A stretch of DNA of 62,630 nucleotides, filler included, from a bacterium (lineage in GTDB: Bacteria > UBP18 > UBA7526): NCBI GenBank assembly GCA_030615855.1. It is 3 parts of 3 records of this genome, joined end to end, with 100 filler letters (N's around TTAATTAATTAA, not from the genome) between each part and the next. Parts side by side here need not be neighbours in the genome. Positions count along the whole stretch, not along the records: positions 24,460 to 55,619 come from JAUWYL010000016.1; 2 more parts are not named here. The stretch is one strand, 5' to 3'. Below, in pieces: positions 1-62,630 of this stretch (the stretch's first letter is position 1; the number at the start of each line of letters is the position of its first letter). Below the pieces are notes generated by a model. The model was not told the DNA's origin, searched no databases, and was given only the letters and a program-made list of their open reading frames with translations. The position numbers and the translations under genes were made by a program.

Positions 1-2
1 TC

Positions 3-1352
3 AACTTCGTTGGGGCCTTAGCCCTTCCTACAAGCCTAAGGACAGACTATTTCATCTTTTCTCTGCCCATGCTCTTGTCTTATTCCCTCCTTGTCTCCTG
101 GAGATGGAGAGGGTGGCGGAGGCAAAAGATTGAGGCGTTAATTCTTTTCTTTATCATAGCAATAGGTCTCTTTTTCCTCTTTCCTAAGACCGGGCAGTAT
201 AACCATGTCTGGCAAACAACGCTCTATAAGATAAGGTATTTAGGAATAAAACCGACCGATCCCTCTCTTCTTCCCTTTGAGGCCAGGCACTACTGGACTC
301 CTCCTTATTCCTCACCCACCCTATTTAGATTCTTGAACGAGTTCTCAGTTCTCATTCTTTTGGCTTCCTACCCTGTATTTACCTTTTTCAAAAGACTCTT
401 TCAGAAGAAGATTACTCTGGAGGAAGGCTTCCTCCTTTATGCGCTTTTTGCCTTTTTCGGCTGTTATCTTCTGTTCTATAAACTCAAGACCTTCTTCATC
501 TTCTTCTTGGTCATCTTCATCGCCCATCTATTCTTTCTCGCCAAGAGGCGCTCTTCAAGGATTCTCATCTTGCTCCTGCTCTTGGTTGGTCTCTCCTTCC
601 AGGTCTATCAAACCTTCTCCTGGCAAAATTCATTTTTGGTAAAGGGGATGCTAAAGGTAGGGATAAAACCCCTGGAGTTCCCTCCCAGTGGGAATAGATT
701 GGCGATAAGAGAGGTCCTTTCCTGGATAAGGGAGAATACCGAACCTCAAGACGCCTTTCTCGCCCCCCTCTCCCTTTCTCCACAGATCGCAGCCTATAGC
801 CACCGACCGACTGTCCTTCACTGTTACTTTGAGACCGGGATAAGAGAAACCTACCGAGAATATTGTCAAGCCCTCTTCCAGAAAGAGGGTGATTTAACAG
901 ACCTCTGTAAGAGATATAAGGTAGATTATCTTATCTATCGGGCGGGTCAACTCTTACGCACTGATCCCATAATGGCCTATAGGTATGTGGCCAATAGGAT
1001 GAATCTAGATGAAAACTGGCCAGCCCATAAACTCCATTTTGCTCCCGAGAAATTAGAGAATTTCACCCTGGTATATGAAAATTACTTCTACCGCATCTAT
1101 CGTCCAAGAAAAGGGAAAGGGATTCAGATTAAAGAATATCATCCTCTCTTCGATGAGAGAATATTTAAGGAGCTGGGAAGGGGGACAGATACCTTCTATA
1201 AGAGAGTCATGGGGGGCTACGATTATTACTTCCAGGCTCTGGTATTATTGCAGAAAGGAAAAGAGAAAGAAGCAGGAGAAGCGCTTTTACTTTCCCAGAA
1301 GTACTGCCCCTATATTCCAGAAGTAAGGACTCTTTTAGAGAAATTAAAATGA
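3..1352 (+). CDS. GT-C superfamily membrane glycosyltransferase, DPY19/STT3-like (5'-partial)
   Basis: Frame open from window start; multiple TM helices then soluble domain EVLSWIRENTEPQDAFLA...HRPTVLHCYFE...LCKRYKVDYLIY typical of STT3/DPY19 C-terminal domains. Confidence 0.65.
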   Translation, partial: NFVGALALPTSLRTDYFIFSLPMLLSYSLLVSWRWRGWRRQKIEALILFFIIAIGLFFLFPKTGQYNHVWQTTLYKIRYLGIKPTDPSLLPFEARHYWTPPYSSPTLFRFLNEFSVLILLASYPVFTFFKRLFQKKITLEEGFLLYALFAFFGCYLLFYKLKTFFIFFLVIFIAHLFFLAKRRSSRILILLLLLVGLSFQVYQTFSWQNSFLVKGMLKVGIKPLEFPPSGNRLAIREVLSWIRENTEPQDAFLAPLSLSPQIAAYSHRPTVLHCYFETGIRETYREYCQALFQKEGDLTDLCKRYKVDYLIYRAGQLLRTDPIMAYRYVANRMNLDENWPAHKLHFAPEKLENFTLVYENYFYRIYRPRKGKGIQIKEYHPLFDERIFKELGRGTDTFYKRVMGGYDYYFQALVLLQKGKEKEAGEALLLSQKYCPYIPEVRTLLEKLK

Positions 1353-2320
1353 AAGGATTGATTGACAGATATAATCGGAAGATCACTTATTTGAGAATCT
1401 CTGTAACTGATAGATGCAACCTGCGGTGCATTTACTGCATGCCTCTAGGAGGGATAAAACCCTTGAGGCATGAGGATATCCTCAAGTTTGAAGAGATAGA
1501 AGAGATAGTAAGATATAGCATAGATTGGGGGGTTGATAAGGTCAGGATTACTGGTGGGGAGCCTTTAGTGAGAAAGGGGGTAGTCTATTTAGTAGAGATG
1601 CTTGCTCATCTTAAAGGCATCGAAGATTTAAGCATGACCACCAACGGAATCCTCTTAAAGGGTTATGCTAAAGATTTGAAGAATGCCGGACTCCAAAGGA
1701 TAAATATTAGTCTGGATAGTCTGGATGCTAATAAGTTCCATCGCATTGCCAAGGCAGGAAGACTATCTCTTGTTTTAGATGGAATAGAGGAGGCCTTGAA
1801 AAGGGGTCTTGAGCCAGTGAAGATAAATGTTGTAGTCATGAAGGGAATAAATGATGATGAAGTTCTGGACTTTGCTAAGATGAGCCGGGATCGACCACTG
1901 CACATTAGATTCATTGAGTATATGCCCTTTGGTTATAAAGGCTTTGCAAAGGAAGATAGATTTTTTCCTACATCACAGATTGAGGAGAGGCTAAGAGAAT
2001 TGGGAGAATTGATTCCAGCAGAGGTGAGGGGTGCTGGGCCAGCGAAATCTTTTAAATTTAAGAAATCTTTAGGAACCATAGGATTTATAACGCCTATGAG
2101 TGAGCATTTCTGCGCTACCTGCAATCGCCTGAGACTAACAGCGGATGGAAAGTTATATCCCTGCCTCTTCTCTGATTATGGAGTAGATATCAAGACGCCC
2201 TTACGGACTGGAGCAGGCTATAGAGAGATCAAGGAATTATTTGAAGAGGCTTTAAAGAATAAACCGGAGAAGCATTCCCTGAAAGGAAATAATCAGGTTA
2301 TGTCCAAGATAGGAGGCTAA
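1349..2320 (+). CDS. moaA: GTP 3',8-cyclase MoaA
   Basis: YLRISVTDRCNLRCIYC radical SAM motif, FCATCNRLRLTADG..PCL, C-terminal IGG. Confidence 0.97.
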   Translation: MKGLIDRYNRKITYLRISVTDRCNLRCIYCMPLGGIKPLRHEDILKFEEIEEIVRYSIDWGVDKVRITGGEPLVRKGVVYLVEMLAHLKGIEDLSMTTNGILLKGYAKDLKNAGLQRINISLDSLDANKFHRIAKAGRLSLVLDGIEEALKRGLEPVKINVVVMKGINDDEVLDFAKMSRDRPLHIRFIEYMPFGYKGFAKEDRFFPTSQIEERLRELGELIPAEVRGAGPAKSFKFKKSLGTIGFITPMSEHFCATCNRLRLTADGKLYPCLFSDYGVDIKTPLRTGAGYREIKELFEEALKNKPEKHSLKGNNQVMSKIGG

Positions 2321-2321
2321 G

Positions 2322-2795
2322 ATGGTAAAACTTACTCATTTTGATAGGAAAGGAAGGGCTAAGATGGTAGATATCAGTGGGAAGAGGGTTACAAAACGAG
2401 AAGCGATAGCCTCTGCAAAGGTTATTATGAAGCCTAAGACCTTAACTATGATTAGGGAGGGGAGGATGGCAAAGGGGGATGTCTTATCTGTTGCCAAGGT
2501 AGCCGGGATTATGGCTGCCAAAAGAACCAGCGAACTCATTCCCATGTGCCATCCCTTGGAGATCAGCAATATAGAGATCGCTTTTAATCTAAAAGGAAAG
2601 GATAGAATCCAGATAAAGTCGAAGGTGAAATGTCTGGGAAGGACCGGTGTAGAGATGGAGGCCTTAATGGCAGCAAGTATCAGCGCTTTAACCATCTACG
2701 ATATGTGTAAGGCAGTAGATAGGGAGATGGTCATCTTAGATGTGAAGTTACTTAAGAAGATGGGCGGAAAGAGCGGCGTCTTCATTCGAAAGTAA
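2322..2795 (+). CDS. moaC: cyclic pyranopterin monophosphate synthase MoaC
   Basis: LTHFD..G.AKMVD, LIPMCHP, TGVEMEAL, IYDMCKAVD motifs. Confidence 0.97.
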   Translation: MVKLTHFDRKGRAKMVDISGKRVTKREAIASAKVIMKPKTLTMIREGRMAKGDVLSVAKVAGIMAAKRTSELIPMCHPLEISNIEIAFNLKGKDRIQIKSKVKCLGRTGVEMEALMAASISALTIYDMCKAVDREMVILDVKLLKKMGGKSGVFIRK

Positions 2796-2806
2796 AGGAG
2801 TGGAGT

Positions 2807-3292
2807 ATGATAAAAGTAGGAATATTAGTTATCAGCGATAAGGCTTCGAAGGGAGAGAGGAAGGATGAGAGCGGTCCAATTATGAAAGAGATAGTTAAAA
2901 AATTACCAGCAGAGGTCTCAAAGTACAAGATCATACCAGACGAGAAAGACCAAATTAAAGAGAATTTGATAAATTGGGTAGATAAACTAAGGCTCGATCT
3001 GATCCTGACCAGTGGAGGAACGGGTATTGGGCCGAGGGACATTACTCCAGAGGCAACGAAAGAGGTAATTGAAAAGGAATTACCTGGTTTCGTAGAGACC
3101 ATGAGGATAAAGGGACTGGAGAAGACCCCCTTTAGCATGCTCTCCCGAGCAATAGTGGGAACACGAAAGAAGAGCCTCATCATTAACCTGCCAGGAAGCC
3201 CCAAGGCGGTTAGGGAAAACCTTAAGGTCATTCTACCAGCAGTGAAGCACGGGATTGAAATATTAAAAGGGAACACTAGCCACTGTTTATAG
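2807..3292 (+). CDS. mogA: molybdopterin adenylyltransferase MogA/MoaB family
   Basis: ISD...G.R.DESG, TSGGTG..PRDITPEAT, INLPGSP motifs; follows moaAC. Confidence 0.88.
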   Translation: MIKVGILVISDKASKGERKDESGPIMKEIVKKLPAEVSKYKIIPDEKDQIKENLINWVDKLRLDLILTSGGTGIGPRDITPEATKEVIEKELPGFVETMRIKGLEKTPFSMLSRAIVGTRKKSLIINLPGSPKAVRENLKVILPAVKHGIEILKGNTSHCL

Positions 3293-3379
3293 CGGGTCCT
3301 GCCTCGGCATTCTCTCTTCGCGGGCCCCTCCGCCCGGTGTGGATCCTCCCACTCATAGAGATCTGCCGAGTCACCCGCT
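3291..3379. ncRNA. candidate structured RNA (multi-stem junction, strand unknown)
   Basis: Nested pairings AGCGGGT/ACCCGCT, CTCGGCA/TGCCGAG, TCTCT/AGAGA enclosing hairpins CGGGC-CCCTCC-GCCCG and GTGG-ATCCTC-CCAC. Confidence 0.4.
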
Positions 3380-3509
3380 TATTATGAGGGCGCGCTTTCG
3401 TTTACTCCCTTTACTAAGAAAGCCCGAATAACAAGGTTCTCCGATTTATCGGAGGCTTCCTTATTAAAGTTATACTTTTAATTCAGTAAAGATTATGGTA
3501 AAATAATAA

Positions 3510-3736
3510 TCGCAGATTACGCAGATGGCAAGTAAGATTAAATGGAAAGGGGACGCAGATGCCGGATGCACCTCGTTGGCATCCGAGAGAGCATAAATAT
3601 TAAGCAATGACCGCAGATAGTTTAGTTAGGAGTTCGGAGTCTCCGAACACCGAACTCAAGCGAGGCGAAGCCGAGCGTGCTCCGAACTGCTGAATCAGCA
3701 ATAATCAGGGTTTAAAATCCGTGATGATCCGTGTTC
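3510..3736. repeat. mosaic intergenic repeats (CGCAGAT left arms, GGAGTTC/CCGAAC hairpin, ATCCGTG right arm)
   Basis: cgcagattacgcagat, ggagttcggagtctccgaacaccgaactc, and four ATC units at 3694/3704/3717/3727. Confidence 0.7.
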
Positions 3737-3745
3737 AGGGCCAGG

Positions 3746-3954
3746 TTATCCACAGTCCATCCTCCTTCGTCGAAAAGTTTCTAAGAAGCTCTGAAGCCAG
3801 GGAGTCTATAAAATTAGTATTCTATTTTCCTAAACCCTTGTGAATAAAGGACTTAGAGTCAATATCGACTGTAATCCAAACCACTGGACCTAAGGAGGAC
3901 TAATTGGCCTCTACTTACAGGTTTACATTAAGAGTTATCCACAAGTTATCCCCA
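3746..3954. promoter_or_regulatory. DnaA-box cluster, possible oriC
   Basis: TTATCCACA at 3746-3754 and 3935-3943, TTATCCCCA at 3946-3954, TGTGAATAA at 3839-3847 in a 750-bp gene-free gap. Confidence 0.55.
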
Positions 3955-4040
3955 TACGCAGATACTCAACGCACTTCATTTGCCTTGAGGTATTAGCCGC
4001 AGATATCAACGCAGATTACCGCAGATTAAGGGTAATAGAG

Positions 4041-5105
4041 ATGAGTTTTAAAGATATTGTTGGGCAGGAGGGGGCGATTAAAATACTTCAGAGCGCCATC
4101 AAGAATAATCGTTTATCCCACGCCTATCTCTTCGTTGGGCCAAATGGTGTGGGCAAAGGACTTACTGCCAAGACCCTAGCTAAAACACTGAACTGCCAAA
4201 AAGGCGATATTGATTCTTGCGATAAATGTAGAAATTGTATCCGAATCGATCTTGATAAGTATCCAGATGTCAAAGTAATTGAACCGACCGGAACTTCCAT
4301 AAAGATTGAGGAGATGAGAAAGATTCGCAGGGAGGCTTCTTTCAAGCCCTTAGAGGGAAAGAAGAAGGTCTACATCATTCAAGAGGCATCTGCCATGACC
4401 CAACCAGCAGCCAACTCCCTCTTAAAAACTTTAGAAGAACCAAAAGGGGAGATGCTCTTTATCCTTACTACATCTAATATCCATGGACTACTTCCCACCG
4501 TCGTCTCTCGCTGCCAGTTAGTCAGATTCAAGCCGCTATCTGTTAAAGTTATCGGGGATTTTCTGACTAAAAAAGAGGGAATGGCAAAAGACGAGGCCTA
4601 CATGGCCTCAAATCTCTCAGAAGGAAGCCTGGGGAAAGCTCTAAGAATTGCGGGCCCTGAAGAGAAAGAGCTAAGGGACCAAGTTATAGACTTAATAGCG
4701 AAGACATCTCTGGAAGATATCGACGAAGTCTTCAAAACTGCCCGTCAGTTCACCCAAGATAGGGATCAGATTCCCTTTATCTTGAGTATTATTTCCAGCT
4801 GGTACCGAGACCTCCTCGTCTTTAAGGAGTCACAAGATTCTACTTCCCTGGTCAATATAGATAAAAAAGAGGAGATACAAAGAGAGATAGAGAAGTATTC
4901 AAAGGAAGAGATAGAAGAGACGATCTCCCTTGTCTTAAGGACCATAGATTATGTCAAAAGGAATGTTAATCCCCAGTTAGCAATAGAGAATATGTTACTT
5001 AAAATTGCGAGACACGAATATACGCGAACTGAAAAGCAGAGAGCGAAAAAACAGAACACGAATAAATTCACGAAAATTTGCGTCCAAGGAGAAATTAATG
5101 ATTGA
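4041..5105 (+). CDS. holB: DNA polymerase III subunit delta'
   Basis: HAYLFVGPNGVGK, zinc cluster C...CDKCRNC, AANSLLKTLEEP, TVVSRCQ; last ~30 aa repeat-derived. Confidence 0.93.
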   Translation: MSFKDIVGQEGAIKILQSAIKNNRLSHAYLFVGPNGVGKGLTAKTLAKTLNCQKGDIDSCDKCRNCIRIDLDKYPDVKVIEPTGTSIKIEEMRKIRREASFKPLEGKKKVYIIQEASAMTQPAANSLLKTLEEPKGEMLFILTTSNIHGLLPTVVSRCQLVRFKPLSVKVIGDFLTKKEGMAKDEAYMASNLSEGSLGKALRIAGPEEKELRDQVIDLIAKTSLEDIDEVFKTARQFTQDRDQIPFILSIISSWYRDLLVFKESQDSTSLVNIDKKEEIQREIEKYSKEEIEETISLVLRTIDYVKRNVNPQLAIENMLLKIARHEYTRTEKQRAKKQNTNKFTKICVQGEIND

Positions 5106-5892
5106 AATCGTTGAGATAAAGTTTGAGGATACCGGCCCAACCCATCCCTTCGATTCCCAGGGTCTGGATTTGAATGTAGGGGATGCCTGCATCCTCCAGA
5201 CAGAGAGGGGAAGGGAGTTTGGAAGGGTGGTGTCTGGACCCCGGATGGTGGAGAGGAAAGAGATAGGGGGTTTCCTGGGGAAAGTAATCAGGAAGACAAC
5301 AGAAGAGGACTTCGAACAATTGAAGGAGAATGAGAGAAGGGAGAAAGAGGCCTTCAGGTTCTGTCTCGAGAGGATTAAAGAAAGAGAACTTCCCATGAAA
5401 CTCACCGAGGTCGAGTATCTCTTCGATGGAAGCAAGATAACCTTCTACTTTGTCTCTGAGACTAGGGTGGACTTCCGGGAACTGGTCAAAGACCTGGCCC
5501 ATGAGTTCAAGAGCAGGATTGAGCTGCGCCAGATAGGGGTGAGAGATGAGGCTAGGATGCATGGGGGGTTTGGTCTCTGTGGAAGACCATTATGCTGCAC
5601 TACTTTCTTAAAGGAATTCCAGCCGGTCTCCATGAAGGTGGCCAAGGTTCAGGATCTGGCCCTAAACCCTGCTAAACTCTCTGGGATATGTGGAAGGCTC
5701 ATGTGCTGTTTGGCTTATGAGAGCGAGACCTATAGAGAAGAGAAGAAAAAGTTGCCCAGAGAAGGGAGTAAGATAACCATTCCCCAGGGGGTGGGCAGAA
5801 TAAAATCAGTGAATATCATAAAGAAGAGCATCGTAGTTGAATTAGAGGATGGAAGGGAAGTAGAAATTCCTGTAGAGAAACTAAAGGAGTAA
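5098..5892 (+). CDS. ricT: PSP1/YaaT (RicT) family protein
   Basis: RVDFRELVKDLA, RIELRQIGVRDEA, CGRPLCC, CGRLMCCL; start set at ATG 5098 after GGAG. Confidence 0.9.
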   Translation: MIEIVEIKFEDTGPTHPFDSQGLDLNVGDACILQTERGREFGRVVSGPRMVERKEIGGFLGKVIRKTTEEDFEQLKENERREKEAFRFCLERIKERELPMKLTEVEYLFDGSKITFYFVSETRVDFRELVKDLAHEFKSRIELRQIGVRDEARMHGGFGLCGRPLCCTTFLKEFQPVSMKVAKVQDLALNPAKLSGICGRLMCCLAYESETYREEKKKLPREGSKITIPQGVGRIKSVNIIKKSIVVELEDGREVEIPVEKLKE

Positions 5893-5893
5893 G

Positions 5894-6730
5894 ATGCCTG
5901 AACTGCCAGAAGTAGAGACTATTAAAGAAGACTTAAAGGATATTATAAGAAATAAACGAATTAAGAAGGTTGAGATAAGATTAGCAAAAGCGATTAAAAA
6001 TACTTCTGGTAGAAGATTCATTCAAGAATTAAAAGGGGATACTTTTAAATCTCTTTCTCGGAGGGGAAAATATCTTATCTTCTCTTTGAAATCTGGCAAG
6101 AGTATAGTCATCCATCTGGGAATGACGGGAAGGCTCATTCATTCTAAAGCTAATAAAGAAATATCTGACTACAACAAGAGATTCAGCCGAGTAATGTTCG
6201 TTCTGGAGAATAAGAACACCCTTCGCTTCATTGATATGCGGGGCTTTGGGAAAGTCTATCTCATTTCTAAAGGAAGATTGGAAAGGTTCTCAAGATTAAT
6301 TAGTCTCGGCCCAGAGCCTCTGAATAGAAATTTCACTCCACAGGCCTTTAAGAATTTATTGAAGAGGCATAGGGCAAGGATCAAGCCTCTATTACTGAAT
6401 CAGCAATTCCTCGCTGGCTTAGGCAATATCTATTCTTTAGAGAGCCTCTACAGGGCAAGAATAAGCCCTTTGAGGAAAGCAGATTCTCTTTCCGATAAAG
6501 AGGTGAAGAGACTTCATAGTGCAATTCAGAAAGTTTTAATAGGTGCCATAACAAGCCATGGAACCTCTATCGATGCTTATGTCGATGCTAAAGGAAGAAA
6601 GGGAAGTTATCAGTTTAAACTCAAGGTCTATCGCCGGGAAGGAGAAAGATGCCCTCGCTGTGGAGGAAAAATAAAGCGCATTAAACAGAGTAACAGAAGC
6701 ACCTACTTCTGCCCTGAATGTCAAAAGTAA
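5894..6730 (+). CDS. mutM: formamidopyrimidine-DNA glycosylase
   Basis: MPELPEVE N-terminus, RRGKYL, HLGMTG, GLGNIY, C-terminal zinc finger. Confidence 0.97.
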   Translation: MPELPEVETIKEDLKDIIRNKRIKKVEIRLAKAIKNTSGRRFIQELKGDTFKSLSRRGKYLIFSLKSGKSIVIHLGMTGRLIHSKANKEISDYNKRFSRVMFVLENKNTLRFIDMRGFGKVYLISKGRLERFSRLISLGPEPLNRNFTPQAFKNLLKRHRARIKPLLLNQQFLAGLGNIYSLESLYRARISPLRKADSLSDKEVKRLHSAIQKVLIGAITSHGTSIDAYVDAKGRKGSYQFKLKVYRREGERCPRCGGKIKRIKQSNRSTYFCPECQK

Positions 6731-6780
6731 TGTTGGAATCATTCGCACGAATGAGCGAATGATAAATAAAAGGTGGAAAA

Positions 6781-8325
6781 ATGGCGAAAGAGAAGTTTTA
6801 TTTGACGACGCCTCTCTATTATGTGAATGATGTTCCCCATATTGGCCATGCCTATACCACCATTGCTGCTGATACCCTGGCTAGGTTCAAGAGGTTGGCG
6901 GGATACGATGTCTATCTTCTGACCGGAACGGATGAGCATGGACTGAAGGTTCAGAAGGCAGCCAAGGAAGCCAACCTTCCACCAAAGGATTTGGCAGATA
7001 AGGTAGTAGTGACCTTCATTGACCTCTGGAAAAGACTGAGTATCTCCTATGATGACTTCATCAGGACTACTGAGAAGAGACATAAAAAAGTAGTTCTGGA
7101 GATATTCAACAAATTATATGAGAAGGGGGATATCTATAAGGGAGAATACGAGGGAAACTACTGCACACCCTGTGAGACCTTCTGGCCGGATGCTCAGGTT
7201 AAGGATGGAAAGTGTCCGGACTGCGGAAGGCCGACAGAGAGATTGAAAGAAGAAAGTTACTTCTTCAAGATGAGTAAATACCAGGATGAGTTACTGGACT
7301 ACATTAAAAAGCATGAAAACTTTATTCAACCTATCTCTCGACGCCATGAGATAATAAACTTCGTGAAGGAAGGATTGAGAGATATAAGCATTTCCCGGAC
7401 GGCCTTCAAGTGGGGAATTCCTATCCCCTTTGATAAGAAGCACATCATCTATGTTTGGATTGATGCCTTAACAAACTATATCTCAGCCATTGGATATTTG
7501 GAAGATAAGAAAAAGTTCAATCGGCTCTGGCCAGCAGACCTTCATATCATTGGAAAGGATATACTGAAGTTCCACGCCATCATCTGGCCCTGTATCCTCC
7601 TTGCTGCAGAGATCGAGCCGCCTAAAAGAATATTTGCCCATGGGTGGTGGACAGTGGAAGGGGAAAAGATGAGTAAGTCTAAAGGGAATGTTGTCGATCC
7701 CTATGAGATGGTGGATGAGTTTGGAGTGGACGCCTTTAGATACTTCTTATTGAGAGAGGTTCCCTTCGGTTTAGATGGCGACTTTTCCCGGGATGCCTTG
7801 ATCAATAGGATCAACTCCGACTTAGCAAATGACTTAGGAAACTTAGTGAGCAGGGCCTTGACCATGGTGAAGAGATACTTTACAGGAGTAGTTCCCAGGC
7901 CAGATAAGGAAGAAAGAGAAGACAAGGAATTAAAATCTTTGGCTTCAGATATTCTGCCTAAGATAGAGAAATTTATAAATAATCTCCAATTTAGCGAGGC
8001 CCTAGAAGAAATCTGGAAGTTAGTGAGGGAGACGAATAGGTATATCGATCATTCCCAACCCTGGGTCTTGGCAAAGGATAAAGCAAGAGAAAAAAGATTA
8101 GGAACGGTTCTCTATAATTCCCTGGAGTCTCTGCGAATAATTACTATCTTAATCTTTTCCTTCATGCCTGTATCCTCAGAGAAGATATGGAAACAACTGG
8201 GAATCAAAGAGAGATTGGATAAAAAGACTCTGGAGTCAGCAAAGGAATGGGGCAGACTTCCTTCTGGAATTAAGATCGGCAAGATCGAAGCCGTCTTTCC
8301 ACGTATAGAGGTAAAAAAAGTTTAG
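6781..8325 (+). CDS. metG: methionine--tRNA ligase (short form)
   Basis: HIGH and KMSKS motifs, YVWIDAL, ends VFPRIE with no C-terminal tRNA-binding domain. Confidence 0.97.
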   Translation: MAKEKFYLTTPLYYVNDVPHIGHAYTTIAADTLARFKRLAGYDVYLLTGTDEHGLKVQKAAKEANLPPKDLADKVVVTFIDLWKRLSISYDDFIRTTEKRHKKVVLEIFNKLYEKGDIYKGEYEGNYCTPCETFWPDAQVKDGKCPDCGRPTERLKEESYFFKMSKYQDELLDYIKKHENFIQPISRRHEIINFVKEGLRDISISRTAFKWGIPIPFDKKHIIYVWIDALTNYISAIGYLEDKKKFNRLWPADLHIIGKDILKFHAIIWPCILLAAEIEPPKRIFAHGWWTVEGEKMSKSKGNVVDPYEMVDEFGVDAFRYFLLREVPFGLDGDFSRDALINRINSDLANDLGNLVSRALTMVKRYFTGVVPRPDKEEREDKELKSLASDILPKIEKFINNLQFSEALEEIWKLVRETNRYIDHSQPWVLAKDKAREKRLGTVLYNSLESLRIITILIFSFMPVSSEKIWKQLGIKERLDKKTLESAKEWGRLPSGIKIGKIEAVFPRIEVKKV

Positions 8326-8353
8326 TCTGTTTAATTTGGAAAAGCGAACTGAA

Positions 8354-10624
8354 ATGGATATTCTGAAAGATTTGAATCAGAGGCAACGGGAGGCGGTGAA
8401 GTGGGTTCAGAGCCCGGTGCTTATTTTGTCCGGCCCGGGAAGCGGGAAGACCAGGGTCATCACTCATAGAATCGCCTATCTCATAAAAGAGTTGGGAGTG
8501 GAACCTTTCAATATCTTAGCAGTTACCTTTACCAATAAGGCAGCGGATGAGATGAAGGAGCGGGTAGCCAGGTTGCTCAAGGCAAAGAAGGTGAAAGTGA
8601 GAAAGTGGGAAAGTGGGAAAGTGGGTGAGATGCCCTGGATTGCGACCTTTCATTCTACTTGTGCTCGGATACTCCGTCATGACATCCATAGGATCGGCTT
8701 CGATAAGAACTTCGTCATCTACGATGACTTGGATCAGGTGAATCTAATTAAGGAGTGTCTAAAAGAATTAGAGATCGATCCCAAGGAGTATCGAGCTCCA
8801 GCCTTCGCTAGTGCCATCTGTAGAGCAAAGGAGAATCTGATAGATTACCAGTCCTATGATATTTATACCAGGGCACATTTAGAGGAAATAAAGGATGATC
8901 TTTTAAAGAGAAGAGTGGAAGACGATTCTTTTAGAATCTATGGCGTCTTTTGGCCTGAAGTAAAGAAAAGAGCAAAGCCTGACTTTTATAGGGCAATGGT
9001 TAATCAGGTCTATAAAAAATACCAAGAAAAACTCTATAAGAATAATGCTTTAGACTTCGATGATTTAATTATGAAGACCGTGGAACTCTTTAGGGAGAAG
9101 CCGAAGGTCTTGGAGAAGTATCAGGAGAGATTCATCCATATCCTGGTTGACGAGTATCAGGATACCAACCATGCCCAGTACGCCTTTACCAAACTCCTCG
9201 CTTCCAAGTATAAGAATATCTGCGTGGTGGGGGACGAGGATCAAGCAATTTATAAGTTCCGTGGAGCAGACATTAGAAACATCTTGGAATTCGAAAAGGA
9301 CTATAAGGATTGCGATTCTGAGGTATTCGTGCTGAATATGATGGAAGATTACCGCTCAACCCAGCCCATCATTGATCTTGCCAATAACTTGATTATCTAC
9401 AATGAGGAGAGAAGGAAGGATAAGAGGAAGATTATTCTTCCCAAAGGAAAAAAGAAGAAAGAGAAGGATTTAATTCCCATCTTGCAAGCACTACCCAATG
9501 AGTTGGAAGAAGCAGAATATGTGATGGATGAAGTGAGACGTCTTCATAAAAAGGAAAGGATTCCTTATCATGCTATGGCGGTATTCTACAGGGTAAATGC
9601 CCAATCCCGTGTCTTAGAGGACGCCTTCCGAAAGGTGAGGATTCCCTATGCTGTGGTGGGCGCTTTAGGCTTCTACGAGCATAAGGAGATAAAGGACATC
9701 TTAGCTTATTTGAGGGTCTTGATAAACCCCAAGGATTCTCTTTCCCTTAAGCGGATTATTAATGTTCCCCCTCGGGGAATAGGGAAGGTTACCGTCCAGA
9801 AAATGATGGATTTCGCGAACAAGAATAAGATTACTCTCTGGGAGGGAGTGAAGAAGATTGAGAACGTAAAGGGTCTTTCTCCAAGAGCGCAATGGCTGGT
9901 AAAAAATTTCAGGAACCTGATGTTTAAATATATGGAATTGGCAAAGAGCCTGGGGGTGGGAGAACTGATCAAGAAGTTAATTAAGGAGATAGGATATATT
10001 AAGCAATTGGAGAAGGAGGATACCTTTACCTCTGAGATGAGGATTGAGAACCTGAAGGAGTTAATGGATGCTGCCTATCAGTTTGAGGAGAGAAGTGAAG
10101 ATAAGAGCACCCAGGCATTCTTGGAGAACGTCTCTCTAATCAGCGAGATAGACACCTGGGACGATAAAGCCAAGGCGGTTACCCTGATGACCCTGCATAA
10201 TGCTAAAGGGTTGGAGTTCGATACGGTATTCATCACCGGAATGGAGGAGGGCTTTCTCCCCCATTCCAATGCCTTCAGCGAAGAAACAGAACTTGAAGAG
10301 GAGAGAAGATTGTGCTATGTTGGTATTACCAGAGCAAAGAGGCACCTTTATCTAACCTATACGGATAGAAGAAGACTCTATGGTAATACTTACTGGGGAC
10401 TGGCCTCAAGATTCATCGCTGAAGCAAGTATAGAAGGAGAGGCGGCTTTCATACCCAGGGGAGAGAGATTTAAAGTAGGAGTGACCATCATTCACCCTGA
10501 GTTCGGAAAGGGAAAGATAATAAAGGCAACTGGCTTCGGTAAGGATAGAAAGATAGAGGTTGTCTTCGCTGGTGGAAAGAGAGAAAAGTTAGCAGTAAAG
10601 TATGCTAACTTGCAGAGAATATAG
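8354..10624 (+). CDS. pcrA: ATP-dependent DNA helicase UvrD/PcrA
   Basis: GPGSGKT, VTFTNKAA, VDEYQDTN, TLHNAKGLEF, EERRLCYVGITRA, C-terminal Tudor-like HPEFGKG; TTG 8336 is an alternative start. Confidence 0.93.
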   Translation: MDILKDLNQRQREAVKWVQSPVLILSGPGSGKTRVITHRIAYLIKELGVEPFNILAVTFTNKAADEMKERVARLLKAKKVKVRKWESGKVGEMPWIATFHSTCARILRHDIHRIGFDKNFVIYDDLDQVNLIKECLKELEIDPKEYRAPAFASAICRAKENLIDYQSYDIYTRAHLEEIKDDLLKRRVEDDSFRIYGVFWPEVKKRAKPDFYRAMVNQVYKKYQEKLYKNNALDFDDLIMKTVELFREKPKVLEKYQERFIHILVDEYQDTNHAQYAFTKLLASKYKNICVVGDEDQAIYKFRGADIRNILEFEKDYKDCDSEVFVLNMMEDYRSTQPIIDLANNLIIYNEERRKDKRKIILPKGKKKKEKDLIPILQALPNELEEAEYVMDEVRRLHKKERIPYHAMAVFYRVNAQSRVLEDAFRKVRIPYAVVGALGFYEHKEIKDILAYLRVLINPKDSLSLKRIINVPPRGIGKVTVQKMMDFANKNKITLWEGVKKIENVKGLSPRAQWLVKNFRNLMFKYMELAKSLGVGELIKKLIKEIGYIKQLEKEDTFTSEMRIENLKELMDAAYQFEERSEDKSTQAFLENVSLISEIDTWDDKAKAVTLMTLHNAKGLEFDTVFITGMEEGFLPHSNAFSEETELEEERRLCYVGITRAKRHLYLTYTDRRRLYGNTYWGLASRFIAEASIEGEAAFIPRGERFKVGVTIIHPEFGKGKIIKATGFGKDRKIEVVFAGGKREKLAVKYANLQRI
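8591..8630 (+). repeat. GAAAGTGG 8-nt repeat arm in frame inside pcrA
   Basis: 8597-8625 is the exact 29-nt reverse complement of 24134-24162; relatives at 12470-12508 and 20045-20072. Confidence 0.85.
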
Positions 10625-10671
10625 TAAACATAGTTTACCGTTAACCGTTTACCGTAAACGAGGTGCTCATT

Positions 10672-10959
10672 GTGAAAATCAGTAAAAAAGATGTTGAGTA
10701 TGTAGCAAAATTAGCAAAATTAAAACTATCTGAAAAAGAGAAGGAGAAGTTTACTAAACAACTTGATCAGATATTAAAATATGTTGATAAGTTAAATGAA
10801 TTGGATACGGAAAAGGTGAAGCCTACCTCTCATGTTCTTCCTTTGAAGAATGTATTTAGGGAGGATAAGGTAGGGAAGTCCCTTGAAGTTGAGAAAGTTT
10901 TGGAGAACGCTCCAGAGAAGGCAAGAGGTTTCTTTAAAGTTCCCAAGATCATCGATTAA
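10672..10959 (+). CDS. gatC: Asp/Glu-tRNA amidotransferase subunit C
   Basis: VEYVAKLAKL, LNELDT, NVFRED, NAP...FFKVPKII; upstream of gatA. Confidence 0.93.
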   Translation: MKISKKDVEYVAKLAKLKLSEKEKEKFTKQLDQILKYVDKLNELDTEKVKPTSHVLPLKNVFREDKVGKSLEVEKVLENAPEKARGFFKVPKIID

Positions 10960-11003
10960 ACGCAGATGACCGCAGATAAAAATCAGCGTTAAGGAAGAAA
11001 AAG

Positions 11004-12464
11004 ATGAAGCTGAATGAGTTGACGGCCCATGAGATAAGGGAATTGATTAGAAAAGGTGAGGTCTCTTCTGAGGAAGTAACAAAGAGCGTCTTTGAGAGGA
11101 TAGAGAAGGTAGAGAAGAAAATTAATTCTTTTGTTACCTTGACGAAGGAAGAGGCTTTAAGAGAGGCGAGATCAGTTGATGAGAAGATAAGGAAGAAAAA
11201 GAAGATTTCTCCATTGGCTGGAGTACCCATAGCCATTAAGGATAATATGTGTATCGATGGAGTCTTGACCACCTGCTCTTCAAAGATATTGGAGAATTTC
11301 AGATCTCCTTATGATGCCACAGTGATTAAAAGATTAAAAGCGAACGATTTAGTATTCATTGGGAAGACGAATATGGATGAGTTTGCCATGGGCTCCTCCA
11401 CAGAGAATTCTGCTTTTGAGATTACTCATAACCCCTGGGACCTGGAGGCCATTCCTGGTGGCTCGAGCGGTGGTTCGGCAGCAACGATAGCCAGTGACGA
11501 AGCCATCCTTGCTTTGGGGAGCGATACTGGGGGTTCCATAAGGCAGCCGGCCTCTCTCTGCGGGGTAGTAGGTTTAAAACCAACCTATGGAAGGGTATCG
11601 AGATATGGCCTGATTGCCTTTGCCTCTTCTTTAGATCAGATCGGTCCCATAACCAAGGATGTCAGAGACTCTGCATTGCTGATGAATGTGATAAGCGGTT
11701 ATGATGAGAGGGATTCTACCTCTTGTAATTATCCTGTTCCAGATTATACGGAGTCCTTAATAAGTGATGTCAAAGGAGTAAAGATTGGCGTTCCCAAAGA
11801 ATATTTTGTCAAGGGGATGGATGAAGAAGTAGAGAAATCTGTAAAGGATGCCATAGGGTTATTGGAGAAATTGGGTGCGAAGGTAGAAGAAGTATTTTTA
11901 CCTCATACAGAATATGCCTTGGCGACCTATTGTTTGATAGTCAGTACAGAGGCTTCTACTGATCTTGCTTACTATGATGGAGTGGGATATGGCTATCGTG
12001 CCCAATCCCGGAATTTAGACGAAATGTACCAGAATACTAGAGAAAAAGGGTTTGGGGATGAAGTGAAGAGGAGAATAATGTTGGGAACCTATGTCTTTAG
12101 TCATTATGATTATTATCTTAAGGCCCAGAAGGTGAGGACATTAGTCAAGGAGGACTTTGACAAGGTCTTTGAGAAATGCGATTGCCTCATTACTCCTACC
12201 AGTCCCACTCCAGCCTTTAAGATTGGGGAGAAGATGGACGATCCTTTAAGGATGTATTTCCCTGATATCTTCACCGTCCCTGCTAATTTAGCTGGAATTC
12301 CGGGGATCTCTATCCCTTGTGGTTTCACTAAGAAAGGTCTTCCCGTAGGATTACAGATATTGGCCAAGCCCTTTGCAGAAGAGACCATTCTTAGAGTTGC
12401 CTATAGCTACGAGCAGAATACGGGTTGGCACCGTCGCAGACCAGCTATCTGTGATAGTCAATAG
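11004..12464 (+). CDS. gatA: Asp/Glu-tRNA amidotransferase subunit A (divergent)
   Basis: Amidase signature [34 protein letters not shown]. Confidence 0.9.
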
Positions 12465-12508
12465 TCACTGAGCAGGTGGGAAAGCGAGAAAGTGAGAGAG
12501 GGAGAAAG

Positions 12509-13921
12509 ATGGAATACGAAGCAATAATCGGTCTGGAGATACATGTCCAGTCAAAGACAGAGTCTAAGATGTTCTGTTCTTGCAGTACGGAGTTCGGAGC
12601 TCCGCCCAATTCTCAAGTCTGTCCAGTATGTCTTGGATTACCGGGCGCCCTTCCCGTATTGAATGAGAAAGTGGTTGAGCAGGCGGTTAAAGCGGCCCTG
12701 GTGTTGAACTGTGATGTCTTAAAGGTTTCCTCATTTGATAAGAAGATCTACTTCTATCCTGATCTACCAAAGGGCTACCAGATATCCCAATATTATCAGC
12801 CACTTGCTAAGTCAGGTTACGTTGACATCAAAGTAAAAAATAAGCGAAGAAGGGTAAGAATAAGGCATCTTCATATGGAAGAGGATGTGGGCAAACTCAT
12901 CCATCAGAAAGGAATGAGTCTTGTTGATTTCAACCGGGCTAGCTTACCTCTGATTGAGATCGTTGCCGAGCCAGATATCCGTAGTTCTGAGGAAGCGGGT
13001 GAATTCTTGATGTGCCTGAGGAGTAACCTACGCTATGCCGGGGTTTCGGAGTGCAATATGGAGGAAGGGTCCCTACGCTGTGATGCCAATGTTTCCCTCA
13101 GGCCTTTGGGAACCCGTAAGTTATATACTAAAACTGAAGTTAAAAACATGAACTCCTTTAAGCATGTAATGAAAGCCATTGAATACGAAATAAAGCGCCA
13201 AAAAAGATCAGTGAAAAAGGGTGAAGCAGCAGTACTTCATACCCGTTGTTGGGATCCGGAGCGGGGAGTAACTGTTCCTATGCGTGGTAAGGCGCCGGCA
13301 CCTTGTATTTCCCATTCCGATCTGGGTCCGGTCATTTTAGATGAAGAGTTCATCGCCTCCCTGCGCAGTCAACTCCCCGAACTTCCCCTTGATCGTTCAG
13401 AAAGATTTATCCAACAGTATGGTATTCCAGCCTCTGATGCCAGCATCTTGACCTCTTCCAAGGAGTTAGCGGATTACTATGAGGAATGCGTCAAACTATA
13501 CAAGAAGCCGAAAGTGATTGCTAATTGGATAATGAGTGATTTATTGAGGGAACTGAAGGAGAAGGATATTGGAATAAGAGAGTGTAAGGTCAGTCCAGAG
13601 CATCTGGCGGAGATGATCACCTTGATAGATAAAGGAAGCATCTCGGGGAAGATGGCCAAGGATGTCTTCGTTGAGATGTTTGAGACGGGAGAGAAGGCCT
13701 CTCAGATTGTGAAAGAGAAAGGCCTTGCCCAGATAAGCGACAAAGAGGCGCTTGTCAAAATAGTCGACAAGACATTACAAGAGAATCCCAAGGTAGTTGA
13801 AGATTATAAGAAGGGAAAGGAGAAAGCCTTAGGATACTTAGTTGGTCAGGTGATGAAGGAGACCAAAGGGAGAGCCAATCCTAAATTAGTCAATAAACTT
13901 CTTGAGAAAAAATTAAAGTAG
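12509..13921 (+). CDS. gatB: Asp/Glu-tRNA amidotransferase subunit B (divergent)
   Basis: IGLEIHVQ, CPVCLGLPG, YFYPDLPKGYQISQ, LRCDANVS, EVKNMNS, YqeY-like tail; lacks DYRYFPEPDL. Confidence 0.88.
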   Translation: MEYEAIIGLEIHVQSKTESKMFCSCSTEFGAPPNSQVCPVCLGLPGALPVLNEKVVEQAVKAALVLNCDVLKVSSFDKKIYFYPDLPKGYQISQYYQPLAKSGYVDIKVKNKRRRVRIRHLHMEEDVGKLIHQKGMSLVDFNRASLPLIEIVAEPDIRSSEEAGEFLMCLRSNLRYAGVSECNMEEGSLRCDANVSLRPLGTRKLYTKTEVKNMNSFKHVMKAIEYEIKRQKRSVKKGEAAVLHTRCWDPERGVTVPMRGKAPAPCISHSDLGPVILDEEFIASLRSQLPELPLDRSERFIQQYGIPASDASILTSSKELADYYEECVKLYKKPKVIANWIMSDLLRELKEKDIGIRECKVSPEHLAEMITLIDKGSISGKMAKDVFVEMFETGEKASQIVKEKGLAQISDKEALVKIVDKTLQENPKVVEDYKKGKEKALGYLVGQVMKETKGRANPKLVNKLLEKKLK

Positions 13922-13981
13922 AAAAAACCCTATCCCACCTCGTAGGTGGGTAAGGTTGGTGGAACTTTTATTTTGTATGGA

Positions 13982-14020
13982 TTGTTGCAAATCTTGTCCG
14001 ATCGGACACAAGTTGCAACA
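13982..14020. repeat. 39-bp palindromic element, copy 1
   Basis: TTGTTGCAAATCTTGTCCGATCGGACACAAGTTGCAACA; 38/39 identical to 18587-18625. Confidence 0.9.
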
Positions 14021-14040
14021 ATTGGGATTTATGTTATAAT
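14013..14040 (+). promoter_or_regulatory. sigma70-type promoter overlapping the palindrome
   Basis: TTGCAA-16 nt-TATAAT with extended -10 TG. Confidence 0.55.
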
Positions 14041-14129
14041 CTTTGGTAGTATGGCGAAAGATAAAGTTAAGAACTATACGTCCATAATTTTAAGGCAGAA
14101 ACTCGGTAAGATCTTTGAGGGTTTTGGCG

Positions 14130-14237
14130 ATGAAACCAGAACCGTCCCCAATACACATCGCGGAACAAAAGTTTTCGTTTGTTTTAAAAGTCCTTCAGGG
14201 CAACAAAACGGTCTCCAAAATATGCAGGGAGGAAGGT
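14130..14237 (+). pseudogene. transposase-like N-terminal HTH remnant
   Basis: AEQKFSFVLKVLQGNKTVSKICREEG resembles IS3-type OrfA/HTH_Tnp_1 starts; no catalytic domain follows. Confidence 0.5.
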
Positions 14238-14258
14238 GATTTAATGGAGGTACGACTA

Positions 14259-15326
14259 ATGAATAGAATAGGAAAATTTATTTTGTTATTTCTACCTTTA
14301 ATGCTTGTTGGATGTGCAGGTGGAATGAGAACTTCGTTTACTACCTTTGAAAAAGATAGAGTTGAAATAACAAAAAGTTCACCAGTTGAAGAAGCAATTC
14401 ATGACCTGTCTAAACAATTGAAACAAAAGGGAATAGAAAAATTGAAAATATGCATGGGGCAATATACTTATCAGGATAGTAATATGAGCGCTGCCTTTAG
14501 TACGTTTATTTCATCAGAATTAAGCAAAGTCGTGATAAGCTGTCCTGCTTTTGAGGAAATTTCACGCAAAGAGTTAAACCAGATACTGGAAGAGCAAAAA
14601 TTATCTTTGACTGGGCTGATTGACCCAACTGAAGTTACTGAAGTAGGGAAAATTAAGGGTGTTGATGCAATTTTAACTGGCAACTATTGGGAACAAGATA
14701 CAGATGTAAGAGTAAATCTTTTCTTAATTAAAGTAGTAACAGCAGAGAAAATTGCTGGTACTTCTTTTGTCCTTGCAGAAAATACTCTACCTCAGGGATT
14801 GGGGCTGAAACCTAAAAATTACGATGATTGCCTATCAAATATTCAAACCTGGAATGAAGAAAAAGGTTCTGCCAAGGACCTTAAAATTAAAGTGTGGGTA
14901 GATAAAGGGAAGAGTGGTATTTACAAAGAAGAAGAAAATATAAAGGTAATTTTCAAAGCAAATCGGAACTGTTATGTTCGTTTATATCATGTTAATGCTG
15001 AAATGGAAATCCAGATGCTTTTCCCCAATCTTTATGACAAAAATGACTATATTAAAGCGAATCAAGTTTACTCAATTCCTGACGAAGCAAGTGCTTTTGA
15101 ATTTAAAATATCTCCACCTTTTGGTGCCGAGATTATAAAAGCAGTAGCAAGTTTACAGCCCTTTCCCACTGAAGAAATTCCTTCTGATAATAAAATGGTT
15201 TTCCGTTCTTTAGGCCGGGCTACACAAAACAATATTCGGGGAATAATGACGAGAAGCATATCAATCATTCCAGTTAATGCTCGTACCGAAGATATGTGTA
15301 TATTTACAACAATAGAAAATAAATAA
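14259..15326 (+). CDS. lipoprotein with CsgG/FlgO-like domain and DUF4384-like C-terminal domain
   Basis: GGAGG RBS, lipobox LVGC; SRKELNQILEEQKLSLTGL...GVDAILTG; ANRNCYVRLY...LFPN...PPFGAEIIKAVAS. Confidence 0.75.
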   Translation: MNRIGKFILLFLPLMLVGCAGGMRTSFTTFEKDRVEITKSSPVEEAIHDLSKQLKQKGIEKLKICMGQYTYQDSNMSAAFSTFISSELSKVVISCPAFEEISRKELNQILEEQKLSLTGLIDPTEVTEVGKIKGVDAILTGNYWEQDTDVRVNLFLIKVVTAEKIAGTSFVLAENTLPQGLGLKPKNYDDCLSNIQTWNEEKGSAKDLKIKVWVDKGKSGIYKEEENIKVIFKANRNCYVRLYHVNAEMEIQMLFPNLYDKNDYIKANQVYSIPDEASAFEFKISPPFGAEIIKAVASLQPFPTEEIPSDNKMVFRSLGRATQNNIRGIMTRSISIIPVNARTEDMCIFTTIENK

Positions 15327-15518
15327 TAAAAGAAGATAAAAACATGTCAAACGCATTTCACTCCCCTATTACGGCCCCGGACGCAGCTTCAAAACCATGG
15401 AAAAGTATATCCATCTGCACTCAAACTCCGTCATGCTCGTAAAGGCGAGAAGAAATAAAGAAAGACTTTGATAGCTTAAAGGGGAAGGCTTTTGATGAAA
15501 TTTAACAGCAGGTAAAAT

Positions 15519-15722
15519 GTGTTTAAATTTAAGAGTTTATTCCGCTTTTTAGCGGTCGGGTTTGGAATTATTGCCATACTGTCAATCAGCCCTGTTTGTG
15601 TCTCTGCCTCTGAAAAGTCCGAGGTTTTTGTGCCGCGGGGGTATATTATTCATGAGGTGATTAAATTGCGAAGGACAAAATCCCAAAGCAATCGCAATTC
15701 TTTAAAACCAAAAACGAAGTGA
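15519..15722 (+). pseudogene. short signal-peptide ORF, probably a truncated exported protein
   Basis: Hydrophobic signal-like N-terminus, 67 aa, no recognisable domain. Confidence 0.3.
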
Positions 15723-15725
15723 ATC

Positions 15726-18011
15726 ATGAAAAATATCCTTAAGTTTTTGATAATTGCAGTCCTTCTGATATTCAGCAGCGGCTGTGCCGGTTTCTTCAAG
15801 GTCATTAAAGTCAGTTCCCTCATGCAGAAAAAACGCCATCACGAGGTAATCCAGATCCTCCAGCAGGATATTGACCGTAAGGAGGCGATCTCCTCGTTTC
15901 AGTTATATTTTCTAAGCGCCGCCTACTATGAGATCAAGGATTATGAAAAAATGCTCTTGACTGTAGATCTGATGGAAAAACAGATCGCCCGTGGCGACGC
16001 CCGCCATTATTTCGGCGCCGACCTTTCCGTGTTCCCCGGGATTCTCCGCGGCTACGCCTATCTTGACATGGGGGATTACGACAAGGCTATCAAGGCGGCG
16101 TCCGCGGCCAATTCCATCCTGAACCGGGCTGGCGGCAAATCCAATCTTTTGTATCGCGCACAACTTATTGATATCGTTGGTATTCTGGGTGTAGCCCATG
16201 CCCATCTGAACCACGATGCAGAGGCGGATCGCTGGATCGAAGTCCTGCGGACTATAGATATCAGCGAAACCAATCTGGGTCCCGAAAAATTCATCGCCAT
16301 CGCTAGGATTCACATGGCGAAAAAACAGTATCCCCAAGCCTTATCCGCCATACAGGAACCGGAGGCAAAAGTCCCCGGCTTTGGTACGGTTTTCTATGAC
16401 CAGACCTTTCAGGAACTTCCAAAATTCTTTATTTTGACGAAGTGTCTATATGAAACAGGAAAAATGCATGAGGCCAGAGAGAATTATGACCAGCTCCTGA
16501 AACATCCCCAAATCAAGCAGATAGGAGGACTTCACTGGCCAATCCTTTTAGATCGGGCCAGAATCGCCCGCATGGAAGGTAAGGAAGCAATAGCTGAACA
16601 GCTTCTCAGAGAGGCTGTCGATGTGATCGAGAAGCAACGATCCTCCATCAGGTCGGAGGCCGGGAGGATCGGTTATGTAGGCGATAAACAGGCCGTTTAT
16701 CAGGAATTGGTTGCTCTGCTGATTTCCGGAGGCCGTCCGGCGGAAGCCTTTGAATATGTGGAGCGCTCAAAATCCAGGGCGCTTGTGGATTTACTGGCTT
16801 CAAATAAAGAGTTTGGTGTTTCAAAAGATAAAGAACAGGTTGTCTCCATGCTAAAAGAGCTTGAAACAATTGAGTCAGAAGGCAAGGCCATTGATGTCAG
16901 CAGTCTCGCCCCGGAAAAGGTAAATCAAAGAAATATCAGAAGCATTCAGATTAAAGAGAGGATAAAGACCTTAGCGCCTGAACTGACATCTCTTATTACT
17001 GTCTCTATGCCCCCTCTGAACGAAATCCAGTCATACATCGCCGGTGATGAGGCACTCATTGAGTATTATTATCATGGAGAAGACCTTTATGTGTTTGTGT
17101 TGACTAAAAATACATTAAAGGCTGTAAAACTGGACGGTAAAGATATTTTGAAAGATATAGAGCAACTCAGAAAATTACTGCAAGACCCAAAATCAACTCA
17201 TTATCTTGAACCCTCGCAAAGACTATATCAGAGACTTATAAAGCCCGTTGAACATCTCATTAATACTCAAAGGCTTATCATTGTGCCTCATGGAATCCTT
17301 CACTATCTGCCCTTTAATGCCCTAAACAGCGGGAGCAGCTATCTTATAGACAAATATAGTGTCAGTTACCTGCCGAGCGCAAGCGTAATGAAATTTTTAA
17401 AACATAGGAAAACACAAAAGAAAGACATTGCATTGATTTTTGGAAATCCTGACTTAGGCGACCCCAGATATGACCTTAAACATGCGGAAGAGGAGGCAGT
17501 TGCAATATCAAAGGAATTCTTACAGGCAAAGGTGCTTTTAAGGAAAGATGCAACAGAGACAGACTTTAAGAAATCTGCAAATCAGTTCAACTACATCCAT
17601 TTTGCAACTCACGGCATGTTTGAATCCGACTCGCCTTTGAACTCAGGACTCTTTCTTTCAAAGGATGCTGAAAACGATGGATTAGTGAGCGTAAACGAAC
17701 TATATTCCCTTAGTCTGAACGCAGACCTTGTTACATTGAGCGCCTGTGAGACAGCATTGGGTAAAATCAATCCCGGAGATGATGTTGTGGGACTTCAAAG
17801 GGGATTCCTCTATGCAGGAAGCAGTTCAGTCATAGCCAGCCTATGGAAAGTGGATGACTTGGCAACCTCACAATTAATGACAGGATTTTATTCCAATCTG
17901 AAAAAGACAAATAAGCGTGATGCCCTGAGAGATGCGCAGTTGGCAGTCAAAAAGAATTTTGAACATCCCTATTTCTGGGCTGCCTTTCAGTTGACCGGGA
18001 TGGCTGAGTAG
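15726..18011 (+). CDS. lipoprotein TPR-CHAT (caspase-like) protease
   Basis: Lipobox SSGC; TPR-like helices; AFEYVERSKSR; catalytic His (HFATHG) and Cys (LSACET); SLWKVDD, HPYFWAAF. Confidence 0.9.
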   Translation: MKNILKFLIIAVLLIFSSGCAGFFKVIKVSSLMQKKRHHEVIQILQQDIDRKEAISSFQLYFLSAAYYEIKDYEKMLLTVDLMEKQIARGDARHYFGADLSVFPGILRGYAYLDMGDYDKAIKAASAANSILNRAGGKSNLLYRAQLIDIVGILGVAHAHLNHDAEADRWIEVLRTIDISETNLGPEKFIAIARIHMAKKQYPQALSAIQEPEAKVPGFGTVFYDQTFQELPKFFILTKCLYETGKMHEARENYDQLLKHPQIKQIGGLHWPILLDRARIARMEGKEAIAEQLLREAVDVIEKQRSSIRSEAGRIGYVGDKQAVYQELVALLISGGRPAEAFEYVERSKSRALVDLLASNKEFGVSKDKEQVVSMLKELETIESEGKAIDVSSLAPEKVNQRNIRSIQIKERIKTLAPELTSLITVSMPPLNEIQSYIAGDEALIEYYYHGEDLYVFVLTKNTLKAVKLDGKDILKDIEQLRKLLQDPKSTHYLEPSQRLYQRLIKPVEHLINTQRLIIVPHGILHYLPFNALNSGSSYLIDKYSVSYLPSASVMKFLKHRKTQKKDIALIFGNPDLGDPRYDLKHAEEEAVAISKEFLQAKVLLRKDATETDFKKSANQFNYIHFATHGMFESDSPLNSGLFLSKDAENDGLVSVNELYSLSLNADLVTLSACETALGKINPGDDVVGLQRGFLYAGSSSVIASLWKVDDLATSQLMTGFYSNLKKTNKRDALRDAQLAVKKNFEHPYFWAAFQLTGMAE

Positions 18012-18101
18012 ATGAAGTGAGCCCTGTACGCATTTTTTATAAGCTAGTTTGTTTGCAAATTTAAATGATTGAGAATCACATGTCTGTAGTGAGGAGGAGA
18101 A

Positions 18102-18353
18102 ATGTCAATAATATTGCGCATGCTTACAATTGTTCTAATGATATTCATCTTCGCTGGAAATGCCTTTGCCGGCGAAGATGATCAGCCTAAAAAACTTTCT
18201 GACTACCAGACCCTCCTTAAACGGGTAATGAGTTTCGACCGCTCCGTTGACTTCAAGGTATTAAGAATTTCTTATGCGGAAACTGCCGACTATAACCCTT
18301 ACGGCGACGATAGGGTAAAAAAAACTGAAATATTTGTCAAAAGAACGATTTAA
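18102..18353 (+). pseudogene. truncated exported protein (possibly DUF4919-like N-terminus)
   Basis: GAGGAGG RBS, signal peptide ending AFA, VDFKVLRISYA...YNPY, then early stop. Confidence 0.4.
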
Positions 18354-18546
18354 ACCTTTTTTTCAACAATTTATTAGCCAATCCTCAGTTAGCCAATAAA
18401 CTTCTTAAGGAAAGATTGAAATAGAATAAGTATGGAAACATTGCTGTAACGGTCGTCACCAGATTGTTTCCTCAGATATTAGGTAATCATAGAAAAGTCA
18501 TGCCATTGCAGATGTAGTGGCTTTTACTTTCAAATGAGACAAATTT

Positions 18547-18625
18547 TGTGCGATCGCACATTTTTCGCCTCATCTAAGGTTCTGTTTTGTTGCAAGTCTT
18601 GTCCGATCGGACACAAGTTGCAACA
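18547..18625. repeat. palindromic element copy 2 plus variant core
   Basis: Copy at 18587-18625; variant palindrome TGTGCGATCGCACA at 18547-18560. Confidence 0.9.
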
Positions 18626-18656
18626 TTTCTGATTAGAACAAAGAAGGAAGAATGTA

Positions 18657-18686
18657 TTGACTTTTCTCATCAAGATGTTATATAAT
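18657..18686 (+). promoter_or_regulatory. sigma70-type promoter
   Basis: TTGACT-18 nt-TATAAT just upstream of 18704. Confidence 0.55.
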
Positions 18687-18703
18687 TTGTATTGGGGGTC
18701 AAT

Positions 18704-19960
18704 ATGAATAGAAGATTACTGATTAGTCTATTAATTCTGACTCTCTTTCTTACAGGATGCGCTACGACAAAGGTGAAGTTCCAGAGGTTGAATAAGGCCC
18801 ACCGGGATATCAGGGGAGTGAAGAGGGTTGCGGTTCTTGAATTCCGAAGTTACGGTGGTCGTACGGAATCAGGAAGTGCAGCCTCTGATCTGCTCATCTC
18901 TGGGCTCGTAGAGCCGGGATTCTATGAGATTGTGGAGAGACAGAGGATTGATGCGGTGGTGCAAGAGCATAAGTTTAATCTCTCAGGAATGGTATCCGAT
19001 TCTACCATAAGAAAAATGGGAAGAATATTAGGGGTGGACGCAGTAATCTTCGGCACGGTTTCGGGATATGATGTGGAGAGCAGAAGGGGTTATACAACTA
19101 CTGCAGGATATTATGATAAGAAAAGCGGGGTTTATGTTCCCCCCAAGAAGCGCTTCTATACCATAAAGAGTGGGAGTGTGGCGGTAAGTTATCGGATGAT
19201 AAATATCGAGACAGGAAGGGTAATTGCCGCAAAATCGTTTCGCGAAAATTTTAGTCAAAAGCGCTATGATGGCGCTTTTTTCATGAGTAGGCTCCCTTCA
19301 GATGATTCTATCTTAAACGACCTTTTGGAGAAAGTAACCTCCCGGTTCGTGAATGAGATCTCTCCTCATTATGTAAGCAAGAAAAGGAAGCTGGAGAAAG
19401 GGAAGGGTTCCTTCCATACCAAGTACGGAGTAAGACTTGCTAAGACGGGGATGTGGGATGCGGCCATTGGGGAGTGGCAGAAAGCTTTAGAGAAGGACCC
19501 CAAGAACGCCTGGGCCCATAATAACTTAGGGATTGCCTATGAGAAGAGGGGCGAGGTCGCTAAGGCGAGAAGAGAATACCAGAAGGCAAATAAGTTAAAT
19601 CCCAAGGAGAAGGAGTATAAGAAAAGTTTAGTGGATTTAAAGAAAGCCCATGATAAAGCCCGTGGGGAGTATCTTGCTACCGGTTCCTTGAAAATGGTCA
19701 TTAGAAGAAAGGGCGATACGGTCTATATCGACCTGGGCAAGAAGCATGATGTAGGTGTAGGAGAGGTCTTCATCGTCTATCGTGAAGTAGCCATAAAGCA
19801 TCCGGTTACGGATGAGGTAATCGGGACAGAAGAGGAGAAGATTGGTAAGATAAAGGTAAACAAAGTTTCGGAGAAAATGTCTATTGCGCAAATAATAAAG
19901 GAGGACCCAGAGGATAAGATAAAGGTTAAGGATAAGGTGAGGAAAAGAGGAGGAAATTAA
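18704..19960 (+). CDS. lipoprotein: CsgG-like domain + TPR + FlgT-C-like domain
   Basis: Lipobox LTGC; IVERQRIDAVVQEH...LGVDAVIFG; TPR AHNNLGIAY; VYIDLGKKHDVGVGEVF..Y...HPVT. Confidence 0.78.
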   Translation: MNRRLLISLLILTLFLTGCATTKVKFQRLNKAHRDIRGVKRVAVLEFRSYGGRTESGSAASDLLISGLVEPGFYEIVERQRIDAVVQEHKFNLSGMVSDSTIRKMGRILGVDAVIFGTVSGYDVESRRGYTTTAGYYDKKSGVYVPPKKRFYTIKSGSVAVSYRMINIETGRVIAAKSFRENFSQKRYDGAFFMSRLPSDDSILNDLLEKVTSRFVNEISPHYVSKKRKLEKGKGSFHTKYGVRLAKTGMWDAAIGEWQKALEKDPKNAWAHNNLGIAYEKRGEVAKARREYQKANKLNPKEKEYKKSLVDLKKAHDKARGEYLATGSLKMVIRRKGDTVYIDLGKKHDVGVGEVFIVYREVAIKHPVTDEVIGTEEEKIGKIKVNKVSEKMSIAQIIKEDPEDKIKVKDKVRKRGGN

Positions 19961-20086
19961 GTCAGGTTATCAGGTGATCGGGTTATCAGGGAAAGTGAGC
20001 CCCGACGAGCACGAAGCTGGGGGTCGGGGTCTCCGCTCCGCTCCGAAAAGTGAGCAGGCGAGAAAGTGAGCAATGCAAAGGTTGAA

Positions 20087-20116
20087 ATTGATATTTTTCT
20101 GAATTTGTGATAAAAT
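20087..20116 (+). promoter_or_regulatory. duplicated sigma70 promoter, copy 1
   Basis: ATTGATATTTTTCTGAATTTGTGATAAAAT: TTGATA-17 nt-TAAAAT, extended TG; identical copy at 21427. Confidence 0.7.
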
Positions 20117-20154
20117 TATAAATAAGTAAAGTGCAAAGGTAGAAGAAAAGAATA

Positions 20155-21090
20155 ATGAAAAAAGCAAAGTTACTGACTTTTATTATTGTCATCTTTGTTA
20201 TTTCTATAATAATAGGTTGGGCTTGGGTCTTGATAGCCGAAACTCCTGAGGTTAAGGAGACGATAAAAGACCCGGTGGACGAGATTGCCCAGGAAATCAT
20301 CAGGAAATCAGAGAAATTTGCTATCAAAAGGGTGGCCGTAATAGAATTTTTGGATATCGAGGGTAAAAGTACCCGGCAAGGAAAACTTCTGGCTGAGAGA
20401 TTGACCACCAAGCTGGTGGCCTCCGAGAGATTGGAGGTCATAGAGAGGAGCCAACTGAATAAGGTATTGCAAGAATTAAAGCTGTCTCTTAGTGGAATTG
20501 TGGATGTTAAATCTGCCCAAAAAATAGGTAAGATATTGGACGTAGAAGCCATAGTGAGCGGCACCATTGTTGATTTGAAAGAGAAGATGGAAGTGAATGC
20601 TCGGATGATTAATACTGAGACCGGAAAGATTATGGCTGCGGTCACTGTTCGGGGGAAAAAAGAAAGGTTTGAGGAGAAGGTCAGCAAATTTCCGGAAACC
20701 AAATTTGTAAGAAGACGCTATGTAATAAGGGAGGAATACAGGAAGAAACGAGCGGTAAGAATGTCAGCGCTTCGTAACCTCGCTTTATTGGACGATGCGG
20801 GCAATCAGTATCCAGCATTAAATAGGATGAAATTGCATAATTATTGGAGAGGTTATTATGGTTCAGGTATAGAGGGATTAAGGGAGGCAATGGATAAGGG
20901 AAGGACCTATGAAAAGGTAATGTTTCCAAGAAGAGAATCCATTTATCCTGGTGGTAAATGCAAGGGATATGTTGCCTTCCCCAAATTAAAACCAGGTAGT
21001 AGGAATGTTACGGTGATTGTTCCATTACGCATCGGCTCTGAAGATTTAGAGTTTAGATTTAACTTCACCCAGAAAACAATCCAGAAATAA
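20155..21090 (+). CDS. exported FlgO/CsgG-like protein, apparently a fusion
   Basis: N-terminal TM; RVAVIEF...LAERLTTKL...VIERSQL...IGKILDVEAIVSGT; unrelated C-terminal LLDDAGNQY...IYPG...GYVAFP. Confidence 0.72.
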   Translation: MKKAKLLTFIIVIFVISIIIGWAWVLIAETPEVKETIKDPVDEIAQEIIRKSEKFAIKRVAVIEFLDIEGKSTRQGKLLAERLTTKLVASERLEVIERSQLNKVLQELKLSLSGIVDVKSAQKIGKILDVEAIVSGTIVDLKEKMEVNARMINTETGKIMAAVTVRGKKERFEEKVSKFPETKFVRRRYVIREEYRKKRAVRMSALRNLALLDDAGNQYPALNRMKLHNYWRGYYGSGIEGLREAMDKGRTYEKVMFPRRESIYPGGKCKGYVAFPKLKPGSRNVTVIVPLRIGSEDLEFRFNFTQKTIQK

Positions 21091-21119
21091 TGAGAACAAG
21101 GAAGAAAGGTAGCGGTTAA

Positions 21120-21431
21120 ATGCTAAGGGACGAAAAGATAAAAAAGAGAATCTTATTAATAGTTCTATTCTTTATATTCATATCTTTAACAATAGCGGGA
21201 TGTGCCGTCACCAAAACGGTCATGGTTCCGGTATCCAAAGATGAGGATTATACAGTTAATCTTGGCTCTCGTTCTATGACTACTATTCAAAAAGGGATAA
21301 AGGTAACTATGAGATATCCTTCATTAGAAGAGTTAAGGAAGATAGAAAATGCTCCTTTTACCACTTTTAATAGAACACACTTTACTGTCTTCTTTATTAC
21401 TGTTGAAAATTTAAAAGAAGAGGAAGATTGA
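21120..21431 (+). pseudogene. lipoprotein truncated at the duplicated promoter
   Basis: Lipobox IAGC; the stop TGA lies within the -35 TTGATA of the repeat. Confidence 0.55.
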
Positions 21432-21456
21432 TATTTTTCTGAATTTGTGATAAAAT
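21427..21456 (+). promoter_or_regulatory. duplicated sigma70 promoter, copy 2
   Basis: Identical ~30 bp to 20087-20116. Confidence 0.7.
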
Positions 21457-21575
21457 ATGTTTAGTAGTTGACCAGTTAACCAGTTTGCCAGTTAATCAGT
21501 TGGTTGATAAGTTGATCCGTTAATACGTTGATAAGGGACAAAAAATCCGTGTTTAGAAGGGAGGTGAGATAGAGG

Positions 21576-22196
21576 ATGAAGAAGGTTTTAATTCTATTGA
21601 TTCTGCTTCTGGTTTCCATAGGCCTTATCATCGGTTGTGCCCGAAGGCTACCCATCGGAGCCCAGAAGGTAGTAGAGACCTCTGGCTCCCGGCCAGACTG
21701 GATCACAGTAATCCCCAAGGCAAAGAAGGGGATGATGTTCTTTCGGGGAATAAAGACCAGAGCCCCCAATCTGGATGGTGGTTTGACAGATTCCAGGATG
21801 CATGCTGCCCGCCAGGTAGCGGAGATGGTGGAGACCAAGGCCAATGTGGATTACGAGAATGCCCGCTTGGAATATGGCATTCCCAGGGATGATAAAGATA
21901 TTGGCACCGTAATCCGGGACGGCCTCATCATGCTCTCTGATGCCATGATTCAGGGAGTGAAGGAGAAGGAGCTTTTCTACGAGAAAGTGGAAGAGGTTAT
22001 TCCCGAGGGCGTCACCTACTTCTACAACTGCTATATTCTGATGACCATCTCTGAACAGGATTACAGAAGGATCGCTGCCCAGGTCATCGATCGGCAGAAG
22101 GCCAAGGCTCGAGCCATGAAGAACAAGAAGGCAGAAGAATTCTTGGACAAGATGAGAGAGAGGGTGATGCAGACCAGGTTCGAAGCAGAAGAGTAA
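21576..22196 (+). CDS. LPP20/FlgP-like lipoprotein
   Basis: GGAGG RBS; lipobox IIGC; RPDWI...FRG...ARQVAE pattern. Confidence 0.6.
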   Translation: MKKVLILLILLLVSIGLIIGCARRLPIGAQKVVETSGSRPDWITVIPKAKKGMMFFRGIKTRAPNLDGGLTDSRMHAARQVAEMVETKANVDYENARLEYGIPRDDKDIGTVIRDGLIMLSDAMIQGVKEKELFYEKVEEVIPEGVTYFYNCYILMTISEQDYRRIAAQVIDRQKAKARAMKNKKAEEFLDKMRERVMQTRFEAEE

Positions 22197-22207
22197 AAGC
22201 TATATAG

Positions 22208-22334
22208 GCCGCAGGTTACAGGTTCACCCCGTTAGATGGACTTACCTTGTTAGATATGAAATGTTATTTGACAGGATACGCCGCTATCTAACGGGGCAAG
22301 GGTTATAGAAGGCTCGGGGCTTGAAACCTGCGGC
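22208..22334. repeat. nested inverted-repeat elements
   Basis: Inner IR CCCCGTTAGAT/ATCTAACGGGG (22227-22296) inside outer IR GCCGCAGGTT/AACCTGCGGC. Confidence 0.75.
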
Positions 22335-22359
22335 TTAAAGCTTACGAGCGGAGTACAGG

Positions 22360-23901
22360 ATGCGTTCAGTCTTTAAAGTTACTATTGGAATATTGGCCAT
22401 CTCTTTGATTAGCGGGTGTGCTCTATTCTCTTTGAGGCCGGGATGGAAATTGGTGGAAAGATCCCAGAAGAAGAAGCCAGACTGGGTGACAAGAGAGAAG
22501 GAGGCAGATGAGAAGTTTCTCTACTTCAGCGGGATGCGCACGGAAGCCCGGCGATTGGAGGATGGGGAGAGCGATGCGGTAAAGAACGCGGCGCGTAAGA
22601 TCGTGGAGTATTTCGGTCAGGAGGGGATCATCCTCTATGAAAAGAAGCGAACAGAGATCGAGACCGAGTTACTGGATCAGGTAAAGTTCAAAGGGGCGGC
22701 TGCTGTCCGGGCAGCAAAACTACAAGAAATGTATTATGAGAAGTGGCAGAGCACCACAAAGGATAGGGTCCGGTTCAGTTACGATGTCTATGTCTTAATA
22801 AGATATCCCATAAAAGAGTTGGAAAAGGAGAAAGCAGCCCAGAGGAAGAAGGCCATAGAGTTAACTAAGGGAGCCCTTGCCCTCTCCCAGAATGCCAGGA
22901 GAGCCCTGGCCCAGGGAAGGGTGAGAGAAAGCATCTCCCAATATGCCAAGGCCCTGGATTTTCTATCCCGGGTAAGTATCCTGGTAGAGATTTCACCAGA
23001 AGTGAATAATGAGACGCTCAAGGCCAAGATAAGGAGCGATTTAGAAGGAATAATATCTAAGATGAAGACCGAAGGAAAGGGAAGTGGTCAGGAGGCTATA
23101 GTTAAAAAACCTCTTAGGCAACCCCTTATTTTAGAGGTCAGTTATCAGGAGAAAGAGAAACCTATTCCGGTAAGGGGTCTTCCCGTATCCTTTGAATTTG
23201 TAAAAGGAGAAGGAAGCCTGAGGACTCTGACCAGAACGAATAATAACGGTGTAGCAAGTTGTAGGGTATGGCGGGTTGATTCTTCCCTCAAGCCAAACGT
23301 AATTGAGGGAAGAATAGATATTAGAAGACTCCTGGGCAAGAAGAAGGATGAGGAGATAGATAAGACCCTTTTGAAATTAGCCGGTCTCAAAGAGAGGTAT
23401 ACCTTCAACTCCTACCTTCCCAGAGAGAAGAAGGTCTTCCTTGTCAAAGTTATAGAGAGGAACTTAAAAGAGAAGGTTACCCCTTCCCTGGTTCAGGGAG
23501 AAATAGAAAAGTGGCTCATTGACGATGATTATCAACTCAAGAAGAAGGGGGAGATTACAGATAGCCAGGCAAGAGAGATCCTTAGAGGGAATAAAACGCT
23601 TATCCAAAACTTGGGCAGAGAATTAGGCTTCGATGTCTTGGTCATTGGCCAGGCCCGGACAGAATATATGGGAAGCACCATTCCCATGTATGGAAAAGAG
23701 ATGGAATTTGTTCCTTGTTGTCGGGCAAGCGTCTCAATAAAGGTGATGGAAGCCCAAAGCGGTAGAATGATAGCCTCGGTGAGCGAAGGAAGGATAAAGG
23801 AGTTCGGCCGGACGAAGGAAGAGGCCGGCGAGAAGGCCTTGAAAAAGGCAGGAGAGAAAATCTCTCAATCCCTGCTCAATCAACTGGATCCCCTCTTTTA
23901 G
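22360..23901 (+). CDS. multidomain lipoprotein (LPP20-like N-terminus, Ig-like middle)
   Basis: Lipobox ISGC; KPDWV...YFSG...AARKI; Ig-like P..GLPVSF....G.G....TNNNGVA. Confidence 0.6.
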   Translation: MRSVFKVTIGILAISLISGCALFSLRPGWKLVERSQKKKPDWVTREKEADEKFLYFSGMRTEARRLEDGESDAVKNAARKIVEYFGQEGIILYEKKRTEIETELLDQVKFKGAAAVRAAKLQEMYYEKWQSTTKDRVRFSYDVYVLIRYPIKELEKEKAAQRKKAIELTKGALALSQNARRALAQGRVRESISQYAKALDFLSRVSILVEISPEVNNETLKAKIRSDLEGIISKMKTEGKGSGQEAIVKKPLRQPLILEVSYQEKEKPIPVRGLPVSFEFVKGEGSLRTLTRTNNNGVASCRVWRVDSSLKPNVIEGRIDIRRLLGKKKDEEIDKTLLKLAGLKERYTFNSYLPREKKVFLVKVIERNLKEKVTPSLVQGEIEKWLIDDDYQLKKKGEITDSQAREILRGNKTLIQNLGRELGFDVLVIGQARTEYMGSTIPMYGKEMEFVPCCRASVSIKVMEAQSGRMIASVSEGRIKEFGRTKEEAGEKALKKAGEKISQSLLNQLDPLF

Positions 23902-23946
23902 ACACGGATAGGCACGGATTATAATACGGATGAGCACGGATAATGA

Positions 23947-24359
23947 ATGGAGAAAGAAATGAGAGAATGCAGAATACGTCCAAGGGTTAAGGTAACCTGT
24001 CCGCTGCACATAGCGTGCTATGGAAGGCGGGCGAAGCCCGTATCGTCATTCGTTTATCGGTTACGGCTTTTGACGAACTACGTAACCACTAAACGAAACG
24101 GGCATCGTAACCCTAACCAACTGCCGATTACCTCCCACTTTCCCACTTTCCCACTTTCTCACCTGCTCCTCTTCCTAACTCTATTGTTCACTGTTCACTG
24201 TTCACTGTTCACTGATTTTGTCGGAGCGCAGCCACCAGAGATAGTCTCTGTCTCTCCTTCCAAAGGAGCCCAGGAAGTAAAGACTAATACCCTAATCAGG
24301 ATCAACTTCAGTAAGGAGATGGATAAGAAGAGCGTGGAAGATAACTTCGCTATCAATCC
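23947..24359 (+). CDS. exported Ig-like (Big_5/SbsA-type) protein, 3'-truncated by contig end; start uncertain
   Basis: PPEIVSVSP..GA..V.TNT.I.INFSKEMD..SV; N-terminal region overlaps repeat elements. Confidence 0.6.
24032..24114. repeat. GCCCGT...ACGGGC structured repeat, copy 1
   Basis: CGAAGCCCGTATCG...GGTTAC...GTAACC...ACGAAACGGGC...TAACCCT shared with 40723-40806 and 47418-47504. Confidence 0.85.
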
Positions 24360-24459
24360 NNNNNNNNNNNNNNNNNNNNNNNNNNNNNNNNNNNNNNNNN
24401 NNNTTAATTAATTAANNNNNNNNNNNNNNNNNNNNNNNNNNNNNNNNNNNNNNNNNNNN
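24360..24459. other. artificial contig linker
   Basis: N-run with TTAATTAATTAA (stops in all frames) at 24404-24415. Confidence 0.98.
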
Positions 24460-24460
24460 C

Positions 24461-24793
24461 TGGGGAGATACCATAGTGAACTATGCCGGATATGAGACCA
24501 GAAGGATGGGGTTCAAGGTAGGGATTAGTTATTCGAGTAATATGGATAAGGCCATAGCCGTAGTAAAGAAGATTATGGAAAAGGATAAGCGTATATTAAA
24601 AGAGCCGGAACCTTTTGTGGGGGTTACTGAGTTAGGGGATTCCAGCGTCAATCTCATCATCCGTCCCTGGGTAAAACTCGCCGACTACTGGAATGTCTAC
24701 TTCGATTTAACTAAAAAGATTAAGGAAGAATTCGACAAGTCGGGAATAGAGATACCCTTCCCTCAAAGAGTAATCCATATGAGAAAGGAGTAG
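24461..24793 (+). CDS. mscS: small-conductance mechanosensitive channel, C-terminal part (5'-partial)
   Basis: I.NY....RR....VGISY, EPEPFVGV.ELGDSSVN, GIEIPFPQR. Confidence 0.88.
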   Translation, partial: WGDTIVNYAGYETRRMGFKVGISYSSNMDKAIAVVKKIMEKDKRILKEPEPFVGVTELGDSSVNLIIRPWVKLADYWNVYFDLTKKIKEEFDKSGIEIPFPQRVIHMRKE

Positions 24794-24795
24794 TT

Positions 24796-25470
24796 ATGGC
24801 TACCATCCTTTTGATTCTTCCGGTAATCGTGGTCATCGTCTTCTCTACCATAGTGGTTAGGACTGCCACCATTGCCTTGAAGATGACTGGACTGGATGAG
24901 AAGAGGGCCCGTTTCCAGGCCCTTTCCGCTTTCACGGGAACAGGCTTTACTACCAAGGATTCGGAACTCATCGTAGGCCATGAACAGCGCCGGCGCATCG
25001 TCATGACCTTAATGATCCTGGGAAACGCAGGTCTGATCACCGTTGTTGCTACTCTGATCCTCTCCTTTGCCAAAGGGGGCCTCTCTCCCGCCCCTATTAA
25101 GTTGATCCTTTTAGGTCTGGCCATCTACTTCATCTATCGTCTTGCCTCCCATAAGGGATTGACCAGAAAGTTTACCAAGGGAATTGAGAAACGGCTGGCA
25201 AGAAGTGCCATCTTTGCAAAGAGACCCATAGAAGAGACTCTGCGTCTAGCGAAAGGATATGGAGTGGCGGAGATCAGTCTTAAGGAGGACTCCCCTCATA
25301 TCGGCCTTACCCTGAATAAGACAGATTTCAAGAAGAGGGGAATCATGATCTTGGCCATTGAGAGGGGGAAGGACGTCATCCATACTCCAAAAGGTGGGGA
25401 TAGGCTATGTATGGATGATACCCTGGTCTGCTATGGCAAATTACCCGAGATTAAGAAAATGGCGAAGTGA
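24796..25470 (+). CDS. membrane protein with TrkA-C (RCK-C) domain
   Basis: ARFQALSAFTGTGFTT, LMILGNAG, C-terminal ILAIER...GD.L..DD.LVCYG. Confidence 0.8.
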   Translation: MATILLILPVIVVIVFSTIVVRTATIALKMTGLDEKRARFQALSAFTGTGFTTKDSELIVGHEQRRRIVMTLMILGNAGLITVVATLILSFAKGGLSPAPIKLILLGLAIYFIYRLASHKGLTRKFTKGIEKRLARSAIFAKRPIEETLRLAKGYGVAEISLKEDSPHIGLTLNKTDFKKRGIMILAIERGKDVIHTPKGGDRLCMDDTLVCYGKLPEIKKMAK

Positions 25471-25523
25471 ACCCTTCGATTCCGCTCAGGGTTCATCCTG
25501 AGCGAATAAAGAGAGCCGAAGGA
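25471..25523. repeat. REP-like doublet
   Basis: CCTTCGATTCCGCTCAGG ... CCTGAGCG...GCCGAAGG inverted pair filling the gap between stop and ATG. Confidence 0.7.
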
Positions 25524-27046
25524 TGAAAAAACCGATTGTATTAATCATTCTCGATGGCTGGGGAATAAATCCGAGTAAAGAAGGAAATGCCATCGCCCAG
25601 GCAAAGACCCCGGTTGTTGATGATTTATTAAAGAACTATTCTTCCACAACCCTCAAGGCTTCGGGGGAGGCGGTGGGGCTGCCTGAGGGACAGATGGGAA
25701 ACTCTGAGGTAGGCCATCTCAACTTAGGAGCAGGAAGGATTGTCTATCAGGAGTTTACCAGAATCTCAAAGGCCATCGAGGATGGCTCTTTTTTCCAAAA
25801 TAAGGTATTACTCTCTGCAATAAAAAGAGCAAAAGAAAATAATTCTAATCTCCATCTCATGGGCCTTTTATCTGATGGAGGAGTTCATAGTCACATCACC
25901 CATCTCGATGCGCTTTTAGAACTGGCTAAGAGAAATAATATAGAGAGAATTCCTATCCATTGCCTCTTAGATGGTCGGGATGTGGGACCAAATACTGCTC
26001 CCAAATATATTACAGCTTTAGAGAAAAAAATAGAAGGATTGGGCACTGGTCAGATAGCGACCATCATGGGCAGATACTATGGTATGGATCGGGATAGGAG
26101 GTGGGACAGGATAAAGAAGGCCTATGAGGCTCTGGTAGAAGCTAAGGGAAGAAGAGCAGAGAGTAGTGAGGAGGCCATAAGAGCCGCTTCTAAGAATAAG
26201 GAAAACGATGAATTCGTCATTCCCACAGTAGTTGGAGGTTATCAGGGAATAAAAGATAGGGACGTCTTCATCTTCTTCAATTTTCGGGCGGACCGGGCAA
26301 GACAGATCACCAGAGCCTTAATAGAAAAGAACTTCAAGGAGTTTGAAAGGAAGAGATTTCCTTCCCTTTATTTTGTTTGCTTCACAGAATATGATGAAAG
26401 ATTTAATCTGCCCGTTGCTTTTCTTCCCCAGAAGGAGGGGCTTAAGAATGTCCTGGCCCAGGTCTTGAGCAGTCATAATCTAAGACAACTCCGCTTAGCA
26501 GAGACCGAGAAGTACGCCCATGTCACCTTCTTCTTCAACGGGGGGGAGGAAAAGCCATTTAAGGGAGAGGAGAGGATTCTCGTTCCTTCACCCAAGGTGG
26601 CAACCTATGACCTGAAGCCAGAGATGAGTGCTAAAAGGATAGTGGATAAGGCAGTAGAGAAGATAACCTCTGGAAATTATGATTGTATCATTATGAACTT
26701 CGCCAATCCTGATATGGTGGGCCATACCGGAATAATGGAAGCAGCCATCAAGGCCATTGAAACGGTCGATGAGTGCTTGGGCAAGGTTATTGAAGCGGTC
26801 AAAGAGAAAGAAGGCATCGCCTTAATCACTGCAGACCATGGGAATGCAGAGAAGATGATTGAGACTGGTGAGCCCCATACCGCCCATACCTGTTCCGATG
26901 TCTTCTTCATTTTTGTAGATGATTTAACAGATATAAAATTGCATTCTGGGATATTAGCAAATGTTGCTCCTACCATTCTGGATCTCTTAAAGATAGAAAA
27001 ACCTAAAGAAATGACCGGAAAATCCCTCATTGTCAGTAAACAGTGA
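25523..27046 (+). CDS. gpmI: 2,3-BPG-independent phosphoglycerate mutase
   Basis: LIILDGWG, GQMGNSEVGH, DGRD, AETEKYAHVTFFFNGG, DMVGHTG, TADHGNAE. Confidence 0.97.
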   Translation: MKKPIVLIILDGWGINPSKEGNAIAQAKTPVVDDLLKNYSSTTLKASGEAVGLPEGQMGNSEVGHLNLGAGRIVYQEFTRISKAIEDGSFFQNKVLLSAIKRAKENNSNLHLMGLLSDGGVHSHITHLDALLELAKRNNIERIPIHCLLDGRDVGPNTAPKYITALEKKIEGLGTGQIATIMGRYYGMDRDRRWDRIKKAYEALVEAKGRRAESSEEAIRAASKNKENDEFVIPTVVGGYQGIKDRDVFIFFNFRADRARQITRALIEKNFKEFERKRFPSLYFVCFTEYDERFNLPVAFLPQKEGLKNVLAQVLSSHNLRQLRLAETEKYAHVTFFFNGGEEKPFKGEERILVPSPKVATYDLKPEMSAKRIVDKAVEKITSGNYDCIIMNFANPDMVGHTGIMEAAIKAIETVDECLGKVIEAVKEKEGIALITADHGNAEKMIETGEPHTAHTCSDVFFIFVDDLTDIKLHSGILANVAPTILDLLKIEKPKEMTGKSLIVSKQ

Positions 27047-27117
27047 ACAGCGATCAGTGATCGGTAATCCGTATAAATCCGTAATCAATCTGTGTGAATC
27101 CGTGTTTTGGGAAAGAG

Positions 27118-27393
27118 ATGAAGGATAAGAAAAAAGTAGAAGAACTCATTGAGCAGGGGAAGTTCTACTTTCTTAATAAGCAGTATGATGAGGCTATTTT
27201 AGAATTTCAAAAGGCCTTGGAACTCGATCCCAGAAACGCCCGGGTTTTATATAATCTGGGTGTTATCTATGAAAGCAAGGAAGATATTGAAATCGCCAAG
27301 ACGCTCTATAACAAAGCCTTGGAGATAGACCCCAAATTGAGCGAGGCCCAGAAGCACTTAGATAAGTTAGTAGGAACCTCAGAAGAAGAGTAA
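27118..27393 (+). CDS. small TPR protein
   Basis: Two TPRs (FQKALELDP, YNLGVIY, YNKALEIDP). Confidence 0.8.
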   Translation: MKDKKKVEELIEQGKFYFLNKQYDEAILEFQKALELDPRNARVLYNLGVIYESKEDIEIAKTLYNKALEIDPKLSEAQKHLDKLVGTSEEE

Positions 27394-27404
27394 AGGAGGG
27401 ATTT

Positions 27405-27776
27405 ATGAAGGATCCAAGAATATTGATTGTCGATGATGAGGCGGTAATTCGTGACCTCTTCAAGAGAATATTAGAGACCAAGGGACATCAGGTGACAATG
27501 GCCAAAGATGGTTCAGAGGCCCTGGATAAGATAAAGGAGGAGCCCTTCGATGTCATCTTTCTGGATATTGTCATGCCCGGCATAGGTGGCCTCAAGACCT
27601 GCCAGACGATTGAGAAGATTAATCCTGAGGCCAAGATTGTTATGATAACCGGTTACGGAGCAGAGGTAGAAGAAGAGATAGAGAAATCCCTGAAGGCCGG
27701 AGCATATGAATGCCTCTATAAGCCATTCACCGTTAAGGAACTACTGGATACCCTGGAGAAGGTGTTAAAGAAATAA
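27405..27776 (+). CDS. single-domain response regulator (receiver)
   Basis: ILIVDDE, FLDIVMP, MITG, YKPF. Confidence 0.93.
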   Translation: MKDPRILIVDDEAVIRDLFKRILETKGHQVTMAKDGSEALDKIKEEPFDVIFLDIVMPGIGGLKTCQTIEKINPEAKIVMITGYGAEVEEEIEKSLKAGAYECLYKPFTVKELLDTLEKVLKK

Positions 27777-27800
27777 GAGTCTGTATCAAGGAATAGTTAA

Positions 27801-28937
27801 ATGAAAAAAGTCTATATCCGAACATTTGGCTGCCAGATGAATGTTCATGATTCAGAAATTATGGCCGGACTATTGAGAGAAATAGGCTATGGCATCACAG
27901 AGGACATGAATGAGGCAGATGTCGTACTTTTAAACACCTGCTCTATTCGTCAGAAGGCAGAGGAGAAGGTCTATAGCCAATTAGGCTCTTTGAAAAAACT
28001 TAAAAAAGAAAGACCAAACCTCATCTTGGGAGTGGGAGGATGCATGGCTCAAAGAGAAGGAGGAGAAATATTTAGGAGGTCCCCTTCTGTCGATCTTATC
28101 TTTGGCACCCATCAGATATGTAACCTGCCCACTATCTTGAATAAAGTAATTCGAGAAAGAAGAAAGGTCATGGCTATTGAAGAAGAAAAGATCGACCAGG
28201 AAGAAGTCAAGGCTTACCGGGCAGATAAGACGAAGGCATATGTCGCCATTATGAGGGGATGCAATAACCACTGTACCTACTGCGTCGTCCCCTCTGCGCG
28301 AGGAAGGCAGAGGAGTAGACCCCCAGAAGGGATTATTAAAGAAATAGAGAATTTGGTGGAAGAGGGATATAGGGAGGTTACTCTCTTAGGTCAGAAGGTC
28401 ACCGCCTACGGCAAGGACTTGAGGGGGATTGACTTCGCTGATTTATTAGAGAGAGTAAATGAAATAGAAGGGATAGAGAAGATTAGATTCATTACTTCCC
28501 ACCCCAGGGACATGAGCGACAGGTTAATAAAAACCTTACCCAGACTTTCTAGGGCTGCTGAGCATTTGCATCTTCCTGTCCAATCTGGCTCCAATAGAAT
28601 CTTAAAGGCCATGAATCGTGGTTACAATAGAGAAGAGTATCTAAAAATTATTGAAAAGATTCGTTCTCTTATTCCCAAAATGAGTATTACTACAGACATC
28701 ATCGTTGGCTTTCCCGGGGAGAGAGAGAAAGACTTTGCCGACACCCTGAGCCTGATGAAGGAAGTGAGGTTCGCCAGCGCCTACATGTTCAAGTACTCTC
28801 CTCGATCAGATACCCCTGCAGAAAGAATGTTAGATCAAATACCAGAAGAGATCAGACTTAAAAGACTACATGAGGTAATCGATTTACAAAGGGAAATTAT
28901 CAAAAATAATTCGCATTTGCGAAAGGAGGTGGAATAA
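27801..28937 (+). CDS. miaB: MiaB-type tRNA methylthiotransferase lacking TRAM domain
   Basis: GCQMN, NTCSIR, GGCMA, GCNNHCTYC, SHPRD, HLPVQSGS, FKYSPR; ends at 378 aa. Confidence 0.85.
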   Translation: MKKVYIRTFGCQMNVHDSEIMAGLLREIGYGITEDMNEADVVLLNTCSIRQKAEEKVYSQLGSLKKLKKERPNLILGVGGCMAQREGGEIFRRSPSVDLIFGTHQICNLPTILNKVIRERRKVMAIEEEKIDQEEVKAYRADKTKAYVAIMRGCNNHCTYCVVPSARGRQRSRPPEGIIKEIENLVEEGYREVTLLGQKVTAYGKDLRGIDFADLLERVNEIEGIEKIRFITSHPRDMSDRLIKTLPRLSRAAEHLHLPVQSGSNRILKAMNRGYNREEYLKIIEKIRSLIPKMSITTDIIVGFPGEREKDFADTLSLMKEVRFASAYMFKYSPRSDTPAERMLDQIPEEIRLKRLHEVIDLQREIIKNNSHLRKEVE

Positions 28938-29269
28938 TGAAGAAAACAAAGTTTATTATCCTTCTCATCGTTCTCTTCTTGATAGTGGCCTTTATCTGGT
29001 CTAATCAACAGCCGGTGAGCATAAAGTTCTTCGGCAAGGCCTCTCCCGAGATGCCATTCATCTTCGTTCTTCTGGGGACATTAATCTTAGGGGCAATACT
29101 GGCCTCTATCATTGACCTCGGCCGCATGACCAAGCTCCAACTTGAAAATAGGAGGCAGAAAAGGATTATAAAGAGGCTGGAGCAGGAACTGGCTGCCTTA
29201 AGAAAGCTGCCAGTGGAAGAGGTGGAGAAGGAGATAAGAGAAGCAGAAGAGACAGAAAAGCCGGAATAG
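28937..29269 (+). CDS. LapA family membrane protein
   Basis: Two TMs with NQQPV.I.F linker then coiled coil. Confidence 0.7.
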   Translation: MKKTKFIILLIVLFLIVAFIWSNQQPVSIKFFGKASPEMPFIFVLLGTLILGAILASIIDLGRMTKLQLENRRQKRIIKRLEQELAALRKLPVEEVEKEIREAEETEKPE

Positions 29270-29272
29270 GCA

Positions 29273-30283
29273 ATGAGAAAATTTGCTATTTTCCTAGCAA
29301 TACTTATGTTTTTTGTTGTCCCATCTCTTTGGGCTCAGGAGGAGCCCATTGAATATGTAAGGGGAATGAACCTCTATAAAGAGGGTAAGTATGAAGGGGC
29401 AAGAAAAGAATTTAGGAAGTTTTTAGCCCGTTATCCTAATAGTGCTCTTGCTCCTGAGGCCCACTTCAAGATGGCGGAATCTATAGAGGATTTCTGGGAG
29501 GCTGCCCGGGAATATAGAAACTTAACCCTCAAGTATCCAGATAGCCCCTTTGCCCTTCAGGCCCAATTCAGGATTGGCCAGCATTATTATCTAAAAGGAG
29601 ATTATGAGCAGTCTTTAAAAGACTACCGCAAACTTTTAGAGCTTTATCCTCAAAGTTCTCTTGCCCCCGCCTCTCAATATTGGATAGGGAGCATGCTTCT
29701 CGCCCAAAAGAGGTATGATAAAGCAAGAATAGAATTTGAAAAGATCTTAGAAGATTATCCCCAAAGCAATTATCTTGACTGGGCTCAAGTAGGAATCGGA
29801 AACTCTTATACCAGCGAAAGAAATTATTCTCTTGCCCTAATAGAATATAAAAAAGTTATAGAAGACTACCCAGAGAGCAATATCCTGAACTTTGTCTATT
29901 TTAATCTGGGAGAATGTTATGAGAGGGAGGGAAAGGAAAAGGAGGCCTTAGAAGTATACCAAAGACTGATTACCGAATGTCCGGATTCTTTAGAGGCTTC
30001 TAAAGCACAAGAAAGGGTTAGCGCCCTTCAGAGGAAGTTTCTTCCTTCCGCAGGAAGATACAGCGTTCAGGTAGGAGCATTTAGTGAAAGGGCCCGGGCA
30101 GATAGGTTAGCCAAGAGATTAAGAGATAAGGGCTATGATACCTATATCATGACCATTACTATAGAAGGAAGGCAATTCCATAGGGTAAGAGTAGGGAGAT
30201 TGGCCACAGAGGCCGAGGCCCAAAAACTATCCAGAAAACTAAAAGAAGAAGAGAACCTACCAACCAGAATCTTTAGCGACTAA
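29273..30283 (+). CDS. TPR (CpoB/BamD-like) + SPOR domain protein
   Basis: Signal peptide, repeated YP.S TPRs, YSVQVGAF...HRVRVG SPOR. Confidence 0.85.
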   Translation: MRKFAIFLAILMFFVVPSLWAQEEPIEYVRGMNLYKEGKYEGARKEFRKFLARYPNSALAPEAHFKMAESIEDFWEAAREYRNLTLKYPDSPFALQAQFRIGQHYYLKGDYEQSLKDYRKLLELYPQSSLAPASQYWIGSMLLAQKRYDKARIEFEKILEDYPQSNYLDWAQVGIGNSYTSERNYSLALIEYKKVIEDYPESNILNFVYFNLGECYEREGKEKEALEVYQRLITECPDSLEASKAQERVSALQRKFLPSAGRYSVQVGAFSERARADRLAKRLRDKGYDTYIMTITIEGRQFHRVRVGRLATEAEAQKLSRKLKEEENLPTRIFSD

Positions 30284-30348
30284 AACACGAAACTACACGA
30301 ATACTGGATGCGAATTATTTGCATTAAAAACACGAATTTACACGAATC
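30283..30348 (+). repeat. ACRCGAAT repeat arm
   Basis: acacgaaa/acacgaat units; same family as 5010-5084, 56523-56590(-), 59820-59881(-). Confidence 0.7.
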
Positions 30349-30367
30349 TTGGAAGTAGAGGTTTAAA

Positions 30368-31555
30368 ATGAGAAGAATCATAGGTGCAAGTTTAACAATG
30401 ATTGTATTATTTCTTCTCGCAGGATGTGCTTATCATCCTTCGATCTCTTGGTCACCTGATAGTAAGAAAGTGGCCTACACCACTCTCAGACAGGGAAAAA
30501 ACCTCGCCCTCTGGATAGCCAATGCAGATGGGAGTGATAATAAACCCCTAATGGTTAGCAAGAACAATATCCTCTGGCCAGTTTGGTCACCAGATGGAAA
30601 GAGGATTGCTTTTAAAGTAGGTGAGGATGGGAACGATAGCTTCAATCTCTGGGTTATGGATGCTGACGGAAGTGGCAAAAGGCAGTTAACCACTGATGGT
30701 AAATGTGACGATTCAGCACCAAGCTGGTCGCTAGATGGCGAGAGGATTACCTACTCTTCAGGGAAAAATATTTGGCTCTTACATCTCGCTACCAAAAGTA
30801 AATTCAAGTTAACTGAGAAGGGAAAAAACTCTCGGCCTGCCTATTCACCGGATGGAAAGAGGATTGCCTATACCTCAACAATCGATATTGAGGCAGAGGA
30901 AGATGAGAATGAAGAGGGGGAGAACATCTGGGTAATGGATGAATATGGAAGCAACAAGATACAGTTAACTACAGATGAGAGCGAAGACTGGTGTTTCCTT
31001 GTTTGGTCTCCAGATGGTAAGAAGATAGCCTACTGCCCAGAAGACGATATCTGGGTTATGAATGCGGATGGGAGCAATAAGATCAAGCTGGCAGAAGACA
31101 CAGCATTCTTCACCTGGTCGCCAGATGGAAGAAGGATCGCCTTCGGCACAGACGCAGGATTAGAAAATATAAACAGTGATGGGACTGATAGACGACTATT
31201 AGTTGAAGAAATAGGATGGGTTACATTTCCCGCCTGGTCTCCTGACGGCCAGAAGATAGCCTATATTGTGGGAATTGTTGGAAGGAAGGAAGAAGGGTAT
31301 TATCTGGCTTACATAGTAAATGCTGACGGAAGCAGTAAGATAGCATTGGCTGTCGGCCCGGAGAAAACATTTGTCAAAGGAGAAATCTATCATCAGAAGG
31401 GTAAGTATAGACGGGCCATCAGAAAATATAAGAGGGCTATCTTCAAGCGTAGGTTTTTTGGCTTATTTAAAACCTCCCAGCCCACTGAGATAGCTGATGT
31501 GGCAATATCCAGAATCAAAGACTGCTATCGAGAGTTAGAGGAGAGAAAAGAGTGA
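30368..31555 (+). CDS. TolB-like PD40 beta-propeller lipoprotein
   Basis: Lipobox LAGC; multiple WSPDGKRIA / NADGS repeats. Confidence 0.88.
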   Translation: MRRIIGASLTMIVLFLLAGCAYHPSISWSPDSKKVAYTTLRQGKNLALWIANADGSDNKPLMVSKNNILWPVWSPDGKRIAFKVGEDGNDSFNLWVMDADGSGKRQLTTDGKCDDSAPSWSLDGERITYSSGKNIWLLHLATKSKFKLTEKGKNSRPAYSPDGKRIAYTSTIDIEAEEDENEEGENIWVMDEYGSNKIQLTTDESEDWCFLVWSPDGKKIAYCPEDDIWVMNADGSNKIKLAEDTAFFTWSPDGRRIAFGTDAGLENINSDGTDRRLLVEEIGWVTFPAWSPDGQKIAYIVGIVGRKEEGYYLAYIVNADGSSKIALAVGPEKTFVKGEIYHQKGKYRRAIRKYKRAIFKRRFFGLFKTSQPTEIADVAISRIKDCYRELEERKE

Positions 31556-32241
31556 GATCTATAATTCCTCTGATTATTATCTCTATCATGCTGAGCACTA
31601 TTTCAGGAGAAAAAATTATGGCACAAGAACGAGAGAAGATAGTTATTTTACCAAAGCCGAAGATAAAGGGGACTGTTTCCTTAGAAGAGACGATTAAGAA
31701 GAGGAGATCGCGGAGAAGTTTTCTGGATAAACCCTTAACCTTAGAGCAGGTTTCCCAACTCTTATGGGCGGCACAGGGGATTACTGACGAAAGAACTGGT
31801 TTTCGGGCCTCTCCTTCTGGAGGAGCATGTTATCCTTTGGATCTCTATCTCGTAGTGGGAAAGAATAGCGTAAAGGGACTGAAGGCTGGGGTCTATCACT
31901 ATATAGTAAGCAATCATTCCTTAGAGATACATTTAAGAGGGGATAAGAGAAGGGTTCTTGCCCTGGCCTCCCTCGGTCAGATGTTCATCGCCCGGGCACC
32001 GATCTCCATCGTTACTACTGTAGAATATAGTAGAATCACATCAAGGTATGGCCAGAGGGGGGTAAGATACGCCCATATAGAGGTGGGCCATGTGGGAGAA
32101 AATATCTATTTAGAGGCAACCGCCTTAGACTTAGGAACCGTAGCCGTAGGCGCCTTCTCAGACGGTATGGTATCAAAGTGCCTTAACCTTCCCAGGGAGC
32201 ATGAGCCTCTATACATCATGCCTGTTGGCTATCCTAAATAA
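31552..32241 (+). CDS. SagB/ThcOx-family nitroreductase
   Basis: RRSRRSF, LLWAAQG, RASPSGGACYP, EVGHVGENIYL.A, VGAF. Confidence 0.88.
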   Translation: MRSIIPLIIISIMLSTISGEKIMAQEREKIVILPKPKIKGTVSLEETIKKRRSRRSFLDKPLTLEQVSQLLWAAQGITDERTGFRASPSGGACYPLDLYLVVGKNSVKGLKAGVYHYIVSNHSLEIHLRGDKRRVLALASLGQMFIARAPISIVTTVEYSRITSRYGQRGVRYAHIEVGHVGENIYLEATALDLGTVAVGAFSDGMVSKCLNLPREHEPLYIMPVGYPK

Positions 32242-32254
32242 TTCAACAGGAGGG

Positions 32255-32365
32255 ATGACAGGGGTTAATATCGGTTAAAAACTGTTAACAACGGTTAAAA
32301 TCGGTTATATTAAAAAGCAACTGATATTAACTGCTAATAACTGTTATTAACTGTGTCCTAATCGT
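32255..32365. repeat. GGTTA/TAACY inverted repeat array centred on AAAAGCAAC
   Basis: ~10-nt periodic arms; same centre as 38600-38760 and 43730-43890. Confidence 0.75.
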
Positions 32366-32370
32366 GAGTA

Positions 32371-33288
32371 ATGATAAAGAAGCCTTTAATAGTGATTGTG
32401 GGGCCGACTGCCATTGGAAAGAGTGAAGTAGCCATAGAATTAGCGAAAAGAATAAATGGCGAGATCGTCTCCTGCGATTCGTGTCAAGTTTATAAATATC
32501 TAAATATCGGAACGGCAAAGCCGACAAAAGAAGAGAGAAAAAAGATCCCTCATCATTTAATCGATGTCATAGAACCGGATGAGGAGTTCAACGCTTTCCT
32601 TTATGCCCGAAAAGCACATAAGGCAATTTCAGAGATTCATAAAAAGAAGAAGACCCCCATATTAGTTGGTGGCTCTGGGTTATATGTCAGAGCAACAGTA
32701 GATGGCATTTTTCTTGGTGCCAAAAAGAATAAAGCAATAAGAGAAAGACTAAGAAAATTTAGTAGCGACACTTTGTATAGAAAATTAAAAAAGGTGGATT
32801 CTGAGACTGCTTCTCACCTCCATCCTCACGACAGGGTGCGCATCATCCGCGCTTTGGAGGTCTATGAATTAACCGGTCAGCCCATCTCAGCCCTTCAAGA
32901 AGTGTCTAAAGGAAAGGAGCCTAATTATAATCTAACGATGATTGGCTTGAAAAGAAAAAGGAAAGAATTATATCAGAGAATAAACCAGCGGGTAGAAAGG
33001 ATGATTAAGAAAGGGCTGGTAAAGGAAGTAAAAAATCTTTTAAAGAAAGGATTCTCCAAAGATCTAATTGTTTTAAAAGGCTTGGGCTATAAGGAGATCA
33101 TCGGCTATCTAGATGGGGAATACGATTTAAAAGAGGCCATACGTCTCTTAAAGAGAAATAGTAGAAGATTTGCTAAGAGGCAATTGACCTGGTTCAATAA
33201 GGATAAGAGAATCCACTGGATAGAAATAAAGAAAGGGGATTCAGCAAGTAAAGTCGTTTCCCAAATAGCCAAGCTGCTGAAATGTTAA
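32371..33288 (+). CDS. miaA: tRNA dimethylallyltransferase
   Basis: GPTAIGKS, DS.QVY, IGTAKP, VGGSGLY, RIIRALEV, AKRQLTWF. Confidence 0.96.
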   Translation: MIKKPLIVIVGPTAIGKSEVAIELAKRINGEIVSCDSCQVYKYLNIGTAKPTKEERKKIPHHLIDVIEPDEEFNAFLYARKAHKAISEIHKKKKTPILVGGSGLYVRATVDGIFLGAKKNKAIRERLRKFSSDTLYRKLKKVDSETASHLHPHDRVRIIRALEVYELTGQPISALQEVSKGKEPNYNLTMIGLKRKRKELYQRINQRVERMIKKGLVKEVKNLLKKGFSKDLIVLKGLGYKEIIGYLDGEYDLKEAIRLLKRNSRRFAKRQLTWFNKDKRIHWIEIKKGDSASKVVSQIAKLLKC

Positions 33289-33848
33289 AAGTAATTAGGT
33301 CTTTAGTAATTTTTCTGGCTTTATTTTCTCTTATGCTGGGATGTGCAGCGAAGAAGGAAGCCCTCTTACCATCTGAAGAAGTAGTAAGGGGAAAGGTCAT
33401 TACTCGAGGGGAATTCGCTTATCTCTTAGTCACCAGATTAAATTGGGAAGGAATCGAGAAGAGGCCAAAGAAGGTAATCATTATTGATATCTCAAAGAGC
33501 CCCTATAGGAATGAGATAAAAAAGGTAGCAAAGATGGAAATCATGGAGGTCTATCCAAACCATACCTTCCTGCCAGATAAGACTTTGAATCGGGGGGAAT
33601 GCGCCAAAATCGTTGAAAATATTTTAGTTACGATAAAGGGAAAGGAGAAATGGAAAAGAAAGTATCTTAGTAAACCCTCCCCCTTTCCCGATGTTCCTAA
33701 CTATCATCGCCACTTCAATGCTATCATACTTGCCACAAAGAAGAGGACTATGAAACCCTATCGAGATGGGAAATTCCGGCCCGGGCTTCCTTTATCTCCA
33801 GGAGAGGCGAAAAGGGTAATCAGAAGACTGGAGCGTCATTTCAAATGA
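33282..33848 (+). CDS. lipoprotein with SLH-like domains
   Basis: Lipobox MLGC; ITRGEFA, YPNHTFLPD..LNRGE, FPDV, DGKFRP. Confidence 0.7.
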   Translation: MLKVIRSLVIFLALFSLMLGCAAKKEALLPSEEVVRGKVITRGEFAYLLVTRLNWEGIEKRPKKVIIIDISKSPYRNEIKKVAKMEIMEVYPNHTFLPDKTLNRGECAKIVENILVTIKGKEKWKRKYLSKPSPFPDVPNYHRHFNAIILATKKRTMKPYRDGKFRPGLPLSPGEAKRVIRRLERHFK

Positions 33849-35518
33849 GGGTTCTTGCTTTATTCCTGGCCATACTCCTTTTCTCCTCCTCTGCTTTTTC
33901 CCAGTTCAGTATCTATGATGTAGTAACCATCAAGAAAGAGATTAAGGAGCTTAAAGAGAAGTACAAAAGAGACCTGGTTACCGGGGAAGAGTACGAAGAA
34001 ATACTCACTCTTCTGGAGAAGAGATTGGCGGTAGCCACAGAGTATCAGAAAAAGAGAGAAGAGAAAAGCTATGCTCAGAAGGAGTTTGAAAAGGCGCAAA
34101 AGTTATCCGATTATGGAGATTATGAAGGAGCATTGAGGATTTATGATAAACTCCTAAAAAAATCTTACGCTCAGAAACAGTTTGAATATGGAAAGAGCCT
34201 TTATGAAAAGGGGGATTATGACCAGGCCCTTATCGTTTATCAAAAGTTATTGGCCAATTATCCAGAGAGTGAGTGGATAGACGATGCTCACTTCGGTCTG
34301 GGGATGGCCTATTATGATTTAGGTAAGTTCGGTAGGGCGCTAGAAGAATTTACCAAAATCTCTGAAGATAGGTTCAGAAGTGAGCTCTCTTCTCAGGTCA
34401 AGGATATGATTCAGAAGAGCCTCTTAGCGAGCTATGAGATTCCCCAGGCAATAAGGGTGCTTATCCTTCAGGGAGTTCCCAAAGTAAAGATTAGGACCCT
34501 CAAAGGATTTAAGATTATTGATCTTAGCAATGGAGAAACAATAACCTTTGTTTCTTTAGATAAACCCCTCTCCTTCAAAAGGACCCAGGAGGGAATAAAG
34601 ATAAGGGGTAAGAAAGTCCATAGATTTGTCACTGTTCCCCTAAAAATTATTACTCTTAAAGAGGATGACCTCTTAAGAATAAATGGGAGAGAGTATCGTG
34701 GTCAGGTAGTGATTCGTAGGAATAAGAGAGGAAGGCTCAACATCATAAATGAGGCCAATATCGATGACTATCTCTATGGCGTCTTGCCCCATGAAATTTC
34801 TCCTGCCTGGCCTCTGGAGGCCCTGAAGGCTCAGGCAATCGCCTCCCGCACATTGGCCCTATATCGCAAGAGAAGAGCTCGGGCGAAGGATTACGATCTG
34901 GATGCCACCATCTTTACTCAGGTCTATGGAGGAGTGGAAGATGAAGACCAGAGAACGAATCAGGCGGTTAATGAAACGAGAGGAGAAGTCTTAACCCATA
35001 AGGGAAAGATTATTGATAGTGTCTTTCATGCTACCTGTGGGGGACATACAGAAGAGGCAAAGAATGTTTGGCTGGGATCAAAAGAACCCTATCTCAAGAG
35101 TATCTCTTGCACTTTCTGTAAGAATTCTCCTTACTATGAGTGGGAAGAAAGGATTAAGGAAAGGAACTTGAGAAACATATTGGAAGAGAAGGGTCTCAAT
35201 CTAAGTAAGATTAAAGAGATAGAGTTAACAGAAAAGAGCCCCTCGGGTCGGGCAATAAAAATAGCCATCAAGCATCGTAAGGCTACCCAGCCCTTAATTG
35301 CTAATAACTTCCGTCTTTTTCTGGGTTCAGATCTCATGAGAAGCACTCTCATTACCGTAAGCAAGGAAAAAAATGAATTTATCTTTAAGGGTCGCGGCTG
35401 GGGGCATGGGGTGGGGATGTGTCAGTGGGGAGCAAGGGGCATGGCAGAGAAGGGCAAGCACTATAGAGAAATTCTAAAGCATTATTATTCAGGAGTAAAA
35501 ATTCAGAAAGTCTATTAA
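33845..35518 (+). CDS. TPR + SpoIID/LytB peptidoglycan hydrolase
   Basis: YLYGVLPHE, EALKAQAIASRT, QVYGG, GWGHGVGMCQWGA. Confidence 0.9.
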   Translation: MRVLALFLAILLFSSSAFSQFSIYDVVTIKKEIKELKEKYKRDLVTGEEYEEILTLLEKRLAVATEYQKKREEKSYAQKEFEKAQKLSDYGDYEGALRIYDKLLKKSYAQKQFEYGKSLYEKGDYDQALIVYQKLLANYPESEWIDDAHFGLGMAYYDLGKFGRALEEFTKISEDRFRSELSSQVKDMIQKSLLASYEIPQAIRVLILQGVPKVKIRTLKGFKIIDLSNGETITFVSLDKPLSFKRTQEGIKIRGKKVHRFVTVPLKIITLKEDDLLRINGREYRGQVVIRRNKRGRLNIINEANIDDYLYGVLPHEISPAWPLEALKAQAIASRTLALYRKRRARAKDYDLDATIFTQVYGGVEDEDQRTNQAVNETRGEVLTHKGKIIDSVFHATCGGHTEEAKNVWLGSKEPYLKSISCTFCKNSPYYEWEERIKERNLRNILEEKGLNLSKIKEIELTEKSPSGRAIKIAIKHRKATQPLIANNFRLFLGSDLMRSTLITVSKEKNEFIFKGRGWGHGVGMCQWGARGMAEKGKHYREILKHYYSGVKIQKVY

Positions 35519-35608
35519 TATAATTAAAATGCAAAATTAACAATTATCTGTGATCTGTGTCAATCCGTAATCAATCTGTGAATATCCGTGTCCGAACGGA
35601 GTGAGGCC

Positions 35609-36157
35609 ATGAATCTACCGAATAAGATAACTATCGGTCGCTTCCTTCTCGTTCCCTGCTTTGTAGCCGTCATCTTTGGATTGGGGAATAGACCTTTGGC
35701 TCTGAGTATCTTCTGCATTGCGGCATTTACCGATGCCCTGGACGGCTACTTCGCCCGCACCAGAGGATTGAAGACTACCTTGGGAAGTTTCTTAGACCCC
35801 TTAGCCGACCATCTCCTCATCATCACTGCCTTGATCTCGGTAACTATAAAGGGGATGCTTCCTTCCTGGCTCATGTGGACTGTGATCACTCGTGATTCTG
35901 TTCTACTTCTAGGTGGCATAATACTCTATAAAGGACTGGGGAAGGTCGAGCGCATCATCCCCAGCGGATGGGGGAAGTTCAGCTCTCTTTTCTGCCTGGC
36001 AACGGTCATTCTGACCCTCATCCTGAACTTTACCCCTCCCCATCTACCCTACCCCAGAACTATTCTCTGGCTTGCCGGATGGGCAGCGCTCTTCATCGGC
36101 ATCTCTGGGATTCATTATCTCATGCGCGGTAGTCTCCGCCTATTAAGGACGAAATAG
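35609..36157 (+). CDS. pgsA: CDP-alcohol phosphatidyltransferase (PgsA-like)
   Basis: NLPNKIT..R, TDALDGYFAR, GSFLDPLAD. Confidence 0.82.
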   Translation: MNLPNKITIGRFLLVPCFVAVIFGLGNRPLALSIFCIAAFTDALDGYFARTRGLKTTLGSFLDPLADHLLIITALISVTIKGMLPSWLMWTVITRDSVLLLGGIILYKGLGKVERIIPSGWGKFSSLFCLATVILTLILNFTPPHLPYPRTILWLAGWAALFIGISGIHYLMRGSLRLLRTK

Positions 36158-36775
36158 ATGCTTTTCTTGGCCATCATATTGAGCTATCTCTTAGGTTCTA
36201 TTCCTACGAGTTACATTATGGGAAGGCTCTGGAAGGGGATCGATCTGAGAGAGCATGGCTCGGGGAATGTAGGGGCTGCCAATACTTTCCGGGTACTGGG
36301 GCCCATTCCCGGGATAATTGTCTTTCTGGGGGATGCTTTGAAAGGTTGGGTTGCCGTCTATTTCATCAGCCTCCTGGTGCCGGGCGAAACGTTTACTTCT
36401 GCATGGGCAAAGATTTTCTGTGGGATGGCCGCCATCTGCGGACATAACTGGACAATATTCCTGAAGTTTAAAGGAGGCCGGGGGGTGGCCACCAGTATTG
36501 GCGTCTTCTTTGCCCTGGCCTGGCAGGCGATAGGAATATCTCTATTGTTGGGGGTAGCGGTTATAGCTTTAACTCGTTATATTTCTTTAGGTTCTATGGT
36601 AGGGGCCATTGCGCTTCCTTTCCTGGTGGTTCTTTTACCCTTTGAGAGGCCTTTACCATATTTATGGTTTGCCCTGCTTGCCGCCCTTCTGGTTATTATC
36701 AAGCATATTCCAAATATCAAAAGACTTATCAAGGGCAAAGAAAATAGAATCTCCTTTAGAAGAAAAAGAGAATGA
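36158..36775 (+). CDS. plsY: glycerol-3-phosphate acyltransferase PlsY
   Basis: YLLGSIP, GSGNVGAAN..R, FKGGRGVATS, HIPNIKRL. Confidence 0.95.
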   Translation: MLFLAIILSYLLGSIPTSYIMGRLWKGIDLREHGSGNVGAANTFRVLGPIPGIIVFLGDALKGWVAVYFISLLVPGETFTSAWAKIFCGMAAICGHNWTIFLKFKGGRGVATSIGVFFALAWQAIGISLLLGVAVIALTRYISLGSMVGAIALPFLVVLLPFERPLPYLWFALLAALLVIIKHIPNIKRLIKGKENRISFRRKRE

Positions 36776-36842
36776 ATTTGTTTTGCGTCTTTCAGTTAAA
36801 TTTTGCCTGCCTCGTCGGCAGACAGGCGTTTTGGCGGTTGCA

Positions 36843-37841
36843 ATGAAGAAGATTGCAGTTCTGGGTGCTGGAAGCTGGGGAACTACCTTAGCCATACTAT
36901 TGGCCAAGAAGGGCCATGAAGTTAGCCTCTGGGAGTATCTTAAGGAACAGGCAGAGAGGCTCGATAGGGAGAGGGAGAATCGCCAGTTCCTTCCCGGAGT
37001 TCCTATTTCCAGGGAGATTTTTATCTCTTCAAACCTAAACGAGATAATCAAGGGGGCAGAGATAATATTAATCGTCGTTCCCTCCCAGGTCTTGAGAGAA
37101 GTGGTGGAGAAATTAGTGAAAGTAAAGATTTCACTCAAGACCATTCTCATCAGTGCCACAAAGGGTCTTGAGGTAGGAACAAACTTGAGGATGTCGGAGA
37201 TAATCAAACCCTACTTTTCAAAGAATGAGATAGTCGTCGTTTCCGGACCTTCTCATGCAGAGGAGGTCTCAAGGGAAATCCCGACCACCATCGTGGCCTC
37301 TGCTTCCAGCGCAAAACTAGCCCAGGAGATACAGGAGATATTCACCACTCCCTACTTCAGGGTCTATACCAACCCAGATACCATTGGAATAGAACTGGGA
37401 GGAGCCTTGAAAAATATCATCGCCATCGCCAGTGGAATATGTGACGGTCTGGGATTAGGGGACAATAGTAAGGCGGCTTTGATGACTCGGGGAATAGTAG
37501 AAATTGCCCGGCTGGGAGTAGCCATGGGAGCCAAGCAGGAGACCTTTGCTGGACTCTCCGGGATGGGAGATCTCATCACCACCTGTATCAGCAAGCATAG
37601 TAGAAACCGGGGCCTGGGAGAAAGAATTGCTAAAGGAAAGAAGTTGAAAGAGGCCCAGAGAGAGATCGGCATGGTTACTGAGGGGGTACCTACCACAAAA
37701 AGCGCTTATGAATTAGCCAAGAAGTATAAAGTGGAAATGCCCATTACTGAGGAGCTCTATAATATTCTCTTTAAAGGAAAAGATCCCAGGGACGCAGAGT
37801 TTGAACTCATGACCAGAAAGACAAAGAGGGAAGACCGGTGA
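36843..37841 (+). CDS. gpsA: NAD(P)H-dependent glycerol-3-phosphate dehydrogenase
   Basis: GAGSWGT, GPSHAEEV, GGALKN, GMGDLITTC.S..SRN. Confidence 0.96.
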   Translation: MKKIAVLGAGSWGTTLAILLAKKGHEVSLWEYLKEQAERLDRERENRQFLPGVPISREIFISSNLNEIIKGAEIILIVVPSQVLREVVEKLVKVKISLKTILISATKGLEVGTNLRMSEIIKPYFSKNEIVVVSGPSHAEEVSREIPTTIVASASSAKLAQEIQEIFTTPYFRVYTNPDTIGIELGGALKNIIAIASGICDGLGLGDNSKAALMTRGIVEIARLGVAMGAKQETFAGLSGMGDLITTCISKHSRNRGLGERIAKGKKLKEAQREIGMVTEGVPTTKSAYELAKKYKVEMPITEELYNILFKGKDPRDAEFELMTRKTKREDR

Positions 37842-38107
37842 TTAAGAAGGATCTGGTTAATAAGATAGCATCCCTCGGCCTCTCTAAGAAAAAGGCAAAG
37901 GAGGCCATGGAGACCATAATTGAGGGAATAGGGGAAAGCTTGGCCAGGGGAGAGAAGGTCCAGATTCAGGGGTTGGGCAGTTTTGACATTAGGGTTACCA
38001 AGGAAAGAAGGGGGCGCAACCCCAAGACCGGGGAGACCTTAAAGATTCCTTCTCGAAAGGTCCCTGTATTCCGTCCTGCTCCACCCTTGAAAGAGAGAGT
38101 AAAGTGA
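37838..38107 (+). CDS. HU/IHF family DNA-binding protein
   Basis: GLGSF...RRGRNPKTGE...VPVFRP. Confidence 0.93.
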   Translation: MIKKDLVNKIASLGLSKKKAKEAMETIIEGIGESLARGEKVQIQGLGSFDIRVTKERRGRNPKTGETLKIPSRKVPVFRPAPPLKERVK

Positions 38108-38421
38108 GAGTTCGTATTCCCAATAAACTCTTCTTCTCTATTACCGAGGTAAGTAAAATTACTAAGGTTCCCTCTCATGTCTTGAGATACTGGGAGAAGG
38201 AGTTCAAGCAATTTTTAAAACCTACAAAGTCCGAGATGAAAAGGAGGAGATATCAGAAAAAGGATATTCAGACTATTCTTGGAATAAAGGAGTTACTCTA
38301 TAAGGAAAGATATTCTATTGCCGGGGCAAAGAAGAGACTGAAACAGGAAACGGTCTTACCTGATCTAATAAAGGAATGTAAAAGAGAACTCCGCAAGATC
38401 CTAAGAGTCTTAAGCAAGTAA
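38104..38421 (+). CDS. MerR-family regulator (IHF-linked type)
   Basis: IP.K.FFSI.EVS...V..HVLRYWE.EF, RRY, YSIAGAK; familiar IHF-MerR-tRNA-Pro order. Confidence 0.88.
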   Translation: MRVRIPNKLFFSITEVSKITKVPSHVLRYWEKEFKQFLKPTKSEMKRRRYQKKDIQTILGIKELLYKERYSIAGAKKRLKQETVLPDLIKECKRELRKILRVLSK

Positions 38422-38422
38422 C

Positions 38423-38489
38423 TTAGCTATCGAGCTATCCAGCTATCAAGTTCTCGATGGCTCGATCGCTTGGTAGCTTGATTGCTGAA
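38423..38489. repeat. GCTATCGA 8-nt inverted repeat array
   Basis: gctatcga gctatcca gctatcaa ... tcgatggc tcgatcgc ttggtagc ttgattgc. Confidence 0.7.
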
Positions 38490-38494
38490 GTAAT

Positions 38495-38572
38495 CGGGGC
38501 GTAGCGCAGTTGGTTTAGCGCACCTGAATGGGGTTCAGGAGGTCGCTGGTTCGAATCCAGTCGCCCCGACCA
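38495..38572 (+). tRNA. tRNA-Pro(GGG)
   Basis: CGGGGCG/CGCCCCG acceptor, anticodon arm CCTGA-ATGGGGT-TCAGG, TTCGAAT T-loop, encoded CCA. Confidence 0.97.
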
Positions 38573-38599
38573 GTAATTAAATGACAAGGGTGACGAGGG

Positions 38600-38760
38600 T
38601 AGCAGCAAAGGTTACTAGCAGTTACTAATGGTTACTAACCGGTTACTAGCGGTTACCAGATTAGAATAAAAGCAACTGTTAGTAACAGTCCGGCTTTAGC
38701 CGGACGTAGTAACCCATAGTAACAGTTCCGCATGTGCGGGACGTAGTACCCGTTATCTTT
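38600..38760. repeat. GGTTACTA/TAGTAAC inverted array with inserted mini-hairpins
   Basis: Five GTTAC units, AAAAGCAAC centre, right arm interrupted by hairpins at 38688-38705 and 38725-38742. Confidence 0.85.
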
Positions 38761-38815
38761 TCTGTGGCCCCTGCCCCCCTTGTAACCCCTGAGAATTTGT
38801 ATCCCGGAGGAAAAT

Positions 38816-39109
38816 ATGAAGAAAGAAGATTATCAAAGAGGGAGGAAGATGATTAGAGAAAATATGGAGAGATTGGTAGATAGATATTTAGAGGAGATTA
38901 TTCGTTATAAAGAAGAACTGGCAGGGATCGATCTCTCTAAGATAGAGAAGTCTAAGGAAGCGACAGAAAAGACGGAGATGCGCAATGCCAAACTCCTGGC
39001 CCTCTTAGAGATCCAGGAGATTACCAATCAGATGATTAAGGAATTAAATGCCCTCAAAATTAGTGAACCTCGCCCTCCGATCTCATCGGAGAACGAGGGT
39101 GAAGAATAA
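38816..39109 (+). CDS. hypothetical helical protein
   Basis: GGAGG RBS, 97-aa charged ORF, followed by terminator. Confidence 0.65.
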   Translation: MKKEDYQRGRKMIRENMERLVDRYLEEIIRYKEELAGIDLSKIEKSKEATEKTEMRNAKLLALLEIQEITNQMIKELNALKISEPRPPISSENEGEE

Positions 39110-39143
39110 AGAGTCAGGAAACAAGACTTCAATTACTATATTC

Positions 39144-39165
39144 GCCCACAGAAGTGGGCTTTTTT
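39144..39165 (+). terminator. rho-independent terminator
   Basis: GCCCAC-AGAA-GTGGGC followed by TTTTTT. Confidence 0.75.
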
Positions 39166-39305
39166 GAAGTATCGGAATTTGTTGAAGAGATGCAAACAGA
39201 TGGATGCAGATGCAAACGGATAAACCATCCGTCTGAATCCGCTCAAATTCGTATGCATCCGCGTCTTTCCGAGCGTAGCGAGGATATCTTGAGGGATAGG
39301 TCAGG

Positions 39306-40601
39306 ATGAACAAAGAGCTAAAATTACCCCTGCTATTGAAGACCATGTACGGAGTGGGATCTGGAGGGTTCGCCCTAGTAATCTTAGCCATAGGAACATG
39401 GACCGTCTACTACTACGCTCCTCCTTCGGAGCGAGGGTTGATGACTTATGCTCCCATGGCCCTATTAGGAACCGCCATGATGATTGGGAGGGTTGTGGAT
39501 GCCCTAACCGATCCCTTGATTGCTCAATGGAGCGATAGGACCAGATCACGCTGGGGAAGGAGGATTCCCTTCATTCTATTTGGTAGCCTGCCCTTGGTCT
39601 TATCCTTTATCCTCGTTTGGAATCCACCAGTACCAGGAAGTTCTGTGGTCAATTTTGTCTATCTGGTTTTGACGTTAGGCCTCTTTTTTTTATTCTATAC
39701 GGTGGTGATTGTTCCTTACTCTGCCCTCTTACCAGAATTAACATCGTCTTCAAAGGAGAGGATCAGTCTGGCCACCTGGCAGGGATTTTTTAGAATATTG
39801 GGGCTTATTATCGGTTTTTTAGGTTCTTCCTTTCTCATTGAGAGATTAGGTTTTAAAGCCATGGCCACTATCTTAGGTATGGTGGTTTTAGTTTGTCTCT
39901 ATTGCCCAGTACTTGTTGTTAAAGAGCGAAACGTACATCTCAGGAAATCAAAATTTGCTTTCCGTCAATCTATTATTCAAACCTTTAGGAATAAACCCTT
40001 CAGATATTACATCGGTGGTTATATATTTTTTTGGTTTGCCTTCACTCTCTTGACCATGGGGATCCCCTATATCGTTACCGAGTTGATGGGACTTGGCAAA
40101 GGAGATGTGGGGTTAATTGTGACTCCTTCGTTAGTAGTAGTGATCCTATCTTTCCCCCTTATACAGAGGATTGCTTCCCAGAAGGGTAAGAAGTTTACCG
40201 TTATCCTTTCTTTAGTTTTGCTCTGCGCCGCCTTCTTTCTCATCCCTTCCATTGGCCATTGGCCATTCGGAATTTCCAAGGCTCTTCAAGGGCAGATACT
40301 CCTGGGCCTGGCCGGCATTCCCATAGCAACATTATTTGCTCTCCCCAACGCTATGATTGCTGACTTGGTAGATTATGACGAGAAAGTCACGGGTTCGAGA
40401 AGGGAAGCAATGTACTTTGGCATGCAGGGTCTGATGCTTAAGTTCGCCATCGCACTATCGGCGCTTTTCTTCGGTTTTCTGCTTAGAACTTTTGGCTATA
40501 GCTCAGCCGAACCAATGGGCATCTTTCTTTTAGGGCCTGTGGCGGGCGTCTTTGTATTGCTCGGACTTTTAATTTTTCGCAGGTATCCTATTACCACATA
40601 A
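39306..40601 (+). CDS. MFS transporter, GPH/MelB-like
   Basis: DALTDPL...SDRTRSRWGRR.PF, PYSALLPEL, D.VDYDE..TG.RREAMYFG. Confidence 0.9.
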   Translation: MNKELKLPLLLKTMYGVGSGGFALVILAIGTWTVYYYAPPSERGLMTYAPMALLGTAMMIGRVVDALTDPLIAQWSDRTRSRWGRRIPFILFGSLPLVLSFILVWNPPVPGSSVVNFVYLVLTLGLFFLFYTVVIVPYSALLPELTSSSKERISLATWQGFFRILGLIIGFLGSSFLIERLGFKAMATILGMVVLVCLYCPVLVVKERNVHLRKSKFAFRQSIIQTFRNKPFRYYIGGYIFFWFAFTLLTMGIPYIVTELMGLGKGDVGLIVTPSLVVVILSFPLIQRIASQKGKKFTVILSLVLLCAAFFLIPSIGHWPFGISKALQGQILLGLAGIPIATLFALPNAMIADLVDYDEKVTGSRREAMYFGMQGLMLKFAIALSALFFGFLLRTFGYSSAEPMGIFLLGPVAGVFVLLGLLIFRRYPITT

Positions 40602-40885
40602 TTGGTTAGCCGGTGAGCCGGTGAACCAGTATATAAGTTGACAAGGATACAAGTTGACAAGGAAATACGAAAATACGTAAATAAGAATACAAAATACAGG
40701 TTACGTCAAAGGGTTAGGGTAACGAAGCCCGTATCGGTAACGTCTAAAGGTTACATCTTTAAAGACGAACTACGTAACCCCTAAACGAAACGGGCATCTT
40801 AACCCTGACCGTAACCGAATAACTTTTAACGTATTCACCTATTCACTTATCGACTTGTCAACTAATTCCAAGCGGAGCGAGGGAA
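40602..40885. repeat. mosaic of repeat arms around GCCCGT...ACGGGC copy 2
   Basis: AAGTTGAC/GTCAACT arms, AAATAC units, structured core 40723-40806, CCAAGCGGAGCGAGG before the ATG. Confidence 0.8.
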
Positions 40886-40889
40886 TCTG

Positions 40890-41771
40890 ATGGGCTATCT
40901 CTTAGCTTTAGTGAGGTATTTTCTATACTACATGGGGAGGATTATATTCTGTCGCCTCCTTCCTAAAGAGTTAAGTTACAGAATCACCCGACTTATGGCA
41001 GATGCCCACTACTTTTTGGCTCGTCCCACCAGGAGAGCATTAATCTCTAATCTAAGGGTAGTCTGGGGAAAGGAAAAGAGTGAAAAAGAGATAAGGAGAA
41101 TGGCCCGCCGCACCTTCCGCAGGTTCTCAGGCTACGCAGTAGACTTCTTTTATTCCCCCCAGATGAATGAGGATAATATCGATGATTGGGTTACCATAAA
41201 GGACCTCCATTATATGGATGAGGCTCTTTCTCGAGGAAAGGGAGTGGTGGCCTTAAGCGCCCACTTAGGGAACTGGGAGCTGGGAGCGATCACCCTGGCT
41301 TTGAAGGGATATAAAATGAACGCCATTACCTTAAGCCATGGAGAGAGAAGAGCCACGGATATCTTTCGAAAGCAAAGAGAGGCCAAGGGGATAAAAGTCA
41401 TTCCTTTAGGAGTGGCCATAAGGAGATGCTTTCAGGCATTGAAGAATAATGAACTCTTAGCTATGCTTGGGGATAGAGATGTGGAAGGGAAGGGAATAAG
41501 GGTGGAGTTCTTCGGCAAAGAGGCCGTTGTTCCTAAGGGTCCGGCTACCTTTTCCCTGGAAACGGGAGCAGCCATCGTTCCGAGCTTTATGTTCAGAAAA
41601 GGCGATAAGTATGAATTAACCTTTGAGAAGCCCATCCTGCCTAAGCCTACGGGAGATAAGAAAAAGGACATTCTCAATCTTACTAAGGAGTGCCTCAAGG
41701 TGATCGAAAGATATATCAGGGAACATCCTGAAGAGTGGTTCCTCTTTCACCCAATGTGGCCTTCCACATAA
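40890..41771 (+). CDS. LpxL/HtrB-type lysophospholipid acyltransferase
   Basis: SAHLGNWEL, LGDRD, VEFFG, HPEEWF.FH..W. Confidence 0.88.
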   Translation: MGYLLALVRYFLYYMGRIIFCRLLPKELSYRITRLMADAHYFLARPTRRALISNLRVVWGKEKSEKEIRRMARRTFRRFSGYAVDFFYSPQMNEDNIDDWVTIKDLHYMDEALSRGKGVVALSAHLGNWELGAITLALKGYKMNAITLSHGERRATDIFRKQREAKGIKVIPLGVAIRRCFQALKNNELLAMLGDRDVEGKGIRVEFFGKEAVVPKGPATFSLETGAAIVPSFMFRKGDKYELTFEKPILPKPTGDKKKDILNLTKECLKVIERYIREHPEEWFLFHPMWPST

Positions 41772-41799
41772 GTGCCTGATTAGCCTTGTCCTTCGTCAT

Positions 41800-42101
41800 A
41801 CGTTGAAGGGTTACGTCGAAAAATTAAATATTAAAAATTAAATATCAAAATTAAGGAGTTTTAATTTGTAATTTTACATTTTGCATTGTCATTTTACATT
41901 TTCATTTTTAATTTTTGATATTACGCTGCATCATTTAATACGAGTAGCGTAACCGCCCCTCGCCGTTGGTTCGGAATACTTCATTTCGGCGAGGTATCCT
42001 GAACAAAGTGAAGGGCAACCGATCGACGATAACCGTCAACATCTGTCATCCGTGTGAATCCGTAATAAATCCGTGCTAATCCGTGCCCGAACGAAGTGAG
42101 G
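41800..42101. repeat. nested repeat mosaic (AT-rich 7-nt hairpin inside GGTTACG/CGTAACC, then ATCCGTG arm)
   Basis: AAAATTA/ATTTT arrays 41819-41922 between ggttacg and cgtaacc; ATC units at 42048/42058/42069/42079. Confidence 0.8.
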
Positions 42102-42106
42102 AAGAG

Positions 42107-42769
42107 ATGAAGACTTGTGTTATCATCCCGGCCTATAATATTGAGAAGACCCTTCCCAGAGTAATTAAGGGTGCCCAGAAGTATGTTGATAAAGTAATCG
42201 TCGTTGATGATGGTTCAGACGACGCTACTTTTAAAAGGGCAAAGGAGGCCGGAGCAGAGGTTTTAAGACATGAGAAGAATCTTGGCAAGGGAAAGGCTTT
42301 ATGTACCGGCTTAGAACGTGTTTTAAAGAAAGGTTTTGAACAGATAATCCTCATGGATGGCGATGGCCAGCACGACCCGAATGAAATACCGAAGTTTCTG
42401 TTTGCCGCCCAGGATCCTAAGGTAGATATGGTTATCGGTTCTCGGATGGAGAATATAAAGGATATGCCCAGAGAACGCTTAGTGGTTAACAGGATCGGTT
42501 CTTTCCTCACCTCTCTTTTAGCAAGACAGAGGATCCCAGACAGCCAGTCTGGATACCGCCTGGTGAAGAACAAGGTATTAAAAGAGATCACCCTCACCTC
42601 CCGGCGCTATGATATAGAGTCTGAGATGCTCATTAAGGCGGGGAAGAGGGGATTCGGAATAAAGAGTATCCCCATAAAGACCATCTATCGCCAGGAAATA
42701 AGCCACTTCCATAAGTTCTGGGATACCTTGAGATTCATAAAACTTATTTTAAAAGGGGTGTGGTGGTAA
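42107..42769 (+). CDS. GT2 glycosyltransferase (DPM-synthase-like)
   Basis: IIPAYN, VVDDGS.D, NLGKG.AL, MDGDGQH, DSQSGYR. Confidence 0.92.
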   Translation: MKTCVIIPAYNIEKTLPRVIKGAQKYVDKVIVVDDGSDDATFKRAKEAGAEVLRHEKNLGKGKALCTGLERVLKKGFEQIILMDGDGQHDPNEIPKFLFAAQDPKVDMVIGSRMENIKDMPRERLVVNRIGSFLTSLLARQRIPDSQSGYRLVKNKVLKEITLTSRRYDIESEMLIKAGKRGFGIKSIPIKTIYRQEISHFHKFWDTLRFIKLILKGVWW

Positions 42770-43292
42770 CAACAGATAGGTAATACAACGGATAACACGG
42801 ATAAAACTGATGGAATTACTGCATAAAGAGTTAACCTATAAAATCCGGAAGTGTCTTTTTGAGGTTTATAATACTCTTGGACCTGGCTTCGATGAGTCAG
42901 TTTATCTCAAGTCATTGACTATAGAATTCAAACATCATGGTATAGCATATGAAACGGAAAAGCCAATCAAAGTCCGTTATAAGGGTACTCTAGTAAAGAA
43001 TTACAAACTTGATCTTGTAGTAGAAAATAAAATCATATTAGAGATTAAAGCGGTAACAAAATTAAATCCTGCGTTCAAATCCCAAATCATATCTTATTTA
43101 AAGGCAGCCCAGTTAGACTTAGGGCTTTTAATAAACTTTGGGAAAGAAAGATTAGAAATTGAAAGAATAATTCTTTCTAATAAAATTAAGTACAACAGAT
43201 AGATAATACATCGGATAACGCAGATAGCGCGGATGAGTAATGACAAAGTATCAGCGTAATCCGCGAAATCTGTTGTAACGAAATCCGTTGTA
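42768..43292. mobile_element. candidate GxxExxY-carrying repeat element
   Basis: Left arm (ACAACAGAT...TACAACGGAT) duplicated on both sides of the gene; complementary right arm ends ATCTGTTGTA...ATCCGTTGTA; gene-free copy at 44916-45029. Confidence 0.6.
42810..43202 (+). CDS. GxxExxY protein (PD-(D/E)XK-like nuclease fold)
   Basis: LGPGFDESVY, YKLDLVVENKIILEIKA, QIISYLKA, GLLINFG; 130 aa. Confidence 0.93.
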   Translation: MELLHKELTYKIRKCLFEVYNTLGPGFDESVYLKSLTIEFKHHGIAYETEKPIKVRYKGTLVKNYKLDLVVENKIILEIKAVTKLNPAFKSQIISYLKAAQLDLGLLINFGKERLEIERIILSNKIKYNR

Positions 43293-43312
43293 TACATAAT
43301 CGAGGTGTACTG

Positions 43313-43723
43313 GTGAGGATACATAAAGAAGTCTTAAACATCGCTACTCAGAAGAGGACACATTTAATTAATGTTACTTCTCAGGTTTGGGACATTGTAG
43401 GAAGATCGAGAATCAAAGATGGGCTCCTATCCCTCTATGTCAGCCATACCACAAGTGGCATCCTGATTAACGAGAATGAGGCAGGACTAAAAGAAGATAT
43501 AGAGAAGTCTTTGGAAAAACTCTTTCCAAAAGGGGGAAAGTATCTTCACAACCGGGTGGATAATAATGCCGATGCCCACCTCAAGTCAACCTTCCTGGGT
43601 AGCACCCTTACCCTTCCCGTTACTGGAGGGAGCCTCCATCTCGGGATGTGGCAGAGTATTTTCTTCGCCGAATTCGACGGCCCCAGAAATCGAAATCTCA
43701 CCGTCATGGTCATCGGCGAATAG
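43313..43723 (+). CDS. YjbQ/UPF0047 family protein
   Basis: HTT..I.INE, YLHN...NADAHLKS, LG.WQSIFF.EFDGPR.R. Confidence 0.92.
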   Translation: MRIHKEVLNIATQKRTHLINVTSQVWDIVGRSRIKDGLLSLYVSHTTSGILINENEAGLKEDIEKSLEKLFPKGGKYLHNRVDNNADAHLKSTFLGSTLTLPVTGGSLHLGMWQSIFFAEFDGPRNRNLTVMVIGE

Positions 43724-43729
43724 TTTAAC

Positions 43730-43890
43730 AAAAAGTTACTAACAGTTACTAAAAAGGTTACTAACGGTTACTAATGGTTACAAAAGCAACCGATAGTAAC
43801 AGGCCCGCTTGTAGCGGGACGTAGTAACCAATAGTAACAGCGAAGTTCTACTACCGGATGGTGTAGGGCGAAGCGTAGTAACCGTGATAA
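43730..43890. repeat. GGTTACTA/TAGTAAC inverted array with inserted mini-hairpins
   Basis: Same family as 38600-38760; centre AAAAGCAAC 43782-43790; hairpin 43802-43820. Confidence 0.85.
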
Positions 43891-43911
43891 TCTTTTCTGA
43901 AAGGTAATTGT

Positions 43912-44931
43912 ATGCCCTCTAAAGTGGGTCTCGTCTATTCAGATGAATATCTAAAACATGATACGGGAGATCATCCAGAGAATAGCAAGCGCCTTGAGGC
44001 TATCCTAAGCTTCCTGAAAGGGAAGAATGTTCTTAAAGATTTAACCTTTATCAATCCCAGAAAAGCAGACTTAAAAGAAATCGAATATCTCCATAGCTCT
44101 TCTTACATCCAGGGAGTAAGAGAACTCTGTAAACGAGGAGGAGGATTTTTAGATCCCGATACCCCGGTATCTAAAGAATCCTTCCAGGTTGCTCTCTTAG
44201 CAGCGGGTGGAGTATTTAGTGCTATCGATAGAATAGTGGATGATCTGGATAGCGCTTTCTGCCTCATTCGTCCTCCGGGCCATCACGCTTTAAAAAAGAA
44301 GGGAATGGGCTTCTGCGTCTTCAATAATATTGCCTTGGGGGCAAGGTATGCCCAGAATAAGCATCGTCTAAAGAAGATTTTAATCCTCGATTGGGACGTC
44401 CATCATGGAAACGGAACCCAAGAGGCTTTCTATCGCGACCCTTCCGTCTTATACTTCTCCCTTCATCGCTATCCCCACTATCCAGGAACAGGAGATATCG
44501 AGGAGATTGGAGAGGGAGAGGGAAGAGGATATACGGTGAATGTCCCTCTTCCTCCAGGATGCGGGGATGGCGACTATATCTACATCTTTAAAGAAATCCT
44601 TCTTCCCATAATGAAAGATTTCAAACCGGGTATCACCCTCATTTCCGCAGGATTTGATGCTCATGCGGATGACCCTTTAGGAGGAATGAGCCTCACTTCT
44701 CAAGGCTACGGAGCACTAACCACTTTAGTAAGAGAATCTTCTAAGGGAATAGTCTCCTGTCTGGAAGGGGGATATAATCTAAAGGCCTTAAGAGAATCCG
44801 TTCTTGCCCACCTGGACTCTTTAGGGGAATTCAATCTCTTTCCCAAAGAGAGAATAGACGAGGAGCCCAATAGAGGAGTTAAGGAAATAGTAAAAAAGGT
44901 AAAGGGAATCCATAGTAAGTACACCAGATAA
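43912..44931 (+). CDS. histone deacetylase family (acetylpolyamine/lysine deacetylase)
   Basis: HPE...RL, RPPGHHA, GFCVFNN, DWDVHHGNGTQ, SAGFDAH..DPL, LEGGY. Confidence 0.93.
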   Translation: MPSKVGLVYSDEYLKHDTGDHPENSKRLEAILSFLKGKNVLKDLTFINPRKADLKEIEYLHSSSYIQGVRELCKRGGGFLDPDTPVSKESFQVALLAAGGVFSAIDRIVDDLDSAFCLIRPPGHHALKKKGMGFCVFNNIALGARYAQNKHRLKKILILDWDVHHGNGTQEAFYRDPSVLYFSLHRYPHYPGTGDIEEIGEGEGRGYTVNVPLPPGCGDGDYIYIFKEILLPIMKDFKPGITLISAGFDAHADDPLGGMSLTSQGYGALTTLVRESSKGIVSCLEGGYNLKALRESVLAHLDSLGEFNLFPKERIDEEPNRGVKEIVKKVKGIHSKYTR

Positions 44932-45029
44932 ATAATACATCAGACAACACGGATAATACAGATATATTGGACTTAAGAAATCCGCGTAATCAGTTGTAAC
45001 GAAATCCGTTGTAACATAATCCGTTGTAA
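44916..45029. repeat. gene-free copy of the GxxExxY-associated inverted repeat
   Basis: 34/40 identity of 44916-44955 to 43187-43226; 21-nt identical GTTGTAACGAAATCCGTTGTA at 44993 and 43272. Confidence 0.85.
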
Positions 45030-45040
45030 TGGAGTTTTGG

Positions 45041-45694
45041 ATGAAGGATGAGATTGAGTTTGCCCAATTGAGAGAAAGGATGGTCGCCACCCAGATTGCC
45101 AGCCGGGGGATTGAGGATAAGAGGGTCTTGGGGGTTATGGCCAAAGTTCCCAGGCACAGATTCGTTCTGCCCGAGTATCTGGATAGCGCCTATGAAGACC
45201 ATCCCCTGCCCATTGGTGAGGGACAGACCATATCCCAGCCCTATATGGTGGCTCTGATGACCGAGTGTCTGGGATTGAAAGGGGATGAGAAAGTTTTGGA
45301 AATAGGAACCGGCTCTGGTTATCAGGCAGCCATCTTGGCAGAGATCTCTAAAGAAGTCTATACCATAGAGAGGGTTGAGAACCTAGCAGAAAGGGCAAAG
45401 AAGGTATTGAGTGATTTAGGATATGAAAATGTAAAGGTAATTATTGGGGACGGCTCACGAGGGTTAGAGAAAGAAGCCCCCTTCGATGGAATTATTGTCA
45501 CCGCTGGCGCCCCCATCTTACCTAAGAGTTTAGTCGATCAGTTGGCTGAGGGAGGGAAGATGGTCATTCCTGTGGGCGGTTCCTTTTCTCAGGCCCTGCT
45601 CTTGGTAGAGAAGGAGAAGGGAAAGGTAAAGACCACCAGTGTCTGTGGTTGTGTCTTCGTCCCTTTGATTGGGGAATATGGATGGAAGAGATAG
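45041..45694 (+). CDS. pcm: protein-L-isoaspartate O-methyltransferase
   Basis: VPRHRFV, AYED.PLPIG.GQTISQP, VLEIGTGSGYQAA, FVPL. Confidence 0.96.
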   Translation: MKDEIEFAQLRERMVATQIASRGIEDKRVLGVMAKVPRHRFVLPEYLDSAYEDHPLPIGEGQTISQPYMVALMTECLGLKGDEKVLEIGTGSGYQAAILAEISKEVYTIERVENLAERAKKVLSDLGYENVKVIIGDGSRGLEKEAPFDGIIVTAGAPILPKSLVDQLAEGGKMVIPVGGSFSQALLLVEKEKGKVKTTSVCGCVFVPLIGEYGWKR

Positions 45695-47331
45695 TCCTGA
45701 AGGGCGCCAAGATTATTGATACCCTGAAAGAAGAGATTTATTGCGGCGATATAGCAATCAGTAAAGGAGTAATTACTGGGATCGGTGATTACCGAGGGAA
45801 AGAAGAGATCGATTTAAGAGACAAATTCTTACTCCCCGGTCTCTTGGATGCTCACGTCCATCTGGAGAGTTCTATGGTAACCCCCGGAGAATATGCCCAG
45901 GCCGTAGTTCCCCAGGGGACCACAGCGGTCATTGCTGACCCCCATGAGATCGCCAATATCTTAGGGATAGCGGGCATCGAATATATCCTGAAGGTAAGTG
46001 AGAATTTACCTCTGGAGGTCTTCATCATGCTCCCTTCCTGTGTTCCGGCAACAGAATTTGAAACCTCGGGAGCGAGGCTGGAAGCAGAGGATTTAAAGAG
46101 ACTGATTGACCATCCTATGGTATTGGGATTAGGGGAGGTGATGAACTTCCCGGGAGTAATAAACGAAGACCCAAGGATTTTAGAGAAGATCGTCTTATTT
46201 AAGGATAAAATAATCGATGGCCATGCCCCAGGATTATCTGGGGAGGACCTAAAGAGATATATCCGGACCGGGATAGGTTCCGACCATGAATGCACTACGA
46301 AAGAAGAGGCAGAAGAGAAATTGAAAGCGGGAATGACCATTATGATCCGGGAGGGCTCCGCCTCCAAAAATCTAAAGGACCTTATTCCCATTGTAAACGA
46401 CGAAACCTATAAAAAATGCCTATTCTGCACAGACGATAGAAACCCCATTGATTTATTGGAAGAAGGGCATATTGACTTCTTAGTAAAAAAAGCCATCTCT
46501 TTGGGCCTAGAACCTTTACGGGCTATTCAGATGGCGACCATCAATACCTCCCATTACTTTAGACTTAAAAATAGGGGAGCCATTGCTTCAGGATATAAGG
46601 CGGATTTAGTGGTGGTCGATGATCTGGAAAATTTTAAGGTAGAGATGGTCTTTAAGAATGGGGAACTAGTGGCCAAAGAAGGAAGACTTCTTTCTCCTAT
46701 AAAGGAAGAAGAAGCCCCCATGGTCACCAAGACCTTTCATGTCAAACCACTTAAAAAGGAAGATTTTCAAATTAAAAAGACCCCTTCAAAGATAATCGGG
46801 ATTATACCGAATGAGATAGTGACCAGATCCTTAGATGAAAGGGTGGAAATAGAAAATGGATTTGCCGTTCCCGATATAGCAAGAGACATTCTAAAGATTG
46901 CCGTCATTGAAAGACATAAAGAGACGGGGAATGTCGGTCTAGGGTTTATAAAGGGTTGGGGCTTAAAAGAAGGGGCGTTGGGAACATCGATTGCTCACGA
47001 CAGTCATAATATCATTGTTGTAGGAACGAATGATAGGGACATGTTTTTGGCTGCTCAAGAAATCATCAGAATGCAAGGAGGATTGGTAATCTGTAATAGA
47101 AGAAGGATTCTTGGCTCTCTGCCCTTGCCCATTGCGGGAATTATGTCTGATCAAGACCTGACGTCTGTTAGAGGGAAACTGGAGGAATTACATAGCATAA
47201 CCTCATCCTTAGGAATAAGGTTAAAGGAACCCTTCATGACCCTATCCTTTTTGGCCCTTGCTGTTATTCCTGAACTAAAGATCACAGACAAGGGTTTAGT
47301 AGATGTCAACCATTCCCGACTTATTACATAA
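45682..47331 (+). CDS. ade: adenine deaminase
   Basis: DAHVHLESS, DPHEIAN, DGHAP, SDHE, CTDDR, IAHDSHN, LPLPIAG.MS. Confidence 0.95.
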   Translation: MEEIVLKGAKIIDTLKEEIYCGDIAISKGVITGIGDYRGKEEIDLRDKFLLPGLLDAHVHLESSMVTPGEYAQAVVPQGTTAVIADPHEIANILGIAGIEYILKVSENLPLEVFIMLPSCVPATEFETSGARLEAEDLKRLIDHPMVLGLGEVMNFPGVINEDPRILEKIVLFKDKIIDGHAPGLSGEDLKRYIRTGIGSDHECTTKEEAEEKLKAGMTIMIREGSASKNLKDLIPIVNDETYKKCLFCTDDRNPIDLLEEGHIDFLVKKAISLGLEPLRAIQMATINTSHYFRLKNRGAIASGYKADLVVVDDLENFKVEMVFKNGELVAKEGRLLSPIKEEEAPMVTKTFHVKPLKKEDFQIKKTPSKIIGIIPNEIVTRSLDERVEIENGFAVPDIARDILKIAVIERHKETGNVGLGFIKGWGLKEGALGTSIAHDSHNIIVVGTNDRDMFLAAQEIIRMQGGLVICNRRRILGSLPLPIAGIMSDQDLTSVRGKLEELHSITSSLGIRLKEPFMTLSFLALAVIPELKITDKGLVDVNHSRLIT

Positions 47332-47344
47332 TAAATGCCAAATT

Positions 47345-47552
47345 TGGGTTATGTCTTAAGGTTACAGCAACGAAGCCCGCCCTGTTATTAACAGGTTACG
47401 TTTAGGGGTGACGGTGACGAAGCCCGTATCGGTTACGTTTAATGGTTACGTGAAGAAAACAAGACGTTACCGTAACCAAAAGACGAAACGGGCCTCGTAA
47501 CCCTAGCCGTAACCAAATGTTTTTCACTGACTTATCAACTTATTAACCGTTG
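47345..47552. repeat. GCCCGT...ACGGGC structured repeat, copy 3, with GGTTAC arms
   Basis: Core 47418-47504 matches 24032 and 40723 copies. Confidence 0.85.
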
Positions 47553-47563
47553 AGGAAAAGATT

Positions 47564-48028
47564 GTGAGACCAGAATTAGTCACCATTCTTTTAGCTATGG
47601 CACCGATATCTGAACTGCGAGGTGCCATCCCCTATGCCTGGAGCCAGGGGATGAATCATGTCTCGGCCTATATCTTGTCTGTAATAGGAAACATAATTCC
47701 TGTTGTTCCTCTCCTTTTATTTTTGGGACCAGTCTCCAAATTCTTGAGAAGATTTAAACCATTTGATAAATTCTTCTCTTGGTGGTTTTCCCGTACCCTG
47801 AGGCGCTCTCGTTTGGTAGAGGAGTATGAGGCCTTAGGATTGGTTTTATTCGTCATGATTCCTCTCCCTGTTACTGGTGCCTGGACGGGAAGTGTGGTCG
47901 CCTTCCTCTTGGGAATAAGGTTCCGCTTCGCTTTCCCTGCTATTATTGCGGGAGTATTACTAGCAGGAATAATCGTTAGTTCTGTCTGCTTGGGAGTAAT
48001 TCACATCCCAGCTTTCATCCGCCATTAA
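47564..48028 (+). CDS. small multidrug export-family membrane protein (COG2426-like)
   Basis: AM.PISELRGAIP, GNIIP, LFV.IPLP.TGAWTG. Confidence 0.88.
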   Translation: MRPELVTILLAMAPISELRGAIPYAWSQGMNHVSAYILSVIGNIIPVVPLLLFLGPVSKFLRRFKPFDKFFSWWFSRTLRRSRLVEEYEALGLVLFVMIPLPVTGAWTGSVVAFLLGIRFRFAFPAIIAGVLLAGIIVSSVCLGVIHIPAFIRH

Positions 48029-48029
48029 T

Positions 48030-48108
48030 CGGGGAGTGGCGCAGTTTGGTTTAGCGCGCAGCGTTCGGGACGCTGAGGTCGTGGGTTCGAATCCCACCTC
48101 CCCGACCA
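48030..48108 (+). tRNA. tRNA-Pro(CGG)
   Basis: CGGGGAG/CTCCCCG acceptor, anticodon arm CAGCG-TTCGGGA-CGCTG, encoded CCA. Confidence 0.97.
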
Positions 48109-48389
48109 TAAACCACTTGCTTGCCCTGCACCTGAATGAAATGAATGGTATAGGGCTTCGCTCGGGTTTATGGCAAGCCATGTATTTGAGTGGTTTTTGA
48201 TACCAACGTCACCGCTCAATTACTTATTCTCTTATTTCTGAGTGTTCAACGAAGAAACAAGGTTCTGCGCATAGCGCAGGTTCTTATTCACGTATTTTCT
48301 TATTCATTTTACTTCGAATTCCGACCTATTAAAATCTGCGCTAATCTGTGCTTTAAATCCGTGATAATCCGTGTCTCGGGGGTGAAAAA

Positions 48390-49595
48390 ATGAAAGTTGC
48401 TTTTGTCTCTCCTTCCTTCTGGAGTGGAAAGAAAAAAGAGTTTTATAAGCCGGGGGATCAAATCTACGACCATCCTCTTCCCTTGGAAGAGAAGGGAACT
48501 TTAGTAAGATGTATCAAGAGCATGAAAAAGATGAAGGACCAGGACTTTACCTTCGTCATTATCTCTGCTGCTACCCGACCTGAAGTAGAGAATGAGGTAG
48601 ACAGAAAAATAAGAAGTCTAATAGAGGAGACAAGGACGAAATTTGATATCAGGGTCTTTGGCTACCAGGAATTAAGGAGATTAAAAAGATACCTGCAGAA
48701 AAAGGGAAAGAAGGGTCTCCTGGGGCCTCTTCATATGTATGGCTATGCGGGAATAAGAAATATGTGCCTTTTGGCCGCCCACATCTTAGGGGTAGATATT
48801 GCCATCTCTATTGATGATGACGTAGTCTTTGAAGACCCGAATTATCTGAAGAAAGCGAAGGAGTTTATTGGAAAGAAGAAAGGCAAAGATAGAATACTCG
48901 CTGTCTATGGACCATATAAGTACGGGAAGAAGGGGCCAGAATGGGAGAAGATAGAAACTCCTGTATGGAGAACCTACTGGGATAATGTTGCTCCCGCCAG
49001 AAAGGCCTGGGAGAAGTTCATCCTCTCCAAGGGAAGACTAAAAGAAACCTCCTATATCGTAATGTCCAATATCGTGGTCCATAAGAACTTCTTCACCAAG
49101 GTTCCTCTGGACCCTAATATAAACAGAGGAGAGGATATGGACTGGGTGGTGAATGCCCGAATGTTTGGCTATAAGTTCTTCGTAGATAATAAATTACATG
49201 TGAGACATCTCCCTCCTCCCAGGACCCATCCTGCCTGGAGACTGACCAGAGAGGATATCAAGAGATACATCTATGAGCGGGAGAAGGTGCATTCCTTAGA
49301 AGAGCATAAGGGAATCCCAAAAGAGTACTTCGACCCCTTTCCCGGCGAATTCTTAAAGGAAGATCTGGAAGAGAGGCTCTTCAAGTCCAATATCATGCTC
49401 GCTATGGACTCTTTGATTAAGAAGGACTTCGAAGGAGCGAGAGGGTGCCTGGAAAATATCCATCTAGCGAAGTACAAGGCAAGACCGAAATTCAATCCCT
49501 ATGAGCATATGGTTAAGTTCCAAAAAATCTGGGAGAGATTGATGAACCACATCGACCGCCATAGAGAAGAATTGAAAAGCCTACTCCAGTGGTAA
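48390..49595 (+). CDS. GT-A fold glycosyltransferase of unknown specificity
   Basis: GYAGIRN..L, IDDD metal motif, DPNI.RGEDMD. Confidence 0.65.
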   Translation: MKVAFVSPSFWSGKKKEFYKPGDQIYDHPLPLEEKGTLVRCIKSMKKMKDQDFTFVIISAATRPEVENEVDRKIRSLIEETRTKFDIRVFGYQELRRLKRYLQKKGKKGLLGPLHMYGYAGIRNMCLLAAHILGVDIAISIDDDVVFEDPNYLKKAKEFIGKKKGKDRILAVYGPYKYGKKGPEWEKIETPVWRTYWDNVAPARKAWEKFILSKGRLKETSYIVMSNIVVHKNFFTKVPLDPNINRGEDMDWVVNARMFGYKFFVDNKLHVRHLPPPRTHPAWRLTREDIKRYIYEREKVHSLEEHKGIPKEYFDPFPGEFLKEDLEERLFKSNIMLAMDSLIKKDFEGARGCLENIHLAKYKARPKFNPYEHMVKFQKIWERLMNHIDRHREELKSLLQW

Positions 49596-49596
49596 T

Positions 49597-49885
49597 TAAG
49601 AAATTAGTGCAAAATGCAAAATTAGCAATTAGCAATGCAAAATAAAATGATATCAGATTACCAGAATGTCAGATGGAGAGGGTCAGTTATCAGAAATCAG
49701 ACAAAATCTGATACTCTGACCTTCTGAATTCTCATTCTGATAGTCTGATGTTCTGGTATTCTCGAAGATTCACGATTATCTGTGATCTGTGTAAATCTGT
49801 AGCCATCCGTGTCAATGCTTAATATTTATGCTCTCTAGAATGCCAGCGAAGCGCATTCTGTAATCTGTGTCCGAACGAAGTGAGG
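49597..49885. repeat. mosaic: AAAATGC arm, TCAGA/TCTGA inverted array, ATCTGT arm, CCGAACGAAGTGAGG
   Basis: Periodic units visible directly; 49650-49762 is self-complementary. Confidence 0.8.
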
Positions 49886-49889
49886 AAGA

Positions 49890-50360
49890 ATGAAGATTGG
49901 AGTAATCGGTGCTAGCCGTTGCAGTGAGAAAATTGCAAAGATAGCCTATGAAGTGGGAAAGGAGATTGCCAGGAGAAAAGCGATCCTTATCTGCGGTGGA
50001 TTGGGAGGGGTGATGGAAGAAGCCGCAAGGGGAGCGAAGGAGAACAAAGGATTGACCATAGGGATTTTACCCGGCTTCTCTTCCTCCGATGCCAATTCCT
50101 ATATCGATATTCCTATCGTTACTGGAATGGACCACGGAAGGAATATCATCGTAGTGAGAAGTTGCGATGCCATCATTGCTATTGGTGGCAGAGAAGGGAC
50201 GTTATCCGAGATCGCCTTTGCTCTGAAATTGAGGATTCCCTTGATCGGGATTAAGAGCTGGAAGATAGAAGGAGTAATAAAGGCCAAGGATGCCAAGGCG
50301 GCAGTAAGCCAGGCTTTCCAAGCGTTAAAGAGAGAGAAGAAGATCGTAAGGTGTACTTAG
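49890..50360 (+). CDS. LOG/TIGR00725 family protein
   Basis: CGGLGGVME, GILPG, TGM..GRN, GGREGTLSEIA. Confidence 0.9.
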   Translation: MKIGVIGASRCSEKIAKIAYEVGKEIARRKAILICGGLGGVMEEAARGAKENKGLTIGILPGFSSSDANSYIDIPIVTGMDHGRNIIVVRSCDAIIAIGGREGTLSEIAFALKLRIPLIGIKSWKIEGVIKAKDAKAAVSQAFQALKREKKIVRCT

Positions 50361-50361
50361 A

Positions 50362-50640
50362 ATGGCTGAAAAAGTGAGAATGCATTCCTTTATTAAAGGA
50401 ACCATCCGGGATGGAGGATTCAGTGAAGCAGTCCAGAGAGTGGCCCAACATCTGGGGCTTAACAGGTGTATAAAACATTTTCCCGGTAAGGGGGTAGAAC
50501 TAATCGCAGAAGGGGAGAAACATATCTTAGAGCAATTTTTAGAAGAGACAAGGTATGGGGAAGTGGCCGCCCAAATCACAGACATCCAGACTACCTGGGA
50601 AGAGGCCACCGGAGAGTTTTCTGGCTTTCTGGTAAGATAA
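50362..50640 (+). CDS. degenerate acylphosphatase-fold protein
   Basis: Alignable to the next gene (VELIAEG) but GRVQGVGFR is GTIRDGGFS and the RN motif is KH. Confidence 0.65.
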   Translation: MAEKVRMHSFIKGTIRDGGFSEAVQRVAQHLGLNRCIKHFPGKGVELIAEGEKHILEQFLEETRYGEVAAQITDIQTTWEEATGEFSGFLVR

Positions 50641-50650
50641 CAAAGTTACA

Positions 50651-50950
50651 GTGATGAATAAAAAAGATTACAGTGATAAGGTGAGAGTACATGCTATCTA
50701 TGGAGGAAGGGTACAGGGAGTGGGCTTCAGGTTTACTGCCCAGAGGTATGCCAATGAAATAGAAATAACCGGTTATGTAAGGAACCTCTGGAGCAGCCAA
50801 GTAGAGATAGTAGCAGAAGGGGGAAGGAAAGAGGTGGAGACTTTCTTGGAAAGAATAAGAAATGGTCCACTCTCCCATTATATTGACGATGTGGAGACTC
50901 ATTATAGTGAATATACTGGAGCGTTCCGAGACTTCCACATCCGCTTCTGA
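50651..50950 (+). CDS. acyP: acylphosphatase
   Basis: GRVQGVGFR, GYVRN, VEIVAEG. Confidence 0.92.
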   Translation: MMNKKDYSDKVRVHAIYGGRVQGVGFRFTAQRYANEIEITGYVRNLWSSQVEIVAEGGRKEVETFLERIRNGPLSHYIDDVETHYSEYTGAFRDFHIRF

Positions 50951-51040
50951 GACGCAGATGGCCACAGATTGAAACGGATTCACACAGATCACAGACAAAG
51001 GTCATTGAAGGATAGTTACGAAGGTTGGGAGATTTGTAAG

Positions 51041-52486
51041 GTGAAGAATTTCATAGTTGGTTTACTTTTGGGGATTACTTTTACTGTGCTAATAATGTAC
51101 ATTATTTCTCAACCGAAAGAAGACGTTCCAACAGAACGAACCCTAACAAAAAAATCTGAGGCAATTTCTAAGGATATTTTTGAAAAAGAAATAACTCCAG
51201 AAGAGAAAATCGAAGCCTTAGGGACTGTCCTTGGAATAGGGCAGCAACCTCCTACCAGTGAAACGACTAAGAAAAAGATTCAGAATTTAATTATTTCCCT
51301 GAGTGAGGTATATGCTCTTAGAGATTTTGAGAAAGAAAAAGAAGTCTTAAAAGAATGGAAAGAACTGGGCCTTCAGGCTGCCCCAGAATTACTTGCTATG
51401 TTCCGGAGCGGAGATTCACCTGGTACCAGAATTATGGCCGCTCGTATCTTGGGCGTAATTAATGCTAAAGAGAATAATTCGGAAGTATCCCGGATCTTGA
51501 ATAGTGAAGTCCTACCTCTCTTAGAAGAGATTATTGACAAAGAAGAGCATATGATTTTGAGACAGGGGGCGGTCTGGGCGCTGGGAGATATAAAAGAGGA
51601 AGGTTCTGTAAAACTCCTCAAGAAAATTATCGATAATGAGCTTCCTTACCTTACGGAAAGCGCAACTGGTTCTTTAGCAAGGATAGGAACAGATTCTGCT
51701 AATCGCTGTCTCATAGAACTTTTGGAATGGTCAGAAGATGAGAATATCAAACGTTCTGTTGCTGCCGCCCTGGGTGAACACAGTAGTTGGGAAATTACTG
51801 GGGAATTAGCAGATGTTTTGAGTGGTTCTCTTTCAACTCCGACTACAGTATACGTCATTCGCGCCTTGACTGAGATCAATGCCCGAGAGGCCACTCCTCG
51901 CATAACAGATTTACTCCAGAGGGAATCTATTCCCAGTTTAAGGAAGATATTGAATGAGACCAAGGACTCTTCCTTGAAAAGAAACGCGGTTTATGCTCTG
52001 GGAGAAATTGGAGGGGAAGAAGCAAATCTAATACTTATAGATATTCTTGAAAGCAAAAATAAGCGGGATTACGGATTAAAGTATGCCACGGTTCGCGTTT
52101 TAGGAGAAAAAGGAGGAGAAGAAGTAGTAGCCCCCTTAACAAAAATAATAAAAGAGAAGAAAGACGATTATATCAAAATACAGGCCATTACTGCTTTGGG
52201 TGAAATAAATAATAGAGAATATTCCTCTCTGGCTATGGAAACCCTAAATTTAGAGGGGTTACCATATTTAAAAGAAATTATTTCTTCCTCCAGAAAGCGC
52301 TCACTTAAACGGAGCGCGATCTCTGCCTTGGGCAGAGTGGGGAGTAGTGATGACCTTCCTCTGTTGGAAGAAATAGCACGCAAAGAGCCTAATCTTCAGC
52401 GTAGCGTCAATTATGCCAAAAATAGAATAAAGATGAGGGAAAGTGGTGGCAAATGGCCTATGGGGAGAAGAAGTTTCTTCTGGTAA
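51041..52486 (+). CDS. membrane-anchored HEAT/PBS-lyase repeat protein
   Basis: N-terminal TM, repeated A..ALGEIG units. Confidence 0.8.
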   Translation: MKNFIVGLLLGITFTVLIMYIISQPKEDVPTERTLTKKSEAISKDIFEKEITPEEKIEALGTVLGIGQQPPTSETTKKKIQNLIISLSEVYALRDFEKEKEVLKEWKELGLQAAPELLAMFRSGDSPGTRIMAARILGVINAKENNSEVSRILNSEVLPLLEEIIDKEEHMILRQGAVWALGDIKEEGSVKLLKKIIDNELPYLTESATGSLARIGTDSANRCLIELLEWSEDENIKRSVAAALGEHSSWEITGELADVLSGSLSTPTTVYVIRALTEINAREATPRITDLLQRESIPSLRKILNETKDSSLKRNAVYALGEIGGEEANLILIDILESKNKRDYGLKYATVRVLGEKGGEEVVAPLTKIIKEKKDDYIKIQAITALGEINNREYSSLAMETLNLEGLPYLKEIISSSRKRSLKRSAISALGRVGSSDDLPLLEEIARKEPNLQRSVNYAKNRIKMRESGGKWPMGRRSFFW

Positions 52487-52498
52487 TATGCTATTAAA

Positions 52499-53230
52499 AT
52501 GAAATATGCCCTATTCGCTGATATCCACAGTAACTTGGAAGCCTTCCAGGCGGTCCGGGAAGAATTTAAGAAGGGGAAGATTGACGAATATATCTGTTTA
52601 GGGGATATCGTGGGCTATGCCGCTAATCCCAACGAGTGCATCAAGCTCACAAGGGAGTTAAATCCTCTGACCATAATCGCTGGGAATCACGACTGGGCAA
52701 GCGTGGGAAAGACAGACATCGATTACTTCAATCCCATCGCCAAAGAGGCCATTTTATGGACGCAGAAGGAACTGACAGAAGAGAATAAAGGATTTTTAAA
52801 AAACTTGCCCCTGACTAAAGAATTTAATGACTTTGTCATCGTTCACGGAAGTTTATACTTTCCAGAGAAGTGGCACTATATCTTCACCCTTCAAGATACT
52901 AAGAGAAACTTTGAATATCAGAAAAAGAAGACATGTTTCATCGCCCATTCCCACCAACCGTTCATCATCTCCCAAGACAGAGAAGGAAACTGTGAAACAG
53001 TGAAGGGAACAAAAGTTTCTTTAAAAGACGATTATAGATACCTTATAAATATTGGAAGCATTGGTCAGCCAAGGGATGCTAATCCAGCTGCTTGCTACTG
53101 TCTCTACGACGCAGATAAAAAAGAGATAGAAATAAAGAGAACCCCTTATGAGATAAAGAAGGCCCAGGATAAGATAATCGCCACCAGCCTTCCCCAAGAA
53201 CTGGCTTGGCGCTTATCCTTAGGAAGATAG
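52499..53230 (+). CDS. metallophosphoesterase family protein
   Basis: DIHSN, LGDIVGY, GNHD, HGS, HSHQP, NIGSIGQPRD. Confidence 0.92.
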   Translation: MKYALFADIHSNLEAFQAVREEFKKGKIDEYICLGDIVGYAANPNECIKLTRELNPLTIIAGNHDWASVGKTDIDYFNPIAKEAILWTQKELTEENKGFLKNLPLTKEFNDFVIVHGSLYFPEKWHYIFTLQDTKRNFEYQKKKTCFIAHSHQPFIISQDREGNCETVKGTKVSLKDDYRYLINIGSIGQPRDANPAACYCLYDADKKEIEIKRTPYEIKKAQDKIIATSLPQELAWRLSLGR

Positions 53231-53231
53231 A

Positions 53232-55619
<2,388 letters not shown>

Positions 55620-55719
55620 NNNNNNNNNNNNNNNNNNNNNNNNNNNNNNNNNNNNNNNNNNNNTTAATTAATTAANNNNNNNNNNNNNNNNNNNNNNNNN
55701 NNNNNNNNNNNNNNNNNNN
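55620..55719. other. artificial contig linker
   Basis: N-run with TTAATTAATTAA. Confidence 0.98.
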
Positions 55720-56460
55720 CCTCAGGGCCTTCTTCTGAATGGACTCCTGGGCCACCTCAAGATTGAAATCGATTATTCCTTCCTTATCTGGTTTAGTAGT
55801 CATGACCCCCAGTTCCAAGGCGTTCAAGGCTTTTCGGGCATCCCCATCACAATAGGTGGCCAGGTGCTTCGAGGCCTCTTTACCCATTTTTACCTTGTAG
55901 CCCTTTAGCCCTTCCTTCAGGCCTCTCTTTACTATCTTTTCGATATCCTTTGCTTTTAAAGGTTTGAACTCAAAGACCAGGGAGCGGGAGAGAAGGGCGG
56001 GAATGACAGAAAAGTAAGGGTTATGAATGGTAGCCCCGATTAAAATAATGACCCCCTCCTCTACATGGGGGAGTAAGGTATCCTGTTGGGCCTTATTGAA
56101 GCGGTGAATCTCGTCAATGCACATAGTGGTCTTCTTCCCGTACATCACCCGCCTATCCTTTGCCTGGGCAACAACCTTTCTAATCTCTCCTACTCCACAA
56201 GTGGTAGCATTGAGGTATTCAAAGTGAGATTCTGTCCTTCGGGCGATGATGTAGGCTAAGGCGCTCTTACCAGTTCCCGGCGGTCCCCAGAAGATGGCAG
56301 AGCTTATCCTGTCCGCCTCTATTGCTCGACGCAATAACTTCCCCCTGGAGAGGATAGGCTCCTGGCCCACGAATTCTTTCAAATCCTTGGGCCTCATCCT
56401 CAGAGCCAGAGGAGCCTCTTCAGAAATCTTTTTCTTTCCCTTTTCTTCAAAGAGATCCAT
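55720..56460 (-). CDS. rarA: replication-associated recombination protein A (3'-truncated)
   Basis: PLALRMRP, WGPPGTGK, DEIHRFNKAQQD, GDARKALN. Confidence 0.93.
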
Positions 56461-56465
56461 TCCAT

Positions 56466-56590
56466 CCTCGCTTCGCTCGTCAACACAGATTAGCACAGAT
56501 TTAAAATACAGATTAGCACGGATTATTCGCGTTGATTCGTGTTTTAGTTATCTTCCGTTTCTGCTTTACAGTTCGCGTATATTCGCGTCT
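56466..56590 (-). repeat. ACGCGAAT arm + ATCYGTG arm + CGAGCGAAGCGAGG upstream of rarA
   Basis: 56560-56590 rc is 29/31 identical to 5010-5040; GAT units ending 56490/56500/56513/56523. Confidence 0.85.
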
Positions 56591-56600
56591 TAAAAGAAAA

Positions 56601-56755
56601 GTTCCCCGCTCAGGCCGTGTGTGGAAACTTTTGAATCGGCTTTACGCCAAGTGGGTACCCTACTAGTCGCCAGGAAATTTCTTTCCCGACTCGGGCCCCC
56701 AGTTTAGAAGTGTCGACTCAAAATTGTTGCCGCATCACGCGCTAGAGCAGGGAAC
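56601..56755 (-). ncRNA. ssrS: 6S RNA
   Basis: Downstream of zapA; ends pair (GTTCCCTGCTC/GAGCGGGGAAC); 6S-like segments TGAGTCGACAC and ACCCACTTGG...GATTCAA; followed by U-tract. Confidence 0.88.
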
Positions 56756-56762
56756 TAATTAT

Positions 56763-56791
56763 AGTATAACACACTTTTTTTCAATTTGCAA
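56763..56791 (-). promoter_or_regulatory. 6S RNA promoter
   Basis: TTGCAA-17 nt-TATACT with extended TG, ~7 nt before the predicted 5' end. Confidence 0.8.
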
Positions 56792-56798
56792 GCAAAAT

Positions 56799-57086
56799 CT
56801 ATCTTAATCCCTGTTCAAGAAGCTTGATCAGTTTCTTCTGTCTTTCCCTTGTTCTTCTGTTAGAGAGTTCAGTCTCTCTCTTCAACTTATGGAGTTCATC
56901 TGCGATGTTTAATGCGGCTTTAACAGCAAGCTTAGCGGAAAGTACCTGAGAACCAGCAGGGGCTAGCTTTCTCATCTTGCTATCTACATATCGAGCCAAC
57001 CTCTTGACGTACCTTTCCTCCTCGCCTCCTTCTACTCTTATGGGATAGCTACTACCCAAGATCTCTATCTTTATGGTCTTGGTCAT
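56799..57086 (-). CDS. zapA: cell division protein ZapA
   Basis: IEILG.SY, LARYVD.KM, AALNIADEL; pheT-zap-6S synteny. Confidence 0.92.
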   Translation of the reverse strand: MTKTIKIEILGSSYPIRVEGGEEERYVKRLARYVDSKMRKLAPAGSQVLSAKLAVKAALNIADELHKLKRETELSNRRTRERQKKLIKLLEQGLR

Positions 57087-57238
57087 CTTCCCGTCTTCTC
57101 TAAACGAGCGAGAAGTTCTTCTACTCGAAGTCTGACAAAATCCTTGGTCTTCTTCAGGGTCTCGTTTTCATTCTTGAGTTTAGCCATTAATGTCAGGATT
57201 TTCCTAATTCTTTCTTCCAGCCTATCTAAATCGTTCAC
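57083..57238 (-). CDS. zapB: ZapB-like coiled-coil protein (absent from ORF track)
   Basis: GTG start overlapping pheT stop; MNDLDRLEERIRKILTLMAKLKNENETLKK...VRLRVEELLARLEKTGR; stop overlaps zapA ATG. Confidence 0.75.
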   Translation of the reverse strand: MNDLDRLEERIRKILTLMAKLKNENETLKKTKDFVRLRVEELLARLEKTGR

Positions 57239-59196
57239 TTTCTGATCCTCGCCTCCAGCCTCTTCTCCAGCCCCAGAGAGATCCTCTGGTGGAGCTTCTT
57301 AATCTCCTCATCCTTAAGCGTCCTATTCTTTGCACGATAGGAGATGGAGTAGGCCAATCCCTTATGGCCGGAGGGAATCTGAGTTCCCCGGTAAAGATCG
57401 AAGAATTCGACCTTCTCCACCAGTTCGCCCCCCAGGGAATAGATGGTCTGGACAATCTCTTCAGAAGTAATCTTCTCCGGAAGAGATAGGGCGATGTCTC
57501 GGACAATGGCCGGATACTTGGGAAGTTTTCGGAATCTCTTCTCTCTTCTCATTAAAAGAAATTCTTCCAGGTCAAGTTCAAAAACAAAGGCCCTCCTCTC
57601 TATTCCAAAACAGGAGAGGACCTTGAGGTTCATCTCTCCCAAAAGGCCTACCTTTCTATGAGCGATTAAAACCTCTCCTCCCCTTCCGGAAAGAAGAAAG
57701 GGTAAGGAAGCAGAATCGAACCTGGGAGATGCAATGGTCAGTTCTTCGCAGAGGGCCTCCAGGATTCCCTTCAGGTCATAAATATCGCCTTCTCCAGAGA
57801 GAAGCGCTCCCAGGGCCATCTGCTCTTTTCCAGGAGCGAAGACGCGGCCCAGTTCAAAGACCTTTACTATGGAGTTCCCCTGATTGAGGTTATGGATAAG
57901 ATTTTTAAGTAGCCCAGGAATGAGGCTGGGTCGCATGACATTCTGCCTCTCAGTCAAGGGGTTAGTTAGCTTGATGATTTCACCCATCCTCTTCCCCTCA
58001 TCAAGGGAGATGAAGCCATAGTTAATCACTTCTCTCAGACCACAGGCGACTAAGATCTCTCTAATCCTGGGGACTAAGGTCTCGAGAAGTTCTTGGGGAT
58101 GGGAAGCTATCTCCCCTTCAGGTAAGAGAGAAGGAATCTTGTGGTAGCCGTATATTCTGGCAATTTCCTCAATTAAATCGATCTCTCTGGTAATCTCCCT
58201 TCTATAGGAAGGAACTTCAACTAATTTTCCCTTCACTTTAAACCCTAATCTCTTCAGTATTCCTTTTATCTGCTTCCATGAGAGACGGGTCCCCAATAAG
58301 GCATTGACCCTCTCTCTCCTTAAGGTTATTCTCTTCGGTTTCCTGGGTAGAAAATTTCTATCAACGAAGGCTATCTCTTCCCCACCCGCCAGTTCAAGGA
58401 TTAGATCCCGCGCCCTCCGTGAGGCGGTAAGTACTCCTTCTGGGTCGACATCCCTCTCAAATCTATAAGATGATTCGGTGAAGAGGTTTATTTTCTTTGC
58501 TCCCTTTCTCACTACTATGGGGTCAAAGTAGGCGCTTTCTAACAAGATGTTCTTCGTCTTCTTTGTAACCTGGGTATTTTCTCCTCCCATGATCCCGGCC
58601 AAAGCGATTGGCCTCTTATCATCAGCGATAATCAGGATACTCTTATCCAGTATTCTTTTTCTACCATCAAGAGTAGTTATTCTCTCCCTCTCCTTCGCTC
58701 TACGCACAACTATCTTCTTCTCTTTTATCTTATCTAAATCAAAGGCATGGAGGGGCTGACCGGTTTCAAATAATAGATAGTTGGTAATATCTACGACATT
58801 ATTGATGGGCTTTATTCCCATACTCTTCAGGCGTTCTTTTAGCCATAAAGGAGAAGGTTTAACCCTCACATTCTTAATTACTCGGCCAGTATAACGAGGG
58901 CAACCTTTCCTATCCTTTATCTCTACTTTGATAATTCCTTTTTTCTTTTTATCCTCTTCATTTATTTTGGGTAGTTTCAAGGGTCTATTGATTAGAGCCG
59001 ATACTTCTCGGGCAACACCGAGGATACTGGCACAATCCCCCCGATTGGTAGTGAGGTCAAGTTCCAGAATGGTATCATTGCCAGACTTCTGGATATGACT
59101 TACCTCCGCCCCCGCCATAGTCAACCTATGAGCCAATTCTTGGGGAGAAAGTTTAACATCAATATATTCTCTCAACCAGCTAAGCGGAACTTTCAT
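57235..59196 (-). CDS. pheT: phenylalanine--tRNA ligase beta subunit (no B2 OB domain)
   Basis: WLREY, NRGDC, NNVVDITNY, GQPLHAFD, DLIEEIARIYGY, FDX-ACB C-terminus. Confidence 0.95.
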   Translation of the reverse strand: MKVPLSWLREYIDVKLSPQELAHRLTMAGAEVSHIQKSGNDTILELDLTTNRGDCASILGVAREVSALINRPLKLPKINEEDKKKKGIIKVEIKDRKGCPRYTGRVIKNVRVKPSPLWLKERLKSMGIKPINNVVDITNYLLFETGQPLHAFDLDKIKEKKIVVRRAKERERITTLDGRKRILDKSILIIADDKRPIALAGIMGGENTQVTKKTKNILLESAYFDPIVVRKGAKKINLFTESSYRFERDVDPEGVLTASRRARDLILELAGGEEIAFVDRNFLPRKPKRITLRRERVNALLGTRLSWKQIKGILKRLGFKVKGKLVEVPSYRREITREIDLIEEIARIYGYHKIPSLLPEGEIASHPQELLETLVPRIREILVACGLREVINYGFISLDEGKRMGEIIKLTNPLTERQNVMRPSLIPGLLKNLIHNLNQGNSIVKVFELGRVFAPGKEQMALGALLSGEGDIYDLKGILEALCEELTIASPRFDSASLPFLLSGRGGEVLIAHRKVGLLGEMNLKVLSCFGIERRAFVFELDLEEFLLMRREKRFRKLPKYPAIVRDIALSLPEKITSEEIVQTIYSLGGELVEKVEFFDLYRGTQIPSGHKGLAYSISYRAKNRTLKDEEIKKLHQRISLGLEKRLEARIRK

Positions 59197-59230
59197 TTTT
59201 TCTTTCCTTAGATTGTATAAAACTAACCCG

Positions 59231-59794
59231 TTATTCTTTTTCTAAAGTAGTTTGCACAATATCAAAATCACTAACACTAATCTTGACAGAAGCAGATTTT
59301 CTTGAGGCCAAGATTTCTTCAGATTCTTTATGGGTGCCAAGTTCTCTTTTGAACGAAAAATCTACTGATTGTTTGGGTAGTATGAATCCCAATGAATGCA
59401 ACCATTTATTTTCCACATCTATGAGGTTTCCTTCCACATTGTAAAAAGACGCATTTACTTTAATCGATTTTAAAGTCTTATCTGAATTGTTTACAATTGT
59501 CCCTATAACTTTTTCTTTTGTTGGCCAAGACGAGGGGGCTTTTTTAATATTTGTAATTTCTAAAAGTTTAAGAGTATTAAGTTTCTCAAGTGCTTTCTTT
59601 TCACTCTCTTGACCCATTTGCGTAAACGGGCTTGTTATCTCAGTAGTAATTTCTCCAAACCCTCTTTTAATTTTAGGCACGGTGAAAGAGAACATCGCAA
59701 CTGTTAATAAAGGCCATACCACTAATGCAATTATAACAACAATAATTGGACTATTTAACGCTTTCCAGATATATTTTCCAACTGGTTTATTCAT
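59231..59794 (-). CDS. AT-rich membrane-anchored hypothetical (FxLYD-like Ig domain)
   Basis: AAAGGAG RBS; TM; G.I.NNS...IKVNASFYN.EG.LID. Confidence 0.7.
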   Translation of the reverse strand: MNKPVGKYIWKALNSPIIVVIIALVVWPLLTVAMFSFTVPKIKRGFGEITTEITSPFTQMGQESEKKALEKLNTLKLLEITNIKKAPSSWPTKEKVIGTIVNNSDKTLKSIKVNASFYNVEGNLIDVENKWLHSLGFILPKQSVDFSFKRELGTHKESEEILASRKSASVKISVSDFDIVQTTLEKE

Positions 59795-59881
59795 AACAAT
59801 TTCTCCTTTCGTTTTGGATTTCATTCGCGTATATTCGCGTTCGTCTATTTTTTGCTCCGTGCATTCGCGATAATTCGCGTC

Positions 59882-60886
59882 TTAGAACTGCCTCAAGAAC
59901 CTCAGATCGTTCTCAAAAAATAGTCTCATATCGCTAATATTATACTTGAGCATGGCGATTCTTTCTATTCCCACGCCGAAGGCAAAACCGGTATATTTCT
60001 CAGAGTCATAGCCTACCGCTTTAAAAACGGAAGGATCTATCATCCCGGAACCCAAAATCTCAAGCCATCCCGTTCTCTTACAGACAGAACATCCCTTTCC
60101 CTTGCAGATGAGACAGCCGATGTCCACCTCTGCACTAGGCTCGGTATAAGGGAAGAAGGAGGGACGAAATCGAATGGGGGTTTTGGGGCCGAATAATTCA
60201 TTTAAGAAGACCTCTAACACTCCTTTTAAATGAGAAAAACTAATCCCCTCATCAACCATGAATCCTTCTACCTGATGGAACATGGGTAAGTGGCTGGCAT
60301 CCACTGCCTCATACCTATATACCTTGCCCAAAGAGATGACCCTGATGGGAGGTTTCTTTTTCTCCATAACATGTATCTGTACGGGAGAGGTATGGCTTCT
60401 TAGTAGAGTATTTTTAGTGAGATAGAAGGTATCGAGCATCCCTCGTGCTGGGTGCCCGGGAGGCATATTAAGGGCCTCGAAGTTATAGTAATCGGTCTCT
60501 ATCTCCGGGCCCTGGACGATGCGAAAACCCAATCTGGAAAAGATTCCCGTGACTTCATTTAAGACTTGGGTTATGGGATGGAGTCCTCCTAAGGAGGGCC
60601 TCTTTCCTGGAAGGGTGAGGTCTAAAGGAGCTAAGATCCGCTTCTCTTTAGCCTTTGCTTTCTTCTCTTCTATCACCTGACTTAAGCTCTTCTTTATCTC
60701 ATTGGCCAGCCTTCCTAAGGAAGGCCGCATTTCCTTAGGCAGTTTTCCTATTTCCCGAATAAGGAGAGTAAGAAACCCTTTCCTTCCTAAAGACTTTACT
60801 CTCAGAGCCTCTATCTCTTCAAGGGTTTTGGCCTTCTTTAAGGCTTCTTCTGCTTCTTTTTGAATTTTTGAAAGTCTCTCTTTCAA
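59882..60886 (-). CDS. pheS: phenylalanine--tRNA ligase alpha subunit
   Basis: HPAR...DTFY, LRSHTSPVQ, FHQVEG, FPYTEPSAE, GFAFG.G.ER. Confidence 0.97.
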   Translation of the reverse strand: MKERLSKIQKEAEEALKKAKTLEEIEALRVKSLGRKGFLTLLIREIGKLPKEMRPSLGRLANEIKKSLSQVIEEKKAKAKEKRILAPLDLTLPGKRPSLGGLHPITQVLNEVTGIFSRLGFRIVQGPEIETDYYNFEALNMPPGHPARGMLDTFYLTKNTLLRSHTSPVQIHVMEKKKPPIRVISLGKVYRYEAVDASHLPMFHQVEGFMVDEGISFSHLKGVLEVFLNELFGPKTPIRFRPSFFPYTEPSAEVDIGCLICKGKGCSVCKRTGWLEILGSGMIDPSVFKAVGYDSEKYTGFAFGVGIERIAMLKYNISDMRLFFENDLRFLRQF

Positions 60887-60889
60887 TGC

Positions 60890-61594
60890 CTACTCCCTTT
60901 TGCTGGAAAGCTTTTTAAGTTTTGCCAGATGCTCATCCTTACCAATGACCACTAAGTGATCCCCCTTCTCTATCTTATCGTCTGCTTTGGGAGCAATATT
61001 GACAGTCTCCACAAAGTCTGTCTCCCCGGCCTTGGTGAGATGGGGAACCTTCTTCTTTATGGTAATGAGATTTGCTCCATATTTCGCCCGAATATCAAGG
61101 TCTCTTATCGTCTTTCCTACAAAGGCCTCTGGGGCCACAATCTCCATGATGCTATGACCGGAAGATAATTCCATCTGCTCCAGAACATTAGGGGCAACAA
61201 GGATCTGAGCCAGCCGCTCACCCATCTCCTTCTCAGGGAAGATCACCTTATCTGCCCCGATCTTCTGCAGGATCCTCCCATGGCGAGCATTGAGAGCCTT
61301 GGCCACTACCTCCTTTACCCCGATCTCCTTTAACAAGAGGGTAATTAAGATGCTCGCTTGAATATCCGCTCCAATGGCTACTATGGCAACATCCACATCC
61401 TCAATCCCCACCGCCCTCAGGGCTTTCTCATCCGTAGCATCGAGCTCTACCGCCTGGCCAACCAAATCACTCATCTCAGCCACCCGCTCCTCGTTCTCGT
61501 CAATGGCCAGCACCTCATGTCCCTGGTTAACCAGAGTTCGGGCCACGCTTGAGCCGAACCTTCCCAGACCAATTACCGCAAACTGTCTCGCCAT
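60890..61594 (-). CDS. ktrA: Ktr/Trk potassium uptake regulatory subunit
   Basis: FAVIGLGRFG, DATDE, IGADKVIFPE, RCK-C. Confidence 0.9.
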   Translation of the reverse strand: MARQFAVIGLGRFGSSVARTLVNQGHEVLAIDENEERVAEMSDLVGQAVELDATDEKALRAVGIEDVDVAIVAIGADIQASILITLLLKEIGVKEVVAKALNARHGRILQKIGADKVIFPEKEMGERLAQILVAPNVLEQMELSSGHSIMEIVAPEAFVGKTIRDLDIRAKYGANLITIKKKVPHLTKAGETDFVETVNIAPKADDKIEKGDHLVVIGKDEHLAKLKKLSSKRE

Positions 61595-61607
61595 TTCTCC
61601 CTCCTTG

Positions 61608-61691
61608 AACACGGATTAGCACAGATTGATTACGGATTCACACTGATAAATCCGTGACTATCCGTGTTAAAAATCTGTGTCTATCCGTGTC
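61608..61691. repeat. complete ACGGAT/ATCCGT inverted array
   Basis: Four left units (GAT at 61614/24/35/45) facing four right units (ATC at 61650/60/73/83). Confidence 0.88.
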
Positions 61692-62628
61692 AACCGATCA
61701 TTACTCTTTCTTCTGGATACTTATATAATGGAGCGCGCTCCCTCTGACCCATGGCCACAGCAATGGTTAAGGGACCGATTCTTCCTACAAACATGGTGAT
61801 GGTGATTATAATCCGTCCCAGATTAGAGAGAGTATCGGTTATTCCCATTGATAATCCAACCGTGCCAAAGGCACTGAAGACCTCAAAGAGCACCTTGATA
61901 AAATCCTTCTTCTCAATAATCAAGAGAAGAAAGCTTGATAGTATTACCAGACCAACCGAGAGACCAACGATGGTCAAGACCTTCCTGATGGTCACCCAGG
62001 GTATGGTTCTTCTGAAGAGACTGACCTCCCTCTTTCCCCGAAACATAGCATATAGGCTGGCCAGGAAGACAGAGAAGGTGCTGGTCTTCACCCCTCCTCC
62101 TGTGGAGCCGGGCGAAGCACCGATGAACATCAAGATCATTAATAGGAAGAGGCTTGCTCCTTTCATCTGGCCAACAGGTAAGGTATTGAAGCCCGCTGTT
62201 CGGGGAGTAATGGCCTGAAAGGCAGCCCCCAGTATCTTTCCTCCTACAGGAAGAGAGGATAGGGTATTATTCCCCTCCAAGAGGAAGATGAGGGGAATAG
62301 CTATGACAATGAGAAAGAAGCTGGTGGCTAAGACTACCTTAGTATGAAGGCTCAAGGTACCCTTCCCTTTAGGGCGATATCTCTTCAGATTGGATAGAAC
62401 AGTAAACCCCAATCCACCGAGAACGATCAAGGAAAGCATTATGATATTTATTGCGGGATCGCTTTGGTAGCCCACCAGGCTATCTTTAAAAAGGGAGAAC
62501 CCGGCATTACAGAAGCCAGAGATGGCATGAAATATAGCATAATATCCAGGATAACTAATACCCGTCCCTCTCCACTTCAGATAGAGAAAGATGGCTCCCA
62601 ATCCCTCGATGCTCAGGGTCAGAATAAT
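61690..62628 (-). CDS. ktrB: Ktr/TrkH potassium uptake membrane subunit (5'-partial)
   Basis: SGFCNAGF, GGLGF, RTAGFNT, GSTGGG.KT, SAFGTVGLS, GRIGPLT. Confidence 0.92.
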   Translation of the reverse strand: MILTLSIEGLGAIFLYLKWRGTGISYPGYYAIFHAISGFCNAGFSLFKDSLVGYQSDPAINIIMLSLIVLGGLGFTVLSNLKRYRPKGKGTLSLHTKVVLATSFFLIVIAIPLIFLLEGNNTLSSLPVGGKILGAAFQAITPRTAGFNTLPVGQMKGASLFLLMILMFIGASPGSTGGGVKTSTFSVFLASLYAMFRGKREVSLFRRTIPWVTIRKVLTIVGLSVGLVILSSFLLLIIEKKDFIKVLFEVFSAFGTVGLSMGITDTLSNLGRIIITITMFVGRIGPLTIAVAMGQRERAPLYKYPEERVMIG

Positions 62629-62630
62629 GA

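Follow-up and report, generated by a model that had tools for sequence, protein, structure and literature searches.

A GxxExxY nuclease-like gene between tandem-repeat arms as a candidate mobile hairpin cassette resembling rRNA intervening sequences

Why does a small nuclease-like gene lie between copies of a short repeat at an operon junction, and are gene and repeats one unit or chance neighbours? We studied this question for a GxxExxY gene within a window of 62,630 nt (the whole stretch of DNA analysed, filler included; all positions count along it) from a UBP18 bacterium (GCA_030615855.1). In the following, G000 denotes the studied genome, G001-G005 its five relatives and X2 a run from another sample. 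The preliminary description had taken the locus for the autonomous form of an element analogous to REP/RAYT. We find the ORF-bearing intervening sequence (IVS) of 23S rRNA to be the nearer analogue, and consider it probable (roughly 0.6) that ORF and arms make up one selfish, horizontally mobile, IVS-like hairpin cassette with a nuclease as cargo. The features of the locus are as follows.

42083-42769, plus strand: GT2 glycosyltransferase, upstream host gene (PF00535, E 3.9e-27)
42764-43310, plus strand: inserted segment of 547 nt, made up of arm L1, the GxxExxY ORF, hairpin H2 and, at the right end, a short spacer
42769-42812, plus strand: arm L1 with tandem units ACAACAGATAG / ACAACGGATA / ACACGGATA, ending at the ATG; reference copy of repeat family D1
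42810-43202, plus strand: GxxExxY / PDDEXK_3 ORF of 130 aa (PF13366 and TIGR04256 profiles)
43192-43235, plus strand: arm L2, on the left side of hairpin H2; D1 copy at 82%
43236-43257, no strand: loop of H2, its sequence identical in hairpins H0 and H2 of G002
43258-43295, plus strand: arm R2, complementary to L2 and L1 alike; repeat family D2
43296-43312, plus strand: right-end spacer, with GAGGTG ahead of the yjbQ GTG start
43313-43723, plus strand: yjbQ / UPF0047, downstream host gene (PF01894, E 8.9e-38)
43724-43918, no strand: nested hairpin of the GTTACTAAC family, a separate, dispersed repeat that is lineage-specific at its junction
43912-44931, plus strand: deacetylase (Hist_deacetyl; PF00850, E 4.5e-101)
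44919-45025, no strand: gene-free copy of the H2 family, a decayed insertion of 107 nt that G000 and G002 alone carry

Profile searches bear out that the ORF at 42810-43202 encodes a GxxExxY / PF13366 PD-(D/E)XK protein. PF13366 matches with E 6.8e-40 and 136.5 bits (cut-off 22; profile positions 1-117), and TIGR04256, which together with it describes a large family spread over bacteria and archaea, with E 4.2e-42 and 143.2 bits (cut-off 35; positions 1-116). The name-giving motif reads G26-F-D-E29-S-V-Y32. Among 73 sequences, E29, Y32, E78 and K80 never vary, and at least 90% have D68; the ORF keeps the catalytic residues E29, D68, E78 and K80, which match the PD-(D/E)XK set (E, D, ExK). According to the paralogue alignment, its C-terminus carries an 8-residue extension (SNKIKYNR) that reaches into arm L2. 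For the AF2 model (pLDDT 93.2, pTM 0.85), the best Foldseek match is Cas4 SSO0001 (E 1.4e-4), while a VIA search returns the BpuSI nuclease domain at Z 7.7 (rmsd 2.6, 93 aligned) and Cas4 at Z 7.4. The predicted fold is restriction-endonuclease-like alpha/beta, an assignment of the general fold only, with every Z below 8. A PDB sequence search using a 6-sequence profile gave no match below E 0.5, and a homodimer prediction (score 0.00, mark 0.42) weighs neither way. With regard to function, a survey table of PD-(D/E)XK proteins lists PF13366/TIGR04256 as 'Unknown' (PMC3424549), and GxxExxY is an annotation label only in the pertinent section of PMC8934634. We found no description of repeat arms around GxxExxY genes in the passages that our literature search covered.

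These arms had been noticed as two direct copies of a 35-nt repeat on either side of the ORF, and 42769-42803 and 43192-43226 indeed differ at 4 of 35 positions. The repeat search reports three 44-nt copies (D1; at 42769, 43192 and 44921), the latter two with 82% and 80% identity to the first copy (42769), as well as the family D2 at 43258-43292, 44979-45013 (94%) and 44994-45028 (74%); the complementary arms begin at 43258 and 44979. Also reproduced is the similarity to a gene-free site nearby, i.e., 34/40 identical positions in the left arm (43187-43226 vs. 44916-44955) and a 21-nt exact match of the right arms (43272 and 44993); this 21-mer has 2 occurrences in the 1.375-Mb genome, both strands counted. 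Arm L2 provides the codons NR plus the stop of the GxxExxY ORF. RNA duplex energies are -33.0 kcal/mol for L2:R2 and -32.2 kcal/mol for L1:R2, and the hairpin 43186-43300 has z-scores of -4.81 and -4.85 on the two strands, with 0/200 shuffles folding as well. The gene-free site 44916-45029, described earlier as a bare hairpin, is a sequence homologue of the H2 hairpin but folds no better than shuffles (plus strand z -0.38, 62/200 shuffles as good; minus strand z -1.16, 24/200); it is a decayed copy. An Rfam search of 42000-45600 returned no family at E up to 1. The duplicated left arm is best read as part of H2, a further member of the same hairpin family, which joined the 3' end of the ORF. 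This joint lies at an AAGTA site, and the copy in the deacetylase tail has the same context.

Comparison with the relatives shows that ORF and arms are a 547-bp insertion. The block is carried by G000 and G002; in four of the five relatives (G001, G003, G004, G005) it is missing, the GT2 stop overlaps the yjbQ start, and the naive junction reads ..TGGTGGTGAG... Respective blastn gaps at the junction are 536-554 nt vs. -11 to 7 nt in relatives. The X2 contigs hold naive as well as filled forms, two of them joining 42763 to 43311, i.e., skipping 547 nt with a 4-nt ambiguity. The presence/absence polymorphism on which the earlier proposal was staked is thus seen both among relatives and in the other sample. 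The allele comparison it called for yields naive and filled forms of the GT2/yjbQ junction, but no hairpin-only allele. An extra hairpin, H0, is found in G002 and absent from G000, and would fit recombination between direct arm copies. By eye, the spacer 43296-43312 resembles the GT2 end of naive alleles, possibly as the product of target duplication.

The neighbouring hairpins have arrived separately. At the yjbQ-deacetylase junction, contigs join 43723 to 43919 with 14 other letters between, and G001 carries a 14-nt spacer where G000 has the GTTACTAAC-family hairpin; further copies of this family (about 115 nt, 75-90% identity) are located elsewhere in G000, G001, G002, G004 and G005. The gene-free hairpin was inserted into the deacetylase tail as a segment of its own, 107 bp long: contigs join 44918 to 45026, skipping 107 nt with a 3-nt ambiguity, and the insert replaces the last two codons and the stop of the gene. 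The arms had been credited with the tails of both proteins. KYNR* (43188-43202) and KYTR* (44917-44931) can be read as described, but since naive relatives end in ...SKYWNFG*, the KY of the deacetylase is native and the insert gives TR* only.

The arrangement recurs within the genome, where 6/6 GxxExxY genes have, by eye, inverted arms of tandem units of about 10 nt. For an automated screen, we required at least two repeated 5-mers upstream of a gene whose complements are repeated downstream and occur nowhere else in the flanks. This split-repeat criterion is passed by 15/1253 ORF-genes of G000, and eight of the 15 are GxxExxY (3) or PF05635 (5), two families that make up 13/1253 genes. Given this screen and the cross-phylum shuffles reported below, the arm pattern exceeds chance and a chance explanation is rejected. 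Smith-Waterman and RNAduplex flank screens of all genes did not discriminate (RNAduplex ranks of the six GxxExxY genes: 19, 33, 105, 223, 260 and 266 of 1253); numerous ordinary genes have a complete hairpin on either side. Pairing TRF arrays without gaps, too strict a criterion, gave only 6 pairs. Hairpins like those around the GxxExxY genes also enclose the PF05635 genes of G000, at operon junctions, one of these cassettes lying within a CNGAT hairpin (C30:13711), and hairpins nest inside the centres of other hairpins. Cassettes are shown to be copied within the genome; C45 and C30 share a 455-nt segment, arms and ORF included, at 91% identity.

Hairpins without an ORF are far more numerous. 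G000 has 252 hairpins with a score of at least 36 in its 782 intergenic regions and 230 CRCRGA tandem matches vs. 5 for the control; of its well over 100 arrays only 6 are filled. Hairpins that lack an ORF but share the unit type are shown to be insertions themselves and are abundant in the same genomes. At dapA/dapB and ilvH/ilvC, G001 and G002 have gene-free arrays where G000 has the gene, and at dapA/dapB the leftmost units are common to G000 and G001 while the interior differs. Across 7 G000-specific and 6 relative-specific insertions we found no target duplication of fixed length; boundaries are ambiguous by 4 nt and 3 nt at two insertions, and other junctions look like replacements. The profiles PF01797 (Y1), PF00665 (rve), PF01548 (IS110) and PF01609 (DDE_Tnp_1) have 0 matches in G000, a MAG of 93.6% completeness in which such absence is not proof.

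Generality was assessed on the 80 best-scoring of 539 loci in other phyla, a non-random sample with 72 usable loci. The enrichment of arms at GxxExxY genes that the preliminary description predicted extends from the six of G000 to 49/72 of these loci, where it lies above the 99th percentile of shuffles; 43/72 exceed 95% of the pairings with another locus's downstream flank. The remaining 23/72 have no significant arms, and Chryseobacterium loci show none by eye. Across phyla, the arm units mostly contain a CAC[AG]GA core, the stop codon often falls within the first right-arm unit, and the upstream neighbour is co-directional in 60/65 loci (both neighbours in 45/61). On the protein tree, arm type changes 36 times vs. 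a shuffled mean of 46.7 (0/200 shuffles as low), and one clade of 4 CAGGA-arm cassettes has hosts labelled as 3 phyla. Tree and hosts show that cassettes have passed between phyla together with their arms. PF05635 four-helix-bundle genes have the same tandem-repeat hairpin at 23/30 sampled loci of other genomes. That array-rich genomes should carry PF13366 holds as a tendency, i.e., 15/29 positive vs. 7/87 negative genomes are array-rich (CRCRGA tandem units; Fisher OR 12, p 1.8e-6), with 14/29 positive genomes not array-rich and seven exceptions, among them G022 with 64 matches vs. 3 for the control and no PF13366 match. Positive examples are G075 (442 matches vs. 29 for the control, 2 genes) and G101 (230 vs. 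8, 12 genes).

These properties place the element close to the IVSs of Leptospira, Coxiella and others. Both are elements of about 430-550 nt with an ORF of about 120-130 aa in the loop, both have terminal inverted repeats that form a stem of about 25-45 bp (here by pairing of L1 or L2 with R2), and both have a 5' arm of short tandem direct repeats. For the Coxiella IVS, PMC4990558 describes tandem GACAGAT heptamers ahead of the ORF and a stem of 28 bp, made of terminal inverted repeats, in which RNase III cuts, and the element is there regarded as selfish and possibly a former mobile element. Differences are likewise evident. The cassette ORF is a PF13366 PD-(D/E)XK nuclease instead of the S23p / PF05635 four-helix bundle; the cassette is flanked by two protein genes, GT2 and yjbQ, and the IVS is located in helix 25 or 45 of 23S rRNA; its units of about 10 nt keep a CAC[AG]GA core across phyla; its ORF-less copies are numerous and themselves inserted; and while the IVS stem is cut by RNase III, cutting of the cassette is only inferred.

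In the cassette that we propose, a small ORF would occupy the loop between two reverse-complementary arms of short tandem units (about 10 nt, CNGAT / CAC[AG]GA core), with the nuclease GxxExxY as cargo replacing the four-helix-bundle IVS protein. That the cassette moves is shown by the alleles and copies described above. It lies at a cistron junction in the orientation of the operon, and because one arm occupies the stretch from the upstream stop to the ATG and the other starts at the ORF stop, a read-through transcript would carry both. By analogy to rRNA IVSs, we lean slightly towards RNase III cutting the 25-45-bp stem, which would make the element low-cost within an operon. With odds somewhat against it, the nuclease might act on arm DNA as a palindrome- or hairpin-directed endonuclease and in this way supply new or ORF-less sites with a copy of the ORF or of the cassette; in that case, ORF-less hairpins would either derive from it or serve as its targets. 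The ORF product need not drive mobility, because PF05635 cassettes share the architecture without a nuclease.

How do other explanations fare? As in REP/RAYT systems, GxxExxY could be a nuclease for single-strand hairpins, domesticated or selfish, which spreads ORF-less hairpins in trans, the arm-flanked genes being 'autonomous'. As in REP/REPIN-RAYT, a small enzyme gene lies between inverted copies of a short repeat amid many gene-free intergenic hairpin doublets, gene and repeats co-occur across genomes, arrays far outnumber genes in positive genomes (G075, G101), and no Y1 transposase was found in G000. That last point also separates the systems, since RAYTs are Y1 HUH transposases and the fold predicted here is PD-(D/E)XK; moreover, a REP is a single imperfect palindrome whereas the arms are arrays of tandem units. 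RAYTs are single-copy and vertically inherited, in contrast to the several diverged GxxExxY paralogues per genome (six in G000), whose different arm types follow horizontally moving protein clades. The non-enzymatic PF05635 cassettes show the same layout and have ORF-less relatives in G000, seven of 87 genomes without PF13366 are array-rich, and the naive site gained a whole cassette, not hairpins only. We consider such a system unlikely. Clearly less likely still is homing, in which the nuclease would cut ORF-less palindromes of its unit type at their centre, and repair templated by a filled copy would put the ORF at the dyad, the arms being those of the target. Consistent with this, ORFs are invariably placed at the dyad, hairpins (and the PF05635 cassette at C30:13711) sit in hairpin centres, the dapA/dapB alleles share their leftmost units but differ inside, and a palindrome might suit a dimeric restriction-like enzyme. 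However, the empty GT2/yjbQ allele is devoid of any hairpin, few of the G000 arrays are filled, and protein clades keep their arm type in moves between phyla, although arms could also have been carried along in gene conversion tracts.

Two further kinds of system invite comparison, namely MITEs that have an autonomous parent and homing endonucleases of the PD-(D/E)XK type, such as I-Ssp6803I. Points in common are terminal inverted repeats, presence of the insertion in some close relatives only, short ORF-less derivatives and a small PD-(D/E)XK nuclease as sole encoded protein. The cassette differs in that it has no known transposase, shows no consistent target duplication and is located outside introns and inteins, and its proposed target would be a repeat-built palindrome, not a conserved gene. 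Finally, the arms could be ordinary intercistronic RNA hairpins for processing, stabilisation or attenuation, with the gene an unrelated passenger. The sheer density of intergenic hairpins, the many ordinary genes between two of them and hairpins directly upstream of Shine-Dalgarno sites speak for this; yet the split-arm layout is concentrated on two families, layout and conserved core recur in distant phyla in genomes not otherwise hairpin-rich, and the arms arrive with the gene. This explanation is largely refuted and very improbable.

A more far-reaching reading, which we regard as rather doubtful, is that GxxExxY proteins catalyse the movement of an undescribed class of mobile elements that lack a transposase and occur in most bacterial phyla. 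Here, a minimal restriction-like nuclease would recognise palindromic decamer arrays (CAC[AG]GA core), cut at or near the dyad, and copy itself and its arms into cistron junctions and the centres of ORF-less hairpins; transcription would give a stem, RNase III would remove it, and operons would tolerate the element. PF05635 cassettes, classical rRNA IVSs included, would form a sister class with the same hairpin biology, and the nested 'Russian-doll' hairpins between the genes of this 1.4-Mb genome would be a fossil record. If the nuclease is array-directed, it would be a compact enzyme recognising sequence and structure together.

Tying GxxExxY and PF05635, the latter termed uncharacterised in the pertinent passage of PMC11270868, to one conserved cassette architecture with insertion polymorphism suggests a testable role for each, and the cognate arms offer a concrete DNA or RNA substrate for biochemistry. 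The architecture would also offer an origin for the long-puzzling rRNA IVSs and explain why, in some small genomes, nested repeat hairpins have come to crowd the space between genes.

On the RNA side, the sense-strand duplex is the more stable one in 32 vs. 15 of 48 strong-arm loci (Wilcoxon p 0.004). The respective excess of G.U pairs on the sense strand is weak in raw counts (74 vs. 53, p 0.076) and could have another source in transcription-linked C-to-T bias. The genome encodes an RNase III.

The 130-aa ORF at 42810-43202 matches the GxxExxY nuclease-like family (PF13366/TIGR04256) over its full length in profile searches. We compared its GT2/yjbQ junction, located on contig C41 of the window's genome (G000; 45 contigs, 93.6% complete, 44.5% G+C), and neighbouring junctions with five relatives of the same family (G001-G005). 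G002, from the same genus, carries the gene at the same place; its locus was also found independently in public searches (L017, protein 97% identical). The other four relatives (G001 of the same genus, G003, G004, G005) are naive, i.e., GT2 is joined directly to yjbQ, whose GTG start overlaps the GT2 stop. Both alleles also occur among contigs of another sample from the same study. Here, two contigs show the naive joint 42763->43311, which omits 547 nt with a boundary ambiguity of 4 nt, while a 602-nt contig with 5 differences carries the filled form. Given their many SNPs, the naive contigs come from relatives and did not arise by excision within the same strain.

Features of the window
40602-40889: triple-nested hairpin insertion, 288 nt, located after a stop codon and before the Shine-Dalgarno site of the following gene; absent in G001, G002 and G003
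42769, 43192 and 44921: direct copies of the 44-nt left arm (the first two termed L1 and L2), the latter two 82% and 80% identical to the first
43258 and 44979: copies of the complementary right arm (the former termed R2), 94% identity
43724-43918: hairpin of GTTACTAAC units, unrelated to the arms, with an inner GC-rich mini-hairpin; a dispersed repeat of ~115 nt, absent at this site in G001

The arms, identified by repeat search, are arrays of ~10-11-nt units with the core CNGAT rather than plain inverted repeats. Unit forms within the window are ACAACAGATAG, ACAACGGATA, ACACGGATA and GCGCGGATG, with the right arm made of their complements. The repeat counts of the preliminary description (4 mismatches in 35, 34/40 and a 21-nt exact match) were reproduced, and the 21-mer common to both right arms occurs twice in the 1.375-Mb genome. 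On both strands, the hairpin at 43186-43300 folds far better than shuffles (z about -4.8; 0/200 shuffles as good). The gene-free copy at 44916-45029 can still be recognised as a homologue, yet its folding no longer beats shuffles. Compared to five paralogues, the window ORF has 8 extra C-terminal residues (SNKIKYNR) that end within L2, and AAGTA directly precedes both H2 (the hairpin of L2, loop and R2) and the copy in the deacetylase tail. We infer that H2, as a second member of this hairpin family, became joined to the 3' end of the ORF, with L1 as the left arm belonging to the ORF itself and R2 able to serve L1 as well as L2. Respective RNA duplex energies are close (L1:R2 -32.2, L2:R2 -33.0 kcal/mol).

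At the deacetylase/PCMT junction, the gene-free hairpin is a 107-nt insertion (joint 44918->45026) shared by G000 and G002 alone. The deacetylase of naive genomes ends in SKYWNFG* and overlaps the PCMT start; its last codons were replaced by the insert. The tails KYNR* and KYTR* reported earlier were both recovered, but the arm had been credited with too much of the deacetylase tail: its KY is native and only TR* is arm-derived. G002 furthermore carries an extra complete hairpin (H0) between GT2 and L1, with the same loop as H2. Judged from the sequences, the G002 form would give the G000 sequence if its direct copies L0 and L1 recombined. Direct-copy recombination as proposed earlier would fit the difference between both genomes, albeit for L0/L1 and not for the proposed pair; the hairpin-only L1/L2 recombinant was not seen among the alleles compared at GT2/yjbQ. 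The GTTACTAAC-unit repeat recurs at 75-90% identity in G000 (seven or more copies), G001, G002, G004 and G005; in some copies, the inner 68-69 nt are missing (joints 43752/3->43822). Opposite window position 32918-32921, where G000 has 2 nt, relative G005 (L112/L117) shows a 339-nt array of four ~83-nt units in a gene region.

Arms around GxxExxY genes are a general pattern, larger than the preliminary description saw. All PF13366 genes of G000 (6/6) have an array upstream and a complementary array downstream, with the unit types CACGAA, CACTGAA, ACACGGATAG, GCACGGATTA (two genes) and that of the window. G000 is rich in hairpins (its 782 intergenic regions hold 252 above the chosen threshold), such that simple screens for flank complementarity are uninformative. 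We therefore applied a split-repeat criterion, i.e., at least two 5-mers that are repeated upstream, have complements repeated downstream and are absent from the opposite flank. It picks 15/1253 G000 genes, 8 of which are GxxExxY (3) or PF05635 (5) genes.

Outside the lineage, we took the best 80 of 539 related loci, of which 72 were testable (ORF of 100-160 aa, enough flank); they cover Verrucomicrobiota, Planctomycetota, Bacteroidota, Acidobacteriota, Nitrospinota, Cloacimonadota, Thermodesulfobacteriota, Chloroflexota, Spirochaetota, Elusimicrobiota and others. Within this sample from the best 80 of 539, the upstream flank matches the reverse-complemented downstream flank better than >99% of shuffles in 49/72 loci, a locus' own flank pairing exceeds >95% of pairings with other loci's downstream flanks in 43/72, at least two forward cores upstream plus at least two reverse cores downstream are found in 38/72, and significant arms are absent in 23/72. 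The typical layout is TAGCCACAGAG-nn-CACAGAG-nn-CACAGAG ... ATG ... stop ... CTCTGTG-nn-CTCTGTG-nn-CTCTGTGGCTA, with core variants CACGGA, CACGAA and CAGGA, and the ORF's stop codon frequently lies within the first right-arm unit. In the paper passages searched, we found no description of such arms around GxxExxY genes. In L052 and L055 (Planctomycetota/Verrucomicrobiota), the left arm is repeated directly, not complemented, downstream of the ORF, which suggests tandem cassettes as in the window.

Gene and arms travel together. Contigs C45 (ilvH/ilvC junction) and C30 of G000 share a 455-nt segment of arms and ORF at 91% identity. Arm types cluster on the maximum-likelihood tree built from 73 proteins (36 changes vs. 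a shuffled mean of 46.7; 0/200 shuffles as low). Four CAGGA-arm cassettes, whose hosts carry the labels of three phyla, fall into one clade, and the CACGAA-arm paralogue of G000 pairs with an Elusimicrobia cassette whose arms are likewise CACGAA. Relatedness alone gives arm-type clustering; what is demonstrated is co-inheritance and co-transfer rather than co-evolution. The earlier reading of a mobile element is supported.

Filled and gene-free forms of one and the same site also occur. At dapA/dapB, the G000 gene lies within ACACGGATA arms, while G001 and G002 have related arrays of 77-97 nt and no gene; the leftmost units are common to G000 and G001. At ilvH/ilvC, the gene is present in G000 and public locus L050, while in G002 the site is taken by a gene-free hairpin of 168 nt, whose CGCAGAT arms enclose a smaller hairpin nested at the centre. 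Hairpins commonly nest in this way, one at the centre of another, with up to three families involved.

Nested hairpins and PF05635 genes in hairpin loops of G000
C30:68850-69099: nested hairpin
C30:247503-247697: nested hairpin
C30:13711-14136: PF05635 cassette within a CNGAT hairpin
C2:23475-23843, C44:16707-17096, C26:20951-21322, C6:9206-9589, C45:9526-9903: PF05635 genes in hairpin loops

Complete CNGAT hairpins also lie just upstream of groES and between groES and groEL (C30:87100-87570), each stopping a few bases short of the Shine-Dalgarno site.

At the genome level, we related PF13366 to array content, measured as CRCRGA-N3-5-CRCRGA tandem matches in excess of a reversed control, in 116 genomes (G000 and G006-G120; G001-G005 were left out to limit non-independence). 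The median excess is 38 for the 29 PF13366-positive genomes vs. 1 for the other 87 (Mann-Whitney p 2e-10; Spearman 0.59), and 15/29 vs. 7/87 are array-rich (Fisher p 1.8e-6). Arrays far exceed the genes' own arms, e.g., 442 matches (29 in the control) for 2 genes in G075. Exceptions occur both ways: G022 is array-rich (64 vs. 3 in the control) without a PF13366 match; among its 19 PF05635 matches, many are short and in facing pairs.

In G000, 8 full genes belong to PF05635 (23S_rRNA_IVP, a four-helix bundle), and at least 6 are enclosed by complementary arms of tandem repeats, with a different unit at each locus. In other genomes (L151-L180), 23/30 PF05635 loci are above 99% of shuffles, with very diverse units of period 6-8 nt. 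According to PMC4990558, the Coxiella 23S rRNA intervening sequence (IVS) is a selfish element of 428 nt; its S23p ORF is looped out by a 28-bp terminal-inverted-repeat stem, with GACAGAT tandem heptamers upstream of the ORF and RNase III cutting inside the stem. The paper also mentions an older idea that the IVS ORF encoded a mobility function. Given this layout and the PF05635 cassettes, the window cassette has the architecture of an ORF-bearing IVS, but it carries other cargo and sits at another kind of host site. The REP/RAYT analogy drawn earlier is weaker than this one.

The comparisons show insertion, copying within the genome, transfer together with the arms, nesting, and insertions that lack an ORF but have the same unit type. 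Several observations bear on a possible RNA-level reading. The upstream neighbour is co-directional in 60/65 loci and both neighbours are in 45/61. The left arm follows the upstream stop and precedes the ATG, and the right arm starts at the ORF stop, so read-through transcripts must carry the long stem. Arm mismatches favour G.U on the sense strand: the sense duplex is more stable in 32 vs. 15 of 48 strong loci (p 0.004), with raw counts of 74 vs. 53 (p 0.076). A transcription-linked mutation bias could also be the source of this excess. An RNase III gene is present in G000. The catalytic residues of GxxExxY are conserved, and the window ORF's predicted structure (pLDDT 93.2) has a minimal restriction-endonuclease/Cas4-like core, with no structural match above Z 8. 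Profile searches of the 93.6% complete G000 assembly for Y1, rve, IS110 and DDE_Tnp_1 transposases found none of these four. By analogy to PF05635, the nuclease cargo may not be the mobility engine.

Small GIY-YIG-like ORFs of 88-113 aa in G000 (C35:39184-39525, C30:56569-56835) are flanked by a short inverted repeat of AAAGGTGCGGGG type and may represent a third family of small nucleases that sits in a cassette bounded by repeats.
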